This document shows, piece by piece, positions 1 through 40,469 of a stretch of 40,469 nt of DNA. Both the position numbers and the translations under genes were made by a program. Under the pieces are notes generated by a model. The model searched no databases. It saw only the letters and a list, made by a program, of their open reading frames with translations, and had not been told where the DNA came from. The DNA is from a bacterium. GTDB taxonomy: Bacteria; CLD3; SB21. Each line of letters opens with the position of its first letter. Positions within the stretch are counted from its first letter, which is position 1. The stretch is taken from positions 1 to 40,469 of the forward strand of contig JABWCP010000006.1 of NCBI GenBank assembly GCA_013360215.1. Reading direction: 5' to 3'.

Positions 1-1
1 C

Positions 2-205
2 GGCCAGTATTTGAAAAAAGGGTCTCTGGTATGCGTGGAGGGTCCGATGAAAACACGTCGGTGGGATGACAAGAGCGGGGGTAAACATGCGTTGACGGAA
101 GTCGTCGCCGAAACGATGCAGATGCTGGGGCATAAGAACGCCAAGCCGTCGGAGTCGGAAGGTGTACAGGAAGAAATGGAAATTCTTGCCGAAGCCACCG
201 CATGA
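2..205 (+). CDS. ssb: Single-stranded DNA-binding protein paralog, 5'-truncated by the window edge; lacks the acidic C-terminal tip
   Basis: Frame is open from position 2: [26 protein letters not shown]...TEVVAETMQMLG, collinear with the C-terminal half of the OB fold of the ssb at 1473-1922. Ends ...ILAEATA, with no DDLPF. Confidence 0.88.
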   Translation, partial: GQYLKKGSLVCVEGPMKTRRWDDKSGGKHALTEVVAETMQMLGHKNAKPSESEGVQEEMEILAEATA

Positions 206-224
206 CATCCGTTTTGTGCACGCC

Positions 225-258
225 AGAGCTTGTCGGTATCTATGAACCGGCAAGCTTT
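225..258 (+). terminator. Hairpin after the first ssb, possible intrinsic terminator
   Basis: AGAGCTTGTCGGT (225-237) pairs with ACCGGCAAGCTTT (246-258), including G-U pairs; the U tract is short. Confidence 0.5.
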
Positions 259-288
259 GACTGTACGATGTTTTGCACGGAATTTTAT

Positions 289-317
289 TTGCACGTAAAA
301 AAGCGTTTTTATACTTT
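289..317 (+). promoter_or_regulatory. Putative sigma70-type promoter of recA
   Basis: TTGCAC (289-294), 17-nt spacer, TACTTT (312-317); an overlapping TATACT lies at 310-315. AAGGAG RBS at 361-366. Confidence 0.4.
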
Positions 318-372
318 GCGCACGTAAATAACAAAGCACAACTACAGACACACACGAAACAAGGAGCTTAGG

Positions 373-1446
373 ATGGCAGACGAAATGGTATTGTCGGACA
401 AAGACAAAAAAGCCGCGTTGGACCGCACGCTGACAGACATTGTCAAAGAATACGGTAAGGGATCTATCATGAAACTGGGCGAGCGCACGGCCATGCAGGT
501 CGAGGTGTTTTCCACCGGTTCCATTTCGATCGATGCCGCACTGGGCGTCGGCGGTATTCCCCGCGGACGTATTACGGAAATTTACGGGCCGGAATCTTCC
601 GGTAAAACCACTCTGTCGCTGCATGTCATAGCCGAAGCGCAAAAAGTCGGCGGCGTGGCAGCATTTATCGACGCCGAGCACGCACTCGATGCGATATATG
701 CCAAGCGCCTTGGTGTGGATATTGATAATCTTTTGGTCTCTCAGCCCGATAACGGCGAACAAGCTCTGGAAATTACCGAACGTCTGGTTCGCAGCAATGC
801 CGTCGATGTGATCGTGATTGACTCCGTTGCCGCCCTTGTTCCCCGCAGTGAAATTGACGGCGAAATGGGCGATGCGACCATGGGTGTGCAGGCGCGCCTC
901 ATGAGCCAGGCCATGCGTAAACTGACCGGCGCGGTGAGCAAATCCAAAACCTGCGTTATTTTTATCAATCAGGTGCGCGATAAGATCGGCGTCATGTTCG
1001 GCAATCCCGAAACGACGACCGGCGGACGGGCCTTGAAGTTTTATACATCCATTCGTGTGGACATTCGTCGCATCGGACAGATCAAAGCCGGTGAAAATCT
1101 TGTCGGTAACCGCACCAAAGTCAAAGTGGTGAAAAACAAGCTGGCGCCGCCTTTCAAAGAAGTCGAAGTGGATCTGATGTATGGTACCGGCATATCGCGC
1201 GAAGGCGATTTGGTGGACCTGGCGTCCACGATGAATATCGTCCAAAAAAGCGGAACATGGTTTTCTTTTGAAGATGAAAAAATCGGCCAAGGCCGCGAAA
1301 ATGCGAAACAATATCTGACCGATAATCCGGTCATTTTGAAAAAAATCGAAACCCGCGTGCGTCAGGAATTGGGTATCGCACCGGCGGCGACGGAAAAAGA
1401 ATCGCCGAAGCCTGCGCCGACCGCATCCGAAAAAAAATCAAAATAA
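373..1446 (+). CDS. recA: Recombinase RecA
   Basis: GPESSGKTT Walker [37 protein letters not shown] signature; AAGGAG RBS. Confidence 0.99.
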
Positions 1447-1472
1447 AACGATAGAAGAGTAAGGATATACTT

Positions 1473-1922
1473 ATGTCAAAAGGAACACTCAATAAAGTCA
1501 TCATCATCGGCCGTCTGGGCGGTGATCCGGAACTGCGATATACACCGAGCGGTGCGCCGGTTGCGACGTTTAATGTCGCTACCAACGAATCCTACAAAGA
1601 TAAAGAAGGTAAGCTGATCGAATCCACGGATTGGCATCGGATCGTGGCGTGGAATAAATTGGCCGAAATTTGCGGCCAATATCTTAAAAAAGGTTCGCTC
1701 GTTTACGTGGAAGGTAAGATCAAGACACGTTCGTATGACGACAAAGACGGTCAGAAAAAATATGTAACGGAAATTCGTGCCGATAACATGCAAATGCTGG
1801 GCGCTAAGATGGACGGAGGCCGCGGCGAAGCGTCGCTTCCGCATCCGGCCGATATGGGCGGAGGTATGGATCATGCCGCCGATGCGGGAGGCTCCTCGGG
1901 CAGTGATGATTTACCGTTTTAG
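1473..1922 (+). CDS. ssb: Single-stranded DNA-binding protein (main copy)
   Basis: [31 protein letters not shown], Gly-rich linker and acidic tip DDLPF. Confidence 0.98.
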
Positions 1923-1947
1923 TTATACGCATAGGCCGTAGATATAC

Positions 1948-1979
1948 AAAGGCTGCACAGGTGGTGCAGCCTTTTTTTT
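1948..1979 (+). terminator. Intrinsic terminator of recA-ssb
   Basis: AAAGGCTGCAC-AGGTG-GTGCAGCCTTT, with the T run continuing to 1979. Confidence 0.9.
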
Positions 1980-2063
1980 ATGCATAAATTTTTTCGATCG
2001 GCAAAAAAAGGTTTTTTGTTTTAGGTTAATTCGTTTCAAAAATTCGGCACATCGTTTTTCCCG

Positions 2064-2091
2064 TTGCATTTCTTTTTTTTCGTTCTATCTT
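2064..2091 (+). promoter_or_regulatory. Putative promoter of the riboswitch-lysine operon
   Basis: TTGCAT (2064-2069), 16-nt spacer, TATCTT (2086-2091), just upstream of the aptamer. Confidence 0.45.
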
Positions 2092-2107
2092 ACCAATGTA
2101 TCACATA

Positions 2108-2272
2108 TTTCGGAAGAGGAGCGTCTACAAAAAAATTCATTGCGAGTGCATCCGGCACGCTAGAGCAGTGAATGGCGGTGATAGACGCCGAAACAACGGA
2201 TCTGGAAAATCGGTTGTTGGTTGCGGAGGTTAAACCCACGTGACTGTCATGATGCATGAAGCGCTTCCGGAA
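2108..2272 (+). ncRNA. Lysine riboswitch (L-box) aptamer
   Basis: P1 TTTCGGAAG (2108-2116)/CTTCCGGAA (2264-2272); AGAGGAGCG junction; P2 GCGTCTA/TAGACGC followed by CGAA; P2a ATTCATTGC/GCAGTGAAT; P3 AACAAC/GTTGTT; L2 TCCGG complementary to L3 CTGGA (kissing loops); P4 GGTTGCG/CGTGACT; ACTGTC; P5 TCATG/CATGA; AGCGCT. Lies directly upstream of lysC. Confidence 0.93.
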
Positions 2273-2339
2273 TTGACGTCGCGATCTGCATTAAGGCCTT
2301 CCTTAAGCTCAATCCCGTACAATTCCCGTATCATGACTC

Positions 2340-2370
2340 TTCCTTACCGTTTGTAAGGAATTTTTTATTT
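2340..2370 (+). terminator. Riboswitch expression-platform terminator (attenuator)
   Basis: TTCCTTAC-CGTTT-GTAAGGAA followed by TTTTTTATTT, 20 nt before the lysC start. Confidence 0.75.
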
Positions 2371-2390
2371 ATAACCTGAGGAATGGAGTC

Positions 2391-3773
2391 ATGAACGATC
2401 TCATTATCGCCAAATTTGGCGGTACCAGTATGGGCACAGCCGAAGCGATGCGCCAAAGCGCGCGTATCGTTATTGCCGATAACCGCATACGTGTCGTCGT
2501 GGTGAGCGCCACATCCGGTACGACGAACGCGCTGCTCAAAGTATATCACGATCTATGCGCATGCGACACGGTGTCGGCGGATCAGGCGTTTAAAAAAATT
2601 GAAGACCGGCATCGCACGATGTGCCATGCACTGGAACTTGATTCTTCTGCAGTAGATGAATTGATCGTTGCCGCACAAAATCACATGTCGTTATTTTCTG
2701 CATCGGAAAATCGCGAAGTATGGCTCGATGCATGGCTTTCATTCGGTGAGCGCTTGGCCTCGCGTATATTTGGCAAAATGCTCTTTCATCTCAAAAATAA
2801 TGTCACGGAAGCCGATGCCCGATCATTTATTATTACCGATGAGGTGTTTGGCAAAGCCGAGCCGCAACCGGATCGTATAAAAACTGCGTGCCTGAAAAAA
2901 TTGCTCCCACTGTGCAGTGAACAGATTATTGTGACCCAAGGTTTTATCGGTGCAACGACCGACGGCCGTACGACCACACTGGGGCGCGGCGGTAGCGATT
3001 ATAGCGCGGCATTATTGGGAGAGGCGCTCTCGGCTAAAGAAGTTTTGATTTGGACGGACGTACCGGGGATTTTTACGATGGATCCCAATTTGGTGCCGGC
3101 TGCGCAAACTATTCCTAAAATCAGTTTTTCGGAAGCCGCTGAATTGGCCAATTTTGGCGCTAAAGTTTTACATCCGGCAACGCTGTGGCCCGCTATTCGC
3201 AAAGGCATTCATGTGTTTGTGGGTTCGACATTTGAACCCGAAGCCGGCGGAACGTGGATCGAACCGGATGTCAATGATAAGCCGTTGGTACGTGCCATCG
3301 CGATGCGCAAGCATCAGACGCTTATAACGGTGAGCAGTTTGCGCATGCTCAATACGCACGGTTTTCTTGCCAAAATGTTCGGCGTGCTGGCCGATCATAA
3401 ACTCAGCGTTGATCTTGTGACGACCAGCGAAGTCAGCGTGGCGCTTACGATAGACGGCACGAGCCTGGGTTCGTCCGGTGAAAAAATTTCCGAAAAACAA
3501 GAGTTGCTCCAGGATCTTCGCCGGTTTGCGGATGTCGCGATCGAGGAAAACCTGACGCTGATCGCACTGGTCGGAAACAATCTGCAACAAACACCCGGTA
3601 TTGCGGCGCGCACCTTTGACGCGATCGCCGGTCTTAATGTGCGTTTGATTTGTCAGGGTGCGAGTTCTTATAACATGTGCTTTCTGATGCATCAGTCGGA
3701 TGCGCCACAAGCCGTTAGCGCACTTCACCGTGCGTTTATCGAAAGTGAGGTCGTATGCCTAAAATCAGCCTGA
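2391..3773 (+). CDS. lysC: Aspartate kinase, lysine-sensitive (AKIII-like, two ACT domains)
   Basis: KFGGTS, TTTLGRGGSDYSAA, WTDVPG, ELANFGAKVLHP, SVDLVTTSEVSVALT, LICQGASSYN; downstream of the lysine riboswitch. Confidence 0.96.
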   Translation: MNDLIIAKFGGTSMGTAEAMRQSARIVIADNRIRVVVVSATSGTTNALLKVYHDLCACDTVSADQAFKKIEDRHRTMCHALELDSSAVDELIVAAQNHMSLFSASENREVWLDAWLSFGERLASRIFGKMLFHLKNNVTEADARSFIITDEVFGKAEPQPDRIKTACLKKLLPLCSEQIIVTQGFIGATTDGRTTTLGRGGSDYSAALLGEALSAKEVLIWTDVPGIFTMDPNLVPAAQTIPKISFSEAAELANFGAKVLHPATLWPAIRKGIHVFVGSTFEPEAGGTWIEPDVNDKPLVRAIAMRKHQTLITVSSLRMLNTHGFLAKMFGVLADHKLSVDLVTTSEVSVALTIDGTSLGSSGEKISEKQELLQDLRRFADVAIEENLTLIALVGNNLQQTPGIAARTFDAIAGLNVRLICQGASSYNMCFLMHQSDAPQAVSALHRAFIESEVVCLKSA

Positions 3774-4450
3774 TCGGAAACGGGAAAACCGGCGGCGCCG
3801 TGGAACGCTTATTGCCTCCGGATGAAATCGCGGCGGTTTTTAATTCCAAAAATCCACCGACGGTTGAGGCGTTGAAAAATTCGGACGTGGCGATCGTTTT
3901 TGTGCCCGGTCATGTGTTGAATGACCTGGTACCGGTACTCATTCAGTCCGCCGTTCCCGTCGTGTGTGGCAGCACCGGATTTGAATGGACAATGGACGTG
4001 CGGCGCGCTGTAGAAAACAGCGGCGCCACTTGGATAACGGCGAGCAATTTTAGTATGGGTATGCAATGGATGTTTCGTATGGCGCGCGAATTCAGACGCC
4101 TTGAAAGCCAATGGGCCGGATCGGAAGCGGAGATATTTGAAGTGCATCACATACATAAAAAAGACAAACCCAGCGGCAGTGCGCTCAGTATCCGGCAGCA
4201 TTACGGAAAACAAATACCCATTCACAGCGATCGTACGGGTGACGTTGTCGGATTTCATTCGCTTGTGTTGGCTACCGCATCGGAAAAACTTATGCTCTCA
4301 CATCATGTCGAAGACCGATCCGTATTTGCGCGCGGTGCGATATGGACGGCCCAAAAGCTCATCGAAAAACGATCCCGGCCGCAGGATTATCCCAGCGGTA
4401 TTTTTCCTCTGGAAGATGTGTTTGAAACCTGGCTAAACGAAGGACAATAA
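3755..4450 (+). CDS. dapB: 4-hydroxy-tetrahydrodipicolinate reductase (short form)
   Basis: GNGKTG Rossmann motif, GSTG, ASNFSMG, EVHHIHKKDKPSGSA, R-x-GDVVGFH; overlaps the lysC end by 19 nt. Confidence 0.93.
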   Translation: MPKISLIGNGKTGGAVERLLPPDEIAAVFNSKNPPTVEALKNSDVAIVFVPGHVLNDLVPVLIQSAVPVVCGSTGFEWTMDVRRAVENSGATWITASNFSMGMQWMFRMAREFRRLESQWAGSEAEIFEVHHIHKKDKPSGSALSIRQHYGKQIPIHSDRTGDVVGFHSLVLATASEKLMLSHHVEDRSVFARGAIWTAQKLIEKRSRPQDYPSGIFPLEDVFETWLNEGQ

Positions 4451-4453
4451 GCT

Positions 4454-5344
4454 ATGAAAAATCTGCAATCGGTTACACTATGGACAGCGATCGTGACGCC
4501 GTTTTTGGATAACGGAAAAATTGATTTTTTATCCTTTGAACGGTTATTACGTCGTCAAGAAGCCGCCGGAAACGGTGTGGTGATACTCGGAAGTACGGGC
4601 GAGGGCCTGGCGTTAAACGATGATGAAAAAAGGGAAGTGGTCCGCTTCACCGGAACTTGCAAACTCCATGTCCCGGTTATGGTCGGCGTCGGCGGATTCA
4701 ATTTGGACGCCACCCAGCGGTGGATTGAAGAGAATAATCAGCACGCATTTATCCATGCGTATTTATTGGTCACGCCGCTCTACGCGAAACCCGGTGCACG
4801 GGGCCAATGTAGTTGGTTTGCTGCGCTGCTCGAGGCCTCTCAAAAACCGTGTATGTTATACAATGTGCCATCCCGGACAGGCGTGAAGTTGCATACGTCC
4901 GTCCTGCGTGAACTTAAGGATCATTCGCGATTTTGGGCAGTGAAAGAGGCGAGCGGGAGCGTTACCGAATTTCAGGATTACCGTGAAGCCGCACCGGGTG
5001 TTGCATTCTTTAGCGGGGACGACGGCTTAACACCTTTTTTTGCATCGGCCGGAGCCATGGGGCTGGTCTCTGTGATGAGCAATGTGTGGCCGGAAGCGTC
5101 CGCCGAATTTGTTTACCGTTGTGTGAACCGCGATACCGGCGTATTATTACCGACATGGCGTACGGCTTCCGATGCGATGTTTTTGGCCAGTAATCCTGTA
5201 CCGGCTAAAGCTTTATTGCACGAATTAGGGTTGATCACTTCGGCGTATGTGCGACCGCCGCTTTCTATGGAAGATTTACCGGATCGAAATAAATTAATCA
5301 TGGCGGACAGTCTAGTGCAACGATGGATGGAGCAATACGGATGA
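4454..5344 (+). CDS. dapA: 4-hydroxy-tetrahydrodipicolinate synthase
   Basis: TAIVTPF, GSTGE, LYNVPSRTG, Schiff-base Lys in AVKEASG, SGDD, NPVPAK. Confidence 0.95.
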   Translation: MKNLQSVTLWTAIVTPFLDNGKIDFLSFERLLRRQEAAGNGVVILGSTGEGLALNDDEKREVVRFTGTCKLHVPVMVGVGGFNLDATQRWIEENNQHAFIHAYLLVTPLYAKPGARGQCSWFAALLEASQKPCMLYNVPSRTGVKLHTSVLRELKDHSRFWAVKEASGSVTEFQDYREAAPGVAFFSGDDGLTPFFASAGAMGLVSVMSNVWPEASAEFVYRCVNRDTGVLLPTWRTASDAMFLASNPVPAKALLHELGLITSAYVRPPLSMEDLPDRNKLIMADSLVQRWMEQYG

Positions 5345-6105
5345 AAAACGATTGGAAAAAAATATTAGAACAACTGGAGCGCGGAGAGATACGGGCCGCG
5401 ACGTATGATAACGGTTTTTGGCGGGCTAATGTTGCCGTCAAAGAAGCCATACTATCCGCTTTTCGCGAAGGTAAACTGATCGCCATGAATCGTCCCACCT
5501 ACGGACGCTATGGCGGATTTGTGGATAAAGATTCGATGATTCCCCGAAGCTTTCAGCCGAAACAAAAAATAAGACTCGTGCCCGGCGGTTCATCCGTACG
5601 ACGCGGCGCTTATGTGGCACCCGGTGTTGTGATTATGCCGCCGTCGTATATCAATGTCGGCGCATATATAGACGAACAAACGATGGTGGACAGTCATGTG
5701 TTGGTCGGTTCGTGTGCGCAGGTCGGAAAACGTGTACATCTGAGTGCCGGTGTACAAATCGGCGGCGTATTGGAGCCGGTCGGCAGCGCTCCCGTGGTGA
5801 TCGAAGACGATGCCTTTGTGGGTGCGGACGCGGTGATCGTAGAGGGTATATGTGTCGGTACCGGAGCCGTGATCGCACCCGGTGTGGTCCTTTCGCGCGG
5901 TGTCACGGTGTACGACGCCGTACATGAAAAAGAATTGGGACGTGGCGCCAGAATTCCCGATTTGGCCGTCGTCGTACCCGGTACGCGCCCGCTGGCATCG
6001 ACCTGGGCCAAAGAACGCGGTCTCGCAACGGCTTGTGCGATCATCGTCAAATACCGCGATGCGAAAAGCAACGCCGCGTTACAACTGGAAGAGGCGTTGC
6101 GATGA
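5341..6105 (+). CDS. dapD: Tetrahydrodipicolinate N-succinyltransferase
   Basis: VKEAILSAFR, RLVPGGSSVRRGAYV, MPPSYINVGAYID, VGSCAQVG..VHLSAGVQIGGVLEP hexapeptide repeats. Start set at ATG 5341 from the ATGA overlap with the dapA stop. Confidence 0.95.
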   Translation: MKNDWKKILEQLERGEIRAATYDNGFWRANVAVKEAILSAFREGKLIAMNRPTYGRYGGFVDKDSMIPRSFQPKQKIRLVPGGSSVRRGAYVAPGVVIMPPSYINVGAYIDEQTMVDSHVLVGSCAQVGKRVHLSAGVQIGGVLEPVGSAPVVIEDDAFVGADAVIVEGICVGTGAVIAPGVVLSRGVTVYDAVHEKELGRGARIPDLAVVVPGTRPLASTWAKERGLATACAIIVKYRDAKSNAALQLEEALR

Positions 6106-7307
6106 AGGCATTGACGGCGCATCACCTTACACTGTTACAAGAGGCCGCCGACCGGGTGCGAAAACCTTTTTTTGCCTACGATCTGGATGGTTTACGATCG
6201 CATGCTATGACGTTACGCTCGGAAGGCGTTCGCCTGTGGTACGCTTGTAAAGCCAATCCGCTTTCGGCCATTCTGCGAACAATGGGTGCGTGTTCTTTTT
6301 CGGCGGACGCCGCCAGCCTCGGCGAATTACGGCAAATCCTAAGATATTCGGGCATCGCACCAAAAAACATATTACTTACCGGCCCGGCTAAAGACGAAGC
6401 CTTCGTCACGGAAGCGTTAAATGCCGGCGTTTGTACGATCATCGTAGAGAGCGTGCACCAACTTGAAATGCTGCAGCAGCTTGCATCAACGACCCACAAG
6501 CCTATTCAGGTTCTTCTTCGCCTTCAATTAGACTGGGACGAAAAGAGCGCGAGCGTGCTTGGAGGCAGCGCCATCACCCCGTTTGGATTACCGCCAGAGG
6601 TTTGGCAATCGGTGTCGTGGAAATCGTTTCCTCATTGCAATGTGTTAGGTTGTCATGTTTTCCAATGGAGCAATATTGGCGACATAGAAAAACTCAATTT
6701 TTTTTGGCATCGTATTGCCGTCGAATCTAAGCGCTTGATGCAACATATCGGCAAACCTTTGGAGGTGCTTGACCTTGGGGGTGGACTCGGCGTACCGTAT
6801 CATGCCGATGCGCGCGAATTGCGATGGATTGAAGTGGATGACGCGTTGCAAAAAATTCGCAAGCAATATGAAATACCTTCGATTTGGTTAGAACTCGGAC
6901 GTTATGCCGTAGGCGGTTTCGGAAATTATCTTACACGTGTGATGGATCGTAAGCAGGTACGCGGCACGGAGCTTCTGATTTTAGAAGGCGGTGTCAATCA
7001 CATCGCCCGTCCGGCCCTCACGCATGCCTCGTTTCCTGTACACACTCTGAAGCCTTCGTCTGCGAAAACCCAATCTTTCAAACTGCACGGCCCCTTATGT
7101 ACGGCCTTGGATGATCTGGGTTTGCATGATTTGCCTGAAGATATACAACGCGGCGATTGGCTTGTGTTTCGCCAATGCGGTGCATACGGCTTTACGGAAA
7201 GTATGCCGTACTTTTTGTGCCACGATATTCCTGCAGAGATCATTATAGAAAACAATCAATACGCCGTGGTGCGCGAAAGCGTGCCGGCTGAAAATTGGCT
7301 GAAGTAA
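6102..7307 (+). CDS. lysA: Fold-type III PLP-dependent decarboxylase, LysA-like with divergent active site
   Basis: YACKAN PLP lysine, DLGGGLG, ELGR, GPLCTALD, GAYGF. Start set at ATG 6102 from the ATGA overlap with the dapD stop. The lysA assignment rests on operon context. Confidence 0.8.
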   Translation: MKALTAHHLTLLQEAADRVRKPFFAYDLDGLRSHAMTLRSEGVRLWYACKANPLSAILRTMGACSFSADAASLGELRQILRYSGIAPKNILLTGPAKDEAFVTEALNAGVCTIIVESVHQLEMLQQLASTTHKPIQVLLRLQLDWDEKSASVLGGSAITPFGLPPEVWQSVSWKSFPHCNVLGCHVFQWSNIGDIEKLNFFWHRIAVESKRLMQHIGKPLEVLDLGGGLGVPYHADARELRWIEVDDALQKIRKQYEIPSIWLELGRYAVGGFGNYLTRVMDRKQVRGTELLILEGGVNHIARPALTHASFPVHTLKPSSAKTQSFKLHGPLCTALDDLGLHDLPEDIQRGDWLVFRQCGAYGFTESMPYFLCHDIPAEIIIENNQYAVVRESVPAENWLK

Positions 7308-7308
7308 A

Positions 7309-8415
7309 ATGAAAAACTATACGCACACCACGATACCGGTACGGACTTTGGCATCAGGTCAAATTCTGAATATAGATGTCTTTCGTTTTGAAGGTGATCC
7401 GTCTGTGCCGTCGGCATATATACAATCCGGCATGCACGGTGCGGAATTACAAGGTACCGCCGTGATTGATTTTTTAATTCGTTTTTTTACAGATCACCCG
7501 CCCAAAGGCACGGTGACACTTGTCCCGGCGGCCAACCCTTATGCACTAAATAATAAAACCGGAGAATATACGCAGGGAAGATTTGATCCGACGTATGGCG
7601 ATAATTGGAATCGCCTTTATTGGGATGCTTTGAATAATGAAGACGGCATAGACATAGAAAACTTGGTTAAAACCATTCGCAGCGATGCACAAAATAGTAT
7701 TCAAAAAATTTTACGACATGAGCTGACCCGTAAACTGGAACAGCAACTGCAGAAGCCGCTTACGGAAATGGGTTATGGCCGCAAACTGGCGTTGACTTTA
7801 CAACGTATGGCTGTCGAGGCGGATAGTGTGCTTGACCTTCATTGCGCTTCGCATTCGGTACGCCATGTGTATGCGCCGGAGTATGCGCGTCAAACCGTGA
7901 GGTATTTGAATATTCCGTATGTTTTATTTATTCCCAATCTTTTTGCCGGTGCAATGGATGAAGCGGTATTTTGCCCTTGGTGGACATTAAGTCAAAAGCT
8001 AAGTGTGCCGTGCCCCGTTGAAGCCTATACGATCGAACTCGGCAATCAGGAAGCTTACTCCGCAAAAGATGCGCGCGGCGATGCGATGGGTATTATTAAT
8101 TATTTAGTGCACAGGGGAACATGCGACCCGATAAAACCAAAAGGCCGTGATAGCGCGGAGTCCCTATTCGCATGCCGTTTACAAGACTATAAAACTATCT
8201 ATAGCCCGACCGGAGGATTGTGTGAATTTAGTACGGTTACCGGTGGGATCGTTCCGGCACAGGAGCCGCTGGCGGTTATACTCACTAAAGCGGGGAATGA
8301 AAAAATATCGGTGGCATTACCCTATGATTGTATTCCGATCGTGCAATATTCATCCGCGGCTTTGCATCAAGGGGTCGAATTGCTCAAAGTATTTTCGAAA
8401 TGGGAAGTAATGTGA
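7309..8415 (+). CDS. Succinylglutamate desuccinylase/aspartoacylase (AstE/AspA, M14-type Zn hydrolase) family protein
   Basis: HGAE (HxxE), NWNR, LDLH, TIELG catalytic Glu, and a C-terminal biotinyl/lipoyl-like hairpin region. Starts 1 nt after the lysA stop. Confidence 0.88.
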   Translation: MKNYTHTTIPVRTLASGQILNIDVFRFEGDPSVPSAYIQSGMHGAELQGTAVIDFLIRFFTDHPPKGTVTLVPAANPYALNNKTGEYTQGRFDPTYGDNWNRLYWDALNNEDGIDIENLVKTIRSDAQNSIQKILRHELTRKLEQQLQKPLTEMGYGRKLALTLQRMAVEADSVLDLHCASHSVRHVYAPEYARQTVRYLNIPYVLFIPNLFAGAMDEAVFCPWWTLSQKLSVPCPVEAYTIELGNQEAYSAKDARGDAMGIINYLVHRGTCDPIKPKGRDSAESLFACRLQDYKTIYSPTGGLCEFSTVTGGIVPAQEPLAVILTKAGNEKISVALPYDCIPIVQYSSAALHQGVELLKVFSKWEVM

Positions 8416-8429
8416 ATTCGGGCAACAAT

Positions 8430-8483
8430 AAAAATCCCTCATGAAACAAGGATGATTGGCATGCCTTGATACCGATGAGGGAT
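8430..8483 (-). terminator. Terminator hairpin between the convergent lysine operon and rny
   Basis: ATCCCTCAT (8434-8442)/ATGAGGGAT (8475-8483) with inner CAAGG/CCTTG; followed by a T run on the minus strand. Confidence 0.65.
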
Positions 8484-8509
8484 ATAATCTTTTAAATTGT
8501 CAGAGAATA

Positions 8510-10072
8510 CTATTTTGCAATATCCACGGCACGGTATTCGCGAATCACCGTGATTTTGATCTGTCCGGGATATTCCATTTCGGTTTCGATACGTTGTGCG
8601 ATATCGTCGGCCGTTTGAATAGCGCGGTTATCGTCGAGTGTCGCATAATCAACCATCACACGTATTTCCCGCCCGGCCTGAACGACAAACGCTTCGCGTA
8701 CGCCGTTGAAGCTCATCGCAATTTGTTCCAATTTATTGAGGCGCTTCAGATAATTATTCAGCACTTCTTTTTGTGCGCCCGGACGTTCTTTGCTCAGCAT
8801 ATTCGCCGTGTACAAAATCACGTTGATAGGGTGGGCGATCATCGGGTCGTCATGATGAAATAAAATGGCATTTTGAACGACGGCGTTTTCACCGAATTTA
8901 CGTGCCAATTCGGCGCCCACGACGGCATGCGGTTGATCGGAGCGGTCGGCGGCAAATCCGATATCATGCAGTATCGCAGCGCGTTTGGCAAGTTGTGCGT
9001 CAAAACCTAATTCGGATGCGATCATACCGGCAATGGCGGCCGTTTCCATACTATGTTGCAGGAGATTCTGTCCGTACTGATGACGGTATTTGAGTTTGCC
9101 GAGCAGTTTGACTATTTCGACATGGGCGCCGTGTATACCGACTTCAAAAAGCGCCTGTTCTCCGGTATTCATGATATGTTCATCGAAATCCCGTCTGGCT
9201 TTTTCGTACACATCTTCGATACGACCCGGATGAATACGTCCGTCCGTGATCAGTGCTTCCAACGTTTTTCGTGCGATTTCACGACGGATCGGATCAAATC
9301 CCGAAATCATGATCGTATTGGGCGTATCGTCAATCATGATCTCGCAACCCGTAATGGATTCGAAGGCACGGATATTACGCCCTTCACGCCCGATGATACG
9401 GCCTTTCATTTCATTACTCGGCAGTTTAAATGCAGTAACCGTGCTTTCAGTCACGTGATGCATGGCCGTACGTTGTACGGCTTGCAACATGATATTTTTG
9501 ATCTGATCTTTGGCCTGTATTTGCGCTTGTTCTTTGATATTGCGAATGGATTTGGCCGCATCTTCTTTGGCCTTTTCCAGCATATTGGCCATCAGCACCT
9601 GTTTGGCCTCTTCCGTCGTCATGCGTGCGATGGTTTCCAGTTTATCGTTCTGGTTTTTGATCATCGCTTCAAGTTGTTCGGTTTTTTTGGTGACTTCTTG
9701 AAGTTTTGTCTGCACTTGTTGTTGTTTCTGATCGACGTCTTTTTCTTTACGCGTCAGCAAATCTCCTTTTTGCTCTACGGCACGTTCGCGCTTGAGTAAT
9801 TCATCTTGCTGGTTTTTGATCTGAATGCGCGTGCTTTTGGTTTGCTCGTCAAACTCATGGCGTTTTTTATACCATTCATCGCTGACTTCGATGAGCTTTT
9901 CTTTTTTGAGATTTTCCGCATCGGACTGGGCCGTTTTGCGAATTTGCTGGGCTTCTTCATCGGCTTCGCGAATGCGTTTGGCTACGGCGATTTTAGTCGC
10001 GTACACTTGCCCAAAAAGAAAGGCCGCTACGGCGGATACCAGCGCTGCTAAAATAAAAATAGCAATTTCCAT
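8510..10072 (-). CDS. rny: Ribonuclease Y (HD domain degenerate at one metal ligand)
   Basis: N-terminal TM helix, coiled coil, KH motif MKGRIIGREGRNIR, DGRIHPGRIE, YGQNLLQHS, LHDIG, QAGREIRV, YPGQIKITVIRE. Confidence 0.96.
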   Translation of the reverse strand: MEIAIFILAALVSAVAAFLFGQVYATKIAVAKRIREADEEAQQIRKTAQSDAENLKKEKLIEVSDEWYKKRHEFDEQTKSTRIQIKNQQDELLKRERAVEQKGDLLTRKEKDVDQKQQQVQTKLQEVTKKTEQLEAMIKNQNDKLETIARMTTEEAKQVLMANMLEKAKEDAAKSIRNIKEQAQIQAKDQIKNIMLQAVQRTAMHHVTESTVTAFKLPSNEMKGRIIGREGRNIRAFESITGCEIMIDDTPNTIMISGFDPIRREIARKTLEALITDGRIHPGRIEDVYEKARRDFDEHIMNTGEQALFEVGIHGAHVEIVKLLGKLKYRHQYGQNLLQHSMETAAIAGMIASELGFDAQLAKRAAILHDIGFAADRSDQPHAVVGAELARKFGENAVVQNAILFHHDDPMIAHPINVILYTANMLSKERPGAQKEVLNNYLKRLNKLEQIAMSFNGVREAFVVQAGREIRVMVDYATLDDNRAIQTADDIAQRIETEMEYPGQIKITVIREYRAVDIAK

Positions 10073-10102
10073 GATTGTCTTGATCTAACTCCGTTGATCT
10101 AT

Positions 10103-10150
10103 AAAAAAACCCTGTGACCTTCGGGCGCTGTGCGCCAAAGGACAACAGGG
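10103..10150 (-). terminator. Bulged hairpin plus U7 between zapA and rny
   Basis: Minus strand reads CCCTGT-TGT-CCTT-T-GGCGC-ACA-GCGCC-CG-AAGG-TC-ACAGGG-TTTTTTT. Confidence 0.7.
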
Positions 10151-10169
10151 GATAATGTCAGAGTGAAGA

Positions 10170-10529
10170 CTATTTCTGCGAAAAAAGATTGATTTCTTCG
10201 GCAGCCGATTGTTCGTTAGCCTCAGGTGTCAGGTCCAGCGTTTCGGGCAGGGGGGCCTGCGTCAGCATGTCCAGCATTTTCTGAGCCTTGTTTTCCATCG
10301 TTTCAATCGTCTTCGTTTGATCGGCGCTGGTTTTGAAAAACTCGTCCGTAATATTCAGCGCCGCAAGGATCGCCACTTTGAGCGGGGATTTGATCGCACC
10401 GCTTTTGTTGATCTCTTTCATCTTTTGGTCTACATAATCGGCAATTGCGCGAATGTGATCGGCGTTATCATCGCCTTTGATCACATATTCGCTGCCGTAG
10501 ATGTTGACTTTGACGGAACTCTTATCCAC
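10170..10529 (-). CDS. zapA: Cell division protein ZapA
   Basis: VKVNIYGSEY, IADYVDQKMKEI, KVAILAALNITDE; GTG start; canonical pheT-zapA-rny synteny. Confidence 0.93.
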   Translation of the reverse strand: MDKSSVKVNIYGSEYVIKGDDNADHIRAIADYVDQKMKEINKSGAIKSPLKVAILAALNITDEFFKTSADQTKTIETMENKAQKMLDMLTQAPLPETLDLTPEANEQSAAEEINLFSQK

Positions 10530-10542
10530 TGTTATCGCAAAA

Positions 10543-10989
10543 TTAAATAATTTTTTCCAACTCGTTTATTTTATTCAAAACACTTTCTAATTGCACCCGC
10601 ATGCGCGTTCTGAATTCGGGATCCAGCATCGCTTTAGGTTCAGAACGTATTTCCACGGTCTGTGCCGGGGACTCACTGCCGCGTTTTAGTTCATCGGCCT
10701 CACGGCGAAGGGCGTTATACGCATCCTGCAATTCCTGATACGCCGCATCTTTGGTCTTGATCAGGTTTTGTTGCCGCCGGACGATTTTTTCTTTGTCGTC
10801 GAGTTCACGCTGTTTTTCGGCAACGGCTTCCGTCACCTGATGGTCCGCTTGCTGCGTGATCTCCTGCAAACGTCCGATCTCCGCATACGCATCATGCAGA
10901 TCCTGTAGCAATTTTTTTAACCGGATTTCCACCAAATCAAGGGAGCCGGCACTGCGTGTACGTGAATGTTTTTCGGATGCTCGCGCCAA
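10543..10989 (-). CDS. Coiled-coil protein at the ZapB-like position
   Basis: Heptad-rich sequence ending MRVQLESVLNKINELEKII, between pheT and zapA. TTG start is uncertain. Confidence 0.7.
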   Translation of the reverse strand: MARASEKHSRTRSAGSLDLVEIRLKKLLQDLHDAYAEIGRLQEITQQADHQVTEAVAEKQRELDDKEKIVRRQQNLIKTKDAAYQELQDAYNALRREADELKRGSESPAQTVEIRSEPKAMLDPEFRTRMRVQLESVLNKINELEKII

Positions 10990-11004
10990 TTTTGTTATTA
11001 CCTG

Positions 11005-13413
11005 TTATCGCAGTTTTGCGCCAAATTGATTTTCGACATACGCGATGATGGATTGCATCGTCGCATCGATCTCATCCTCCGTCAGAGTACGTTCGACGGA
11101 TTCGAATCGCAACGCAAACGCGAGGCTTTTTTGACCTTGTGTTACCTGATTGCCGTGATACACATCAAATACTTCCAAGTTGGTCAAATGCGCACCGGCC
11201 TTGGACCGTATGGCATTCTGTATCACGCCGGCCTGCATTTTTTCATCCACGATCAAGGCCAAGTCGCGGCGAATAAATGGAAATCTGGAAATCAGATCAA
11301 ATGTTTTTCTGAATTTTCCGATACGTCGTAAAACATCGTAATCTATTTCGAAAGCCCAAACGGTCGTGTCAATATCCAATGCCCGTAAGACCGCATTCTG
11401 TATACGTCCAAAGCGACCAAGTGTTAATACCTGAGAATCCGAAGCAAGACAGGATATGGAAACCGAATTGGGCGCAAATACGAAAGAATGATAAGGATTA
11501 TACTGTAGCGAATCAAGCCAAAACTTCCCCATAATCCGATCGACAATGCCCTTAAGATCATAATAATCTACGGCACGGGGTTTGGTTGCCCAGTGGGTAG
11601 GGGCGCTTTGGCCGACGATACAACCGGCCAATACGTTACGTTCCGCCGGCAGTGGATCGCCCTCGTTGCGGTACGTCCGCCCGATTTCATAGATCTGCAT
11701 GCTGTCGTTTTTACGAAATAGATTACCGCGTACGACTTCCAGCAAACTCGGCAGCATGGAAATGCGCATGACGGACATGTCTTCGCTGATGGGGTTCATC
11801 AGGCGCACAAAATACTTTTCACCCTCCGGTTCGACGGCCATCTGCGATGACGGATGTACCATGGCATTGGTATATACTTCCGATAAACCGGCTTCACGTA
11901 AAGCGGCGCGGGTTTGGTGCATCATTTTTTCGCCGGAAGGCGGTTCGTGATGATAGTGTCCGTAGGCGCCGGTACTGGGACGGATGCGATCAAAACCGTA
12001 AATGCGGGCCACTTCATCAATCAGATTTTCCTCGATTTCGATATCTACGCGATGCGATGGCGCGGTGACGATAAATGAACCGTCGCCGTTATTGATGACG
12101 CCAAAGCCAAGGCGCGTAAGAATATCCGCGATATCGTTGTCGGGGATTTCTTGACCGATAAGGCGCGTAACCGATGCCGAGCGCAATGTGATCACCGCCG
12201 GTTTGGTTATTGAAAAGTTAACATCCAATACACCGGCGAGAATTTCGCCCCCGGCCAGTTCATGCATCAGTTGTGCGGCGCGCTGGATGGCGTAGATCAC
12301 GCCTTCGGGGTTGATGCCCCGGCCAAAACGATTGGATGCTTCCGACATGATGCCGAGATGTTTGGATGAGCGGCGAATTCGTTTTCCGTCAAAATGGGCC
12401 GATTCGAGGAGAACATTTTTGGTCGAATCCGAAATTTCCGAATTTTTTCCGCCCATGATACCGCCGATAGCGATCATTTTTTCGCCGTCGCAGATCATCA
12501 CTGTTTCATCATTGAGTGTGTGCGACTTATCATCCAGCGTTTGAAACGTATCGCCTTTGCGGGATTTACGCACGATGATTTTGTGGCCGGCCAGATGATC
12601 GTAGTCGAAAGCGTGCAGCGGTTGGCCGCATTCCAGCATGACAAAATTGGTAATGTCCACGATGTTGTTGATCGAACGAATACCTACGGCTTCGAGTCGT
12701 TTGACCAGCCAATCCGGCGAGGGGCCGATCGTGACGTTGCGTATGACGCGGCCGGCATAGCGTGTGCAGCCTTCGCGATCTTCGATAGCGATAGACGCAT
12801 GCGCTTCGGCTTTTTCCGAGGATTCGATGACACGCACGTCGGGCATACGGATGGTCGTATTTTCGATCATGGCGATCTCGCGTGCCATGCCGAGCATATG
12901 GAGGCAATCGGGACGATTGCTGGTCACATCAATATCCAGTACGACTTCGCCGCTTCCGATAAACGCAGCAAACGATTGACCTAAGGTATGCGGCGTTGTA
13001 GAATCAAGTTCCCAAATGCCGGGCGACTTGCCGGTTTCAAATCCCAATTCGCTTTTGGAGCAAATCATACCGCAGGATTCTTCGCCGCGAATTTTTGCTT
13101 TTTTGATTTCAAAATTTCCCGGCATCATCGTGCCGATCGTAGCGATGGGGGCCAATTGGCCGGCTTTGACGTTGGGCGCTCCGCAGACGATGTTCAGTAT
13201 GTCCGTGCCGACATCTACCTTGGTGAGAGACAGTTTATCGGCATTGGGATGCTTGGTTACTTCGAGCACTTTACCGAGGACCACACCTTTGAAAGGATCA
13301 TTTTCCAAAATGGCTTCGACATTAAGTCCATTCATCGTAAGACGATGGGCCAGCTCTTGCGGGGACAACTTGATATCAACATAATCCTTGATCCAAGTCA
13401 GGGAAATCTTCAT
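11005..13413 (-). CDS. pheT: Phenylalanine--tRNA ligase beta subunit
   Basis: MKISLTWI, HPNADKL, VCGAPNV, DVTSNRPD, INNIVDITNFVMLECGQPLHAFD, RRDLA, KSLAF FDX-ACB domain. Confidence 0.99.
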   Translation of the reverse strand: MKISLTWIKDYVDIKLSPQELAHRLTMNGLNVEAILENDPFKGVVLGKVLEVTKHPNADKLSLTKVDVGTDILNIVCGAPNVKAGQLAPIATIGTMMPGNFEIKKAKIRGEESCGMICSKSELGFETGKSPGIWELDSTTPHTLGQSFAAFIGSGEVVLDIDVTSNRPDCLHMLGMAREIAMIENTTIRMPDVRVIESSEKAEAHASIAIEDREGCTRYAGRVIRNVTIGPSPDWLVKRLEAVGIRSINNIVDITNFVMLECGQPLHAFDYDHLAGHKIIVRKSRKGDTFQTLDDKSHTLNDETVMICDGEKMIAIGGIMGGKNSEISDSTKNVLLESAHFDGKRIRRSSKHLGIMSEASNRFGRGINPEGVIYAIQRAAQLMHELAGGEILAGVLDVNFSITKPAVITLRSASVTRLIGQEIPDNDIADILTRLGFGVINNGDGSFIVTAPSHRVDIEIEENLIDEVARIYGFDRIRPSTGAYGHYHHEPPSGEKMMHQTRAALREAGLSEVYTNAMVHPSSQMAVEPEGEKYFVRLMNPISEDMSVMRISMLPSLLEVVRGNLFRKNDSMQIYEIGRTYRNEGDPLPAERNVLAGCIVGQSAPTHWATKPRAVDYYDLKGIVDRIMGKFWLDSLQYNPYHSFVFAPNSVSISCLASDSQVLTLGRFGRIQNAVLRALDIDTTVWAFEIDYDVLRRIGKFRKTFDLISRFPFIRRDLALIVDEKMQAGVIQNAIRSKAGAHLTNLEVFDVYHGNQVTQGQKSLAFALRFESVERTLTEDEIDATMQSIIAYVENQFGAKLR

Positions 13414-13458
13414 GAAAACTCCGTATATTGAAACGTGATCGTATATTTGCGTAGTGCA

Positions 13459-13487
13459 AGAATATGACCTAAATGTATTTTAATCAA
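13459..13487 (-). promoter_or_regulatory. Putative sigma70 promoter of pheT
   Basis: Minus strand TTGATT (13487-13482), 17-nt spacer, TATTCT (13464-13459). Confidence 0.55.
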
Positions 13488-13512
13488 GGGTTTTTAACCT
13501 GAGGAGCGTGTC

Positions 13513-14316
13513 ATGATCAAGAAATTTATGGTGCCCGAAGATAAAAAAATTTCACTCAAGGACTATGATCCGGATGAAACCCTCGGTTACGAAAACGATG
13601 ATTCCGTCAAGGAAGAGTTTAAAAAGCTCAATCTGAAGATGATTGATCTGCAAGAACTCTTATATGCCGAAAAAGAAAAATCACTTCTGATCATATTGCA
13701 GGCCATGGATGCCGGCGGTAAAGATGGTACGATCAAACACGTGATGCGCGGACTCAATCCGCAAAGTTGCGTGGTGCATAGCTTCAAAGGCCCGAGCGAA
13801 GAAGAACGTTCGCATGATTTTTTATGGCGTATTCACCAAAAAGTGCCGGCGAAGGGGTATGTATGTATTTTTAACCGGTCGCATTACGAAGATGTGCTTG
13901 TGACGCGCGTTCACGGATGGATCAATGATAAAACAGCAAAACAGCGGTTTAATCAAATCAACGAATTTGAAGAGTTGCAGGCGGAAAACGGTGTCACGAT
14001 CATCAAATTCTTTCTGCATATTTCCAAAGAAGAGCAGCGCAAGCGTCTCCAGGAACGGTTGGACGATAAATCCAAACATTGGAAGTTTTCAGCCAACGAT
14101 CTCAAAGAACGTGCGATGTGGGGACAATACATGGATGCATTCGAAGATGTATTTAACCACACCAGTAAAAAACATGCGCCGTGGTATGTGATTCCTTCCA
14201 ATAAAAAATGGTTTCGTAATTTGGCTACGGCCAATATACTGGTAGATACGCTCAAATCCCTTGATATGAAGTATCCCAAACCCAAGCAGGATTTTTCAAA
14301 TCTTGTGATCGAATAA
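13513..14316 (+). CDS. ppk2: Polyphosphate kinase 2 family (probably class III polyP:nucleotide phosphotransferase)
   Basis: QAMDAGGKDGTIK Walker A, PSEEERSHDFLWR, FNRSHYEDV, KFFLHISKEEQ, WKFSANDLKER, APWYVIP. Confidence 0.93.
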   Translation: MIKKFMVPEDKKISLKDYDPDETLGYENDDSVKEEFKKLNLKMIDLQELLYAEKEKSLLIILQAMDAGGKDGTIKHVMRGLNPQSCVVHSFKGPSEEERSHDFLWRIHQKVPAKGYVCIFNRSHYEDVLVTRVHGWINDKTAKQRFNQINEFEELQAENGVTIIKFFLHISKEEQRKRLQERLDDKSKHWKFSANDLKERAMWGQYMDAFEDVFNHTSKKHAPWYVIPSNKKWFRNLATANILVDTLKSLDMKYPKPKQDFSNLVIE

Positions 14317-14335
14317 AATTAGTTTGATTTTTTTT

Positions 14336-14370
14336 CACAAATCCCCGGCCATAAACCGGGGATTTGTGTT
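14336..14370 (+). terminator. Hairpin after ppk2
   Basis: CACAAATCCCCGG-CCATAAA-CCGGGGATTTGTG, a perfect 13-bp stem with a weak U tract. Confidence 0.6.
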
Positions 14371-14452
14371 ATAAAATATTCCGTTGATCTATCGCAACGG
14401 ATAGTGTAACTTTGGGGCGTCCTTTCAATCATACCTTTGGGAGAAAAACTTC

Positions 14453-16603
14453 ATGGCTCCGAATACCCTTGAATCGCTGTGTATTAATACCATTCGTACA
14501 CTGTCTATGGATGCGGTACAGCAGGCCAATTCCGGCCATCCCGGAACACCGATGGCTCTGGCGCCGATCGCGTTTACGCTGTATGATAAATTTATGAAAC
14601 ACAATCCGGGCAATCCGCATTGGCCCAACCGGGATCGTTTTATTTTATCGGCAGGGCATGCATCCATGCTGCTTTACAGTACACTGCACATCAACGGGTA
14701 TGGTATTTCGCTGGACGATATCAAACAGTTTAGACAACTGCATTCCAAGTGTGCGGGGCATCCCGAATACGGTCTGGCTCCGGGCATCGAAACGACAACG
14801 GGGCCTTTGGGAACGGGCGTGGCGAATTCGGTCGGTTTTGCCATCGCTGAAAAATGGTTGGCGCAATATTTCAATCGCCCCGGCCATGAAATTTTGAATT
14901 ACAGCATTTTTGCCGTGGCCGGTGACGGATGTATGATGGAAGGCATTTCCGGCGAAGCCGCATCGCTGGCAGGCCACCTCGGATTGGATAATCTCATTTG
15001 GATCTATGATAACAATAAAATTACGATCGAAGGTTCGACATCGCTGGCGTTCAGCGAAGATGTGATGAAACGTTTTGAAGCGTACGGTTGGTTTGTGCAA
15101 CATATCACCGATGCCAATGATACCAACGCGTTATCGTCCGCCATCGAGCGCGCTCAGCAAACCAAAGGTAAACCGTCGTTTATCATGGTGGATAGTCACA
15201 TCGGATACGGTGCACCGCACAAACAGGATTCGCACTCGGCACACGGTGAACCGCTCGGCGAAGAGGAGATTAAAGCGACGAAACAGGTTTACGGTTGGGA
15301 TCCCGAAAAAAAATTCTTTGTGCCGGATGACGTAAAAGCATACAGCCAATTTGCCGTAGAAAAAGGTTCGCAACACGAGCAGGAATGGCAGAAAAAATTT
15401 GAAGTTTACCGCACTGCGTTTCCGGATCTGGCCAAACAATTTGAGTTAATTCAGAAACGGGAATTACCCGAAGGTTGGGATGCCGATCTGCCGGTATTTC
15501 CGGTCGACGCCAAAGGCGTTGCGGGGCGTGATGCCGGAGGTCAGTTGATCAATGCCTTAGCGGCCAAAATACCCTGGCTTGTCGGTGGCGCCGCGGATCT
15601 TGCTCCCTCTACGAAAACTCTGATCAAAGGCGCAAAAAGTTTTAGTCGTGACAATCGCGACGGTCGAAATTTTCACTTTGGTATTCGTGAACATGCCATG
15701 GGCGCTATCGTCAACGGCATGACACTCAGCGGGTTGCATGCGTACGGTTCGGGTTTTCTGATTTTTTCGGATTATATGCGACCCACATTTCGGTTGGCGG
15801 CGCTGATGCAACAGCCGTCGTTGTTTGTTTTCACGCATGACAGTATCGGTGTCGGTGAAGACGGCCCGACCCACCAACCGATCGAACAAGTCGGCTCGTT
15901 GCGCGCTATTCCTAATCTTGAGGTGATCCGCCCGGCGGATGCCAATGAGGTGGCGGAAGCATGGAAATATATGATGCGACTTAAGGATAAACCGGCGGCT
16001 CTGATTTTGACACGCCAGGCTTTACCGACGATGGATCGCACTAAATACGCGCCGGCTTCCGGTGCGCAACGCGGCGGATACATTTTAGCCGACTGCAAAG
16101 GTAAACCGGATATCATTCTGATCGGTACGGGTTCCGAGGTACAACTGTGTATCGGGGCCTATGAAAAACTGACGGCGGAGGGTTATAAATGCCGCGTGGT
16201 GAGCCTGCCGTGCTGGAGTTTATTTGAACGTCAAGGCAAGGCGTACTGGGAAAAAGTACTGCCGAGCGATGTGCGTTGCCGCATAGCCGTTGAGGCCGCA
16301 GCCAGCTTCGGATGGCGGCGTTATACGGGTATCGAAGCCGATGGCGGTATCATCGCCATGCGCAGTTTTGGCGAATCCGCTCCGATCAAAGCGTTGTTAG
16401 AAGAGTTCGGTTTTACTACGGAAGCGGTGGTGAAACTAGCCAAACAGAAACTGAAACAATTTGGGAAAGCCGCGCCTAAAAAAACAGTAAGCGCTAAAAA
16501 CAAACCTGCTAAAAAAGCCAAGAGCAAGCCGAAGTCTAAAAGCACGAACAAAAAAACGGTATCAAAGAAGAAGCAAACAAGCGGAAAAAGGAAACGCAAA
16601 TAA
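14453..16603 (+). CDS. tkt: Transketolase with a Lys-rich C-terminal tail
   Basis: SGHPGTPM, NRDRFILSAGHASM, GHPE, TTGPLG, GDGCMMEG TPP motif, FGIREHAM, THDSIGVGEDGPTHQP; 45-aa basic extension. Confidence 0.98.
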   Translation: MAPNTLESLCINTIRTLSMDAVQQANSGHPGTPMALAPIAFTLYDKFMKHNPGNPHWPNRDRFILSAGHASMLLYSTLHINGYGISLDDIKQFRQLHSKCAGHPEYGLAPGIETTTGPLGTGVANSVGFAIAEKWLAQYFNRPGHEILNYSIFAVAGDGCMMEGISGEAASLAGHLGLDNLIWIYDNNKITIEGSTSLAFSEDVMKRFEAYGWFVQHITDANDTNALSSAIERAQQTKGKPSFIMVDSHIGYGAPHKQDSHSAHGEPLGEEEIKATKQVYGWDPEKKFFVPDDVKAYSQFAVEKGSQHEQEWQKKFEVYRTAFPDLAKQFELIQKRELPEGWDADLPVFPVDAKGVAGRDAGGQLINALAAKIPWLVGGAADLAPSTKTLIKGAKSFSRDNRDGRNFHFGIREHAMGAIVNGMTLSGLHAYGSGFLIFSDYMRPTFRLAALMQQPSLFVFTHDSIGVGEDGPTHQPIEQVGSLRAIPNLEVIRPADANEVAEAWKYMMRLKDKPAALILTRQALPTMDRTKYAPASGAQRGGYILADCKGKPDIILIGTGSEVQLCIGAYEKLTAEGYKCRVVSLPCWSLFERQGKAYWEKVLPSDVRCRIAVEAAASFGWRRYTGIEADGGIIAMRSFGESAPIKALLEEFGFTTEAVVKLAKQKLKQFGKAAPKKTVSAKNKPAKKAKSKPKSKSTNKKTVSKKKQTSGKRKRK

Positions 16604-16622
16604 ACGATTACATTCGTATAAC

Positions 16623-16658
16623 AAAAAAGGCTTCGGTGTTTAACCGAAGCCTTTTTTT
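16623..16658. terminator. Bidirectional intrinsic terminator between tkt and E1
   Basis: AAAAAA-GGCTTCGGT-GTTTA-ACCGAAGCC-TTTTTTT. Confidence 0.92.
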
Positions 16659-16675
16659 ATGTCCGCGAAAAATTC

Positions 16676-18721
16676 TCAATAGGCCATGATGTTTTCGATA
16701 GCATGGGCGATTTTGGCTTCATCCACCAGCACCGCGGCTTCCAGAATACGTGAGAAGGGGATCGGGCAATCCGCACTGCATACGCGCGTCACCGGGGCGT
16801 CAAGATATTCAAAACATTCCTGAGTTATGCGCGCTGCGATTTCACCGCTAAATCCGCCGGTAGCCTGATTTTCGGTCACGACTAAAACGCGATTGGTTTT
16901 TTGAACCGAGCGTTTGATCGTTTCCATATCCAGCGGTACGATGGAGCGGATGTCGATCACTTCAGCATGGATACCTTTATCGGCCATTTTTCCGGCAGCA
17001 CGCAAAGACCAATGTACGGGTGTTCCGTAGGTAACGATGGTTACATCCTGGCCTTCACGACGCACGCGGGCTTTGCCAAACGGTACAAAATGATTTTCAT
17101 CCGTTTTGGGGCTTTGCGCAAAAATCTGATTGTACAAAAATTTAGGCTCGAGGAAAAAAGTAATACCGCGGGAGCGAATGGCGGTACGCAAAAGTCCTGC
17201 CGCATCATCGGCAAAAGACGGTACAACGACACGCACGCCCGGAAGATTAGCCATTATGCCCTCCACAGTTTGTGAGTGGTAGAGGCCGCCGCCGATATAT
17301 CCGCCGCTGGCGAGGCGAATTACGATATTGGGGCAGTTTTGACCATTGCTGCGATAGTATTCATGGCTCGTTTCGACGATTTGCTCCATCGCAGGCCACA
17401 CATAGTCTGCAAACTGAGCGGCTTCGATCACGACGCGCACATTATCATGCCAACGCGAAAATCCGTTGGCCGTGCCGACGATAAAATCTTCGGCAATCGG
17501 CGCATTAAATACGCGCCCGCGTCCGAATTCCTGTTGCATGCCTTTGGTCGCATTAAATACACCGCCTTTATCTTTGGAAGCGACGTCTTGTCCCCACAAA
17601 AACGTATCGGGATTATGTCGAAATTCTTCGTGAAATACGCGGTTCATCGCCTGTAGTATTTTTTCGGTAGGTTCGCCGTCCGGTGTAGGCGTTTCTTCGA
17701 CCTGAATCGGTTCGGGTGTCACAAAATCCATGGCGGTCGCGGGATCGGGAGTAGGCGCGGCTTCCGCTTTGGCAGCCGCTTCATCGACGATGTTTTTATT
17801 ATCATTTTCGATCGCCGTAATTTCGTCTTCGCTAAAAATGCGCTCTTCGACTAAAAAGGAACGGAATTTATGCAAAGGATCTAACTTTTGCATGTCGGCT
17901 AATTCTTCCGGCGAACGGTATAATTCATGACGATCGCTATTGGAGTGCGAATTCATACGAACACAATCGGCATGCACGATGGCCGGACCTTCACCGGAAC
18001 GCACGTACGCGATGGCTTCGTCCATGGCGCGACGGCTGTCAAAAAAATCTTTGCCGTCGCAATTGAAAATTTTCAAGTTTTTGAGGCCTCTGAAATTTTC
18101 CGATACGACGTAGTTGGCTGTTTGTTCTTCGGTGGGAACCGAAATGCCGTAGTGATTGTTTTGAATAATAAATATCACCGGTAACTGTTCACGCGAAGCG
18201 CCGTTCATGGCTTCATACACGTAGCCTTCCGAGGACGAAGAGTCGCCGAAGCTGGCAAAAGCGATCGCGTCGGATTTATAATACTTGATCGCACGCGCGA
18301 CACCGACCGCATGCAGCGTGTGATTGGAAACGCAGGATGAAACGTTTTCGATCTGAATTTCCGGTTTCGCAAAGTGGTTGGACATATGGCGTCCGCCGCT
18401 GGCCACATCATCTTTGCGGCTGAGACCGTTGAGCATGATTTCATAAGGGGAAATGCCGGCGGCAAGGCATGTCAATTGATCGCGGTAGTAGGGGAAAAGA
18501 AAATCTTTGTTGGCGCGAAAGGAAAGGCCGAGGGCGAGCTGAATGCCTTCGTGTCCGCCGCACATCGCGAGGTAAGACCAACCTTTGGATTGGCGGATAA
18601 ATATGGAAGCCTGATTATCGATCAGGCGACTCATATGCGCCAGAGTGTACCATTGTTTAAGAGTGTCGCGTTTGATTTCGGGACGTTTGGCTCCCGATTT
18701 GGATGATGCAACAGCTTCCAA
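16676..18721 (-). CDS. 2-oxoacid (probably branched-chain) dehydrogenase E1, fused alpha+beta subunits
   Basis: FPYYRD, GGRHMSNH, GDSSSSEG...NN TPP motif, HSNSD, GQDV..KGGVF, GGGLYHSQ, EPKFLY. Start moved to TTG 18721, which has a GGAGAG RBS; the ORF-track TTG at 18814 coincides with the -35 box. Confidence 0.92.
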   Translation of the reverse strand: MEAVASSKSGAKRPEIKRDTLKQWYTLAHMSRLIDNQASIFIRQSKGWSYLAMCGGHEGIQLALGLSFRANKDFLFPYYRDQLTCLAAGISPYEIMLNGLSRKDDVASGGRHMSNHFAKPEIQIENVSSCVSNHTLHAVGVARAIKYYKSDAIAFASFGDSSSSEGYVYEAMNGASREQLPVIFIIQNNHYGISVPTEEQTANYVVSENFRGLKNLKIFNCDGKDFFDSRRAMDEAIAYVRSGEGPAIVHADCVRMNSHSNSDRHELYRSPEELADMQKLDPLHKFRSFLVEERIFSEDEITAIENDNKNIVDEAAAKAEAAPTPDPATAMDFVTPEPIQVEETPTPDGEPTEKILQAMNRVFHEEFRHNPDTFLWGQDVASKDKGGVFNATKGMQQEFGRGRVFNAPIAEDFIVGTANGFSRWHDNVRVVIEAAQFADYVWPAMEQIVETSHEYYRSNGQNCPNIVIRLASGGYIGGGLYHSQTVEGIMANLPGVRVVVPSFADDAAGLLRTAIRSRGITFFLEPKFLYNQIFAQSPKTDENHFVPFGKARVRREGQDVTIVTYGTPVHWSLRAAGKMADKGIHAEVIDIRSIVPLDMETIKRSVQKTNRVLVVTENQATGGFSGEIAARITQECFEYLDAPVTRVCSADCPIPFSRILEAAVLVDEAKIAHAIENIMAY

Positions 18722-18785
18722 AATGTCTCTCCGTTTTTGGTGAAACCTATGTTTTAACAACTCTGTTTTTTTCAATAAACGCGGC

Positions 18786-18814
18786 ACTATAGTGAAAAAA
18801 TCAAAGCGATTCAA
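18786..18814 (-). promoter_or_regulatory. Putative sigma70 promoter of E1
   Basis: Minus strand TTGAAT (18814-18809), 17-nt spacer, TATAGT (18791-18786). Confidence 0.65.
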
Positions 18815-18877
18815 GCAAATTGTTGGGTCAACGATTTAACCAAAATGGTTAGGTGAGGCAACAAAAGTCAGCGTGAA

Positions 18878-19558
18878 CTATTCTTCAAGAATGTATTCGA
18901 AGGTGAGAAACGAAGTGACGATAATGGTGACATCAAAACCGAGGAGAATCTTAATCCAATCGAAGGCTCCGGACAAAGGTTCCCCACGGAGTAAAACGGC
19001 TGTGGCTTCGACGGCTGCAATAATCATGGGTATGGTAACCGGGAACAAAAGCACCGGCAAGAGCACCTCACGCATGCGGGTATTCAGTGCTACGGCGGAA
19101 AAAACCGTACCCGTACCGATAAAGCCAAGCGTGCCGAGTATGCTGATCAGGAGTAATCCCGGGAGTTGTTCCCATATATTGACATTAAAGAAGAGTACAA
19201 ACACCGGTATGATAAACAGTTCAACGGTAAACATAAACATCGCGCCGGAGAGCAATTTACCCAGATAAATGGCGCCTTTATCAACGGGCACCATGATAAG
19301 CGCCTGCATATTGCCGTTATCGTTTTCCGATGCGAAAGCGCGGTTAAGTCCCAAAGTGCCGGCAAATGTAAAGGCGACCCACAGCATGCCGGCGCCAATC
19401 TCCTGTATTTCCTGAGAACCCGGGCTGACAGTAAAATTGAACACCACCAACACGAGAATACCAAACACCAGCATGGCACTGAATGATTCTTTAGTGCGCT
19501 TTTCGGTAAGGAAGTCCTTCTCGAAGATGGTCCAAACGATGCGGAGAAAGGCGTTCAT
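18878..19558 (-). CDS. ccmB: Heme exporter protein CcmB
   Basis: KDFLTEKRTKE, GMLWVAF.FAG.LGLNRAF.SE..NG.MQAL, IYLGKL, REVLLPVLLFPVTIP; about six TM helices. Confidence 0.9.
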   Translation of the reverse strand: MNAFLRIVWTIFEKDFLTEKRTKESFSAMLVFGILVLVVFNFTVSPGSQEIQEIGAGMLWVAFTFAGTLGLNRAFASENDNGNMQALIMVPVDKGAIYLGKLLSGAMFMFTVELFIIPVFVLFFNVNIWEQLPGLLLISILGTLGFIGTGTVFSAVALNTRMREVLLPVLLFPVTIPMIIAAVEATAVLLRGEPLSGAFDWIKILLGFDVTIIVTSFLTFEYILEE

Positions 19559-19584
19559 GTGTTCTTAAGTTAGTATCGTAGCCT

Positions 19585-19614
19585 AAAACAACAACACCAG
19601 CTTGCGCTGGTGTT
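19585..19614 (-). terminator. GNRA-capped hairpin after tRNA-Pro
   Basis: Minus strand AACACCAGC-GCAA-GCTGGTGTT-GTTGTTTT. Confidence 0.6.
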
Positions 19615-19665
19615 AAAAAATTTGTTTTATTTCGACATAAAATCCATGTGTTGCGATATGTATCG

Positions 19666-19740
19666 TCGGGGTGGGGAGATTCGAACTCCCGACCTCTTGG
19701 TCCCGAACCAAGCACGCTAACCGGGCTGCGCTACACCCCG
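19666..19740 (-). tRNA. tRNA-Pro (anticodon CGG); CCA end not encoded
   Basis: CGGGGTGTAGCGCAGCCCGGTTAGCGTGCTTGG-TT-CGG-GA-CCAAGAGGTCGGGAGTTCGAATCTCCCCACCCCGA forms a cloverleaf with C1-G72 and A73; it is followed by CGA rather than CCA. Confidence 0.97.
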
Positions 19741-19777
19741 AACATAAAACAATGCCCTGATACAACAAGGCGGGGCA

Positions 19778-19806
19778 ATCATGCTAAAAAAAAAACTTAA
19801 ATGCAA
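19778..19806 (-). promoter_or_regulatory. Putative stable-RNA promoter for tRNA-Pro
   Basis: Minus strand TTGCAT (19806-19801), 17-nt spacer, CATGAT (19783-19778), then a GC-rich discriminator TGCCCCGCC. Confidence 0.55.
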
Positions 19807-19820
19807 CAAGTTTTTAGCAG

Positions 19821-20066
19821 CTATGCCACTTCGATCTGATACTGTTCGATGACAAGATTGGCCAAAAGTTTCTGACACATCGTATCGGCCTGACGTGCCG
19901 CGTCTTCTTTTGAAGAGGCTTCCATTTTTATTTCGATATACCGGCCGAGCCGAACGTCATCTATTCCGTTAAAACCGAGAGTTTCAAGCGAAGACATGAC
20001 AACTTTGCCCTGGGGATCCAGGACTCCCGCTTTAGGCGTAACTTTTATTTTGATCGTACACAGCAT
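19821..20066 (-). CDS. purS: Phosphoribosylformylglycinamidine synthase subunit PurS
   Basis: PKAGVLDPQG, VRLGRYIEI, MCQKLLANLVIEQY; 81 aa. Confidence 0.95.
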   Translation of the reverse strand: MLCTIKIKVTPKAGVLDPQGKVVMSSLETLGFNGIDDVRLGRYIEIKMEASSKEDAARQADTMCQKLLANLVIEQYQIEVA

Positions 20067-20087
20067 GTTGGATTTCCTGTTTATTTT

Positions 20088-21848
20088 TTATGGTGATGAT
20101 AAAATGCTTTGGCGAATGCGTAATTGTTTTTCCGTCGGAGCGGCGATTTCTTTAATGCTCACCGTCGGTTTTTGGGAAGCGACGATGGTTCCTTTGAGTG
20201 CTATAGGTTTTCCGTTGCGTTGAACCATGAGGCGTACCGATTCGCCCACGCTGAGCGATTCGAGCGCCTCGATGCGAGTCCGAATACCGTCCATCGTCGT
20301 AGGTAACGTTTGTTCCTGAATAGACGTGACAATATCTCCGGATTGCAAGCCCAATGCAAAAGCGGTTGAATTTTCAGACACCGATTGGACAACTAATTTT
20401 CCACCGGCACTTACATCCCAAAACCAACCGTGGGCCGGTGTATAGATGATATCATAGGCCAACCCCGCTTTTTCCAAAATCTCCCGCACCGGCAAAGGTT
20501 TCCCGCCGGCAATGTAGTGCGAATAAAACGAAGTAAAATCAACACCGGTGAACTGTTTGATGGTCATGATGAGCGTTTTGTCATCATAGGGTTTGTCTTT
20601 TTTTCCGAAGGCACGATGCATGCGCACCATCAGACTATCCATCGAAACCGCGTTATCCGTTCGATCGCGCATCTCAATATCCATAAGCCATGCCGTCAGC
20701 GAACCCTGTGTGTACATAGCCGGGGCAACGCCGATCTCCGATGCGTTCCGGCTGAGCGTCTCTAGATTGGCCGAAGGATTTTCAGCGGCAATATCGCGAA
20801 ACGTATTATAAAAAACTTTTTTCGATAAAAGCCCTGTACGCATCAGCGTAAGCTGCGCATAATATTCAGTAACGCCTTCGATAAACCAAAGGTTCTGTAT
20901 TCGTAGCGGTGCTTGATAGTTGATGATATGTAGTTCTTTGGGATGAAAACGTTCCGGATTCCAACGATGGAAAAATTCATGAGCCAGTACGCGAATCAGG
21001 TACGATGAACGCAAATTGCGCTGACTCGCGAAAGGCGGTAAGTAATACGATGACGCACGCGTGCTTTCCAAAGCACCGTACCGGCTGCCCGCTGCAAAAA
21101 AATTATATAAAAAATAATACGCTTCACTCGGACGATCGTCAAATAAGCGATTTTGGTAACGTATAATGGTTTTGGCAAGATTCAAAAGCGTGTCGGTTTT
21201 TATGTCCGTTTCGCTATTGATGACAAAATGATAATCCGTGCTATCCAGTGTAAAACGGAAAGCTTCGATAGGCCATGTACCCAAAAGCGCCGGCGCATCC
21301 ACCAGTTCATCGTAAGAACGCGCCGCATAACGGAAGTCGGAAATGCGTGACAGTGGCGTCCATACGCGCCAACCACAGGGAAGCTGAAACTCGACTTGAC
21401 AGGCTTCCGTTTGATAACCCTTGATGTAGCCAAATACGCTCGGACCATTATAAAAAAATGTCGAACGATCCATAGAGTTCAATGTGGTCGGTAATACAGG
21501 CACACTGTCTTCGGGGATGTCATGAATGCGGTAGGTGATGCGTGCGAGTTGGCGTGCGTTTTTGACAAACCATTCGTTATTATTGAGGCGTGAAACAGAT
21601 ATTTCTTTTCCTTTTATGTCCCAAGCTTGCACACTGTCAACCCAACGCCCGTAGTCCACGATACGATAGTTTCCGGGTGACCATGCCGGCATACAAAACG
21701 TTGCCGATTTGAGTTTGATTCCGGTGAGCGTGAGCGTGACGTAACCTTGATCGGAGGACGGACGGGGAATATCAAGCCGATACTGAAAGCGGGGCGTTTG
21801 AGCCGTCAATAGTCCGGCGCTAATGAATATAAAAATAATTCGTATCAG
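20088..21848 (-). CDS. Secreted M61 (glycyl aminopeptidase-like) metallopeptidase with C-terminal PDZ domain
   Basis: MPAWSPGNY, YDELVDAP, YGALE, AHEFFHRWN, LWFIEGVTEYY, PDZ GLQSGDIV. Start proposed at CTG 21848, which supplies a signal peptide; the ORF track starts at TTG 21809. Confidence 0.88.
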   Translation of the reverse strand: MIRIIFIFISAGLLTAQTPRFQYRLDIPRPSSDQGYVTLTLTGIKLKSATFCMPAWSPGNYRIVDYGRWVDSVQAWDIKGKEISVSRLNNNEWFVKNARQLARITYRIHDIPEDSVPVLPTTLNSMDRSTFFYNGPSVFGYIKGYQTEACQVEFQLPCGWRVWTPLSRISDFRYAARSYDELVDAPALLGTWPIEAFRFTLDSTDYHFVINSETDIKTDTLLNLAKTIIRYQNRLFDDRPSEAYYFLYNFFAAGSRYGALESTRASSYYLPPFASQRNLRSSYLIRVLAHEFFHRWNPERFHPKELHIINYQAPLRIQNLWFIEGVTEYYAQLTLMRTGLLSKKVFYNTFRDIAAENPSANLETLSRNASEIGVAPAMYTQGSLTAWLMDIEMRDRTDNAVSMDSLMVRMHRAFGKKDKPYDDKTLIMTIKQFTGVDFTSFYSHYIAGGKPLPVREILEKAGLAYDIIYTPAHGWFWDVSAGGKLVVQSVSENSTAFALGLQSGDIVTSIQEQTLPTTMDGIRTRIEALESLSVGESVRLMVQRNGKPIALKGTIVASQKPTVSIKEIAAPTEKQLRIRQSILSSP

Positions 21849-21859
21849 AACGCCGCCCC

Positions 21860-23329
21860 TTACTTCAATTTAGCCAGCGCTTTTTCGTACAGCTTGATCA
21901 TAGAACTCGCGCTGAGTGCCCAGTTCGCATCGGATTTCATCGCATGACGAACAAGATGATCCCAGCCGTTTTTGTCCGTTTCGTAATAGGAAACGGCGGC
22001 GGCTATTTTTTTGACCATATCCTTTTCGTCGGAGTAAATAATCGCGTTACCGGATGTGCTTTTTTCTTTGGTCGGGGTAAAACGATCACTGATGATACAT
22101 TCTTCGCGAATTACGGGTATGCCGCCGTAACGAATGCCGTTCATAAAATAGATTTCGGCGAAGTCATCCGAAGGAGGTATATACAACATATCGGCTACGG
22201 CAAAAAAATTGTGCCGGAACTGCTCTTCGGGATCCTGCATCGTAAAAAAAGTGTGGTTTGGATTTTTGGTAATCAACGGTTTTAAAGATGAGACGGACGA
22301 AATCGAATCGTTGGCCAAAATGAACAGTTGCAACTTCACATCTTTGACAGCTTTGAGAAATTGAGACAGCGCTTTATGCTGCGAAGCTAAATCCTCTACC
22401 AGAATACCAAAAATCGGGTGTGCCGGATCAAATCCTGTACGTTTATCATCTAAAAAACCTTCGCGGTTGGTGACTTTTCGCTCAAGTTTTTCCGCTGAAT
22501 AGGATTTATATAAGGTATTATTATTGACCGGACTCCAATAATTGTGCTCTCCGCCAAAATAAGACTCCTGCACCATTTTGGCCGATGCCAAAATAGCCTC
22601 CACATCGTTGGCCGGTTTGGTGATGGTCTTCAGATGTTTATGCGTCATCGGTATCGTGACGGCATCGGAATGCATGATAGCTGTTTTGAGAAAACTGAAT
22701 TTGCTTTTGTGAAAGCATTTTTCTTTTTCGATGATGTGCGCCTGGCCGAAGGCCTTGTCAAAAACGGATTTGTCAAACAAAGCGGGTTCTTCCGTGTTAA
22801 TAACGGAAAATGTAATGATCGTTTTTTTGAAAAAATTATTTTGCTTCTGCTCTTCGCGGATCATGGCGGGCAAAAGGCCGGACTGCCAATCTATACAGTG
22901 TACGATATCCGGCTGCCATCCCAGAGTTTTTAAGGTTTCGATAGCCGTGCGGGCCAACAAAATAAAACGTTCATCGTTGTCTTTATAATATTCGCCCGTG
23001 CGTTTATCACGGTAGAGATCGGAGCGTTTGTAGTATTTTTCTTGTTCGGCAAAATATATCTGCGTTTTGGTTTCCGGAATGAAGCCCGATTTGACGGACA
23101 CCGGCAGATCGCCGTTATACATTTTTACGGGAATGTCTTTCATCCGAATAATATCGCGGATGATGTGTTTTCGCTCATTGATCAGACTGTATTTGGGCAT
23201 AAGTACGCGCACTTCATGTCCCATAGATTGCAATTGTGCAGGCAACCCGGCCGCAAATTCGGCTACGCGTCCGTCACGGGCAAAAGGGTAAACCGCCGGT
23301 GCTACAAAAAAAATTTTGGATTTTTTCAT
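21860..23329 (-). CDS. Glycogen/starch synthase-like GT-B protein with degenerate catalytic motifs
   Basis: GHEVRVLMPKY, YKDNDERF, WQPDIVHCIDWQSG, RYGGIPVIR, AM..D..W..SA...LY. KTGGL, RL..QKG and EPCGL motifs are absent. Confidence 0.85.
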   Translation of the reverse strand: MKKSKIFFVAPAVYPFARDGRVAEFAAGLPAQLQSMGHEVRVLMPKYSLINERKHIIRDIIRMKDIPVKMYNGDLPVSVKSGFIPETKTQIYFAEQEKYYKRSDLYRDKRTGEYYKDNDERFILLARTAIETLKTLGWQPDIVHCIDWQSGLLPAMIREEQKQNNFFKKTIITFSVINTEEPALFDKSVFDKAFGQAHIIEKEKCFHKSKFSFLKTAIMHSDAVTIPMTHKHLKTITKPANDVEAILASAKMVQESYFGGEHNYWSPVNNNTLYKSYSAEKLERKVTNREGFLDDKRTGFDPAHPIFGILVEDLASQHKALSQFLKAVKDVKLQLFILANDSISSVSSLKPLITKNPNHTFFTMQDPEEQFRHNFFAVADMLYIPPSDDFAEIYFMNGIRYGGIPVIREECIISDRFTPTKEKSTSGNAIIYSDEKDMVKKIAAAVSYYETDKNGWDHLVRHAMKSDANWALSASSMIKLYEKALAKLK

Positions 23330-23346
23330 ATCCTAAACAAACTCCA

Positions 23347-24345
23347 TTAAAGTCGAACTTGTCGTAAATACGTCGCCGCATTTTCCGGCGCCGTAGGGTT
23401 AATAAAAAAACCGGAGCCCCATTCAAATCCGGCCACACGCGTCAACTTAGGAATAATCTCGATATGCCAATGGTACGCGTGATCGGGGACATAGGTATTG
23501 AGAGGCGCCGTATGCAATACAAAATTATAAGGCGGATGGTTCAACGCTTTCCGAAGGCGCATCAGTGTTTCCTGAAAAACCGAAGCCAAAGCGTTAATCT
23601 TTTCGTCATTCATATCTTCAAAACGCACTTCATGAGTTGCCGGTAAAATCCATGTTTCAAACGGAAAACGTGCCGCAAAAGGTTCCAAAGTGATGAAACC
23701 GTCGCGGTCTAATACAATGCGTCGATTATCTTTGCGATCATCATTTAAAATACCGCAAAATACGCACTGGTTATGAGTTTGATGAAAGTCTTGCGAGCCG
23801 CGCAATTCTTCCTCGACAGTTTTGGGTACGACCGGTGTTGCGATAAGCTGCGAATGCGTATGCTCCACCGTAGCTCCGGCGGGCGCACCTTGATTTTTAA
23901 AGATGAGCGCATATTTCAAACGCGTATCATTGCGCAGGTCGCGGATACGGTCACGATAAGCGCGGATAACATTGGTAAAATCCGGTGCGCTCATTTCTTC
24001 CAGCGTACACTGGTGCTGAGGCGATTCGATGATCACTTCATGGGCACCTAAACCGTCCATAAATTCGTAAAAACCATTATGCCGGTGGCTCTCCTGACCT
24101 TCTACCATCAGCGCAGGAAATTTATTAGGCACTACACGCAGAGACCAACCGGGTTGATCTTTCATAGTTCCTTCGTGACGAAAAGCCATAATTTCGCTTG
24201 GCGTTAAATGTTCGTTACCGGCACAAAAAGGGCAACTTGTGGTTAATTGCGACGGCGTCTCTGCAAAATCTGACGGACGCTTCCCGCGTTCCTCAGAGAT
24301 GATGACCCAACGATTGACGATCGGATCTTTACGTAGTTCAGACAT
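23347..24345 (-). CDS. galT: GalT-family nucleotidyltransferase (galactose-1-phosphate uridylyltransferase/ADP-glucose phosphorylase type)
   Basis: MSELRKDP, CPFC.GNE, RVVPNKFPAL, GAHEVIIESP.H, FKNQG..AGA..EHTHSQ, YHWHIEI.P, AGFEWGSG. Confidence 0.93.
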   Translation of the reverse strand: MSELRKDPIVNRWVIISEERGKRPSDFAETPSQLTTSCPFCAGNEHLTPSEIMAFRHEGTMKDQPGWSLRVVPNKFPALMVEGQESHRHNGFYEFMDGLGAHEVIIESPQHQCTLEEMSAPDFTNVIRAYRDRIRDLRNDTRLKYALIFKNQGAPAGATVEHTHSQLIATPVVPKTVEEELRGSQDFHQTHNQCVFCGILNDDRKDNRRIVLDRDGFITLEPFAARFPFETWILPATHEVRFEDMNDEKINALASVFQETLMRLRKALNHPPYNFVLHTAPLNTYVPDHAYHWHIEIIPKLTRVAGFEWGSGFFINPTAPENAATYLRQVRL

Positions 24346-24512
24346 AATGCGTTCTGAGAAACATGGAGTATGCCGTGATATATCTCAAAACCGAAATCGC
24401 AATGTCAGTCACAATATTATTATTCAATCGGTGCAGTTTAATTGTTGTAATTTATGAATTTTTTGTAAAAAAGACAAATGGAAAACTAAGTAAAATTACA
24501 TAAACAAAAAAC

Positions 24513-24541
24513 TTGCGCATGGAAGCAAATTGGATTAAGTT
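24513..24541 (+). promoter_or_regulatory. Putative promoter of the STAS gene
   Basis: TTGCGC (24513-24518), 17-nt spacer, TAAGTT (24536-24541), in an AT-rich divergent intergenic region. Confidence 0.35.
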
Positions 24542-24594
24542 GAAATCAATTGCAAAAAAACCAAACCGTCAGATTCTAAAGAGGATTTCCGCAC

Positions 24595-25269
24595 ATGGAG
24601 GGTATTCAAACTACGGTCAAGTTCGCCGGTCCTGGCGATAGCGTCGCTGTTATAAAGGTCGGAGGGTACATTGATACGACGACGTCATCCGAACTGGAAC
24701 GTACGCTAGGCTCTTTGCTCAAAAAGAACCAACACCGTATTGTGGTAGATCTTGGCGATGTGGATTATATCAGTTCCGCAGGCTGGGGTATTTTTATTTC
24801 TGAAATCAAGGGTATCAAAGAAAATAGCGGCGATCTTAAGCTAGTTCGCATGATCCCCGAAGTGTATGAAGTTTTTGAATTACTCGAGTTTCATTATATT
24901 CTCAAAGCGTACGATACGCTGGACGAAGCCGTGGATGCCTTTGTCAAAGAGTCCGGCGGATCCATGTCGGCTAAACCGAAAGACAGCACTCAAACTATGC
25001 AAGCGGCATCGGTTGCCAAACCCGTAACCGCGGCGCCTGTTACTAAACAGGCTTCGAAACCGGCCGACGAGGCGGAAGACGAAGAAGATAATACACCGGC
25101 CACAACCCAAGGCGACGAAACCCCGGATGAATATCTTGCACGTGCGGTGCGTCAATATCCGACCTTGAGCGCTTGGCAGTTGAAAAAAGTACTTATGACC
25201 TCCGATTTCGGTTTTACCAATATGGGTTGGTTTGAAATTAGAAAAAAAATGAAGTCCGTTCGCCGGTAA
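24595..25269 (+). CDS. STAS anti-sigma-factor antagonist with linker and extra C-terminal domain
   Basis: GYIDTTT, IVVDLGDVDYISSAGWG (phosphorylatable Ser), GDLKL, VYEVFELL; then an Ala/Pro/acidic linker and a ~45-aa helical domain. Confidence 0.88.
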   Translation: MEGIQTTVKFAGPGDSVAVIKVGGYIDTTTSSELERTLGSLLKKNQHRIVVDLGDVDYISSAGWGIFISEIKGIKENSGDLKLVRMIPEVYEVFELLEFHYILKAYDTLDEAVDAFVKESGGSMSAKPKDSTQTMQAASVAKPVTAAPVTKQASKPADEAEDEEDNTPATTQGDETPDEYLARAVRQYPTLSAWQLKKVLMTSDFGFTNMGWFEIRKKMKSVRR

Positions 25270-25277
25270 ATATTTTT

Positions 25278-28200
25278 ATGCATATTTTGTATTTGAAAAG
25301 TCTCCCGATCCGTTCGCGAGGCTTTTTTATTTTAGGGGTAGTATTTTTTTTCGCCTCACAAACCGCGCGGAGTATAGGCCAGTCCTATCTTCCGCGATGG
25401 CAACAAAAAATACATTATGTAATGGATGTTGATCTCGTCCCGGCGACCGGCATGCTTACCGGCCGACAAAAAATTATCTATACCAATAATTCGCCCGATA
25501 CACTGCACGCTTTGCATATGAATCTCTATGTTAATGCATTCCGCAAAAACAGCCGTATGCATCGTTACCACGAGGAGCGGGATAAATATTACGGCGGCAG
25601 TCTGATCTCGTATGTACCGGAGGCCTATCTGGGTTATAGCAAAGTACAAAATATTCGGGACGAACTTGGTCGCCTCTTATCACAACGTGAAGACGATACG
25701 TTACTGGAAATAACTTTAGCGGAGGCTATTCCACCGGGCGGTGTTTGTACGCTGACGCTGGATTTTGAGGTGAAAATTCCCGCACAAATTCGGCGCATGG
25801 GTCGTTTCAACCGGGAAGGCGTGAGCTTTTCCATAGCTCAGTGGTACCCCAAGTTGTGCGTTTATGATCATCGCGGATGGCATAAGAATTATTATCTTGC
25901 TCGTGAATTTTTTGGTGAATTTGCCACGTGGGACGTCAGCATCACCTTGCCCGCACACTACATCGTCGGCGCCAGCGGCCATCTGACCAATGCCGATAAC
26001 ATCTATGCTATGATGATGAGCGAACCCGAAAGCACTTCAATGGATCGCGTTTTACCGTCAAACGGCAACCAGGATTCCATACCGGAGGGGGTCGAGTCCT
26101 TGCAACGCAACCTCGCTGAAATTACGCGACAACAGTCGGTGACAGTGCCAAACCGCACATGGCGCTACCATGCAGAGGATATACATGACTTTGCTTTTGC
26201 TGCCGATCCCGACTATAAAGTGGAAATGTTTGATCATCGGGGCGTGCGTGTCAATTTATTGTGTCTGCCTGATGTCGAACAACGATGGGCTCCTATGAAG
26301 GAATGGGTAACGAAGATTATTGATTACATGGAAGCGCATGTTGGACGTTACCCGTATCCGGAGCTGACCGTTGCGCAGGCCGGCGACGGGGGGATGGAAT
26401 ATCCAAATATTGTTTTTATTACCGGACGCCGAGGAAATTTTAGCCTTGCCAGTGTCACGGCACACGAATTGATTCACAATTGGTTTTATGGTTTGCTGGC
26501 TAACGATGAGACACATGAGGCCTGGTTTGATGAGGGCATCACGTCTTATTATACGACGCGTCTTATGGAGCATTTATTTGGCCGGTATGCCAATAGGGAA
26601 TACGAAACCGAATTTCAAAAAAAATGGTTTCCTCGCGAGGATGCGCGCATCGCTACATTTACCGGTTGGGCGCATTGGGTAAAGCAGGGTTACGAGGAGC
26701 CCGTGTTGACGCATTCGGACTACTTCAAAAGCGATCCGTCGTACTCTATGGCAACGTATTACAAAGGTCAGATTTTTATGAATGCGCTCGAATATCGCTA
26801 CGGGCGTGAACGCCTTGACAGTCTCATGCGTGATTTTTTTGAAGTATACCAAAAGCATCATACGCTGACTGACGATTTTAAGCGTTTTCTCGAGTATAAA
26901 ACCGGTGAGAAATTAGATTCGTTATTTGATCAATGGCTCAATACAATAGAATATTGCGACTACGGCATAGCGCACATCACTAATTCAAAAAACGCTGCCG
27001 GTCAAAATCAGGTAAAAGTCAAATTAGTTCGTCGCGGCGCAATCACAATGCCTGTGGATTTGTATTTGAAACTGACCGACGGAAGCTGGACCGGCGTGCG
27101 CATTCCGGCGCGCCACGATGACCCGAATAAGCCGGGGTTGAAACGATGGACCGAATGGCCCGCATCCGATCCGACGTATACGTTGACGATGATAACTGAT
27201 TTGCCGGTGGACCGCGCTGAAATTGATACATCCGGACGGCTGCCGGATATCTTTCGGATGAACAATCGCAGTGGTTTCCTCCCGAAAACAGAGTGGCACT
27301 GGCAGCGTCCGCTGGGTATTTTACCGACGGCAGATACGTACGTGATCGAACATCGGCCGTCTTTGTGGTACAATCAGACGGATGCCGCCCGCATCGGTTG
27401 GAAAATGAGAGGCAAATGGGCCACCGATGAACACCAAATAAAAGCAGGGGTATACGCAGGCACCCGAAGCAGGACTATTGATTATGAAATAACATATAGT
27501 ACGCCGATGTATAGCATAGGCAGGCAAGTTTTTGTTGACATGGCTTCATACAAACTTGACGGCGTGTTTCAGAATGAATTATCGTTTCGTAAGAAGTGGT
27601 TCGGCGGTGCTTACGAACGTCCTCCGTATTATGACGTTTCATTAGGTCTTCGTACGTCGCGTCGTTTTAATTCGACGTATCTGAATCCGGGAGTATTTTG
27701 GGAAAAAGGGGACGTCCATGTTTTGACGGCGTCTTTACAATGGCAGCCACAAATCTTTGACAGTCCTCGTCTGAAAATGACCGTCGAAACTTCGACTTTC
27801 GCCTCGGATTATACATTTACCAAAGCCGATTTGACATATTACAAGCCTTGGGTACTAAAACGAAATGTGGCTACGCTGGAAAGTCGAATCTTTGCAGGAT
27901 TAGCTGACGGAAACGTGCCTTTGCAAGATCAGTTTTATCTGGCCGGCGCTTCGCCACGCCAAATGTTTGTTAATCCTTGGTACCGATCGGGAGGTACGCT
28001 GCCTGAAAAAGGCTGGCGTGATGCATCCGGTCAAAGGCATATCTATTACGACGGTCAAGGCAGTATGGCCGGATATGCGGATAGTAATGCGTTGGGTATG
28101 CATATTATTGCGATTAATCTGGATTTGAAACTGACTAACCCTCTAAAACCATTAATTAAAAAAGAAATTTTATTTATTACTCAATTTGAACCGATGCTGT

Positions 28201-28439
28201 TTTTTGACGCCGGCGGTGTATCCGGTAAAAGCGGAAAGCGGAGGCATTCTATACCCTCACTGGTTTTTGATGCAGGTTGTGGATTTCGGTATCTGCCCGC
28301 GTTTATTCCTTCGTGGATGGGTAATTATGCGATTAAAGCCGAATTTCCTCTATGGGTCAGCGATCCTTCGCTGGCCGGGCAGTCCGGCAAATCATGGGCT
28401 TTCCGTTGGTTGATAGGTTTCGAAAATGCGATTCGCTAA
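25278..28439 (+). CDS. Secreted M1 aminopeptidase with probable C-terminal outer-membrane beta-barrel
   Basis: Signal-like N-terminus, YTNNSPDTL, AQWYPK, HDFAFAAD, GGMEYP, AHELIHNWFYG...WFDEG (HExxH-18-E), YYKG; C-terminal amphipathic beta strands. Start codon uncertain. Confidence 0.9.
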   Translation: MHILYLKSLPIRSRGFFILGVVFFFASQTARSIGQSYLPRWQQKIHYVMDVDLVPATGMLTGRQKIIYTNNSPDTLHALHMNLYVNAFRKNSRMHRYHEERDKYYGGSLISYVPEAYLGYSKVQNIRDELGRLLSQREDDTLLEITLAEAIPPGGVCTLTLDFEVKIPAQIRRMGRFNREGVSFSIAQWYPKLCVYDHRGWHKNYYLAREFFGEFATWDVSITLPAHYIVGASGHLTNADNIYAMMMSEPESTSMDRVLPSNGNQDSIPEGVESLQRNLAEITRQQSVTVPNRTWRYHAEDIHDFAFAADPDYKVEMFDHRGVRVNLLCLPDVEQRWAPMKEWVTKIIDYMEAHVGRYPYPELTVAQAGDGGMEYPNIVFITGRRGNFSLASVTAHELIHNWFYGLLANDETHEAWFDEGITSYYTTRLMEHLFGRYANREYETEFQKKWFPREDARIATFTGWAHWVKQGYEEPVLTHSDYFKSDPSYSMATYYKGQIFMNALEYRYGRERLDSLMRDFFEVYQKHHTLTDDFKRFLEYKTGEKLDSLFDQWLNTIEYCDYGIAHITNSKNAAGQNQVKVKLVRRGAITMPVDLYLKLTDGSWTGVRIPARHDDPNKPGLKRWTEWPASDPTYTLTMITDLPVDRAEIDTSGRLPDIFRMNNRSGFLPKTEWHWQRPLGILPTADTYVIEHRPSLWYNQTDAARIGWKMRGKWATDEHQIKAGVYAGTRSRTIDYEITYSTPMYSIGRQVFVDMASYKLDGVFQNELSFRKKWFGGAYERPPYYDVSLGLRTSRRFNSTYLNPGVFWEKGDVHVLTASLQWQPQIFDSPRLKMTVETSTFASDYTFTKADLTYYKPWVLKRNVATLESRIFAGLADGNVPLQDQFYLAGASPRQMFVNPWYRSGGTLPEKGWRDASGQRHIYYDGQGSMAGYADSNALGMHIIAINLDLKLTNPLKPLIKKEILFITQFEPMLFFDAGGVSGKSGKRRHSIPSLVFDAGCGFRYLPAFIPSWMGNYAIKAEFPLWVSDPSLAGQSGKSWAFRWLIGFENAIR

Positions 28440-28471
28440 AACGTCGCTTATTTAAAAAAGAGGGGATATGT

Positions 28472-28675
28472 ATGGCTCAACACGTAAAAACTCCGTTTAA
28501 AATACTTGTGATAAAGACACTGATGATCGTATGGCAAAAAAAAATTGCCATACGCTATTGGTGCAGAACTTGTAACAAAAAGCATGATGACATCATACGA
28601 TATGGCGAAAAATACCCTAAATTTTCATGTTCGGCCTGCGGTAGCAATAATATCATTGACCTAAAGTATGAATAA
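28472..28675 (+). CDS. Small zinc-ribbon protein (67 aa)
   Basis: GAGGGG RBS before ATG 28472; CRTC...CSAC pair of CxxC motifs followed by GS. Confidence 0.6.
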   Translation: MAQHVKTPFKILVIKTLMIVWQKKIAIRYWCRTCNKKHDDIIRYGEKYPKFSCSACGSNNIIDLKYE

Positions 28676-28694
28676 ACAAAAATTCTTATTTTAT

Positions 28695-28723
28695 TTGACA
28701 AAATCCGTTGAAATACGTACTAT
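28695..28723 (+). promoter_or_regulatory. Strong sigma70-type promoter of the lipoprotein-LysM pair
   Basis: Consensus TTGACA (28695-28700), 17-nt spacer, TACTAT (28718-28723), with an AT-rich upstream element. Confidence 0.7.
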
Positions 28724-28789
28724 ACCCATAGAGCCTTAAAATCTATATTATTTTAGTACTTATAAATCCTATACGAAGGAGAACTCACT

Positions 28790-29062
28790 ATGTTGAAATC
28801 GAAGGCGTTGTTGGTGGCCGGTCTTTTTGCGCTGCTGACTATGGCGAGCTGCAAAAGCTACGCGACGCGCGAAGAATTACAGCAGTTAGATGACAACAAA
28901 GCCAAGACCAAGTCCATGGAAAACAAAGTTGTCGAGCTGACGAATGAAAAGAAACGCGTCGAACAGGAAGTGCAAACCAAAAAACAAAAATTAGAACAGG
29001 CCAAAAAAGAAAAATCTGAAGTATTGAAGCGCCTGGAAGAAATTGAAAAGAATAATAAGTAA
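28790..29062 (+). CDS. Small coiled-coil lipoprotein
   Basis: AAGGAG RBS; signal peptide with lipobox MASC; mature part of about 70 aa is all heptad coiled coil and ends in Lys. Confidence 0.88.
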   Translation: MLKSKALLVAGLFALLTMASCKSYATREELQQLDDNKAKTKSMENKVVELTNEKKRVEQEVQTKKQKLEQAKKEKSEVLKRLEEIEKNNK

Positions 29063-29087
29063 CGAAGACCGAGGAGACCTTACCAAA

Positions 29088-29960
29088 ATGAAAATCAAAT
29101 CCTTATTGGCGCTCGGCCTTTCGATCCTGATCACAGGCGCAACCGTACAAGCGCAAGATGAAGTCAAGATGGAAAAAGCCGATTGGGCTGCTCAAGTTGC
29201 TGCGCAACAACAACAGCAAGCCGCTCAACAGCGCACGATTGACAGCTTGAATAAAGCTATCAACGGTGTCAAAGAAGAAGGCACCAAAGTAGACCAAGAG
29301 ACCGAGCAAGTTTGGCAGGAAATTTATGCTGCCCTTGGTACGGATAAAGCCGGTGTTGAAGCGTACAAAAAACAGATCGCTGATCTTGAAGCCAAAGTTG
29401 CTGACCAATCAAAGCTGAGCGACGAAGCGTTGAGCAAACCTGAAAAACAAAAAGAACTCGAAGCACTCAAGGCCGAGACCATGGCGCTTAAAAAAGACAA
29501 GCGCTATGCATTGACGGAAACATATAACAAAGTCAATGATCTCAATAGCCGTGTGGACCAGGTGATCAGCCGTGGAAAAAACTATACGCCGCCCAAACCG
29601 CGTCATGATAGCTATAGCGTTGTCATGGGTGATTATTTGTGGCGCATCTCCGGTAAAAAGGAAGTGTATTCCGATCCGTTCCAATGGGTAAAAATTTACT
29701 CTGCTAACCGCGAACAGATCAAAAACCCGGATTTGATCTATGCCAATCAGACGTTTATCATTCCGCGTTCCGAAGAAGCCAATGAATACTGGGTACAACG
29801 CGGTGATAATCTGAAGTCGATCGCTCAATCACGTCTCGGTAATCCGTCCGACTGGTGGAAGATCTATAACGCGAATAAAAACGTTATTGATAACATCAAT
29901 AAAGGCGCTGATACCAAAGTGATCTATCCGCACACGATCCTGATCATTCCTAAGAACTAA
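29088..29960 (+). CDS. Secreted coiled-coil protein with two C-terminal LysM domains
   Basis: GAGGAG RBS before ATG 29088; signal peptide ending VQA|Q; long coiled coil; LysM1 YSVVMGDYLWRIS...IYSANREQIKNPDLIY, LysM2 YWVQRGDNLKSIA...IYNAN. Confidence 0.92.
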   Translation: MKIKSLLALGLSILITGATVQAQDEVKMEKADWAAQVAAQQQQQAAQQRTIDSLNKAINGVKEEGTKVDQETEQVWQEIYAALGTDKAGVEAYKKQIADLEAKVADQSKLSDEALSKPEKQKELEALKAETMALKKDKRYALTETYNKVNDLNSRVDQVISRGKNYTPPKPRHDSYSVVMGDYLWRISGKKEVYSDPFQWVKIYSANREQIKNPDLIYANQTFIIPRSEEANEYWVQRGDNLKSIAQSRLGNPSDWWKIYNANKNVIDNINKGADTKVIYPHTILIIPKN

Positions 29961-29996
29961 TGTCTGGCGAATGACACGCGTGTCAAAACTGTAAAC

Positions 29997-30036
29997 AAAA
30001 AGCTCCCGGATGAATGCATTCGGGAGCTTTTTCTTT
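29997..30036 (+). terminator. Intrinsic terminator after the LysM gene
   Basis: AGCTCCCGGATG-AATG-CATTCGGGAGCT followed by TTTTCTTT. Confidence 0.85.
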
Positions 30037-30050
30037 GTTAAGGAGTTATT

Positions 30051-31082
30051 TTGCCTCATACCGAAGAACGTAGTATCAAAATCAAAGGAATCAGTCCGCT
30101 GGTTCTTTTGGGGCCCAATGATATCAACCTGAAAATACTTGAGCGTGCTTATACTGCACGTATCGTAGTGCGCGGTGAAAATATAACACTCCGCGGCGAT
30201 GCGAGCGAAGTTCACCAGTTGGAAGAGATTTTTACGGAATTGATCTTTTTGGCCAATAAAAAATCGCGCCTCGATTCGGTGGATGTGGAAACGGTGATAC
30301 GTCTCGTAAAAACCGGCCGGGATGAGCATTCGAGCGAATCGGAGGGTGTTATCACGCATAAAAATCTAAATGCCGTCGTATTGTTTACTCATAAAGGTTT
30401 TATCGAGGCCAAGTCGGATATACAAAAATCGTATATCCGTGAAGCGCGGCAAAACGACATTATTTTTGCAATCGGGCCCGCCGGTACGGGCAAAACCTAT
30501 CTTGCTGTGGCGATTGCGGTAGCGGCATTAAAGAATAAAGAAGTGGACCGTATTGTGCTATCGCGTCCGGCCGTTGAAACGGGGGAAAGCCTCGGATTTT
30601 TGCCCGGTGATATGCATGAAAAAATAGATCCGTATTTACGGCCACTGTACGACGCGTTGCACGACATGATACCTTCGAACAAACTTCAAGATTATATGGC
30701 GCATCATGTCATCGAAATCGTACCGCTGGCCTATATGCGGGGACGCACACTCAGCAATGCCTTTGTGATTTTAGATGAAGCGCAGAATACCACGCCGACA
30801 CAAATGAAAATGTTTCTCACACGACTTGGCGCGAATGCCCGTGCCATTGTGACCGGCGACATCTCACAGAGCGATCTTCCGCGCGGTATGATGTCGGGAT
30901 TGCGCGAAGTGAAAGAAATTCTAACAGGTATCGAAGGTATTTCGTTCGTTTATTTTGACAAAAATGATGTCGTGCGTCACAAACTTGTACGTGATATAAT
31001 AAATGCGTATGATGCTTATGATGATGAACAGACCGGCGCGATACATCGAAAAAATTTATCCATCAAATCGAGTAACGAATAG
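30051..31082 (+). CDS. phoH: PhoH-family ATPase (YbeZ-like, with N-terminal KH-like domain)
   Basis: GPAGTGKTYLA, RPAVETGESLGFLPGD, EIVPLAYMRGRT, LDEAQN, MKMFLTRLG, DVVRH; TTG start with AAGGAG RBS. Confidence 0.95.
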   Translation: MPHTEERSIKIKGISPLVLLGPNDINLKILERAYTARIVVRGENITLRGDASEVHQLEEIFTELIFLANKKSRLDSVDVETVIRLVKTGRDEHSSESEGVITHKNLNAVVLFTHKGFIEAKSDIQKSYIREARQNDIIFAIGPAGTGKTYLAVAIAVAALKNKEVDRIVLSRPAVETGESLGFLPGDMHEKIDPYLRPLYDALHDMIPSNKLQDYMAHHVIEIVPLAYMRGRTLSNAFVILDEAQNTTPTQMKMFLTRLGANARAIVTGDISQSDLPRGMMSGLREVKEILTGIEGISFVYFDKNDVVRHKLVRDIINAYDAYDDEQTGAIHRKNLSIKSSNE

Positions 31083-31157
31083 AGAACATCGATCGCTTGA
31101 AAAAGCGTATTAGTTTGTTAAATCAATATCTTATATAAAGCAATCAGGAGTGTATAT

Positions 31158-32333
31158 ATGAAAGAAGTAGTCATAGTCAGCGCGGTGCGTACCCCGATCG
31201 GTTCATTTCAAGGGGCGCTGAGTGAAATCGTCGCTACCAAATTAGGCGCGATAGCCGTAGCCGAGGCGGTTAAGCGTGCGGGTATCAAACCGACCGACGT
31301 GGATGAAGTCATCATGGGCAATGTACTCACCGCCGGTGAAGGACAGGCTCCGGCGCGTCAAGCCGCGCTGTTTGCCGGTCTGCCTGAAAGCGTAACGTGT
31401 ATGACGATCAACAAAGTGTGCGGTTCGGGTCTTAAGGCCGTGATGCTTGCCACACAAGCTATACAATGCGGCGATGCGGATGTCGTGGTGGCCGGTGGAA
31501 TGGAAAGCATGAGTAACATTCCGTACATATTGGAAAAAGCCCGCACAGGCTATCGTATGGGCCATGGCCAGCTCGTGGACGCCATGATCAAAGACGGTTT
31601 ATGGGACGTGTATAATAATTTTCATATGGGTAGTGCGGCCGAGTTATGTGCAAAAGAATGCAATATTCCGCGGGACGCACAGGATGCCTTTGCTAAAACA
31701 AGTTATGAACGCGCGCAGAAATCCATCAAAGAAGGTGTATTTAAAGATGAAATCGTAGGCGTCACCGTGACCTCCAAAAAAGGCGACGTTGTGATTGCCG
31801 ATGACGAAGAACCCGGAAAAGCAAATTTTGAAAAAATGCTGACACTCAAACCTGCATTTCAAAAAGACGGCACGATCACGGCAGCCAATGCCTCCAAGAT
31901 CAATGACGGTGCTGCGGCATTGGTCGTGATGTCCCGCGAAAAAGCGGATAAACTCGGACTCAAGCCGTTGGTACGTATCGTGGCGCAAGCTTCATCGGCC
32001 CGTAAACCCGAATGGTTTACGACCGCGCCGATCGATGCCATCGGTAAGGTTTTGCAAAAAGCCAATCAGAAAATCGAAGATATTGACCTCTTTGAGATCA
32101 ATGAAGCGTTTGCCGTAGTAAGTATGGCTGCTGCGAATCAACTAAATATTCCTTCGGAAAAACTCAATGTCCATGGCGGTGCCATTGCGCTTGGCCACCC
32201 CATTGGCGCCAGCGGTGCGCGTATCTTGACCACGCTAATCCACGCGATGCAGCGTCACAACAAGAAGCGCGGTATGGCGGCGATATGCATCGGCGGCGGC
32301 GAAGCCAGTGCATTGATCGTAGAGCGAATCTGA
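31158..32333 (+). CDS. atoB: Acetyl-CoA C-acetyltransferase (thiolase)
   Basis: RTPIGSF, NKVCGSG catalytic Cys, [27 protein letters not shown]. Confidence 0.96.
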
Positions 32334-32359
32334 TTTGAATAACCTTTGTTCTTTTATGC

Positions 32360-32409
32360 AAGACACAGAATAGCGGTATGACGAATCTCATACATTCTGT
32401 GTCTTTTTT
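32360..32409 (+). terminator. Intrinsic terminator after the thiolase gene
   Basis: AAGACACAGAAT/ATTCTGTGTCTT stem with inner GTATGA/TCATAC, followed by a T run. Confidence 0.75.
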
Positions 32410-32454
32410 ATTTTTATATTGCGCCGCTGTTTTTATCAACTTACGAGGTATTTT

Positions 32455-33840
32455 ATGTCCATATTAGGTACTGCAGAAAATCCGCTTCGTGTGGCGGTTA
32501 TCGGTTCCGGTCCATCCGGTTTTTATGCGGCGGATCATCTTTTAAAACAAAAAGATGTAATCGTAAAAATTGACATGTACGACCGGCTTCCCACGCCTTA
32601 TGGGCTTGTTCGCGGTGGTGTGGCACCGGACCATCAAAAAATCAAATCGGTCACCAAAGTGTATGAGAAAACGGCGGCGCATCCGATGTTTTCTTTTTAT
32701 GGAAATGTGGAGCTGGGACGCGATATAACACGTCAGGAATTGAAGGCGCGTTATCATGCTTTGATTTATGCCGTAGGTGCACAAAGTGATCGCCGCATGG
32801 GCATTCCCGGGGAAGACTTGAACGGCAGTCATCCGGCTACGGACTTTGTAGCCTGGTATAATGGCCATCCGGATTATCGCGATCTGTCATTTGATCTTTC
32901 CCAAGAGCGCGTTGCTATTATCGGAAACGGAAATGTTGCGGTGGATGTGGCGCGTATTTTAGCCAGCAGTATTGAAGAGCTGAACAAAACCGATATCGCG
33001 GATCATGCACTAACCGCCTTGCAAAAAAGCAATGTAAAAGAAATATACATGATCGGTCGCCGCGGCCCGGCGCAAGCTGCATTTACAAATGCGGAGATCA
33101 AAGAGCTGGGGGAATTGGAAGAATGTGCGATCACTATTCCGGGTACGGAGAGTGCTCTGGACGAAGTATCCAAAAAAAACTTGGAGGCGCATCCGGATTC
33201 CGGTGTTTCCAAAAATCTTGAAATTATGAAGGATTATCTGGATAAAACGACCGACGGTAAAAGAAAAAAAATGGTGCTTCGATTTTTATGGTCACCTGTC
33301 GAACTTAAAGGGCGGGATGGTGTAGCGGACATCGTTTTACAAAAAAATATCTTAGTGCAAGATGCCGATGGCAACATCAAAGCCAAGGGAACGGAAGTTC
33401 AAGAAACGATTCCTGTCGGTTTGGTATTTCGTTCGATCGGTTATAAAGGCGTTGCGCTCAAAGATGTTCCTTTTGACGAAAAGAAAGGTATCATACCGAA
33501 TGCACATGGCCGGGTAACCGAATTAAATGGTACCGTCATTGTGGGTGAATACACGGCGGGATGGATCAAACGCGGCCCATCCGGAGTAATCGGTACTAAT
33601 AAACCGGACGCGCTGGAATCGGTGAATATGCTTTTGGAGGATGTGAAGTCCGGTCATATTCATCCCATTGATCAAACTGTATCTACCGCAGAATGGCTTC
33701 AATCGAAGGAAATTCGTTTTGTAACATTTGCCGATTGGTTAAAAATCGATAAAGCCGAAACAGAAAAAGGAATTGCTTCCGGAAGACCGCGCATCAAATT
33801 TACACGCATTGAAGATATGCTTCATATTGCCGGCGTATGA
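32455..33840 (+). CDS. Ferredoxin--NADP+ reductase, adrenodoxin-reductase/FprA type
   Basis: IGSGPSGFYAA, PYGLVRGGVAPDH, FVAWYNGHPD, GNGNVAVDVAR, GRRGPAQAAFT, GWIKRGPSGVIGTNK. Start at ATG 32455 after a GAGG RBS. Confidence 0.93.
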   Translation: MSILGTAENPLRVAVIGSGPSGFYAADHLLKQKDVIVKIDMYDRLPTPYGLVRGGVAPDHQKIKSVTKVYEKTAAHPMFSFYGNVELGRDITRQELKARYHALIYAVGAQSDRRMGIPGEDLNGSHPATDFVAWYNGHPDYRDLSFDLSQERVAIIGNGNVAVDVARILASSIEELNKTDIADHALTALQKSNVKEIYMIGRRGPAQAAFTNAEIKELGELEECAITIPGTESALDEVSKKNLEAHPDSGVSKNLEIMKDYLDKTTDGKRKKMVLRFLWSPVELKGRDGVADIVLQKNILVQDADGNIKAKGTEVQETIPVGLVFRSIGYKGVALKDVPFDEKKGIIPNAHGRVTELNGTVIVGEYTAGWIKRGPSGVIGTNKPDALESVNMLLEDVKSGHIHPIDQTVSTAEWLQSKEIRFVTFADWLKIDKAETEKGIASGRPRIKFTRIEDMLHIAGV

Positions 33841-35486
33841 TGATTAAAACCATAGCGGTTTGTTTCATATCGGGCTTTCTCTTGAGTTGTGTTCCAGCGC
33901 AGCAAGAGGAGCGTATAACTGTCGCTGTGCGCGCCGAGCCGGATGCTGTCAATCCCGTCACACACGCTTCGGCTTTTTCCAGAATTGTTTGTACCGGTAT
34001 TTTGCCGCGTTTGTTGGAGTCGGAATGGGATTCACTGCAAGGTCGTGTCGTGTACAAACCGTTTCTCGCTAAATCGTATTCTTTCTCCGACGATCGCCGT
34101 GTTTTGACTTACCACTTACGATCCGATTTTTTTTGGGAGGACGGCGAACGTGTGACGGCGCATGACATTCGCTTTACGTTTCAAATGATCGCCCATCCGG
34201 ATGTAGCCAGCACAAAAAAAGAACATATACAGTATCTGACGGATGCCCTGGGATCCGTGGACCGATCGGTCATCGCGCTCAATGATAGTACGATCGAATT
34301 TCATTTTACTCGTGCCTATCCGCTACAGATTTTTGATACCAATCTTCAACCCGGATTTTTGCCCTTTCACATTTTAAAAGATGTTAAACCCTCCGAGTTG
34401 CGGCGGCACACTATCAACACCATGCCGTTATCCGGAAGTTATTACGACATAACCATCTGGAAAAAACAAGACTATATCGTGCTGGAACGCAACACGCGTA
34501 GTCCGTATCAGGCCGCTTCCCGCCAAATCGTGTTTCGTATTATTCCCGAATATACTACGCGGTTGACTGCTCTTAAAACGGGTGATGTGGATGTGATGTA
34601 TCCGATTATGCCGCAAGACGTGGCGGATTTACGCAAAACCAATCCGGAACTGCGTATTGAGGCGATGCGTTCGCGATATTATGATTATGTCGGATGGCAA
34701 AATATAGATCAGCATATATATCATGCATCGTCCGGTAAAACTATTCAACCGCATCCGTTGTTTGGTTCAAAATACGTACGCCGGGCATTGACGATGGCGA
34801 TTCACCGTCAGGAAATCGTAGATGGGTTTATGGGGGAATTTGGGCGTGTGGCGATCACACCGATTTCACCGGTCTTTCGTTGGGCTGCCAATGATACGTT
34901 GAGTCCGCTGCCTTATGAACCCGAAGAATCGAAGCGTCTTTTAGCCCAGGAAGGTTGGATTGATCGTGACGGCGACGGCATCGTAGAAAAAAACGGCAGA
35001 GCTTTTTCATTTGAACTATACTACGATGCGGGTAACGACCGGCGCCAATTTGCGGCGCTTATTGTACAGCGTGATCTAAAAAAAATTGGCATCCGCTGCG
35101 ATGTACGAACAGCCGAAACAAATGTGTTTTATGATGACGAGTTGAATAAAAAATACGACGCTTTTATCTCCGGCATCGGCGTGCCGCTTATGATTGATCC
35201 GACAAGCGAGTGGAGTTCGGATTTGAAAAAAAATCCGTATAACGATATTTCATATCAAAATCCCAACGTAGATGCTTTGATTGAGGCCGGCAAGCGCGTA
35301 AACAATCCCGAAGAGGCAGCGCCGATGTGGCGTGCTTTGCAGGCGATCCTGCACGAGGATCAGCCGGCGACTTTTTTATATTGGCGTGATGAATTAGTAG
35401 GGTATAATCAAAAAATAAAAAATTCGCGCACCAGTCTGCTGGGGGAAATCGACAAATTCTGGTTGTGGGAAAAAGTTACGAATTAA
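33837..35486 (+). CDS. Peptide/nickel ABC transporter substrate-binding lipoprotein (family 5)
   Basis: Lipobox LLSC, W.DG..VTA.DI.FT, VRRALTMAI.R..IV, DRDGDGIVEKNG, ILHEDQP; ATGA overlap with the reductase stop. Confidence 0.9.
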   Translation: MMIKTIAVCFISGFLLSCVPAQQEERITVAVRAEPDAVNPVTHASAFSRIVCTGILPRLLESEWDSLQGRVVYKPFLAKSYSFSDDRRVLTYHLRSDFFWEDGERVTAHDIRFTFQMIAHPDVASTKKEHIQYLTDALGSVDRSVIALNDSTIEFHFTRAYPLQIFDTNLQPGFLPFHILKDVKPSELRRHTINTMPLSGSYYDITIWKKQDYIVLERNTRSPYQAASRQIVFRIIPEYTTRLTALKTGDVDVMYPIMPQDVADLRKTNPELRIEAMRSRYYDYVGWQNIDQHIYHASSGKTIQPHPLFGSKYVRRALTMAIHRQEIVDGFMGEFGRVAITPISPVFRWAANDTLSPLPYEPEESKRLLAQEGWIDRDGDGIVEKNGRAFSFELYYDAGNDRRQFAALIVQRDLKKIGIRCDVRTAETNVFYDDELNKKYDAFISGIGVPLMIDPTSEWSSDLKKNPYNDISYQNPNVDALIEAGKRVNNPEEAAPMWRALQAILHEDQPATFLYWRDELVGYNQKIKNSRTSLLGEIDKFWLWEKVTN

Positions 35487-35758
35487 CGAACGGCAACCAG
35501 ATTATACAGCAAAGCCACACCGGACGATAGAAAAGCCGTTATATTGATCCACCACGCGGCTTGGTTCAACCAACGTGCGGAGGATTCGTTTTCATTCGGT
35601 AATTTCTTCGCAATCCGGTTAGCCGAAAACCATAAAATCATTCCTGCCATACCGACCGGCAAAACAAATAAAGCCATCAGATATTGCCATATCCATCCGG
35701 TCATCAAAAAGAATAATCCGCAAAGAATAGACAATACGCGAAAAATAGGGACGATCAT
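35483..35758 (-). CDS. Small membrane protein (about three TM helices), function unknown
   Basis: Hydrophobic ORF whose ATG at 35758 overlaps the metH TGA (ATGA). Confidence 0.6.
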   Translation of the reverse strand: MIVPIFRVLSILCGLFFLMTGWIWQYLMALFVLPVGMAGMILWFSANRIAKKLPNENESSARWLNQAAWWINITAFLSSGVALLYNLVAVR

Positions 35759-37575
35759 GCGGCGGGCTCCCATTTGCGTTCATCAAATATGAGTTGGCGT
35801 GCAAGTTCACGTTCATGCGGATCAATCTTGTACAAGGGCATGATTTTTTGCGCATTGACGATAGCCATATCCAGGCCTGCTTCGATAGCGTAGTGAAGGA
35901 ATACGGAATTGATCACATGGCGCGCCTGCGGCGAAAGACCGAAAGAAATATTGCTCACGCCGAGTAAGGTTTTACAGCCGGGGTAGGTTTGTTTGATCAA
36001 ACGGATCGCCTCGATCGTTTCAATTCCGGCTTTACGAAATTCTTCATCACCGGAGCCCAGCGTAAAAGTCAGTGTGTCGAAAATAAGATCTTCATCCCGC
36101 ATGCCGTATTTTTCGACGGCTATGGTTCGAATGCGTCGGGCAATGGCTAACTTACGTTCACGCGTTTTGGCCATACCGTCTTCGTCTATTGTCAACGCGA
36201 CGACGGCCGCTCCGTAGCGTTTGCACAGACTCAAAACCTTGTCCGTACGTTCTTCGCCGTCTTCGAGATTGATCGAGTTGACGATGGCCCGACCTCCGAG
36301 CATTTGCAAGGCACGCTCAATCACAGGGACTTCGGTCGAGTCAATCATAATGGGAATTGAAATCTGGGTATTGAAGCGCCGAATGGTTTCCTCCATATCA
36401 CGCACTTCGTTGCGACCCACATACGCCACGCACACATCAAGCACGTGAGCGCCTTCGCGGGTCTGTTCTTTTCCCATGGAAACCATTTCATCGTAATTTT
36501 CGGCGATCAGGAGCTCACGGAATTTTTTGGAGCCATTGGCATTTGTGCGCTCTCCGATGAGTAAAGGCGCGGGTTCGACATGCATCGGCGAACTCATATA
36601 AATGGAAGCAACGGACGGCGTATAATTCCATGTACGCTTTAATGGATTGAGGCGTGCAGCCGCTTCGGCGAGAGGTTTGATATGCGCCGGTGTAGTACCG
36701 CAACAACCACCCACGACGTTGACACCGAAATCTTTAGAAAAATGCATCAACCATTTGACTAAATCATCCGGCGATAGGTGATAATGCGCTTTACCGCCGA
36801 TGTTTTCCGGTATGCCGGCATTGGGCATACAAAAAACATGTTTGGGTGAATTATGACACAGAAAACGAATATTGTCGGACATTTCCTGAGGCCCGGTTGC
36901 ACAATTCATACCCACGACATCGACGATGTCATACGGCTCTAGCGTAGTCAAGGCCGCGCTGATTTCGGTTCCCATAAGCATCGTGCCCGTAGTTTCTACC
37001 GTAACGGAAACAATGACGGGTAGTTTTCTTTTTCGCTCACGGAACAGGTCTTGTGCAGCGCACAGGGCGATCTTGGTTTGTAGGATATCCTGACAGGTTT
37101 CAATGCAAAACAGATCGGCGCCGCCATCCATTAAGCCGGCCAACTGTTCATAAAACGATGCGCGCATGGTTTCAAAATCAATATGACTGAGCGAGGGTAG
37201 TTTGGTTGTCGGTCCTACGGAACCGGCCACGAAACGCGGTTTGTCGGGAGTAGAAAAATCCAGCGCACATTTTTTAGCTAACGCGGCGCCCAACTTGCTC
37301 AATTCGTAAGCGCGATCCTGAAGATCGTATTCGGCCAAAACAATGGATGAGGAACCAAACGTATCTGTTTCGATGACATCGGCACCGGCCTCAAGAAAAT
37401 CCACGTGTACTTTTTCCATAGCGGAAGGTCTGGAAATGAGCAGATATTCATTGCATCCGTTATAAGCTTCGCCGCCAAAATCATCGGCCGTGAGATTCTG
37501 GGTTTGCAGATTGGTTCCGGTGGCGCCGTCAAATACGATAATTTTTTCGTTTAGCAGTTCGGTGAATGATTTCAC
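35755..37575 (-). CDS. metH: Cobalamin-dependent methionine synthase, N-terminal half only (homocysteine-binding and pterin-binding domains)
   Basis: FDGATGT, AGAD.IET.TFG, GMNCATGP and GGCCGTT Zn ligands, IGERTNANGS, IDST, NSINLEDG, GVSNISFG; no DxHxxG B12 motif. GTG 37575 is preferred over TTG 37581 on RBS spacing. Confidence 0.92.
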   Translation of the reverse strand: MKSFTELLNEKIIVFDGATGTNLQTQNLTADDFGGEAYNGCNEYLLISRPSAMEKVHVDFLEAGADVIETDTFGSSSIVLAEYDLQDRAYELSKLGAALAKKCALDFSTPDKPRFVAGSVGPTTKLPSLSHIDFETMRASFYEQLAGLMDGGADLFCIETCQDILQTKIALCAAQDLFRERKRKLPVIVSVTVETTGTMLMGTEISAALTTLEPYDIVDVVGMNCATGPQEMSDNIRFLCHNSPKHVFCMPNAGIPENIGGKAHYHLSPDDLVKWLMHFSKDFGVNVVGGCCGTTPAHIKPLAEAAARLNPLKRTWNYTPSVASIYMSSPMHVEPAPLLIGERTNANGSKKFRELLIAENYDEMVSMGKEQTREGAHVLDVCVAYVGRNEVRDMEETIRRFNTQISIPIMIDSTEVPVIERALQMLGGRAIVNSINLEDGEERTDKVLSLCKRYGAAVVALTIDEDGMAKTRERKLAIARRIRTIAVEKYGMRDEDLIFDTLTFTLGSGDEEFRKAGIETIEAIRLIKQTYPGCKTLLGVSNISFGLSPQARHVINSVFLHYAIEAGLDMAIVNAQKIMPLYKIDPHERELARQLIFDERKWEPAA

Positions 37576-37596
37576 AAGCAACCTTTGGGATAATAT

Positions 37597-37628
37597 AAAA
37601 AAAGCGATCCTAAACTCTTAGGATCGCT
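37597..37628 (-). terminator. Intrinsic terminator after ahcY
   Basis: Minus strand AGCGATCCTAA-GAGT-TTAGGATCGCT-TTTTTT. Confidence 0.88.
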
Positions 37629-37656
37629 CAATGATCATCAGAGTCGTGCGTAATTA

Positions 37657-38985
37657 TTAATAACGATACATCTCAGGTTTGTACGGCCCTTTGACGTCCA
37701 CGCCAATGTATTCGGCCTGTTCGCTGGTCAATTCGTCCAGCTCAACGCCGATTTTTTCGAGGTGCAAACGTGCTACCATTTCGTCCAGATGTTTGGGCAA
37801 AGTATACACTTTGTTTTCGTACTTCGCACTGTTATTCCACAATTCGATTTGCGCCAGCGTTTGATTGGTAAACGAATTAGACATCACAAACGAAGGGTGA
37901 CCCATAGCGCAGCCGAGGTTTACCAGACGTCCTTCGGCAAGAACGATGATCTCTTTGCCGTCCACGGTATATTTATCAACCTGCGGTTTGATCGTGTCCA
38001 TGGTGTGGCCATAGTTCTTATTGAGCCAAGCCATATCAATTTCCGTGTCGAAGTGGCCGATATTGCAAAGCACGGCTTTATCTTTCATAGCGCGGAAATG
38101 GCGATCAGTCACGATGCGGCAGTTGCCGGTTGCGGTAACGATAATATCGGCTTCTTTGATGGCTGTATCCATTTTTTTGACTTCATAACCTTCCATCGCC
38201 GCTTGCAGTGCGCAGATCGGATCGATTTCCGTAACGATCACACGGCACTTGGCATCGCGGAGGGATTCGGCCGAGCCTTTGCCCACATCGCCAAAACCGG
38301 CAACGACAGCGACTTTACCGGCTAACATCAGATCGGTAGCGCGGCGAATGGCATCCACAAGCGATTCACGGCAACCGTATTTGTTATCAAATTTTGATTT
38401 GGTAACGGAATCGTTGATGTTGATCGCCGGAAGGGGAAGCGTGCCTTTTTTGACGCGCTCATAAAGACGATGAACGCCGGTTGTGGTTTCTTCGGAGATA
38501 CCGCGTACGCCTTTGGCCAATGACGGATATTTATCCAGGACCATATTGGTAAGATCACCGCCGTCATCAAGGATCATATTGAGTGGTTGGCGATCTTTAC
38601 CGAAAAACAATGTTTGTTCAATACACCAGTCAAATTCTTCGGCATTCATACCTTTCCAGGCGTAGACAGGAATACCTGCGGCGGCTATGGCGGCGGCGGC
38701 ATGATCTTGTGTTGAAAAAATATTACAGGATGACCAGGTGACGTCAGCGCCGAGTTCGACCAAGGTTTCGATCAAAACGGCGGTTTGAATCGTCATGTGA
38801 AGACAGCCGGCGATACGCGCGCCTTTGAGCGGCTTGGTAACGCCATATTTGGCACGCAACGCCATAAGTCCCGGCATTTCGGCTTCGGCGAGTTTGATTT
38901 CTTTGCGGCCCCACTCGGCAAGACTCATATCCTTAACTTTGTAAGGAACGTAGGCCGGCACATTCAATTTTTCGGCAACAGACAT
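37657..38985 (-). CDS. ahcY: Adenosylhomocysteinase
   Basis: [77 protein letters not shown]-terminus; AAGGAG RBS. Confidence 0.99.
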
Positions 38986-39032
38986 TGTAGACTCCTTATT
39001 TTATCGCTAACAAAGTTTCAATTTTTTTTGAA

Positions 39033-39061
39033 ACTATAATCGAAATGCTTTATAAAAGCAA
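39033..39061 (-). promoter_or_regulatory. Putative sigma70 promoter of ahcY, overlapped by palindromes
   Basis: Minus strand TTGCTT (39061-39056), 17-nt spacer, TATAGT (39038-39033). Confidence 0.6.
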
Positions 39062-39066
39062 ACGAA

Positions 39067-39549
39067 TTATTTGTCTTCGTCCGGTAAATTTTCCGACAAA
39101 GCGTCCGCGGCATCTTCGGCCCAGTTTTGAAATTTTTTCCGATCTTCTTTCGTCCAGCGGGCGTCCCCGTGAGTGATCAGATAAATCGGCATCGGCATCT
39201 TTTCGCTACGCACCTCGCCGGCCATTTCATTTAATTTTTCAACCTGACGATGGGCGTTGTATTTTTTCCAGTCGGAAAAATTCAAATGGCGGCGCCCTTC
39301 ATTGACATCGTGTGCGACCAGCCAGGAGATCGGCGCTATTTCGCTGTACCACGGCCAAACGGTTTCATGCGAATGGCAATCGTTGCAAGCGGTCTTCATC
39401 ATGGTTTTGATATCGTCCGGAATGGTGACATGTTTTTCGAGCGTACGTTCCGGATCAATGGGAGGATTGGTACGTTCGGGGCGAATAAACTGTATGGCGA
39501 TAAAAAGAACCGGTAAACCGATAGCCAACCATTTTAAGACACGCTTCAT
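39067..39549 (-). CDS. Membrane-anchored haem-binding (cytochrome c-like) domain protein
   Basis: N-terminal TM ending IQF, CNDCH (CxxCH), WPWYS.IAP.SW, EGR..LNFS.W, MP...Y...H. Confidence 0.88.
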   Translation of the reverse strand: MKRVLKWLAIGLPVLFIAIQFIRPERTNPPIDPERTLEKHVTIPDDIKTMMKTACNDCHSHETVWPWYSEIAPISWLVAHDVNEGRRHLNFSDWKKYNAHRQVEKLNEMAGEVRSEKMPMPIYLITHGDARWTKEDRKKFQNWAEDAADALSENLPDEDK

Positions 39550-39674
39550 AGATTATCCTTTCTTCTACATCTAAAATACAACGGAGGAAAATATTGTTTT
39601 GGTTTGTTATTTTCCATTGAATTTCTACATTTCGAAGATTCAGTTATGATTTATAACGATTACCGGAGAATGTC

Positions 39675-40469
39675 ATGAAACGATTTTTTATAACTGCTTT
39701 TTTGTTTACTTCGCTGTTGTCTTGCGGTAAGACGTTGCAGGAAGAAGCGGATGCTTTTTTGAAATCTTATAATCAAGAGTATCAGGCGGTTTATTATGAA
39801 GCCAGCAAAGCCCAATGGAAAGCACTCACGGACATCAATGCCGTAAACGACAGTTTGAGTGTTGTAGCCAATAAAAAATATGCTGCGTTTGCAGGCAGCA
39901 AAGACATCATTCAGAAAGTACGGTTTTTCAGAGAACACCGTTCGGAACTCAATGACATAACGATACGTCAGCTTGATAAAATATGGCTGGACGCGTCGCA
40001 TCAACCCGGTACCATGCCTGATGTAGTGGACCAACTGATCAAAGCCAATACGGAAGCGACCAGTGCATTGTATAGCTACCAGTTTACGGTTAACGGCAAA
40101 CCTTATTCAGCGAATGACATTGATCGTGCGTTGCGCAATTCTTCCGATCTCAAGGAACGCGAGGCGGTTTGGACCGCGTCCAAAGAAGTCGGAAAAATCG
40201 AACGTGACCATCTTGCCCGACTGCAGGAGCTGCGTAATAAAGTAGCACGCGAAATGAAGTACAGTTCATTTTTTGATCTGGAAGCGCACGATTATGGAAT
40301 GTCATCGGACGAAGTGATCCAACTGATGGATCAATTTTCAGAAGATCTGAAACCTCTGTATAGAGAACTGCATACGTATATACGCTACGAATTAGCCAAA
40401 AAGTATAATCAACCCGTTCCGGAGTATCTTCCGGCGCACTGGCTGCCCAATCGTTGGGCACAAAATTGG
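39675..40469 (+). CDS. M2 family (ACE-like peptidyl-dipeptidase) metallopeptidase lipoprotein, 3'-truncated by the window edge
   Basis: Absent from the ORF track because it has no stop. GGAG RBS, ATG 39675, MKRFFITAFLFTSLLSC lipobox; open to the window end with LRNKVARE, LKPLYRELHTYIR, LPAHWLPNRWAQNW, typical of M2. HExxH would lie beyond the window. Confidence 0.85.
   Translation, partial: MKRFFITAFLFTSLLSCGKTLQEEADAFLKSYNQEYQAVYYEASKAQWKALTDINAVNDSLSVVANKKYAAFAGSKDIIQKVRFFREHRSELNDITIRQLDKIWLDASHQPGTMPDVVDQLIKANTEATSALYSYQFTVNGKPYSANDIDRALRNSSDLKEREAVWTASKEVGKIERDHLARLQELRNKVAREMKYSSFFDLEAHDYGMSSDEVIQLMDQFSEDLKPLYRELHTYIRYELAKKYNQPVPEYLPAHWLPNRWAQNW

Follow-up and report, generated by a model that had tools for sequence, protein, structure and literature searches.

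Lysine synthesis through diaminopimelate (DAP) belongs to textbook metabolism and occurs in four accepted variants. To our knowledge, all of these finish with DapF (or Ddh) and with LysA acting on meso-DAP. In the succinylase branch, the enzymes are DapD, DapC/ArgD, DapE, DapF, and LysA. Among the described proteins of the LysA fold, BtrK of butirosin synthesis (L-glutamyl-[BtrI carrier protein] decarboxylase; PDB 7RU7 and 2J66) acts on an L-centre with an acylated distal end. The DAPDC-like enzymes SbnH and FigC/FslC of siderophore pathways, which belong to separate clades, are reported to decarboxylate N-acylated diamino acids with citrate as the acyl group (N-citryl-diaminopropionate, N-citryl-ornithine), in pathways re-ordered around a missing precursor (PMC7857480). 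A non-orthologous desuccinylase of the DapD pathway is reported in Bacteroidota, the M20D amidohydrolase Echvi_1427, for which 4EWT is the cited structure; it rescues an E. coli dapE mutant (PMC13759103, GapMind 2026) and, therefore, acts on N-succinyl-L,L-DAP. Finally, members of the AstE/AspA family (PF24827, MEROPS M14) remove N-alpha acyl groups from L-amino acids.

The locus presented here lies in a window of 40,469 nucleotides (the whole stretch of DNA analysed) and comprises the following features:

2106–2274, + strand: lysine riboswitch aptamer, RF00168 (Rfam cmscan 77.2 bits, E 1.3e-18, model positions 1–182 of 182)
2340–2366, + strand: terminator-like hairpin and T-run (stem TTCCTTAC...GTAAGGAA, 8 pairs, then TTTTTT)
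2391–3773, + strand: lysC, lysine-sensitive aspartokinase III type (NF006570, aspartokinase 3, 562.6 bits, cut-off 455; AA_kinase and ACT domains)
3755–4450, + strand: short dapB, 4-hydroxy-tetrahydrodipicolinate reductase-like, 231 aa (DapB_C 75.1 bits)
4454–5344, + strand: dapA, 4-hydroxy-tetrahydrodipicolinate synthase (TIGR00674 242 bits, cut-off 206)
5341–6105, + strand: dapD, short-type tetrahydrodipicolinate N-succinyltransferase (NF008808 278.7 bits, cut-off 204)
6102–7307 (ATG at 6102), + strand: LysA-like PLP decarboxylase of the alanine-racemase fold, "C-T type" (TIGR01048 199.1 bits)
7309–8415, + strand: zinc deacylase of the M14 AstE/AspA family (PF24827 77.3 bits, cut-off 25)

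The aptamer exceeds the gathering threshold of RF00168 (30 bits) across the full model. The hairpin proper (2340–2360) lies 30 nt upstream of the lysC ATG and, as a match to the consensus only, may form with its T-run the transcriptional OFF switch of the riboswitch. The genes are tightly joined: lysC and dapB overlap by 19 nt (3755–3773), dapB and dapA are 3 nt apart, ATGA overlaps link dapA to dapD (5341–5344) and dapD to the decarboxylase gene (6102–6105), and 1 nt separates the latter from the M14 gene. An alternative ATG for dapD is present at 5323. The next gene, rny (8510–10072), is convergent. The riboswitch-headed unit of the preliminary description is thus confirmed in its aptamer, open reading frames, family assignments, and junctions, and so is its statement that dapC, dapE, dapF, dapL, ddh, and asd are absent from the six genes (2391–8415), as judged by open reading frames and family matches. 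The DapB-like protein scores 97.1 bits against TIGR00036 (equivalog cut-off 122); it retains the nucleotide-binding motif GNGKTG and EVHHIHKKDKPSGSA, with the motif EVHHxxKxDxPSG present, and is probably a short functional DapB. DapD combines hexapeptide repeats (Hexapep) with THDPS_N_2 and passes the succinyltransferase equivalog cut-off.

With respect to the succinylase branch, LysC, DapB, DapA, and DapD are recognizable under lysine riboswitch control, and the reactions as far as N-succinyl-L,L-DAP are presumably the same. The difference lies in the last steps, for which the C-T decarboxylase and the M14 enzyme are proposed, since no DapE, DapF, or canonical LysA was found in the source genome (100% complete, 0.53% contamination). 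For DapF, neither TIGR00652 nor our own HMM of five DapF sequences has a match there, and the best score with PF01678 is 16.1 bits, under the cut-off of 34.7. No Ddh was found and no DapL over the family cut-off, and the operon decarboxylase gene is the only lysA-like gene. The best score in the genome with the DapE models (TIGR01246 and TIGR01900) is 61.9 bits, against a cut-off of 361.8, on a dipeptidase; the three best M20 matches were rejected as DapE, being dipeptidases or PepT. A spare racemase of the DapF2 type is likewise missing from the genome, in which a single Alr and a single YggS-like protein were found. Asd and the transaminase had been predicted to lie elsewhere in the genome: asd is on contig C28, together with a candidate DapC/DapL-like class-I aminotransferase (C28:95069–96292). 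The latter passes NF006756 (LL-diaminopimelate aminotransferase) narrowly (509.7 bits, cut-off 507) and may thus catalyse a direct DapL-like reaction.

We favour the following series of reactions, in which the six genes act as one lysine-repressed operon leading from aspartate to L-lysine. LysC and Asd, then DapA and the short DapB, would produce tetrahydrodipicolinate, which DapD would succinylate, and the C28 aminotransferase would convert the product into N-succinyl-L,L-DAP. The C-T decarboxylase would strip the carboxylate at the free-amine L-centre of N-succinyl-L,L-DAP, yielding N2-succinyl-L-lysine, and the M14 enzyme would split the latter into lysine and succinate. As free DAP would never form, neither DapE nor DapF would be needed. 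It is highly probable that the six genes constitute a pathway end independent of DapF and meso-DAP; that decarboxylation precedes desuccinylation, as the preliminary description had already suggested, is an evenly balanced matter. Within this scheme, we infer which substrates are used, in which sequence the two final reactions take place, which transaminase takes part, and that the acyl group is succinyl. By computation, the scheme as a whole is supported by the gene absences in the source genome, the active-site change, and the linkage within the cluster. Each check at genome level put forward in the preliminary description gave the outcome expected there. In the literature searched, no documentation of N2-succinyl-lysine as a metabolite was found.

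The operon decarboxylase shares with LysA (TIGR01048; T. maritima 2YXX, A. aeolicus 2P3E) the fold, the Pfam domains (PF02784 92.0 bits and PF00278 54.8 bits, both over the gathering score), the surroundings of the PLP lysine (YACKANP), the Glu and Arg of an EPGR-type motif, the arginine of RP, the catalytic Cys, and GAY. Unlike LysA, it has Thr for the Glu following the Cys (GPLC-T where canonical enzymes have C-E), Thr for the Tyr of RPxLY, and ExMxxFxxH for MxSxxNxxR at the C-terminus. With this replacement and a TIGR01048 score below the equivalog cut-off of 297.9 bits, assignment as a canonical LysA was rejected. In the T. maritima enzyme (TmDAPDC), the corresponding Glu315, contributed by the other subunit and adjacent to the catalytic Cys, is reported to bind the distal amino group, with Arg249 and Arg285 binding the distal carboxylate; in the E315T variant, DAP activity is largely lost, and 2-aminopimelate, a compound without that amine, is the preferred substrate (PMC8277567). 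C-T is present in all 42 cluster-type decarboxylases, in the "LysA" of DapF-less relatives (8/8), and in the 120 best database matches without exception; C-E occurs in 12 of 13 rows of canonical LysA, the 13th having a gap. In both C-T clades, T, I, or V stands in place of the Tyr of RPxLY. Both arginines of the distal carboxylate are kept and invariant (R267 in ELGR, R303 in IARP), and no new basic residue able to hold a succinyl carboxylate stands out in the alignment of the C-T clade.

The change from Glu to Thr bears on the two options offered by the preliminary description. It favours decarboxylation of the succinylated compound over the other option, an ordinary succinylase pathway in which the M14 enzyme replaces DapE, a divergent decarboxylase acts on meso-DAP, and an epimerase not recognised as such takes the place of DapF. 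That description overlooked a third option: the M14 enzyme could be a non-orthologous DapE freeing L,L-DAP, and the C-T enzyme an L,L-DAP-specific decarboxylase giving L-lysine directly, without epimerase. The retention of both arginines suits this third option and the absence of DapF is accounted for equally well; yet L,L-DAP keeps a free distal amine, whereas the amine-binding Glu is Thr in every member, and the same change abolishes most DAP activity in TmDAPDC. The best PDB match of the operon decarboxylase is BtrK (137.9 bits), with SbnH fourth (111.5 bits) and FigC at 53.1 bits. The substrates of these three enzymes, therefore, give precedent within the fold for acylated substrates and for L-centres, and the L-centre of BtrK argues against a meso-DAP decarboxylase. 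C-T and FLxH are common to BtrK and the operon enzyme; unlike the latter, BtrK has no RP arginine (HHHAAS in its aligned stretch), uses a carrier-bound substrate, and is unlinked to lysine genes.

The M14 protein has the catalytic domain of AstE/AspA with metal-ligand-like H, E, and H residues. H43, E46, H178, E243, and E248 do not vary across 21 homologues; some of them may form the zinc-site pattern of the family, HxxE...H plus a catalytic Glu. The protein has no NCBIfam match and no M20 domain, and it belongs to a family other than that of the Echvi_1427-type M20D, which is absent from the source genome and whose reported activity in E. coli is on N-succinyl-L,L-DAP (PMC13759103). The closest PDB entries are 3LWU (269 bits) and 3FMC (263.7 bits), orthologues that carry a generic family name only and already have crystal structures, whereas the solved AstE (8EIN) gives only 75.3 bits. 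Given that score and the lack of any arginine succinyltransferase (AST) or arginine-catabolic context around the gene, a designation as AstE proper was not adopted. The last two genes might also not be a biosynthetic pair: the M14 enzyme could be a salvage hydrolase freeing lysine from N-acyl-lysine or peptides under lysine scarcity, or the acyl group or end product could differ from succinyl or lysine. Homologues of M14 also adjoin transporters, a TonB-type receptor, and unrelated genes, the family includes deacetylases (going by family names), and riboswitch control suits salvage as well as synthesis. However, no other lysine-completing route was found in the source genome, DapD passes its succinyltransferase cut-off, and the gene order described below is conserved, so that we regard such a role as improbable.

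The genes for DapD, the decarboxylase, and M14 are tightly linked across phyla. With M14 as the seed, 40 of 80 genome loci contain the string dapD-decarboxylase-M14. Among 80 metagenome loci for which the decarboxylase was the seed, dapD is directly upstream in 69/72 and M14 directly downstream in 55/63, which bears out the co-occurrence proposed in the preliminary description. Stops and starts overlap or abut in this conserved order, and the arrangement, recurring with either seed, is not due to chance. A lysine riboswitch heads the cluster in five of seven genome loci and in eight of 11 further loci. The cluster is also found in Bdellovibrionota, Acidobacteriota, and Verrucomicrobiota (taxon names as in the sources). 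Cluster-bearing gammaproteobacteria have canonical DapE and LysA as well, and a dedicated deacylase adjoining the decarboxylase even there is best accounted for if the product of the decarboxylase is still acylated. With canonical DapE already yielding L,L-DAP in these organisms, a near-obligate M14 partner that merely frees L,L-DAP would be redundant. On the other hand, the remaining 40 of the 80 genome loci have M14 orthologues without a C-T decarboxylase; in 18 of these, all Shewanella, M14 directly follows a riboswitch-controlled lysC. M14 is also present in two genomes of Shewanella and one of Ferrimonas that have canonical LysA and DapE and no C-T decarboxylase. There, the substrate of M14 is, therefore, not made by that decarboxylase, and N-succinyl-L,L-DAP is the obvious candidate. 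These loci fit a DapE-like role of M14 and count against decarboxylation as the first of the two steps. Weighing both sides, release of L,L-DAP by M14 before decarboxylation appears unlikely, although less so than salvage.

DapF is absent not just from the source genome but also from each of the 17 other genomes of its order, those of relatives lacking the M14 gene among them; as a trait of the whole order, this absence gives no operon-specific evidence. The MurE motif is DD(I/V/P)H in 17/17 genomes of the order that lack DapF, and it is DNPR in both relatives that have DapF (2/2). The Asn and Arg of DNPR are reported to bind the DAP carboxylate (PMC3829189), and their replacement where DapF is missing argues that meso-DAP is no longer needed; meso-DAP is probably never made in the source lineage. 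Relatives without M14 possess a C-T "LysA" proper to the family, with an M20D amidohydrolase also present in 9/11 genomes (TIGR01891 357.9 bits; PDB 4EWT 233.7 bits). The source genome and one relative (G005) have neither; they show gaps at the syntenic sites and possess the M14 operon in place of these genes. The likeness of this M20D to the DapE-active Echvi_1427 and 4EWT favours prior release of L,L-DAP and counts against our preferred order, in which desuccinylation comes last.

The same relatives provide part of what speaks for an ordinary succinylase pathway with replaced enzymes. Their C-T enzymes exceed the TIGR01048 cut-off (320–363 bits), their lysA is adjoined by a conserved protein of 213 aa that belongs to no known family, and non-orthologous replacements of DapE and DapF are on record in Echvi_1427 and DapF2 (PMC13759103). 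Against it, no DapF, DapF2-like extra racemase, or Ddh was found in the source genome or its family, MurE is altered exactly where DapF is missing, and the decarboxylase has lost its distal-amine Glu. We hold this pathway to be the least probable of the readings considered.

With decarboxylation preceding desuccinylation, the operon would represent one more, widely distributed form of the diaminopimelate pathway, without free DAP at any stage, a proposal to which we give an even chance. It calls for two undescribed activities, an N-succinyl-L,L-DAP decarboxylase and an N2-succinyl-L-lysine desuccinylase. The former would be the BtrK-like C-T clade of the LysA fold, and the latter M14 here and M20D in the sister genomes. 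In a candidate phylum of the FCB (Fibrobacterota-Chlorobiota-Bacteroidota) group that lacks DapF and has a MurE without the DAP-binding motif, this would be the only way to lysine. In marine Gammaproteobacteria, Bdellovibrionota, Acidobacteriota, and Verrucomicrobiota, it would be a riboswitch-controlled, lysine-only branch apart from the cell-wall DAP supply. Lysine supply could be decoupled from that of cell-wall DAP; the loss of DapF here coincides with the altered MurE motif. Apparent lysine gaps in genomes without both DapE and DapF would be explained, and the use of either enzyme as an antibacterial target would be affected, as organisms with the branch would need neither for lysine. Annotations would have to be corrected, including those of the relatives passing the LysA cut-off; NCBI names the decarboxylase "PLP-dependent decarboxylase" and JGI "diaminopimelate decarboxylase." The enzymes are soluble, and cultured strains of Pseudoalteromonas and Photobacterium carry the cluster.

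A full-length lysine riboswitch aptamer lies 3′ of the ssb terminator and is followed by a terminator-like hairpin and by six ORFs, all on one strand (ORF calling and family models). The tight gene junctions read in the preliminary description agree exactly with the ORF check. The features of the window are:

2106–2274, + strand: lysine riboswitch aptamer, full length (Rfam, 77.2 bits, E 1.3e-18)
2340–2366: terminator-like hairpin with a T-run, 3′ of the riboswitch and 30 nt ahead of the lysC ATG
2391–3773: lysC (NF006570, 562.6 bits)
3755–4450: short dapB, 231 aa (TIGR00036, 97.1 bits, below the cut-off of 122)
4454–5344: dapA
5341 or 5323 to 6105: dapD (NF008808, 278.7 bits, cut-off 204)
6102–7307: LysA-like decarboxylase (TIGR01048, 199.1 bits, below the cut-off of 297.9)
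7309–8415: M14 protein of the AstE/AspA family (PF24827, 77.3 bits)

The short dapB carries GNGKTG and EVHHIHKKDKPSGSA motifs. For the M14 protein, none of the NCBIfam models searched gives a match. Near orthologues of it have been crystallized (PDB 3LWU, 269 bits; 3FMC, 264 bits) and are filed under the generic family name only. Housekeeping genes flank the operon, with recA and ssb upstream (373–1922) and a convergent rny downstream (8510–10072).

The rest of the genome (3.72 Mb assembly, completeness 100%, contamination 0.53%) was searched for other lysine genes. For DapF, TIGR00652 finds none, the best Pfam DAP_epimerase match (16.1 bits, E 0.026) is below the cut-off of 34.7, and a custom HMM made from five relatives' genes finds none, while the same HMM detects DapF at other loci. 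A search for Ddh gives none, and the best matches to DapL (138.7 bits vs. a cut-off of 364.7) and to proteobacterial DapE (61.9 bits vs. 361.8) fall short. Among nine M20 matches, four are annotated: a dipeptidase (NF006053, 595.6 bits), an aminoacyl-histidine dipeptidase, PepT, and a partial sequence with no family match; the remaining five are weak (21.7–31.9 bits). Apart from the operon gene, the LysA model matches only one ORF, of 662 aa (107.6 bits). Racemase matches are limited to an alanine racemase (240.6 bits) and a shorter protein (87.1 bits), which we take to be YggS-like. A spare racemase of the DapF2 type was searched for in the genome and is absent, and the canonical order of steps, served by an unknown epimerase, seems to us very improbable. 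A canonical route elsewhere in the genome is rejected: DapE, DapF, DapL, Ddh, a canonical LysA and a DapF2-like racemase are all without a match above cut-off, in line with the bypass of DapE and DapF supposed in the preliminary description. That description also placed the transaminase and Asd elsewhere, and Asd and a candidate transaminase are indeed encoded on another contig, C28:

C28, 217384–218436: Asd, asd_EA type (TIGR00978, 420.8 bits)
C28, 95069–96292: class-I aminotransferase (NF006756, 509.7 bits, cut-off 507; TIGR03540, 501.5 bits, cut-off 593)

Of the two class-III aminotransferases in the genome, one is a lysine 6-transaminase and the other is HemL-like; neither is ArgD. The contig that holds the window, C36, encodes a lysine-catabolic L-lysine 6-transaminase beyond it (C36:167184–168440; TIGR03251, 568 bits, above cut-off). 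Judged by gene content, the operon is the only predicted way to lysine in this genome.

The lack of DapF extends to the relatives. In the phylum sample (20 genomes in the collection, to which a phylum-wide search added none), DapF occurs in none of the 14 other genomes of the same family (f1), in none of the three genomes of the other family of the order (f2), and in both genomes of a further family of the class (f3). The M14 gene is present, among these relatives, only in the genome under study (G000) and in G005. Since DapF is missing in the whole order, its loss should be old and order-wide and no property of the operon; its absence was ruled out as operon-specific evidence because f1 and f2 genomes without M14 lack it too. 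As the relatives' route, neither Ddh nor DapL scores above cut-off (41 and 21 genomes, respectively). Where DapF is present (two genomes), the MurE motif is SDNPR; each of the 17 DapF-less genomes that encode a MurE has DD(I/V/P)H. The loci concerned are the MurE gene of G000, outside the window (C39:47328–48869), L102 and L241–L258; the closest solved relative of the G000 MurE is the lysine-adding enzyme of T. maritima. We infer that meso-DAP is probably no longer part of the cell wall in this order, and the MurE pattern suggests that the third stem-peptide residue changed when DapF was lost.

Eleven f1 genomes carry DapA (canonical-scoring), DapD and a “LysA” at separate loci. DapD is above cut-off in 10 of the 10 searched (303.7–315.5 bits). 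The “LysA” passes TIGR01048 in 10 genomes (320–363 bits); in the eleventh (G010) it is split over contig ends and below cut-off. In all eight examined, lysA belongs to a string of a 213-aa unknown protein, lysA, DUF3467 and Amidohydro_2 (PF04909) (e.g., L127 6957–10074). G000 retains this string (C28:268208–269925), without lysA and with an Amidohydro_2 that is 83% identical. Amidohydro_2 was considered as the deacylase of the relatives and rejected: its distribution is not complementary, since G000 keeps the gene though lysA is gone there. An M20D amidohydrolase of ∼395 aa occurs in nine of the eleven genomes (PF01546, 138–151 bits; the two without a match are 85% and 91% complete). That of G008 gives 357.9 bits with TIGR01891 and 233.7 bits to 4EWT. 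GapMind 2026 cites this structure as related to Echvi_1427, the alternative DapE from Bacteroidota, which can complement an E. coli dapE mutant (PMC13759103). The M20D protein was searched for and is absent in G000, G005, G002 and G006; G002 and G006 also have no lysA, dapA or dapD. The syntenic M20D site, the rmlD-dinG interval, measures 735 nt in G000 vs. 1972 nt in G008.

The operon of G005 (L126 4279–10297, contig C14) encodes a decarboxylase and an M14 protein 46% and 38% identical to those of the window; a scan upstream detected no riboswitch. G009, a congener of G005, retains the old gene set. Because the old lysA and M20D are missing in G000 and G005 and the operon is present instead, both genomes, as far as gene content tells, have replaced the lysine genes native to the family, and the deacylase with them, by a window-type operon. 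This exchange marks M14 as the putative deacylase of the pathway. The low identity of the two copies, together with the old set in G009, points to two separate replacements, independent in G000 and G005. The idea that gammaproteobacteria donated the operon recently was rejected on a quick M14 tree, in which G000 and G005 (rows of unsure placement) sit on long separate branches outside any gamma clade.

In T. maritima DAPDC, Arg249 and Arg285 hold the distal carboxylate of DAP, and Glu315, contributed by the other subunit, holds the distal amino group; in ODC and ADC, an Asp takes its place (PMC8277567). The E315T variant loses most of its DAP activity and prefers 2-aminopimelate, which is without that amine (PMC8277567). 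In alignments with PDB sequences, the window enzyme has GPLCTALD vs. GPICETGD in the A. aeolicus enzyme, with Thr for Glu after the catalytic Cys (C-T vs. C-E). The E(P/L)GR Glu and Arg are retained, as is the Arg of RP. The two residues are distributed as follows:

C-T, cluster-type decarboxylases (G000, G005 and 40 gammaproteobacterial loci): 42/42
C-T, “LysA” of f1: 8/8 (L127 8165–9451, L128 4520–5824, L130–L135)
C-T, top database matches: 120/120
C-E, canonical LysA rows: 12/13, the 13th row being a gap (poorly extracted ORF)

Seven canonical LysA sequences were also inspected directly, and five further paralogues in these genomes have C-M or C-N. In both C-T clades, the Tyr of RPxLY is replaced by T, I or V and the C-terminal MxSxxNxxR by ExMxxFxxH. 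No new basic residue for a succinyl carboxylate stood out in the alignment of the C-T clade. From these residues, the window decarboxylase is predicted to be no normal LysA, with a distal site that should still fit a carboxylate and no longer a free ammonium group. A carboxylate site kept and an ammonium ligand lost are what N-succinyl-DAP would require. The closest solved relative is BtrK, the L-glutamyl-[BtrI acyl-carrier protein] decarboxylase (137.9 bits), likewise with C-T and FLxH; SbnH is the fourth-ranked PDB match and FigC also matches. SbnH and FigC decarboxylate N-citryl diamino acids (PMC7857480). Action at an L-center and on an acylated substrate both have precedents among the nearest relatives of the decarboxylase. 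The f1 “LysA”, above the TIGR01048 cut-off yet C-T, may have been mis-named a meso-DAP decarboxylase by automatic annotation.

The order of the last steps that we favor, at about even confidence, is decarboxylation before desuccinylation: the C-T decarboxylase would act first, on N-succinyl-L,L-DAP, and M14 would then desuccinylate N2-succinyl-L-lysine. In the alternative, M14 would be a DapE analogue followed by an L,L-DAP decarboxylase, which is possible but rather unlikely. Both orders bypass DapF and meso-DAP. The loss of the distal-amine ligand in the whole C-T clade, with the E315T result in the same direction, argues for decarboxylation first and against a DapE analogue; the M20D enzyme, equivalent to M14 in the relatives, belongs to a type with demonstrated DapE function and favors the latter. 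Readings other than these are unlikely.

An M14-seeded genome scan yields 80 loci, nearly all from marine Gammaproteobacteria. The dapD-decarboxylase-M14 string is present in 40 (35 dapA-dapD-decarboxylase-M14, two more with a reversed lysC, two lysC-led and one without dapA). In 18 Shewanella loci, lysC immediately precedes M14 (including L022, L023 and L028; ∼7600–10100); the remaining loci have dapA-M14 (2) or none of the other five genes (20). Half of the genome loci, then, hold M14 without the decarboxylase, a point for the DapE analogue. A riboswitch heads the unit in five of the seven loci scanned (four clusters and the lysC-M14 pair of L023, the one Shewanella locus covered), and the two others are orphan M14 loci. 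M14 must serve a separate function in Shewanella; there it is co-transcribed with a riboswitch-controlled lysC, and the sole evident biosynthetic substrate is N-succinyl-L,L-DAP, which again favors a DapE analogue. The two Shewanella genomes searched have a canonical DapE and no C-T decarboxylase. All five M14-bearing genomes searched contain a canonical LysA (518–548 bits) and a canonical DapE (554–595 bits), and only the two cluster-bearing ones have the C-T paralogue. Next to the decarboxylase in DapE-owning genomes, M14 would be redundant as a DapE analogue. The two orders would be compatible if the deacylase accepted both succinylated compounds.

A 2017 survey lists riboswitch operons “dapA-dapD-lysA-hypothetical1-hypothetical2” in Pseudoalteromonas and “lysC-dapB-dapA-dapD-lysA” in Bacteriovorax marinus and, in the passages concerned, comments on operon evolution only (PMC5584792). 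The relevant part of GapMind 2026 covers the M20-type alternative DapE and DapF2 and gives no account of the route considered here (PMC13759103). In full-text literature, with subscription journals and supplements outside the scope, we found no succinyl-lysine as a lysine precursor, no L,L-DAP or succinyl-DAP decarboxylase, and no AstE-like enzyme under a lysine riboswitch. The window contributes a genome with the operon as its only predicted lysine route, the order-wide DapF/MurE pattern, the replacement of Glu by Thr, for which a mutagenesis precedent exists, the exchange between M14 and M20D, and decarboxylase-seeded linkage counts.

For these counts, metagenome contigs were scanned with the C-T decarboxylase alignment, which removes the M14 seeding bias. 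Where the contig extends at least 800 nt upstream of the decarboxylase (72 loci), dapD directly precedes it in 69; where it extends at least 1200 nt downstream (63 loci), M14 directly follows in 55. Many loci have the window order, lysC-dapB-dapA-dapD-decarboxylase-M14. The dependence is asymmetric, since the decarboxylase nearly always brings M14, even into DapE-owning genomes, which speaks for decarboxylation first. A riboswitch precedes eight of 11 further loci. Source names of close homologues include Halobacteriovorax, Bacteriovoracaceae, Pseudoalteromonas, Psychrobium, Acidobacteriota and Opitutia. A DapF-like gene occurs in five of 162 sources, in each case downstream of M14 on the other strand and outside the unit. 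In one metagenomic lineage (L177, L178, L190, L192, L194), it is convergent to dapB-dapA-dapD-decarboxylase-M14. The eight downstream exceptions have a class-III aminotransferase (two), a convergent class-I aminotransferase (one), arginine genes (two), and unrelated genes or none (the rest). The class-III aminotransferase, directly after the decarboxylase in the place of M14 (L173 7326–8627, L208 7255–8451), is a candidate for the missing transaminase of the pathway.

Follow-up and report, generated by a model that had tools for sequence, protein, structure and literature searches.

A CphZ-like zinc hydrolase in a lysine-riboswitch operon may release lysine from N2-succinyl-lysine

The window (the whole stretch of bacterial DNA analyzed here, 40,469 nucleotides) carries, downstream of a lysine riboswitch, an operon in the order lysC-dapB-dapA-dapD-lysA*-hydrolase (Table 1). 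According to the reading that we favor, to which we assign roughly even chances on the basis of sequence comparisons, N-succinyl-LL-diaminopimelate (N-succinyl-LL-DAP) would be decarboxylated to N2-succinyl-lysine, from which the hydrolase would then free lysine. With the same balanced confidence, the hydrolase is predicted to be a cytoplasmic Zn amidohydrolase and the final enzyme encoded by an operon that lysine represses. LysC, DapA, DapB, and DapD, as supported by their family scores, would lead to N-succinyl-2-amino-6-oxopimelate, which an unlinked aminotransferase may convert to N-succinyl-LL-DAP; LysA* would decarboxylate the latter at the end bearing the free amine to give N2-succinyl-L-lysine, and cleavage of the succinyl amide by the hydrolase would yield L-lysine and succinate. 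The succinyl group would be retained to the end of the route, and DapE, DapF, meso-DAP, and canonical LysA would be dispensable. Slightly less confidently, we propose that this "succinyl-lysine shunt," which would bypass DapE, DapF, meso-DAP, and canonical LysA, may be both the sole lysine route in two genera of the small phylum to which the host belongs and a widespread riboswitch-controlled cassette (dapA-dapD-lysA*-hydrolase) of marine Gammaproteobacteria.

A previous interpretation made from the letters of this DNA (the sequence-only reading) had placed the hydrolase in a lysine biosynthesis operon, and the upstream match to the lysine riboswitch family RF00168 (77 bits) bears this out. 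The six genes of the operon overlap or are separated by 1–3 nt. The hairpin following the aptamer is likely the expression platform of the riboswitch and might act as an attenuator. The true start of lysA* is likely the ATG at 6102, which would overlap the dapD stop codon as ATGA. The dapB-like reductase has a GxGxxG motif at its N-terminus and is encoded once in the genome. A second aspartokinase, 35% identical to the lysC product, is encoded on another contig (C28) of the host genome. As had been noted, the hydrolase gene begins 1 nt past the decarboxylase stop codon (TAA at 7305–7307, A at 7308, ATG at 7309). It had also been described as the last gene before a terminator: it is the final gene of the operon, but the loop of the hairpin behind it is large and branched, and this hairpin was not among the matches of the consensus terminator scan. 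Only one of 200 shuffled sequences folded as stably as this hairpin, a T-rich run follows it, and it is possibly a bidirectional terminator. Contigs from three RNA libraries (X18; X19, X20) cover parts of lysC, dapB, dapA, dapD, and lysA*, while the hydrolase and its junction with lysA* are covered in a single run (X15), which is probably DNA.

Table 1. Features of the lysine operon and its surroundings in the window.
Feature	Position	Strand	Evidence
Lysine riboswitch aptamer	2106..2274	+	Rfam RF00168, 77.2 bits (gathering score 30), E 1.3e-18, full model 1-182
Terminator-like hairpin and T run	2340..2360	+	Consensus scan: 8-pair stem, then TTTTTTATTT
lysC, lysine-sensitive aspartokinase	2391..3773	+	NF006570, 562.6 bits (cut-off 455)
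dapB-like short reductase, 231 aa	3755..4450	+	PF05173, 75 bits; TIGR00036, 97 bits, below cut-off 122
dapA	4454..5344	+	TIGR00674, 242 bits (cut-off 206); no other close copy in genome
dapD, tetrahydrodipicolinate N-succinyltransferase	5323..6105	+	NF008808, 278.7 bits (cut-off 204); single genome copy
lysA*, divergent fold-III PLP decarboxylase	6033..7307	+	TIGR01048, 199 bits, below 297.9
Hydrolase, AstE/AspA-superfamily, CphZ-like Zn hydrolase	7309..8415	+	PF24827; intact ORF, 368 aa, ATG start
Hairpin between hydrolase and rny	8429..8494	.	Fold of 8413-8512: -24.4 kcal/mol, z -2.81
rny	8510-10072	-	Convergent with hydrolase gene

AstE removes the succinyl group from N2-succinylglutamate, and DapE belongs to the unrelated M20 family. 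The hydrolase of the window matches the Pfam profile PF24827 (AstE_AspA_cat) with 77.3 bits (E 1.4e-21, cut-off 25) and is the sole gene of the host genome to do so in a profile search. Its proposed assignment to the AstE/aspartoacylase family thus holds at the superfamily level, but the protein falls outside AstE in the strict sense and sits on the CphZ branch: the AstE equivalog TIGR03242 (cut-off 305.65 bits) yielded nothing at E ≤ 0.01, and the only NCBIfam match was DoeB with 14.9 bits. The PF01546 domain is absent as well (Pfam), so that the protein is no member of the DapE family (M20; TIGR01246/NF009557) and could at most be its functional analog. Orthologs have been solved by structural genomics (3LWU, 269 bits; 3FMC, 264 bits). 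A quick tree pairs the hydrolase with L107 (support 86, long branches), a placement that is unreliable. The zinc and catalytic motifs are intact in the translation as reported (H43-G-A-E46, N101-R102, D176-L-H178, and I242-E243-L-G), with H43, E46, N101, R102, D176, H178, and E243 invariant in 83/83 clade members. Likewise, a hydrophobic core of a signal peptide is missing from residues 1–30 when inspected by eye.

The active site was mapped onto AbCphZ (PDB 8EIN/8EIP), using the residue assignments given by Sharon et al. (2023, PMC9974463). The zinc triad and catalytic glutamate (H43, E46, H178, and E243) align with AbCphZ H50, E53, H179, and E251, the α-carboxylate clamp R91/N101/R102 with R102/N112/R113, and the acidic pair D217/E218 with D222/E223 of the Arg/Lys side-chain pocket, and all are conserved in 83/83 sequences. 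K360 is present in 80/83 and would be equivalent to CphZ K366 by position count past the aligned stretch. CphZ D181, which contacts the aspartyl moiety, aligns with A180, and the clade has Gly in 80, Ala in two, and Asp in one of its 83 members. An acidic pocket combined with the loss of D181 would suit a lysine N2-acylated by a group that carries a carboxylate and no amine, which is succinyl. β-Asp-Lys and N2-succinyl-lysine are one amino group apart. It counts against the succinyl-lysine substrate that AbCphZ is described as leaving N2-succinyl-Arg uncleaved (PMC9974463).

These similarities would also fit another use of the enzyme, namely that it salvages lysine from β-Asp-Lys (cyanophycin dipeptides) or other N-alpha-acyl-lysines as CphZ would, its place in the lysine regulon reflecting lysine supply instead of a biosynthetic step. 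Sharon et al. (2023) proposed 3FMC and 3LWU as likely CphZs from structure (PMC9974463), and the Arg/Lys pocket and carboxylate binders are conserved. However, AbCphZ matches the hydrolase with a mere 75 bits, D181 is absent in 82/83 sequences, and no cyanophycinase reached the cut-off of the cyanophycinase profile in 15 family genomes. We regard salvage as improbable, all the more so as it leaves the tight dapD-lysA*-hydrolase cassette described below unexplained.

The partner decarboxylase offers further clues to the substrate. Like LysA and BtrK, LysA* is a PLP decarboxylase of fold type III in which the PLP-binding lysine, GGG loop, EPGR-type Arg, and R-P Arg are conserved, but it differs from LysA in its sub-cut-off score (199.1 bits against TIGR01048) and in a Thr that replaces the Glu at the distal amine. 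Its best solved match is BtrK (137.9 bits; PDB 7RU7/2J66), which shares the Thr and, according to the depositors' molecule name, decarboxylates L-glutamate tethered via its distal carboxyl. R290 and R326 of LysA* correspond to the distal-carboxylate binders R249 and R285 of the Thermotoga maritima enzyme (offset 41); among the other LysA* sequences, the E-x-G-R motif occurs in 47/48 (one fragment ends before the motif) and R-P in 48/48. Thr357 occupies the position of the distal-amine residue Glu315, at which 49/49 LysA* sequences have Thr and the LysA of Aquifex, H. pylori, and Shewanella have Glu. In the N-D-x-x-R-P-x-x-Y motif nearby, Asp is replaced by His and Tyr by Thr. In T. maritima, the E315T exchange is described as causing the loss of most activity on DAP, with a preference for 2-aminopimelate, a compound lacking the distal amine (PMC8277567).

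The most serious competitor of the preferred route is that the hydrolase acts one step earlier as a DapE analog, converting N-succinyl-LL-DAP to LL-DAP and succinate, whereupon LysA* would decarboxylate LL-DAP, or meso-DAP after the action of an unrecognized epimerase. This would be the simplest substitute for the missing M20-type DapE, and non-orthologous DapE replacement has a precedent in Bacteroidota, where the M20-type amidohydrolase Echvi_1427 is reported to complement E. coli dapE9 (GapMind 2026, PMC13759103). The residues around the distal amine speak against it, since LysA* lacks Glu, Asp, and Tyr there and the corresponding E315T exchange cripples DAP use; moreover, the hydrolase pocket is doubly acidic, and the clade alignment contains no invariant extra basic residue for the additional carboxylate of DAP. 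We consider a DapE analog unlikely, although less so than salvage. Of the two substrates considered in the sequence-only reading, the evidence leans toward succinyl-lysine and away from succinyl-DAP, and its "biosynthetic desuccinylase of a different fold" finds support in the comparative and active-site evidence, insofar as sequences can provide it. DAP decarboxylases act at a D-centre, whereas LysA* in the proposed route would need to act at an L-centre, which counts against that route.

The gene inventory of the host genome, which was scored as 100% complete, fits a pathway without DapE and DapF. No DapE is recognizable in it by profile searches: the M20-related PF01546 matches that were scored are a dipeptidase, PepD, PepT, or M28-like aminopeptidases, and DapL, DapE, and LysA were not found above their cut-offs. 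Profile searches likewise found no DapF (PF01678, TIGR00652) and no Ddh. There is one alanine-racemase homolog, and consequently no spare DapF2 candidate. The lack of matches to DapF, Ddh, and a spare racemase speaks against a DapE analog. Furthermore, dapA, dapB, dapD, lysA*, and the hydrolase gene are each present in single copy, all within the riboswitch operon. Lysine would therefore switch off the whole of DAP synthesis, from which it follows that the cell would have no separate requirement for DAP.

Within the phylum, the hydrolase occurs in 2/20 genomes, the host and one relative (G005), and the same two possess the lysA* type, their LysA* proteins being 47% identical to each other and approximately 33% identical to the LysA of the others. 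Three observations among these relatives count against the preferred reading or loosen its links. No riboswitch was detected at the G005 operon. Matches to DapF and DapE are absent from all 15/15 family genomes, so their absence is not correlated with the hydrolase. Ten complete LysA homologs of sister genomes likewise have Thr in place of Glu315, of which the one scored (G008) exceeds the TIGR01048 cut-off, and sister genomes with a Thr-type LysA lack the CphZ-like hydrolase (found in 1/14); hence the Thr-type decarboxylase does not strictly depend on the hydrolase. A PF04909 (Amidohydro_2) gene located two positions downstream of the native LysA gene in the sister genomes was considered as their desuccinylase and rejected, as it is 80–89% conserved and persists in the host genome, from which the native lysA is gone. 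A third reason is that members of the PF04909 family are presumably mostly not amide hydrolases.

Neighborhood statistics were compiled from metagenome contigs and genome samples; the contig search with a single protein gave one locus. The metagenome loci were those of the best 80 of 439 relatives of the hydrolase. Among these best 80 of 439, lysA* lies directly upstream of the hydrolase at 47 loci, arranged as dapA-dapD-lysA*-hydrolase (37), dapD-lysA*-hydrolase (four), or lysC-dapA-dapD-lysA*-hydrolase (one), or cut by the contig end (five). A lysine-riboswitch match precedes 33/34 of the lysA*-hydrolase loci with more than 350 nt upstream (again within the best 80 of 439), and Rfam confirmed three of the four metagenome matches tested. 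Another eight of the best 80 of 439 have lysC upstream of the hydrolase. Linkage of homologs to dapD/lysA-like or lysC genes is thus found at 55/73 loci with sufficient upstream sequence (best 80 of 439). At 18/80 loci (best 80 of 439), lysine-related neighbors and a riboswitch match are both missing, which would agree with salvage and also with the hydrolase being a mere passenger, carried along with the operon and functionally unrelated to lysine. As the linkage is found again in lineages far apart, with two layouts that both follow lysine riboswitches, we deem a passenger highly improbable, the least probable of the explanations considered.

Among 401 gammaproteobacterial genomes of the Shewanella order, 24 contain lysA*, and in 22/24 the hydrolase gene is directly adjacent. 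One of the two exceptions is a contig end; the other, G159, has dapD-lysA* without the hydrolase, which counts against the preferred reading. Conversely, 66 of the 401 genomes encode the hydrolase, 44/66 of them without lysA*. In a Shewanella genome, the hydrolase adjoins lysC downstream of a riboswitch; in the Shewanella genome examined, DapE and LysA are present solely in their canonical forms. Together, these genomes indicate a role of the hydrolase that is independent of LysA*. Salvage would account for such riboswitch-lysC-hydrolase pairs, and so would a DapE analog, for which N-succinyl-LL-DAP is an ordinary intermediate. With a DapE analog, the gammaproteobacterial cassette would be a lysine-regulated set of isozymes, in agreement with the canonical LysA being kept in 5/5 cassette genomes tested; yet the nearly constant pairing of lysA* with the hydrolase would be needless for an isozyme where DapE is present. 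If the succinyl-lysine route is correct, the cassette would be an add-on that increases lysine output and leaves the meso-DAP pool for the cell wall alone.

Lysine synthesis via DAP is a textbook pathway, three enzymes of which (DapE, DapF, and LysA) have been studied as antibiotic targets. If true, the proposed route would be a new variant of this pathway and would explain "missing" dapE, dapF, and lysA genes in genome-based predictions of auxotrophy. Moreover, a solved but uncharacterized family (3FMC, 3LWU) would gain a function, revising its provisional assignment as a cyanophycin dipeptidase, and "LysA" annotations with Thr for the distal-amine Glu may not denote DAP decarboxylases. Literature searches combining lysine biosynthesis or riboswitch with desuccinylase or aspartoacylase, and for succinyl-DAP decarboxylase, returned nothing on this function.

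Parts of the system have nevertheless been seen before. Table 1 of Mukherjee et al. (2017, PMC5584792) lists a Pseudoalteromonas lysine-riboswitch operon "dapA-dapD-lysA-hypothetical1-hypothetical2," whose layout is that of the cassette at 37 metagenome loci (best 80 of 439), as well as the order lysC-dapB-dapA-dapD-lysA in Bacteriovorax marinus, which is the order in the window. There, the extra genes were left hypothetical and lysA was taken as ordinary; "hypothetical1" would correspond to the hydrolase described here. With CphZ/AotO the hydrolase shares the fold, the branch of the AstE/AspA superfamily, and the aligned triad, Glu, clamp, and D-E pocket, but its context is lysine biosynthesis instead of cyanophycin or aot genes. 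AstE belongs to the same superfamily and performs the same chemistry, the hydrolysis of N2-succinyl amino acids; however, AST genes are absent near the hydrolase, and the genuine AstE of G159 (351.8 bits, TIGR03242) is 20% identical to it and lacks the acidic pair at the D217/E218 columns, with an alignment that is uncertain at this identity. DapE and the M20-type DapE of Bacteroidota, finally, take off the protecting succinyl group within the succinylase branch of lysine synthesis, as the hydrolase is proposed to do, but the fold of DapE is unrelated, and the substrate proposed for the hydrolase would arise one step later, after decarboxylation.

The gene under study encodes a CphZ-like zinc hydrolase of the AstE/AspA superfamily in an uninterrupted frame of 368 codons. 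All zinc and catalytic motifs named by the sequence-only reading (H43-G-A-E46, N101-R102, D176-L-H178 and I-E243-L-G) are found in the translation, and, as also claimed, its ATG lies one base 3' of the TAA of lysA*, which codes for a divergent fold-III PLP decarboxylase. The further claim that it is the last gene before a terminator stands in part: folding places a hairpin (-24.4 kcal/mol, z -2.81) between the hydrolase and the convergent rny gene, but the consensus terminator scan does not contain it. The six operon genes overlap or are spaced by 1-3 nt; taken with the riboswitch and hairpin ahead of lysC, this packing supports lysine control at the sequence level. The listed TTG start of lysA* makes it overlap dapD by 73 nt (6033-6105). 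An in-frame ATG at 6102, with GGAAGAGG ahead, forms an ATGA overlap with the dapD stop and is likely the true start, in agreement with the stop codons contained in matches from other genomes that reach the first 7 listed residues. The neighbours of the operon are housekeeping genes.

Features of the lysine operon and its surroundings, in window coordinates
Feature	Position	Strand	Basis or remark
recA, ssb	373-1922		upstream of operon
strong terminator-like hairpin	1948-1974		past ssb
lysine riboswitch	2106-2274	+	RF00168, 77.2 bits
terminator-like hairpin and T run	2340-2360	+	terminator scan
lysC	2391-3773	+	NF006570, 562.6 bits
short dapB-like gene	3755-4450	+	TIGR00036, 97 bits, under cut-off
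dapA	4454-5344	+	TIGR00674, 242 bits
dapD, succinyl type	5323-6105	+	NF008808, 278.7 bits
lysA*	6033-7307 (listed)	+	TIGR01048, 199 bits, under cut-off 297.9
hydrolase	7309-8415	+	PF24827 (AstE_AspA_cat), 77.3 bits, E 1.4e-21
rny, then pheT	8510-13413	-	downstream of operon

The host genome is 100% complete and comprises 56 contigs. In it, dapB, dapA, dapD, lysA* and the hydrolase gene are each single-copy and all lie within the operon (local tblastn). The sole dapB-like product has 231 aa, matches the N-terminal domain only in part and falls under the DapB equivalog cut-off. Neither PF01678 nor TIGR00652 detected a DapF at a threshold as loose as E <= 1, a negative that is not absolute for PF01678, since its control found only 9 of 14 known genomes. 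The search revealed no Ddh, and nothing above the respective cut-offs for DapL, DapE or LysA. Because the eight best PF01546 matches are a dipeptidase, PepD, PepT and M28-like aminopeptidases, no DapE is evident, be it of the classical kind or of the alternative M20 type that GapMind 2026 (PMC13759103) describes for Bacteroidota together with DapF2. Likewise, a single alanine racemase homolog plus a YggS-like protein leave no spare DapF2-type epimerase. Confinement of the entire DAP branch to one lysine-repressed operon would imply that the cell has no separate need for DAP itself.

Among 20 representative genomes of this small phylum, only the host and G005 possess the hydrolase. G005 shares the six-gene operon, with a dapB-like product of 220 aa and no detectable riboswitch. 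Within the host's family, DapF (PF01678) and above-cut-off DapE are missing from all 15 genomes and DapD is present in 13, while the hydrolase occurs in only one of the 14 sister genomes. Ten complete native LysA homologs of these sisters carry Thr at the position of T. maritima E315 (see below); that of sister genome G008, the one scored against TIGR01048, exceeds the cut-off. For the sister genomes there remain the same chemistry via another desuccinylase, or Thr-type enzymes able to use free DAP. Their native gene order is a 213-aa gene, LysA, DUF3467 and Amidohydro_2 (L041 of G008; loci L028-L037). The host keeps the three flanking genes (C28:268208-269925; Amidohydro_2 83% identical to its sister-genome counterpart) without LysA, only a 52-nt gap separating the 213-aa gene from DUF3467. 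This empty slot suggests that the whole operon took the place of native genes, and native lysA was apparently lost once the operon had arrived. In at least eight sister genomes a YggS-like PLP protein is encoded ~5-9 kb from a stand-alone dapD, which may reflect conserved synteny or a functional link.

Setting aside a MAG copy of 99% identity, the nearest hydrolase relatives are only 35-47% identical. The sequence-only reading had raised the question of homologs beside dapD, and such layouts recur in a metagenome scan that yielded 439 relatives. Among the best 80 loci, lysA* lies immediately upstream of the hydrolase in 47 (37 dapA-dapD-lysA*-hydrolase cassettes, 4 dapD-lysA*-hydrolase, 1 also with lysC, 5 cut by a contig end) and lysC in 8; 18 have no lysine gene nearby, 9 of them near-copies of one lineage, and 7 have too little upstream sequence to be classed. 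The genes on either side of the cassette have unrelated housekeeping functions, and gammaproteobacterial cassettes lack dapB altogether. Rfam confirmed a lysine riboswitch in four loci. An nhmmer profile built from Rfam-confirmed sites matched 33 of 34 cassette loci with >350 nt upstream, all 6 lysC-type loci with upstream sequence and none of the 18 without lysine linkage. Across 401 genomes of the Shewanella order, 66 encode the hydrolase and 24 lysA*, the two being adjacent in 22 of the latter. In one exception the contig ends there; in the second, genome G159, unrelated genes come after dapD-lysA* (L128, C6 6893-8929). G159 is the sole genome with dapD-lysA* but no neighbouring hydrolase of the clade studied here, and elsewhere it encodes a genuine AstE and a DoeB-like paralog adjoining a RimK-type ligase. 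Canonical LysA (>535 bits) is also present in all five cassette genomes tested.

LysA* itself has BtrK as its best PDB match (137.9 bits; top DAP decarboxylase, 127.4 bits). R249 and R285 of the T. maritima DAP decarboxylase bind the distal carboxylate, its E315 binds the distal amine, and E315T abolishes most DAP activity in favor of 2-aminopimelate (PMC8277567). Mapping by residue offsets and HMMER alignments to the Aquifex and H. pylori enzymes shows that LysA* retains the arginines as R290 and R326 and has Thr357 at the E315 position, with Cys-Thr where these enzymes have Cys-Glu; in the N-D-x-x-R-P-x-x-Y motif, His and Thr replace Asp and Tyr. Thr occupies the E315 position in all 49 LysA* sequences, whereas canonical Shewanella LysA has Glu and Tyr. 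The Arg pair combined with Thr for Glu predicts a substrate with a distal carboxylate and no free distal ammonium, a description that N-succinyl-DAP, formed by transamination of the product of the adjoining gene's DapD, would match. LysA* would then convert succinyl-DAP into N2-succinyl-L-lysine, which the hydrolase would split into lysine and succinate. This route fits both active sites and the gene order, and we give it about an even chance of being correct. The 44 of 66 hydrolase-bearing genomes without lysA*, the family lacking DapF and DapE, and the Thr-type sister LysAs without a hydrolase do not fit neatly. Reading the hydrolase as a DapE analog is simpler and accounts for the hydrolase-only genomes; as it leaves the altered LysA* site and the near-constant pairing of lysA* with the hydrolase unexplained, we consider it unlikely, if worth keeping in mind.

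In a search of the main texts of papers, we found no assignment of such a function to the hydrolase. A 2017 survey lists riboswitch operons dapA-dapD-lysA-hypothetical1-hypothetical2 in Pseudoalteromonas and lysC-dapB-dapA-dapD-lysA in Bacteriovorax, and makes no remark on the extra genes (PMC5584792). Two uncharacterised Shewanella proteins of solved structure, 3LWU (269 bits) and 3FMC (264 bits), match the hydrolase; the published guess is that both are CphZ (PMC9974463). A CphZ-type salvage role would be compatible with a separate clade directly 3' of lysC, riboswitch ahead, in genomes without lysA* (L019 6176-9101, L052, L056, L065, L080, L084, L091, L119, L120; one clade in a quick tree, SH-aLRT 99). 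In one such Shewanella genome, where a 41% identical homolog directly follows lysC and a 90.6-bit lysine riboswitch, DapE (561 bits) is canonical and the only LysA is a canonical one. Residue 182 is Lys in the lysC-linked clade but Ile or Val in cassette members, a hint that the acyl group preferred may differ. Salvage leaves the cassette unexplained, however, and appears improbable to us.

Compared with the structurally solved cyanophycin dipeptidase AbCphZ, the zinc triad, E243, the alpha-carboxylate clamp R91/N101/R102 and the acidic pocket D217/E218 are conserved in all 83 clade members, and K360, the probable equivalent of K366, in 80; the doubly acidic pocket is also left unexplained by a DapE analog. 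D181, in contrast, one of two aspartyl-contacting residues of CphZ, is replaced by Gly or Ala in 82 of 83 hydrolases, and no further invariant basic residue for a second carboxylate was found in the clade. With these features the pocket would fit an N2-acyl-lysine whose acyl group bears a carboxylate and no amine; N2-succinyl-lysine is beta-Asp-Lys minus its amino group. Genuine AstE differs in lacking the acidic pair at the D217/E218 columns, in an alignment of low identity.
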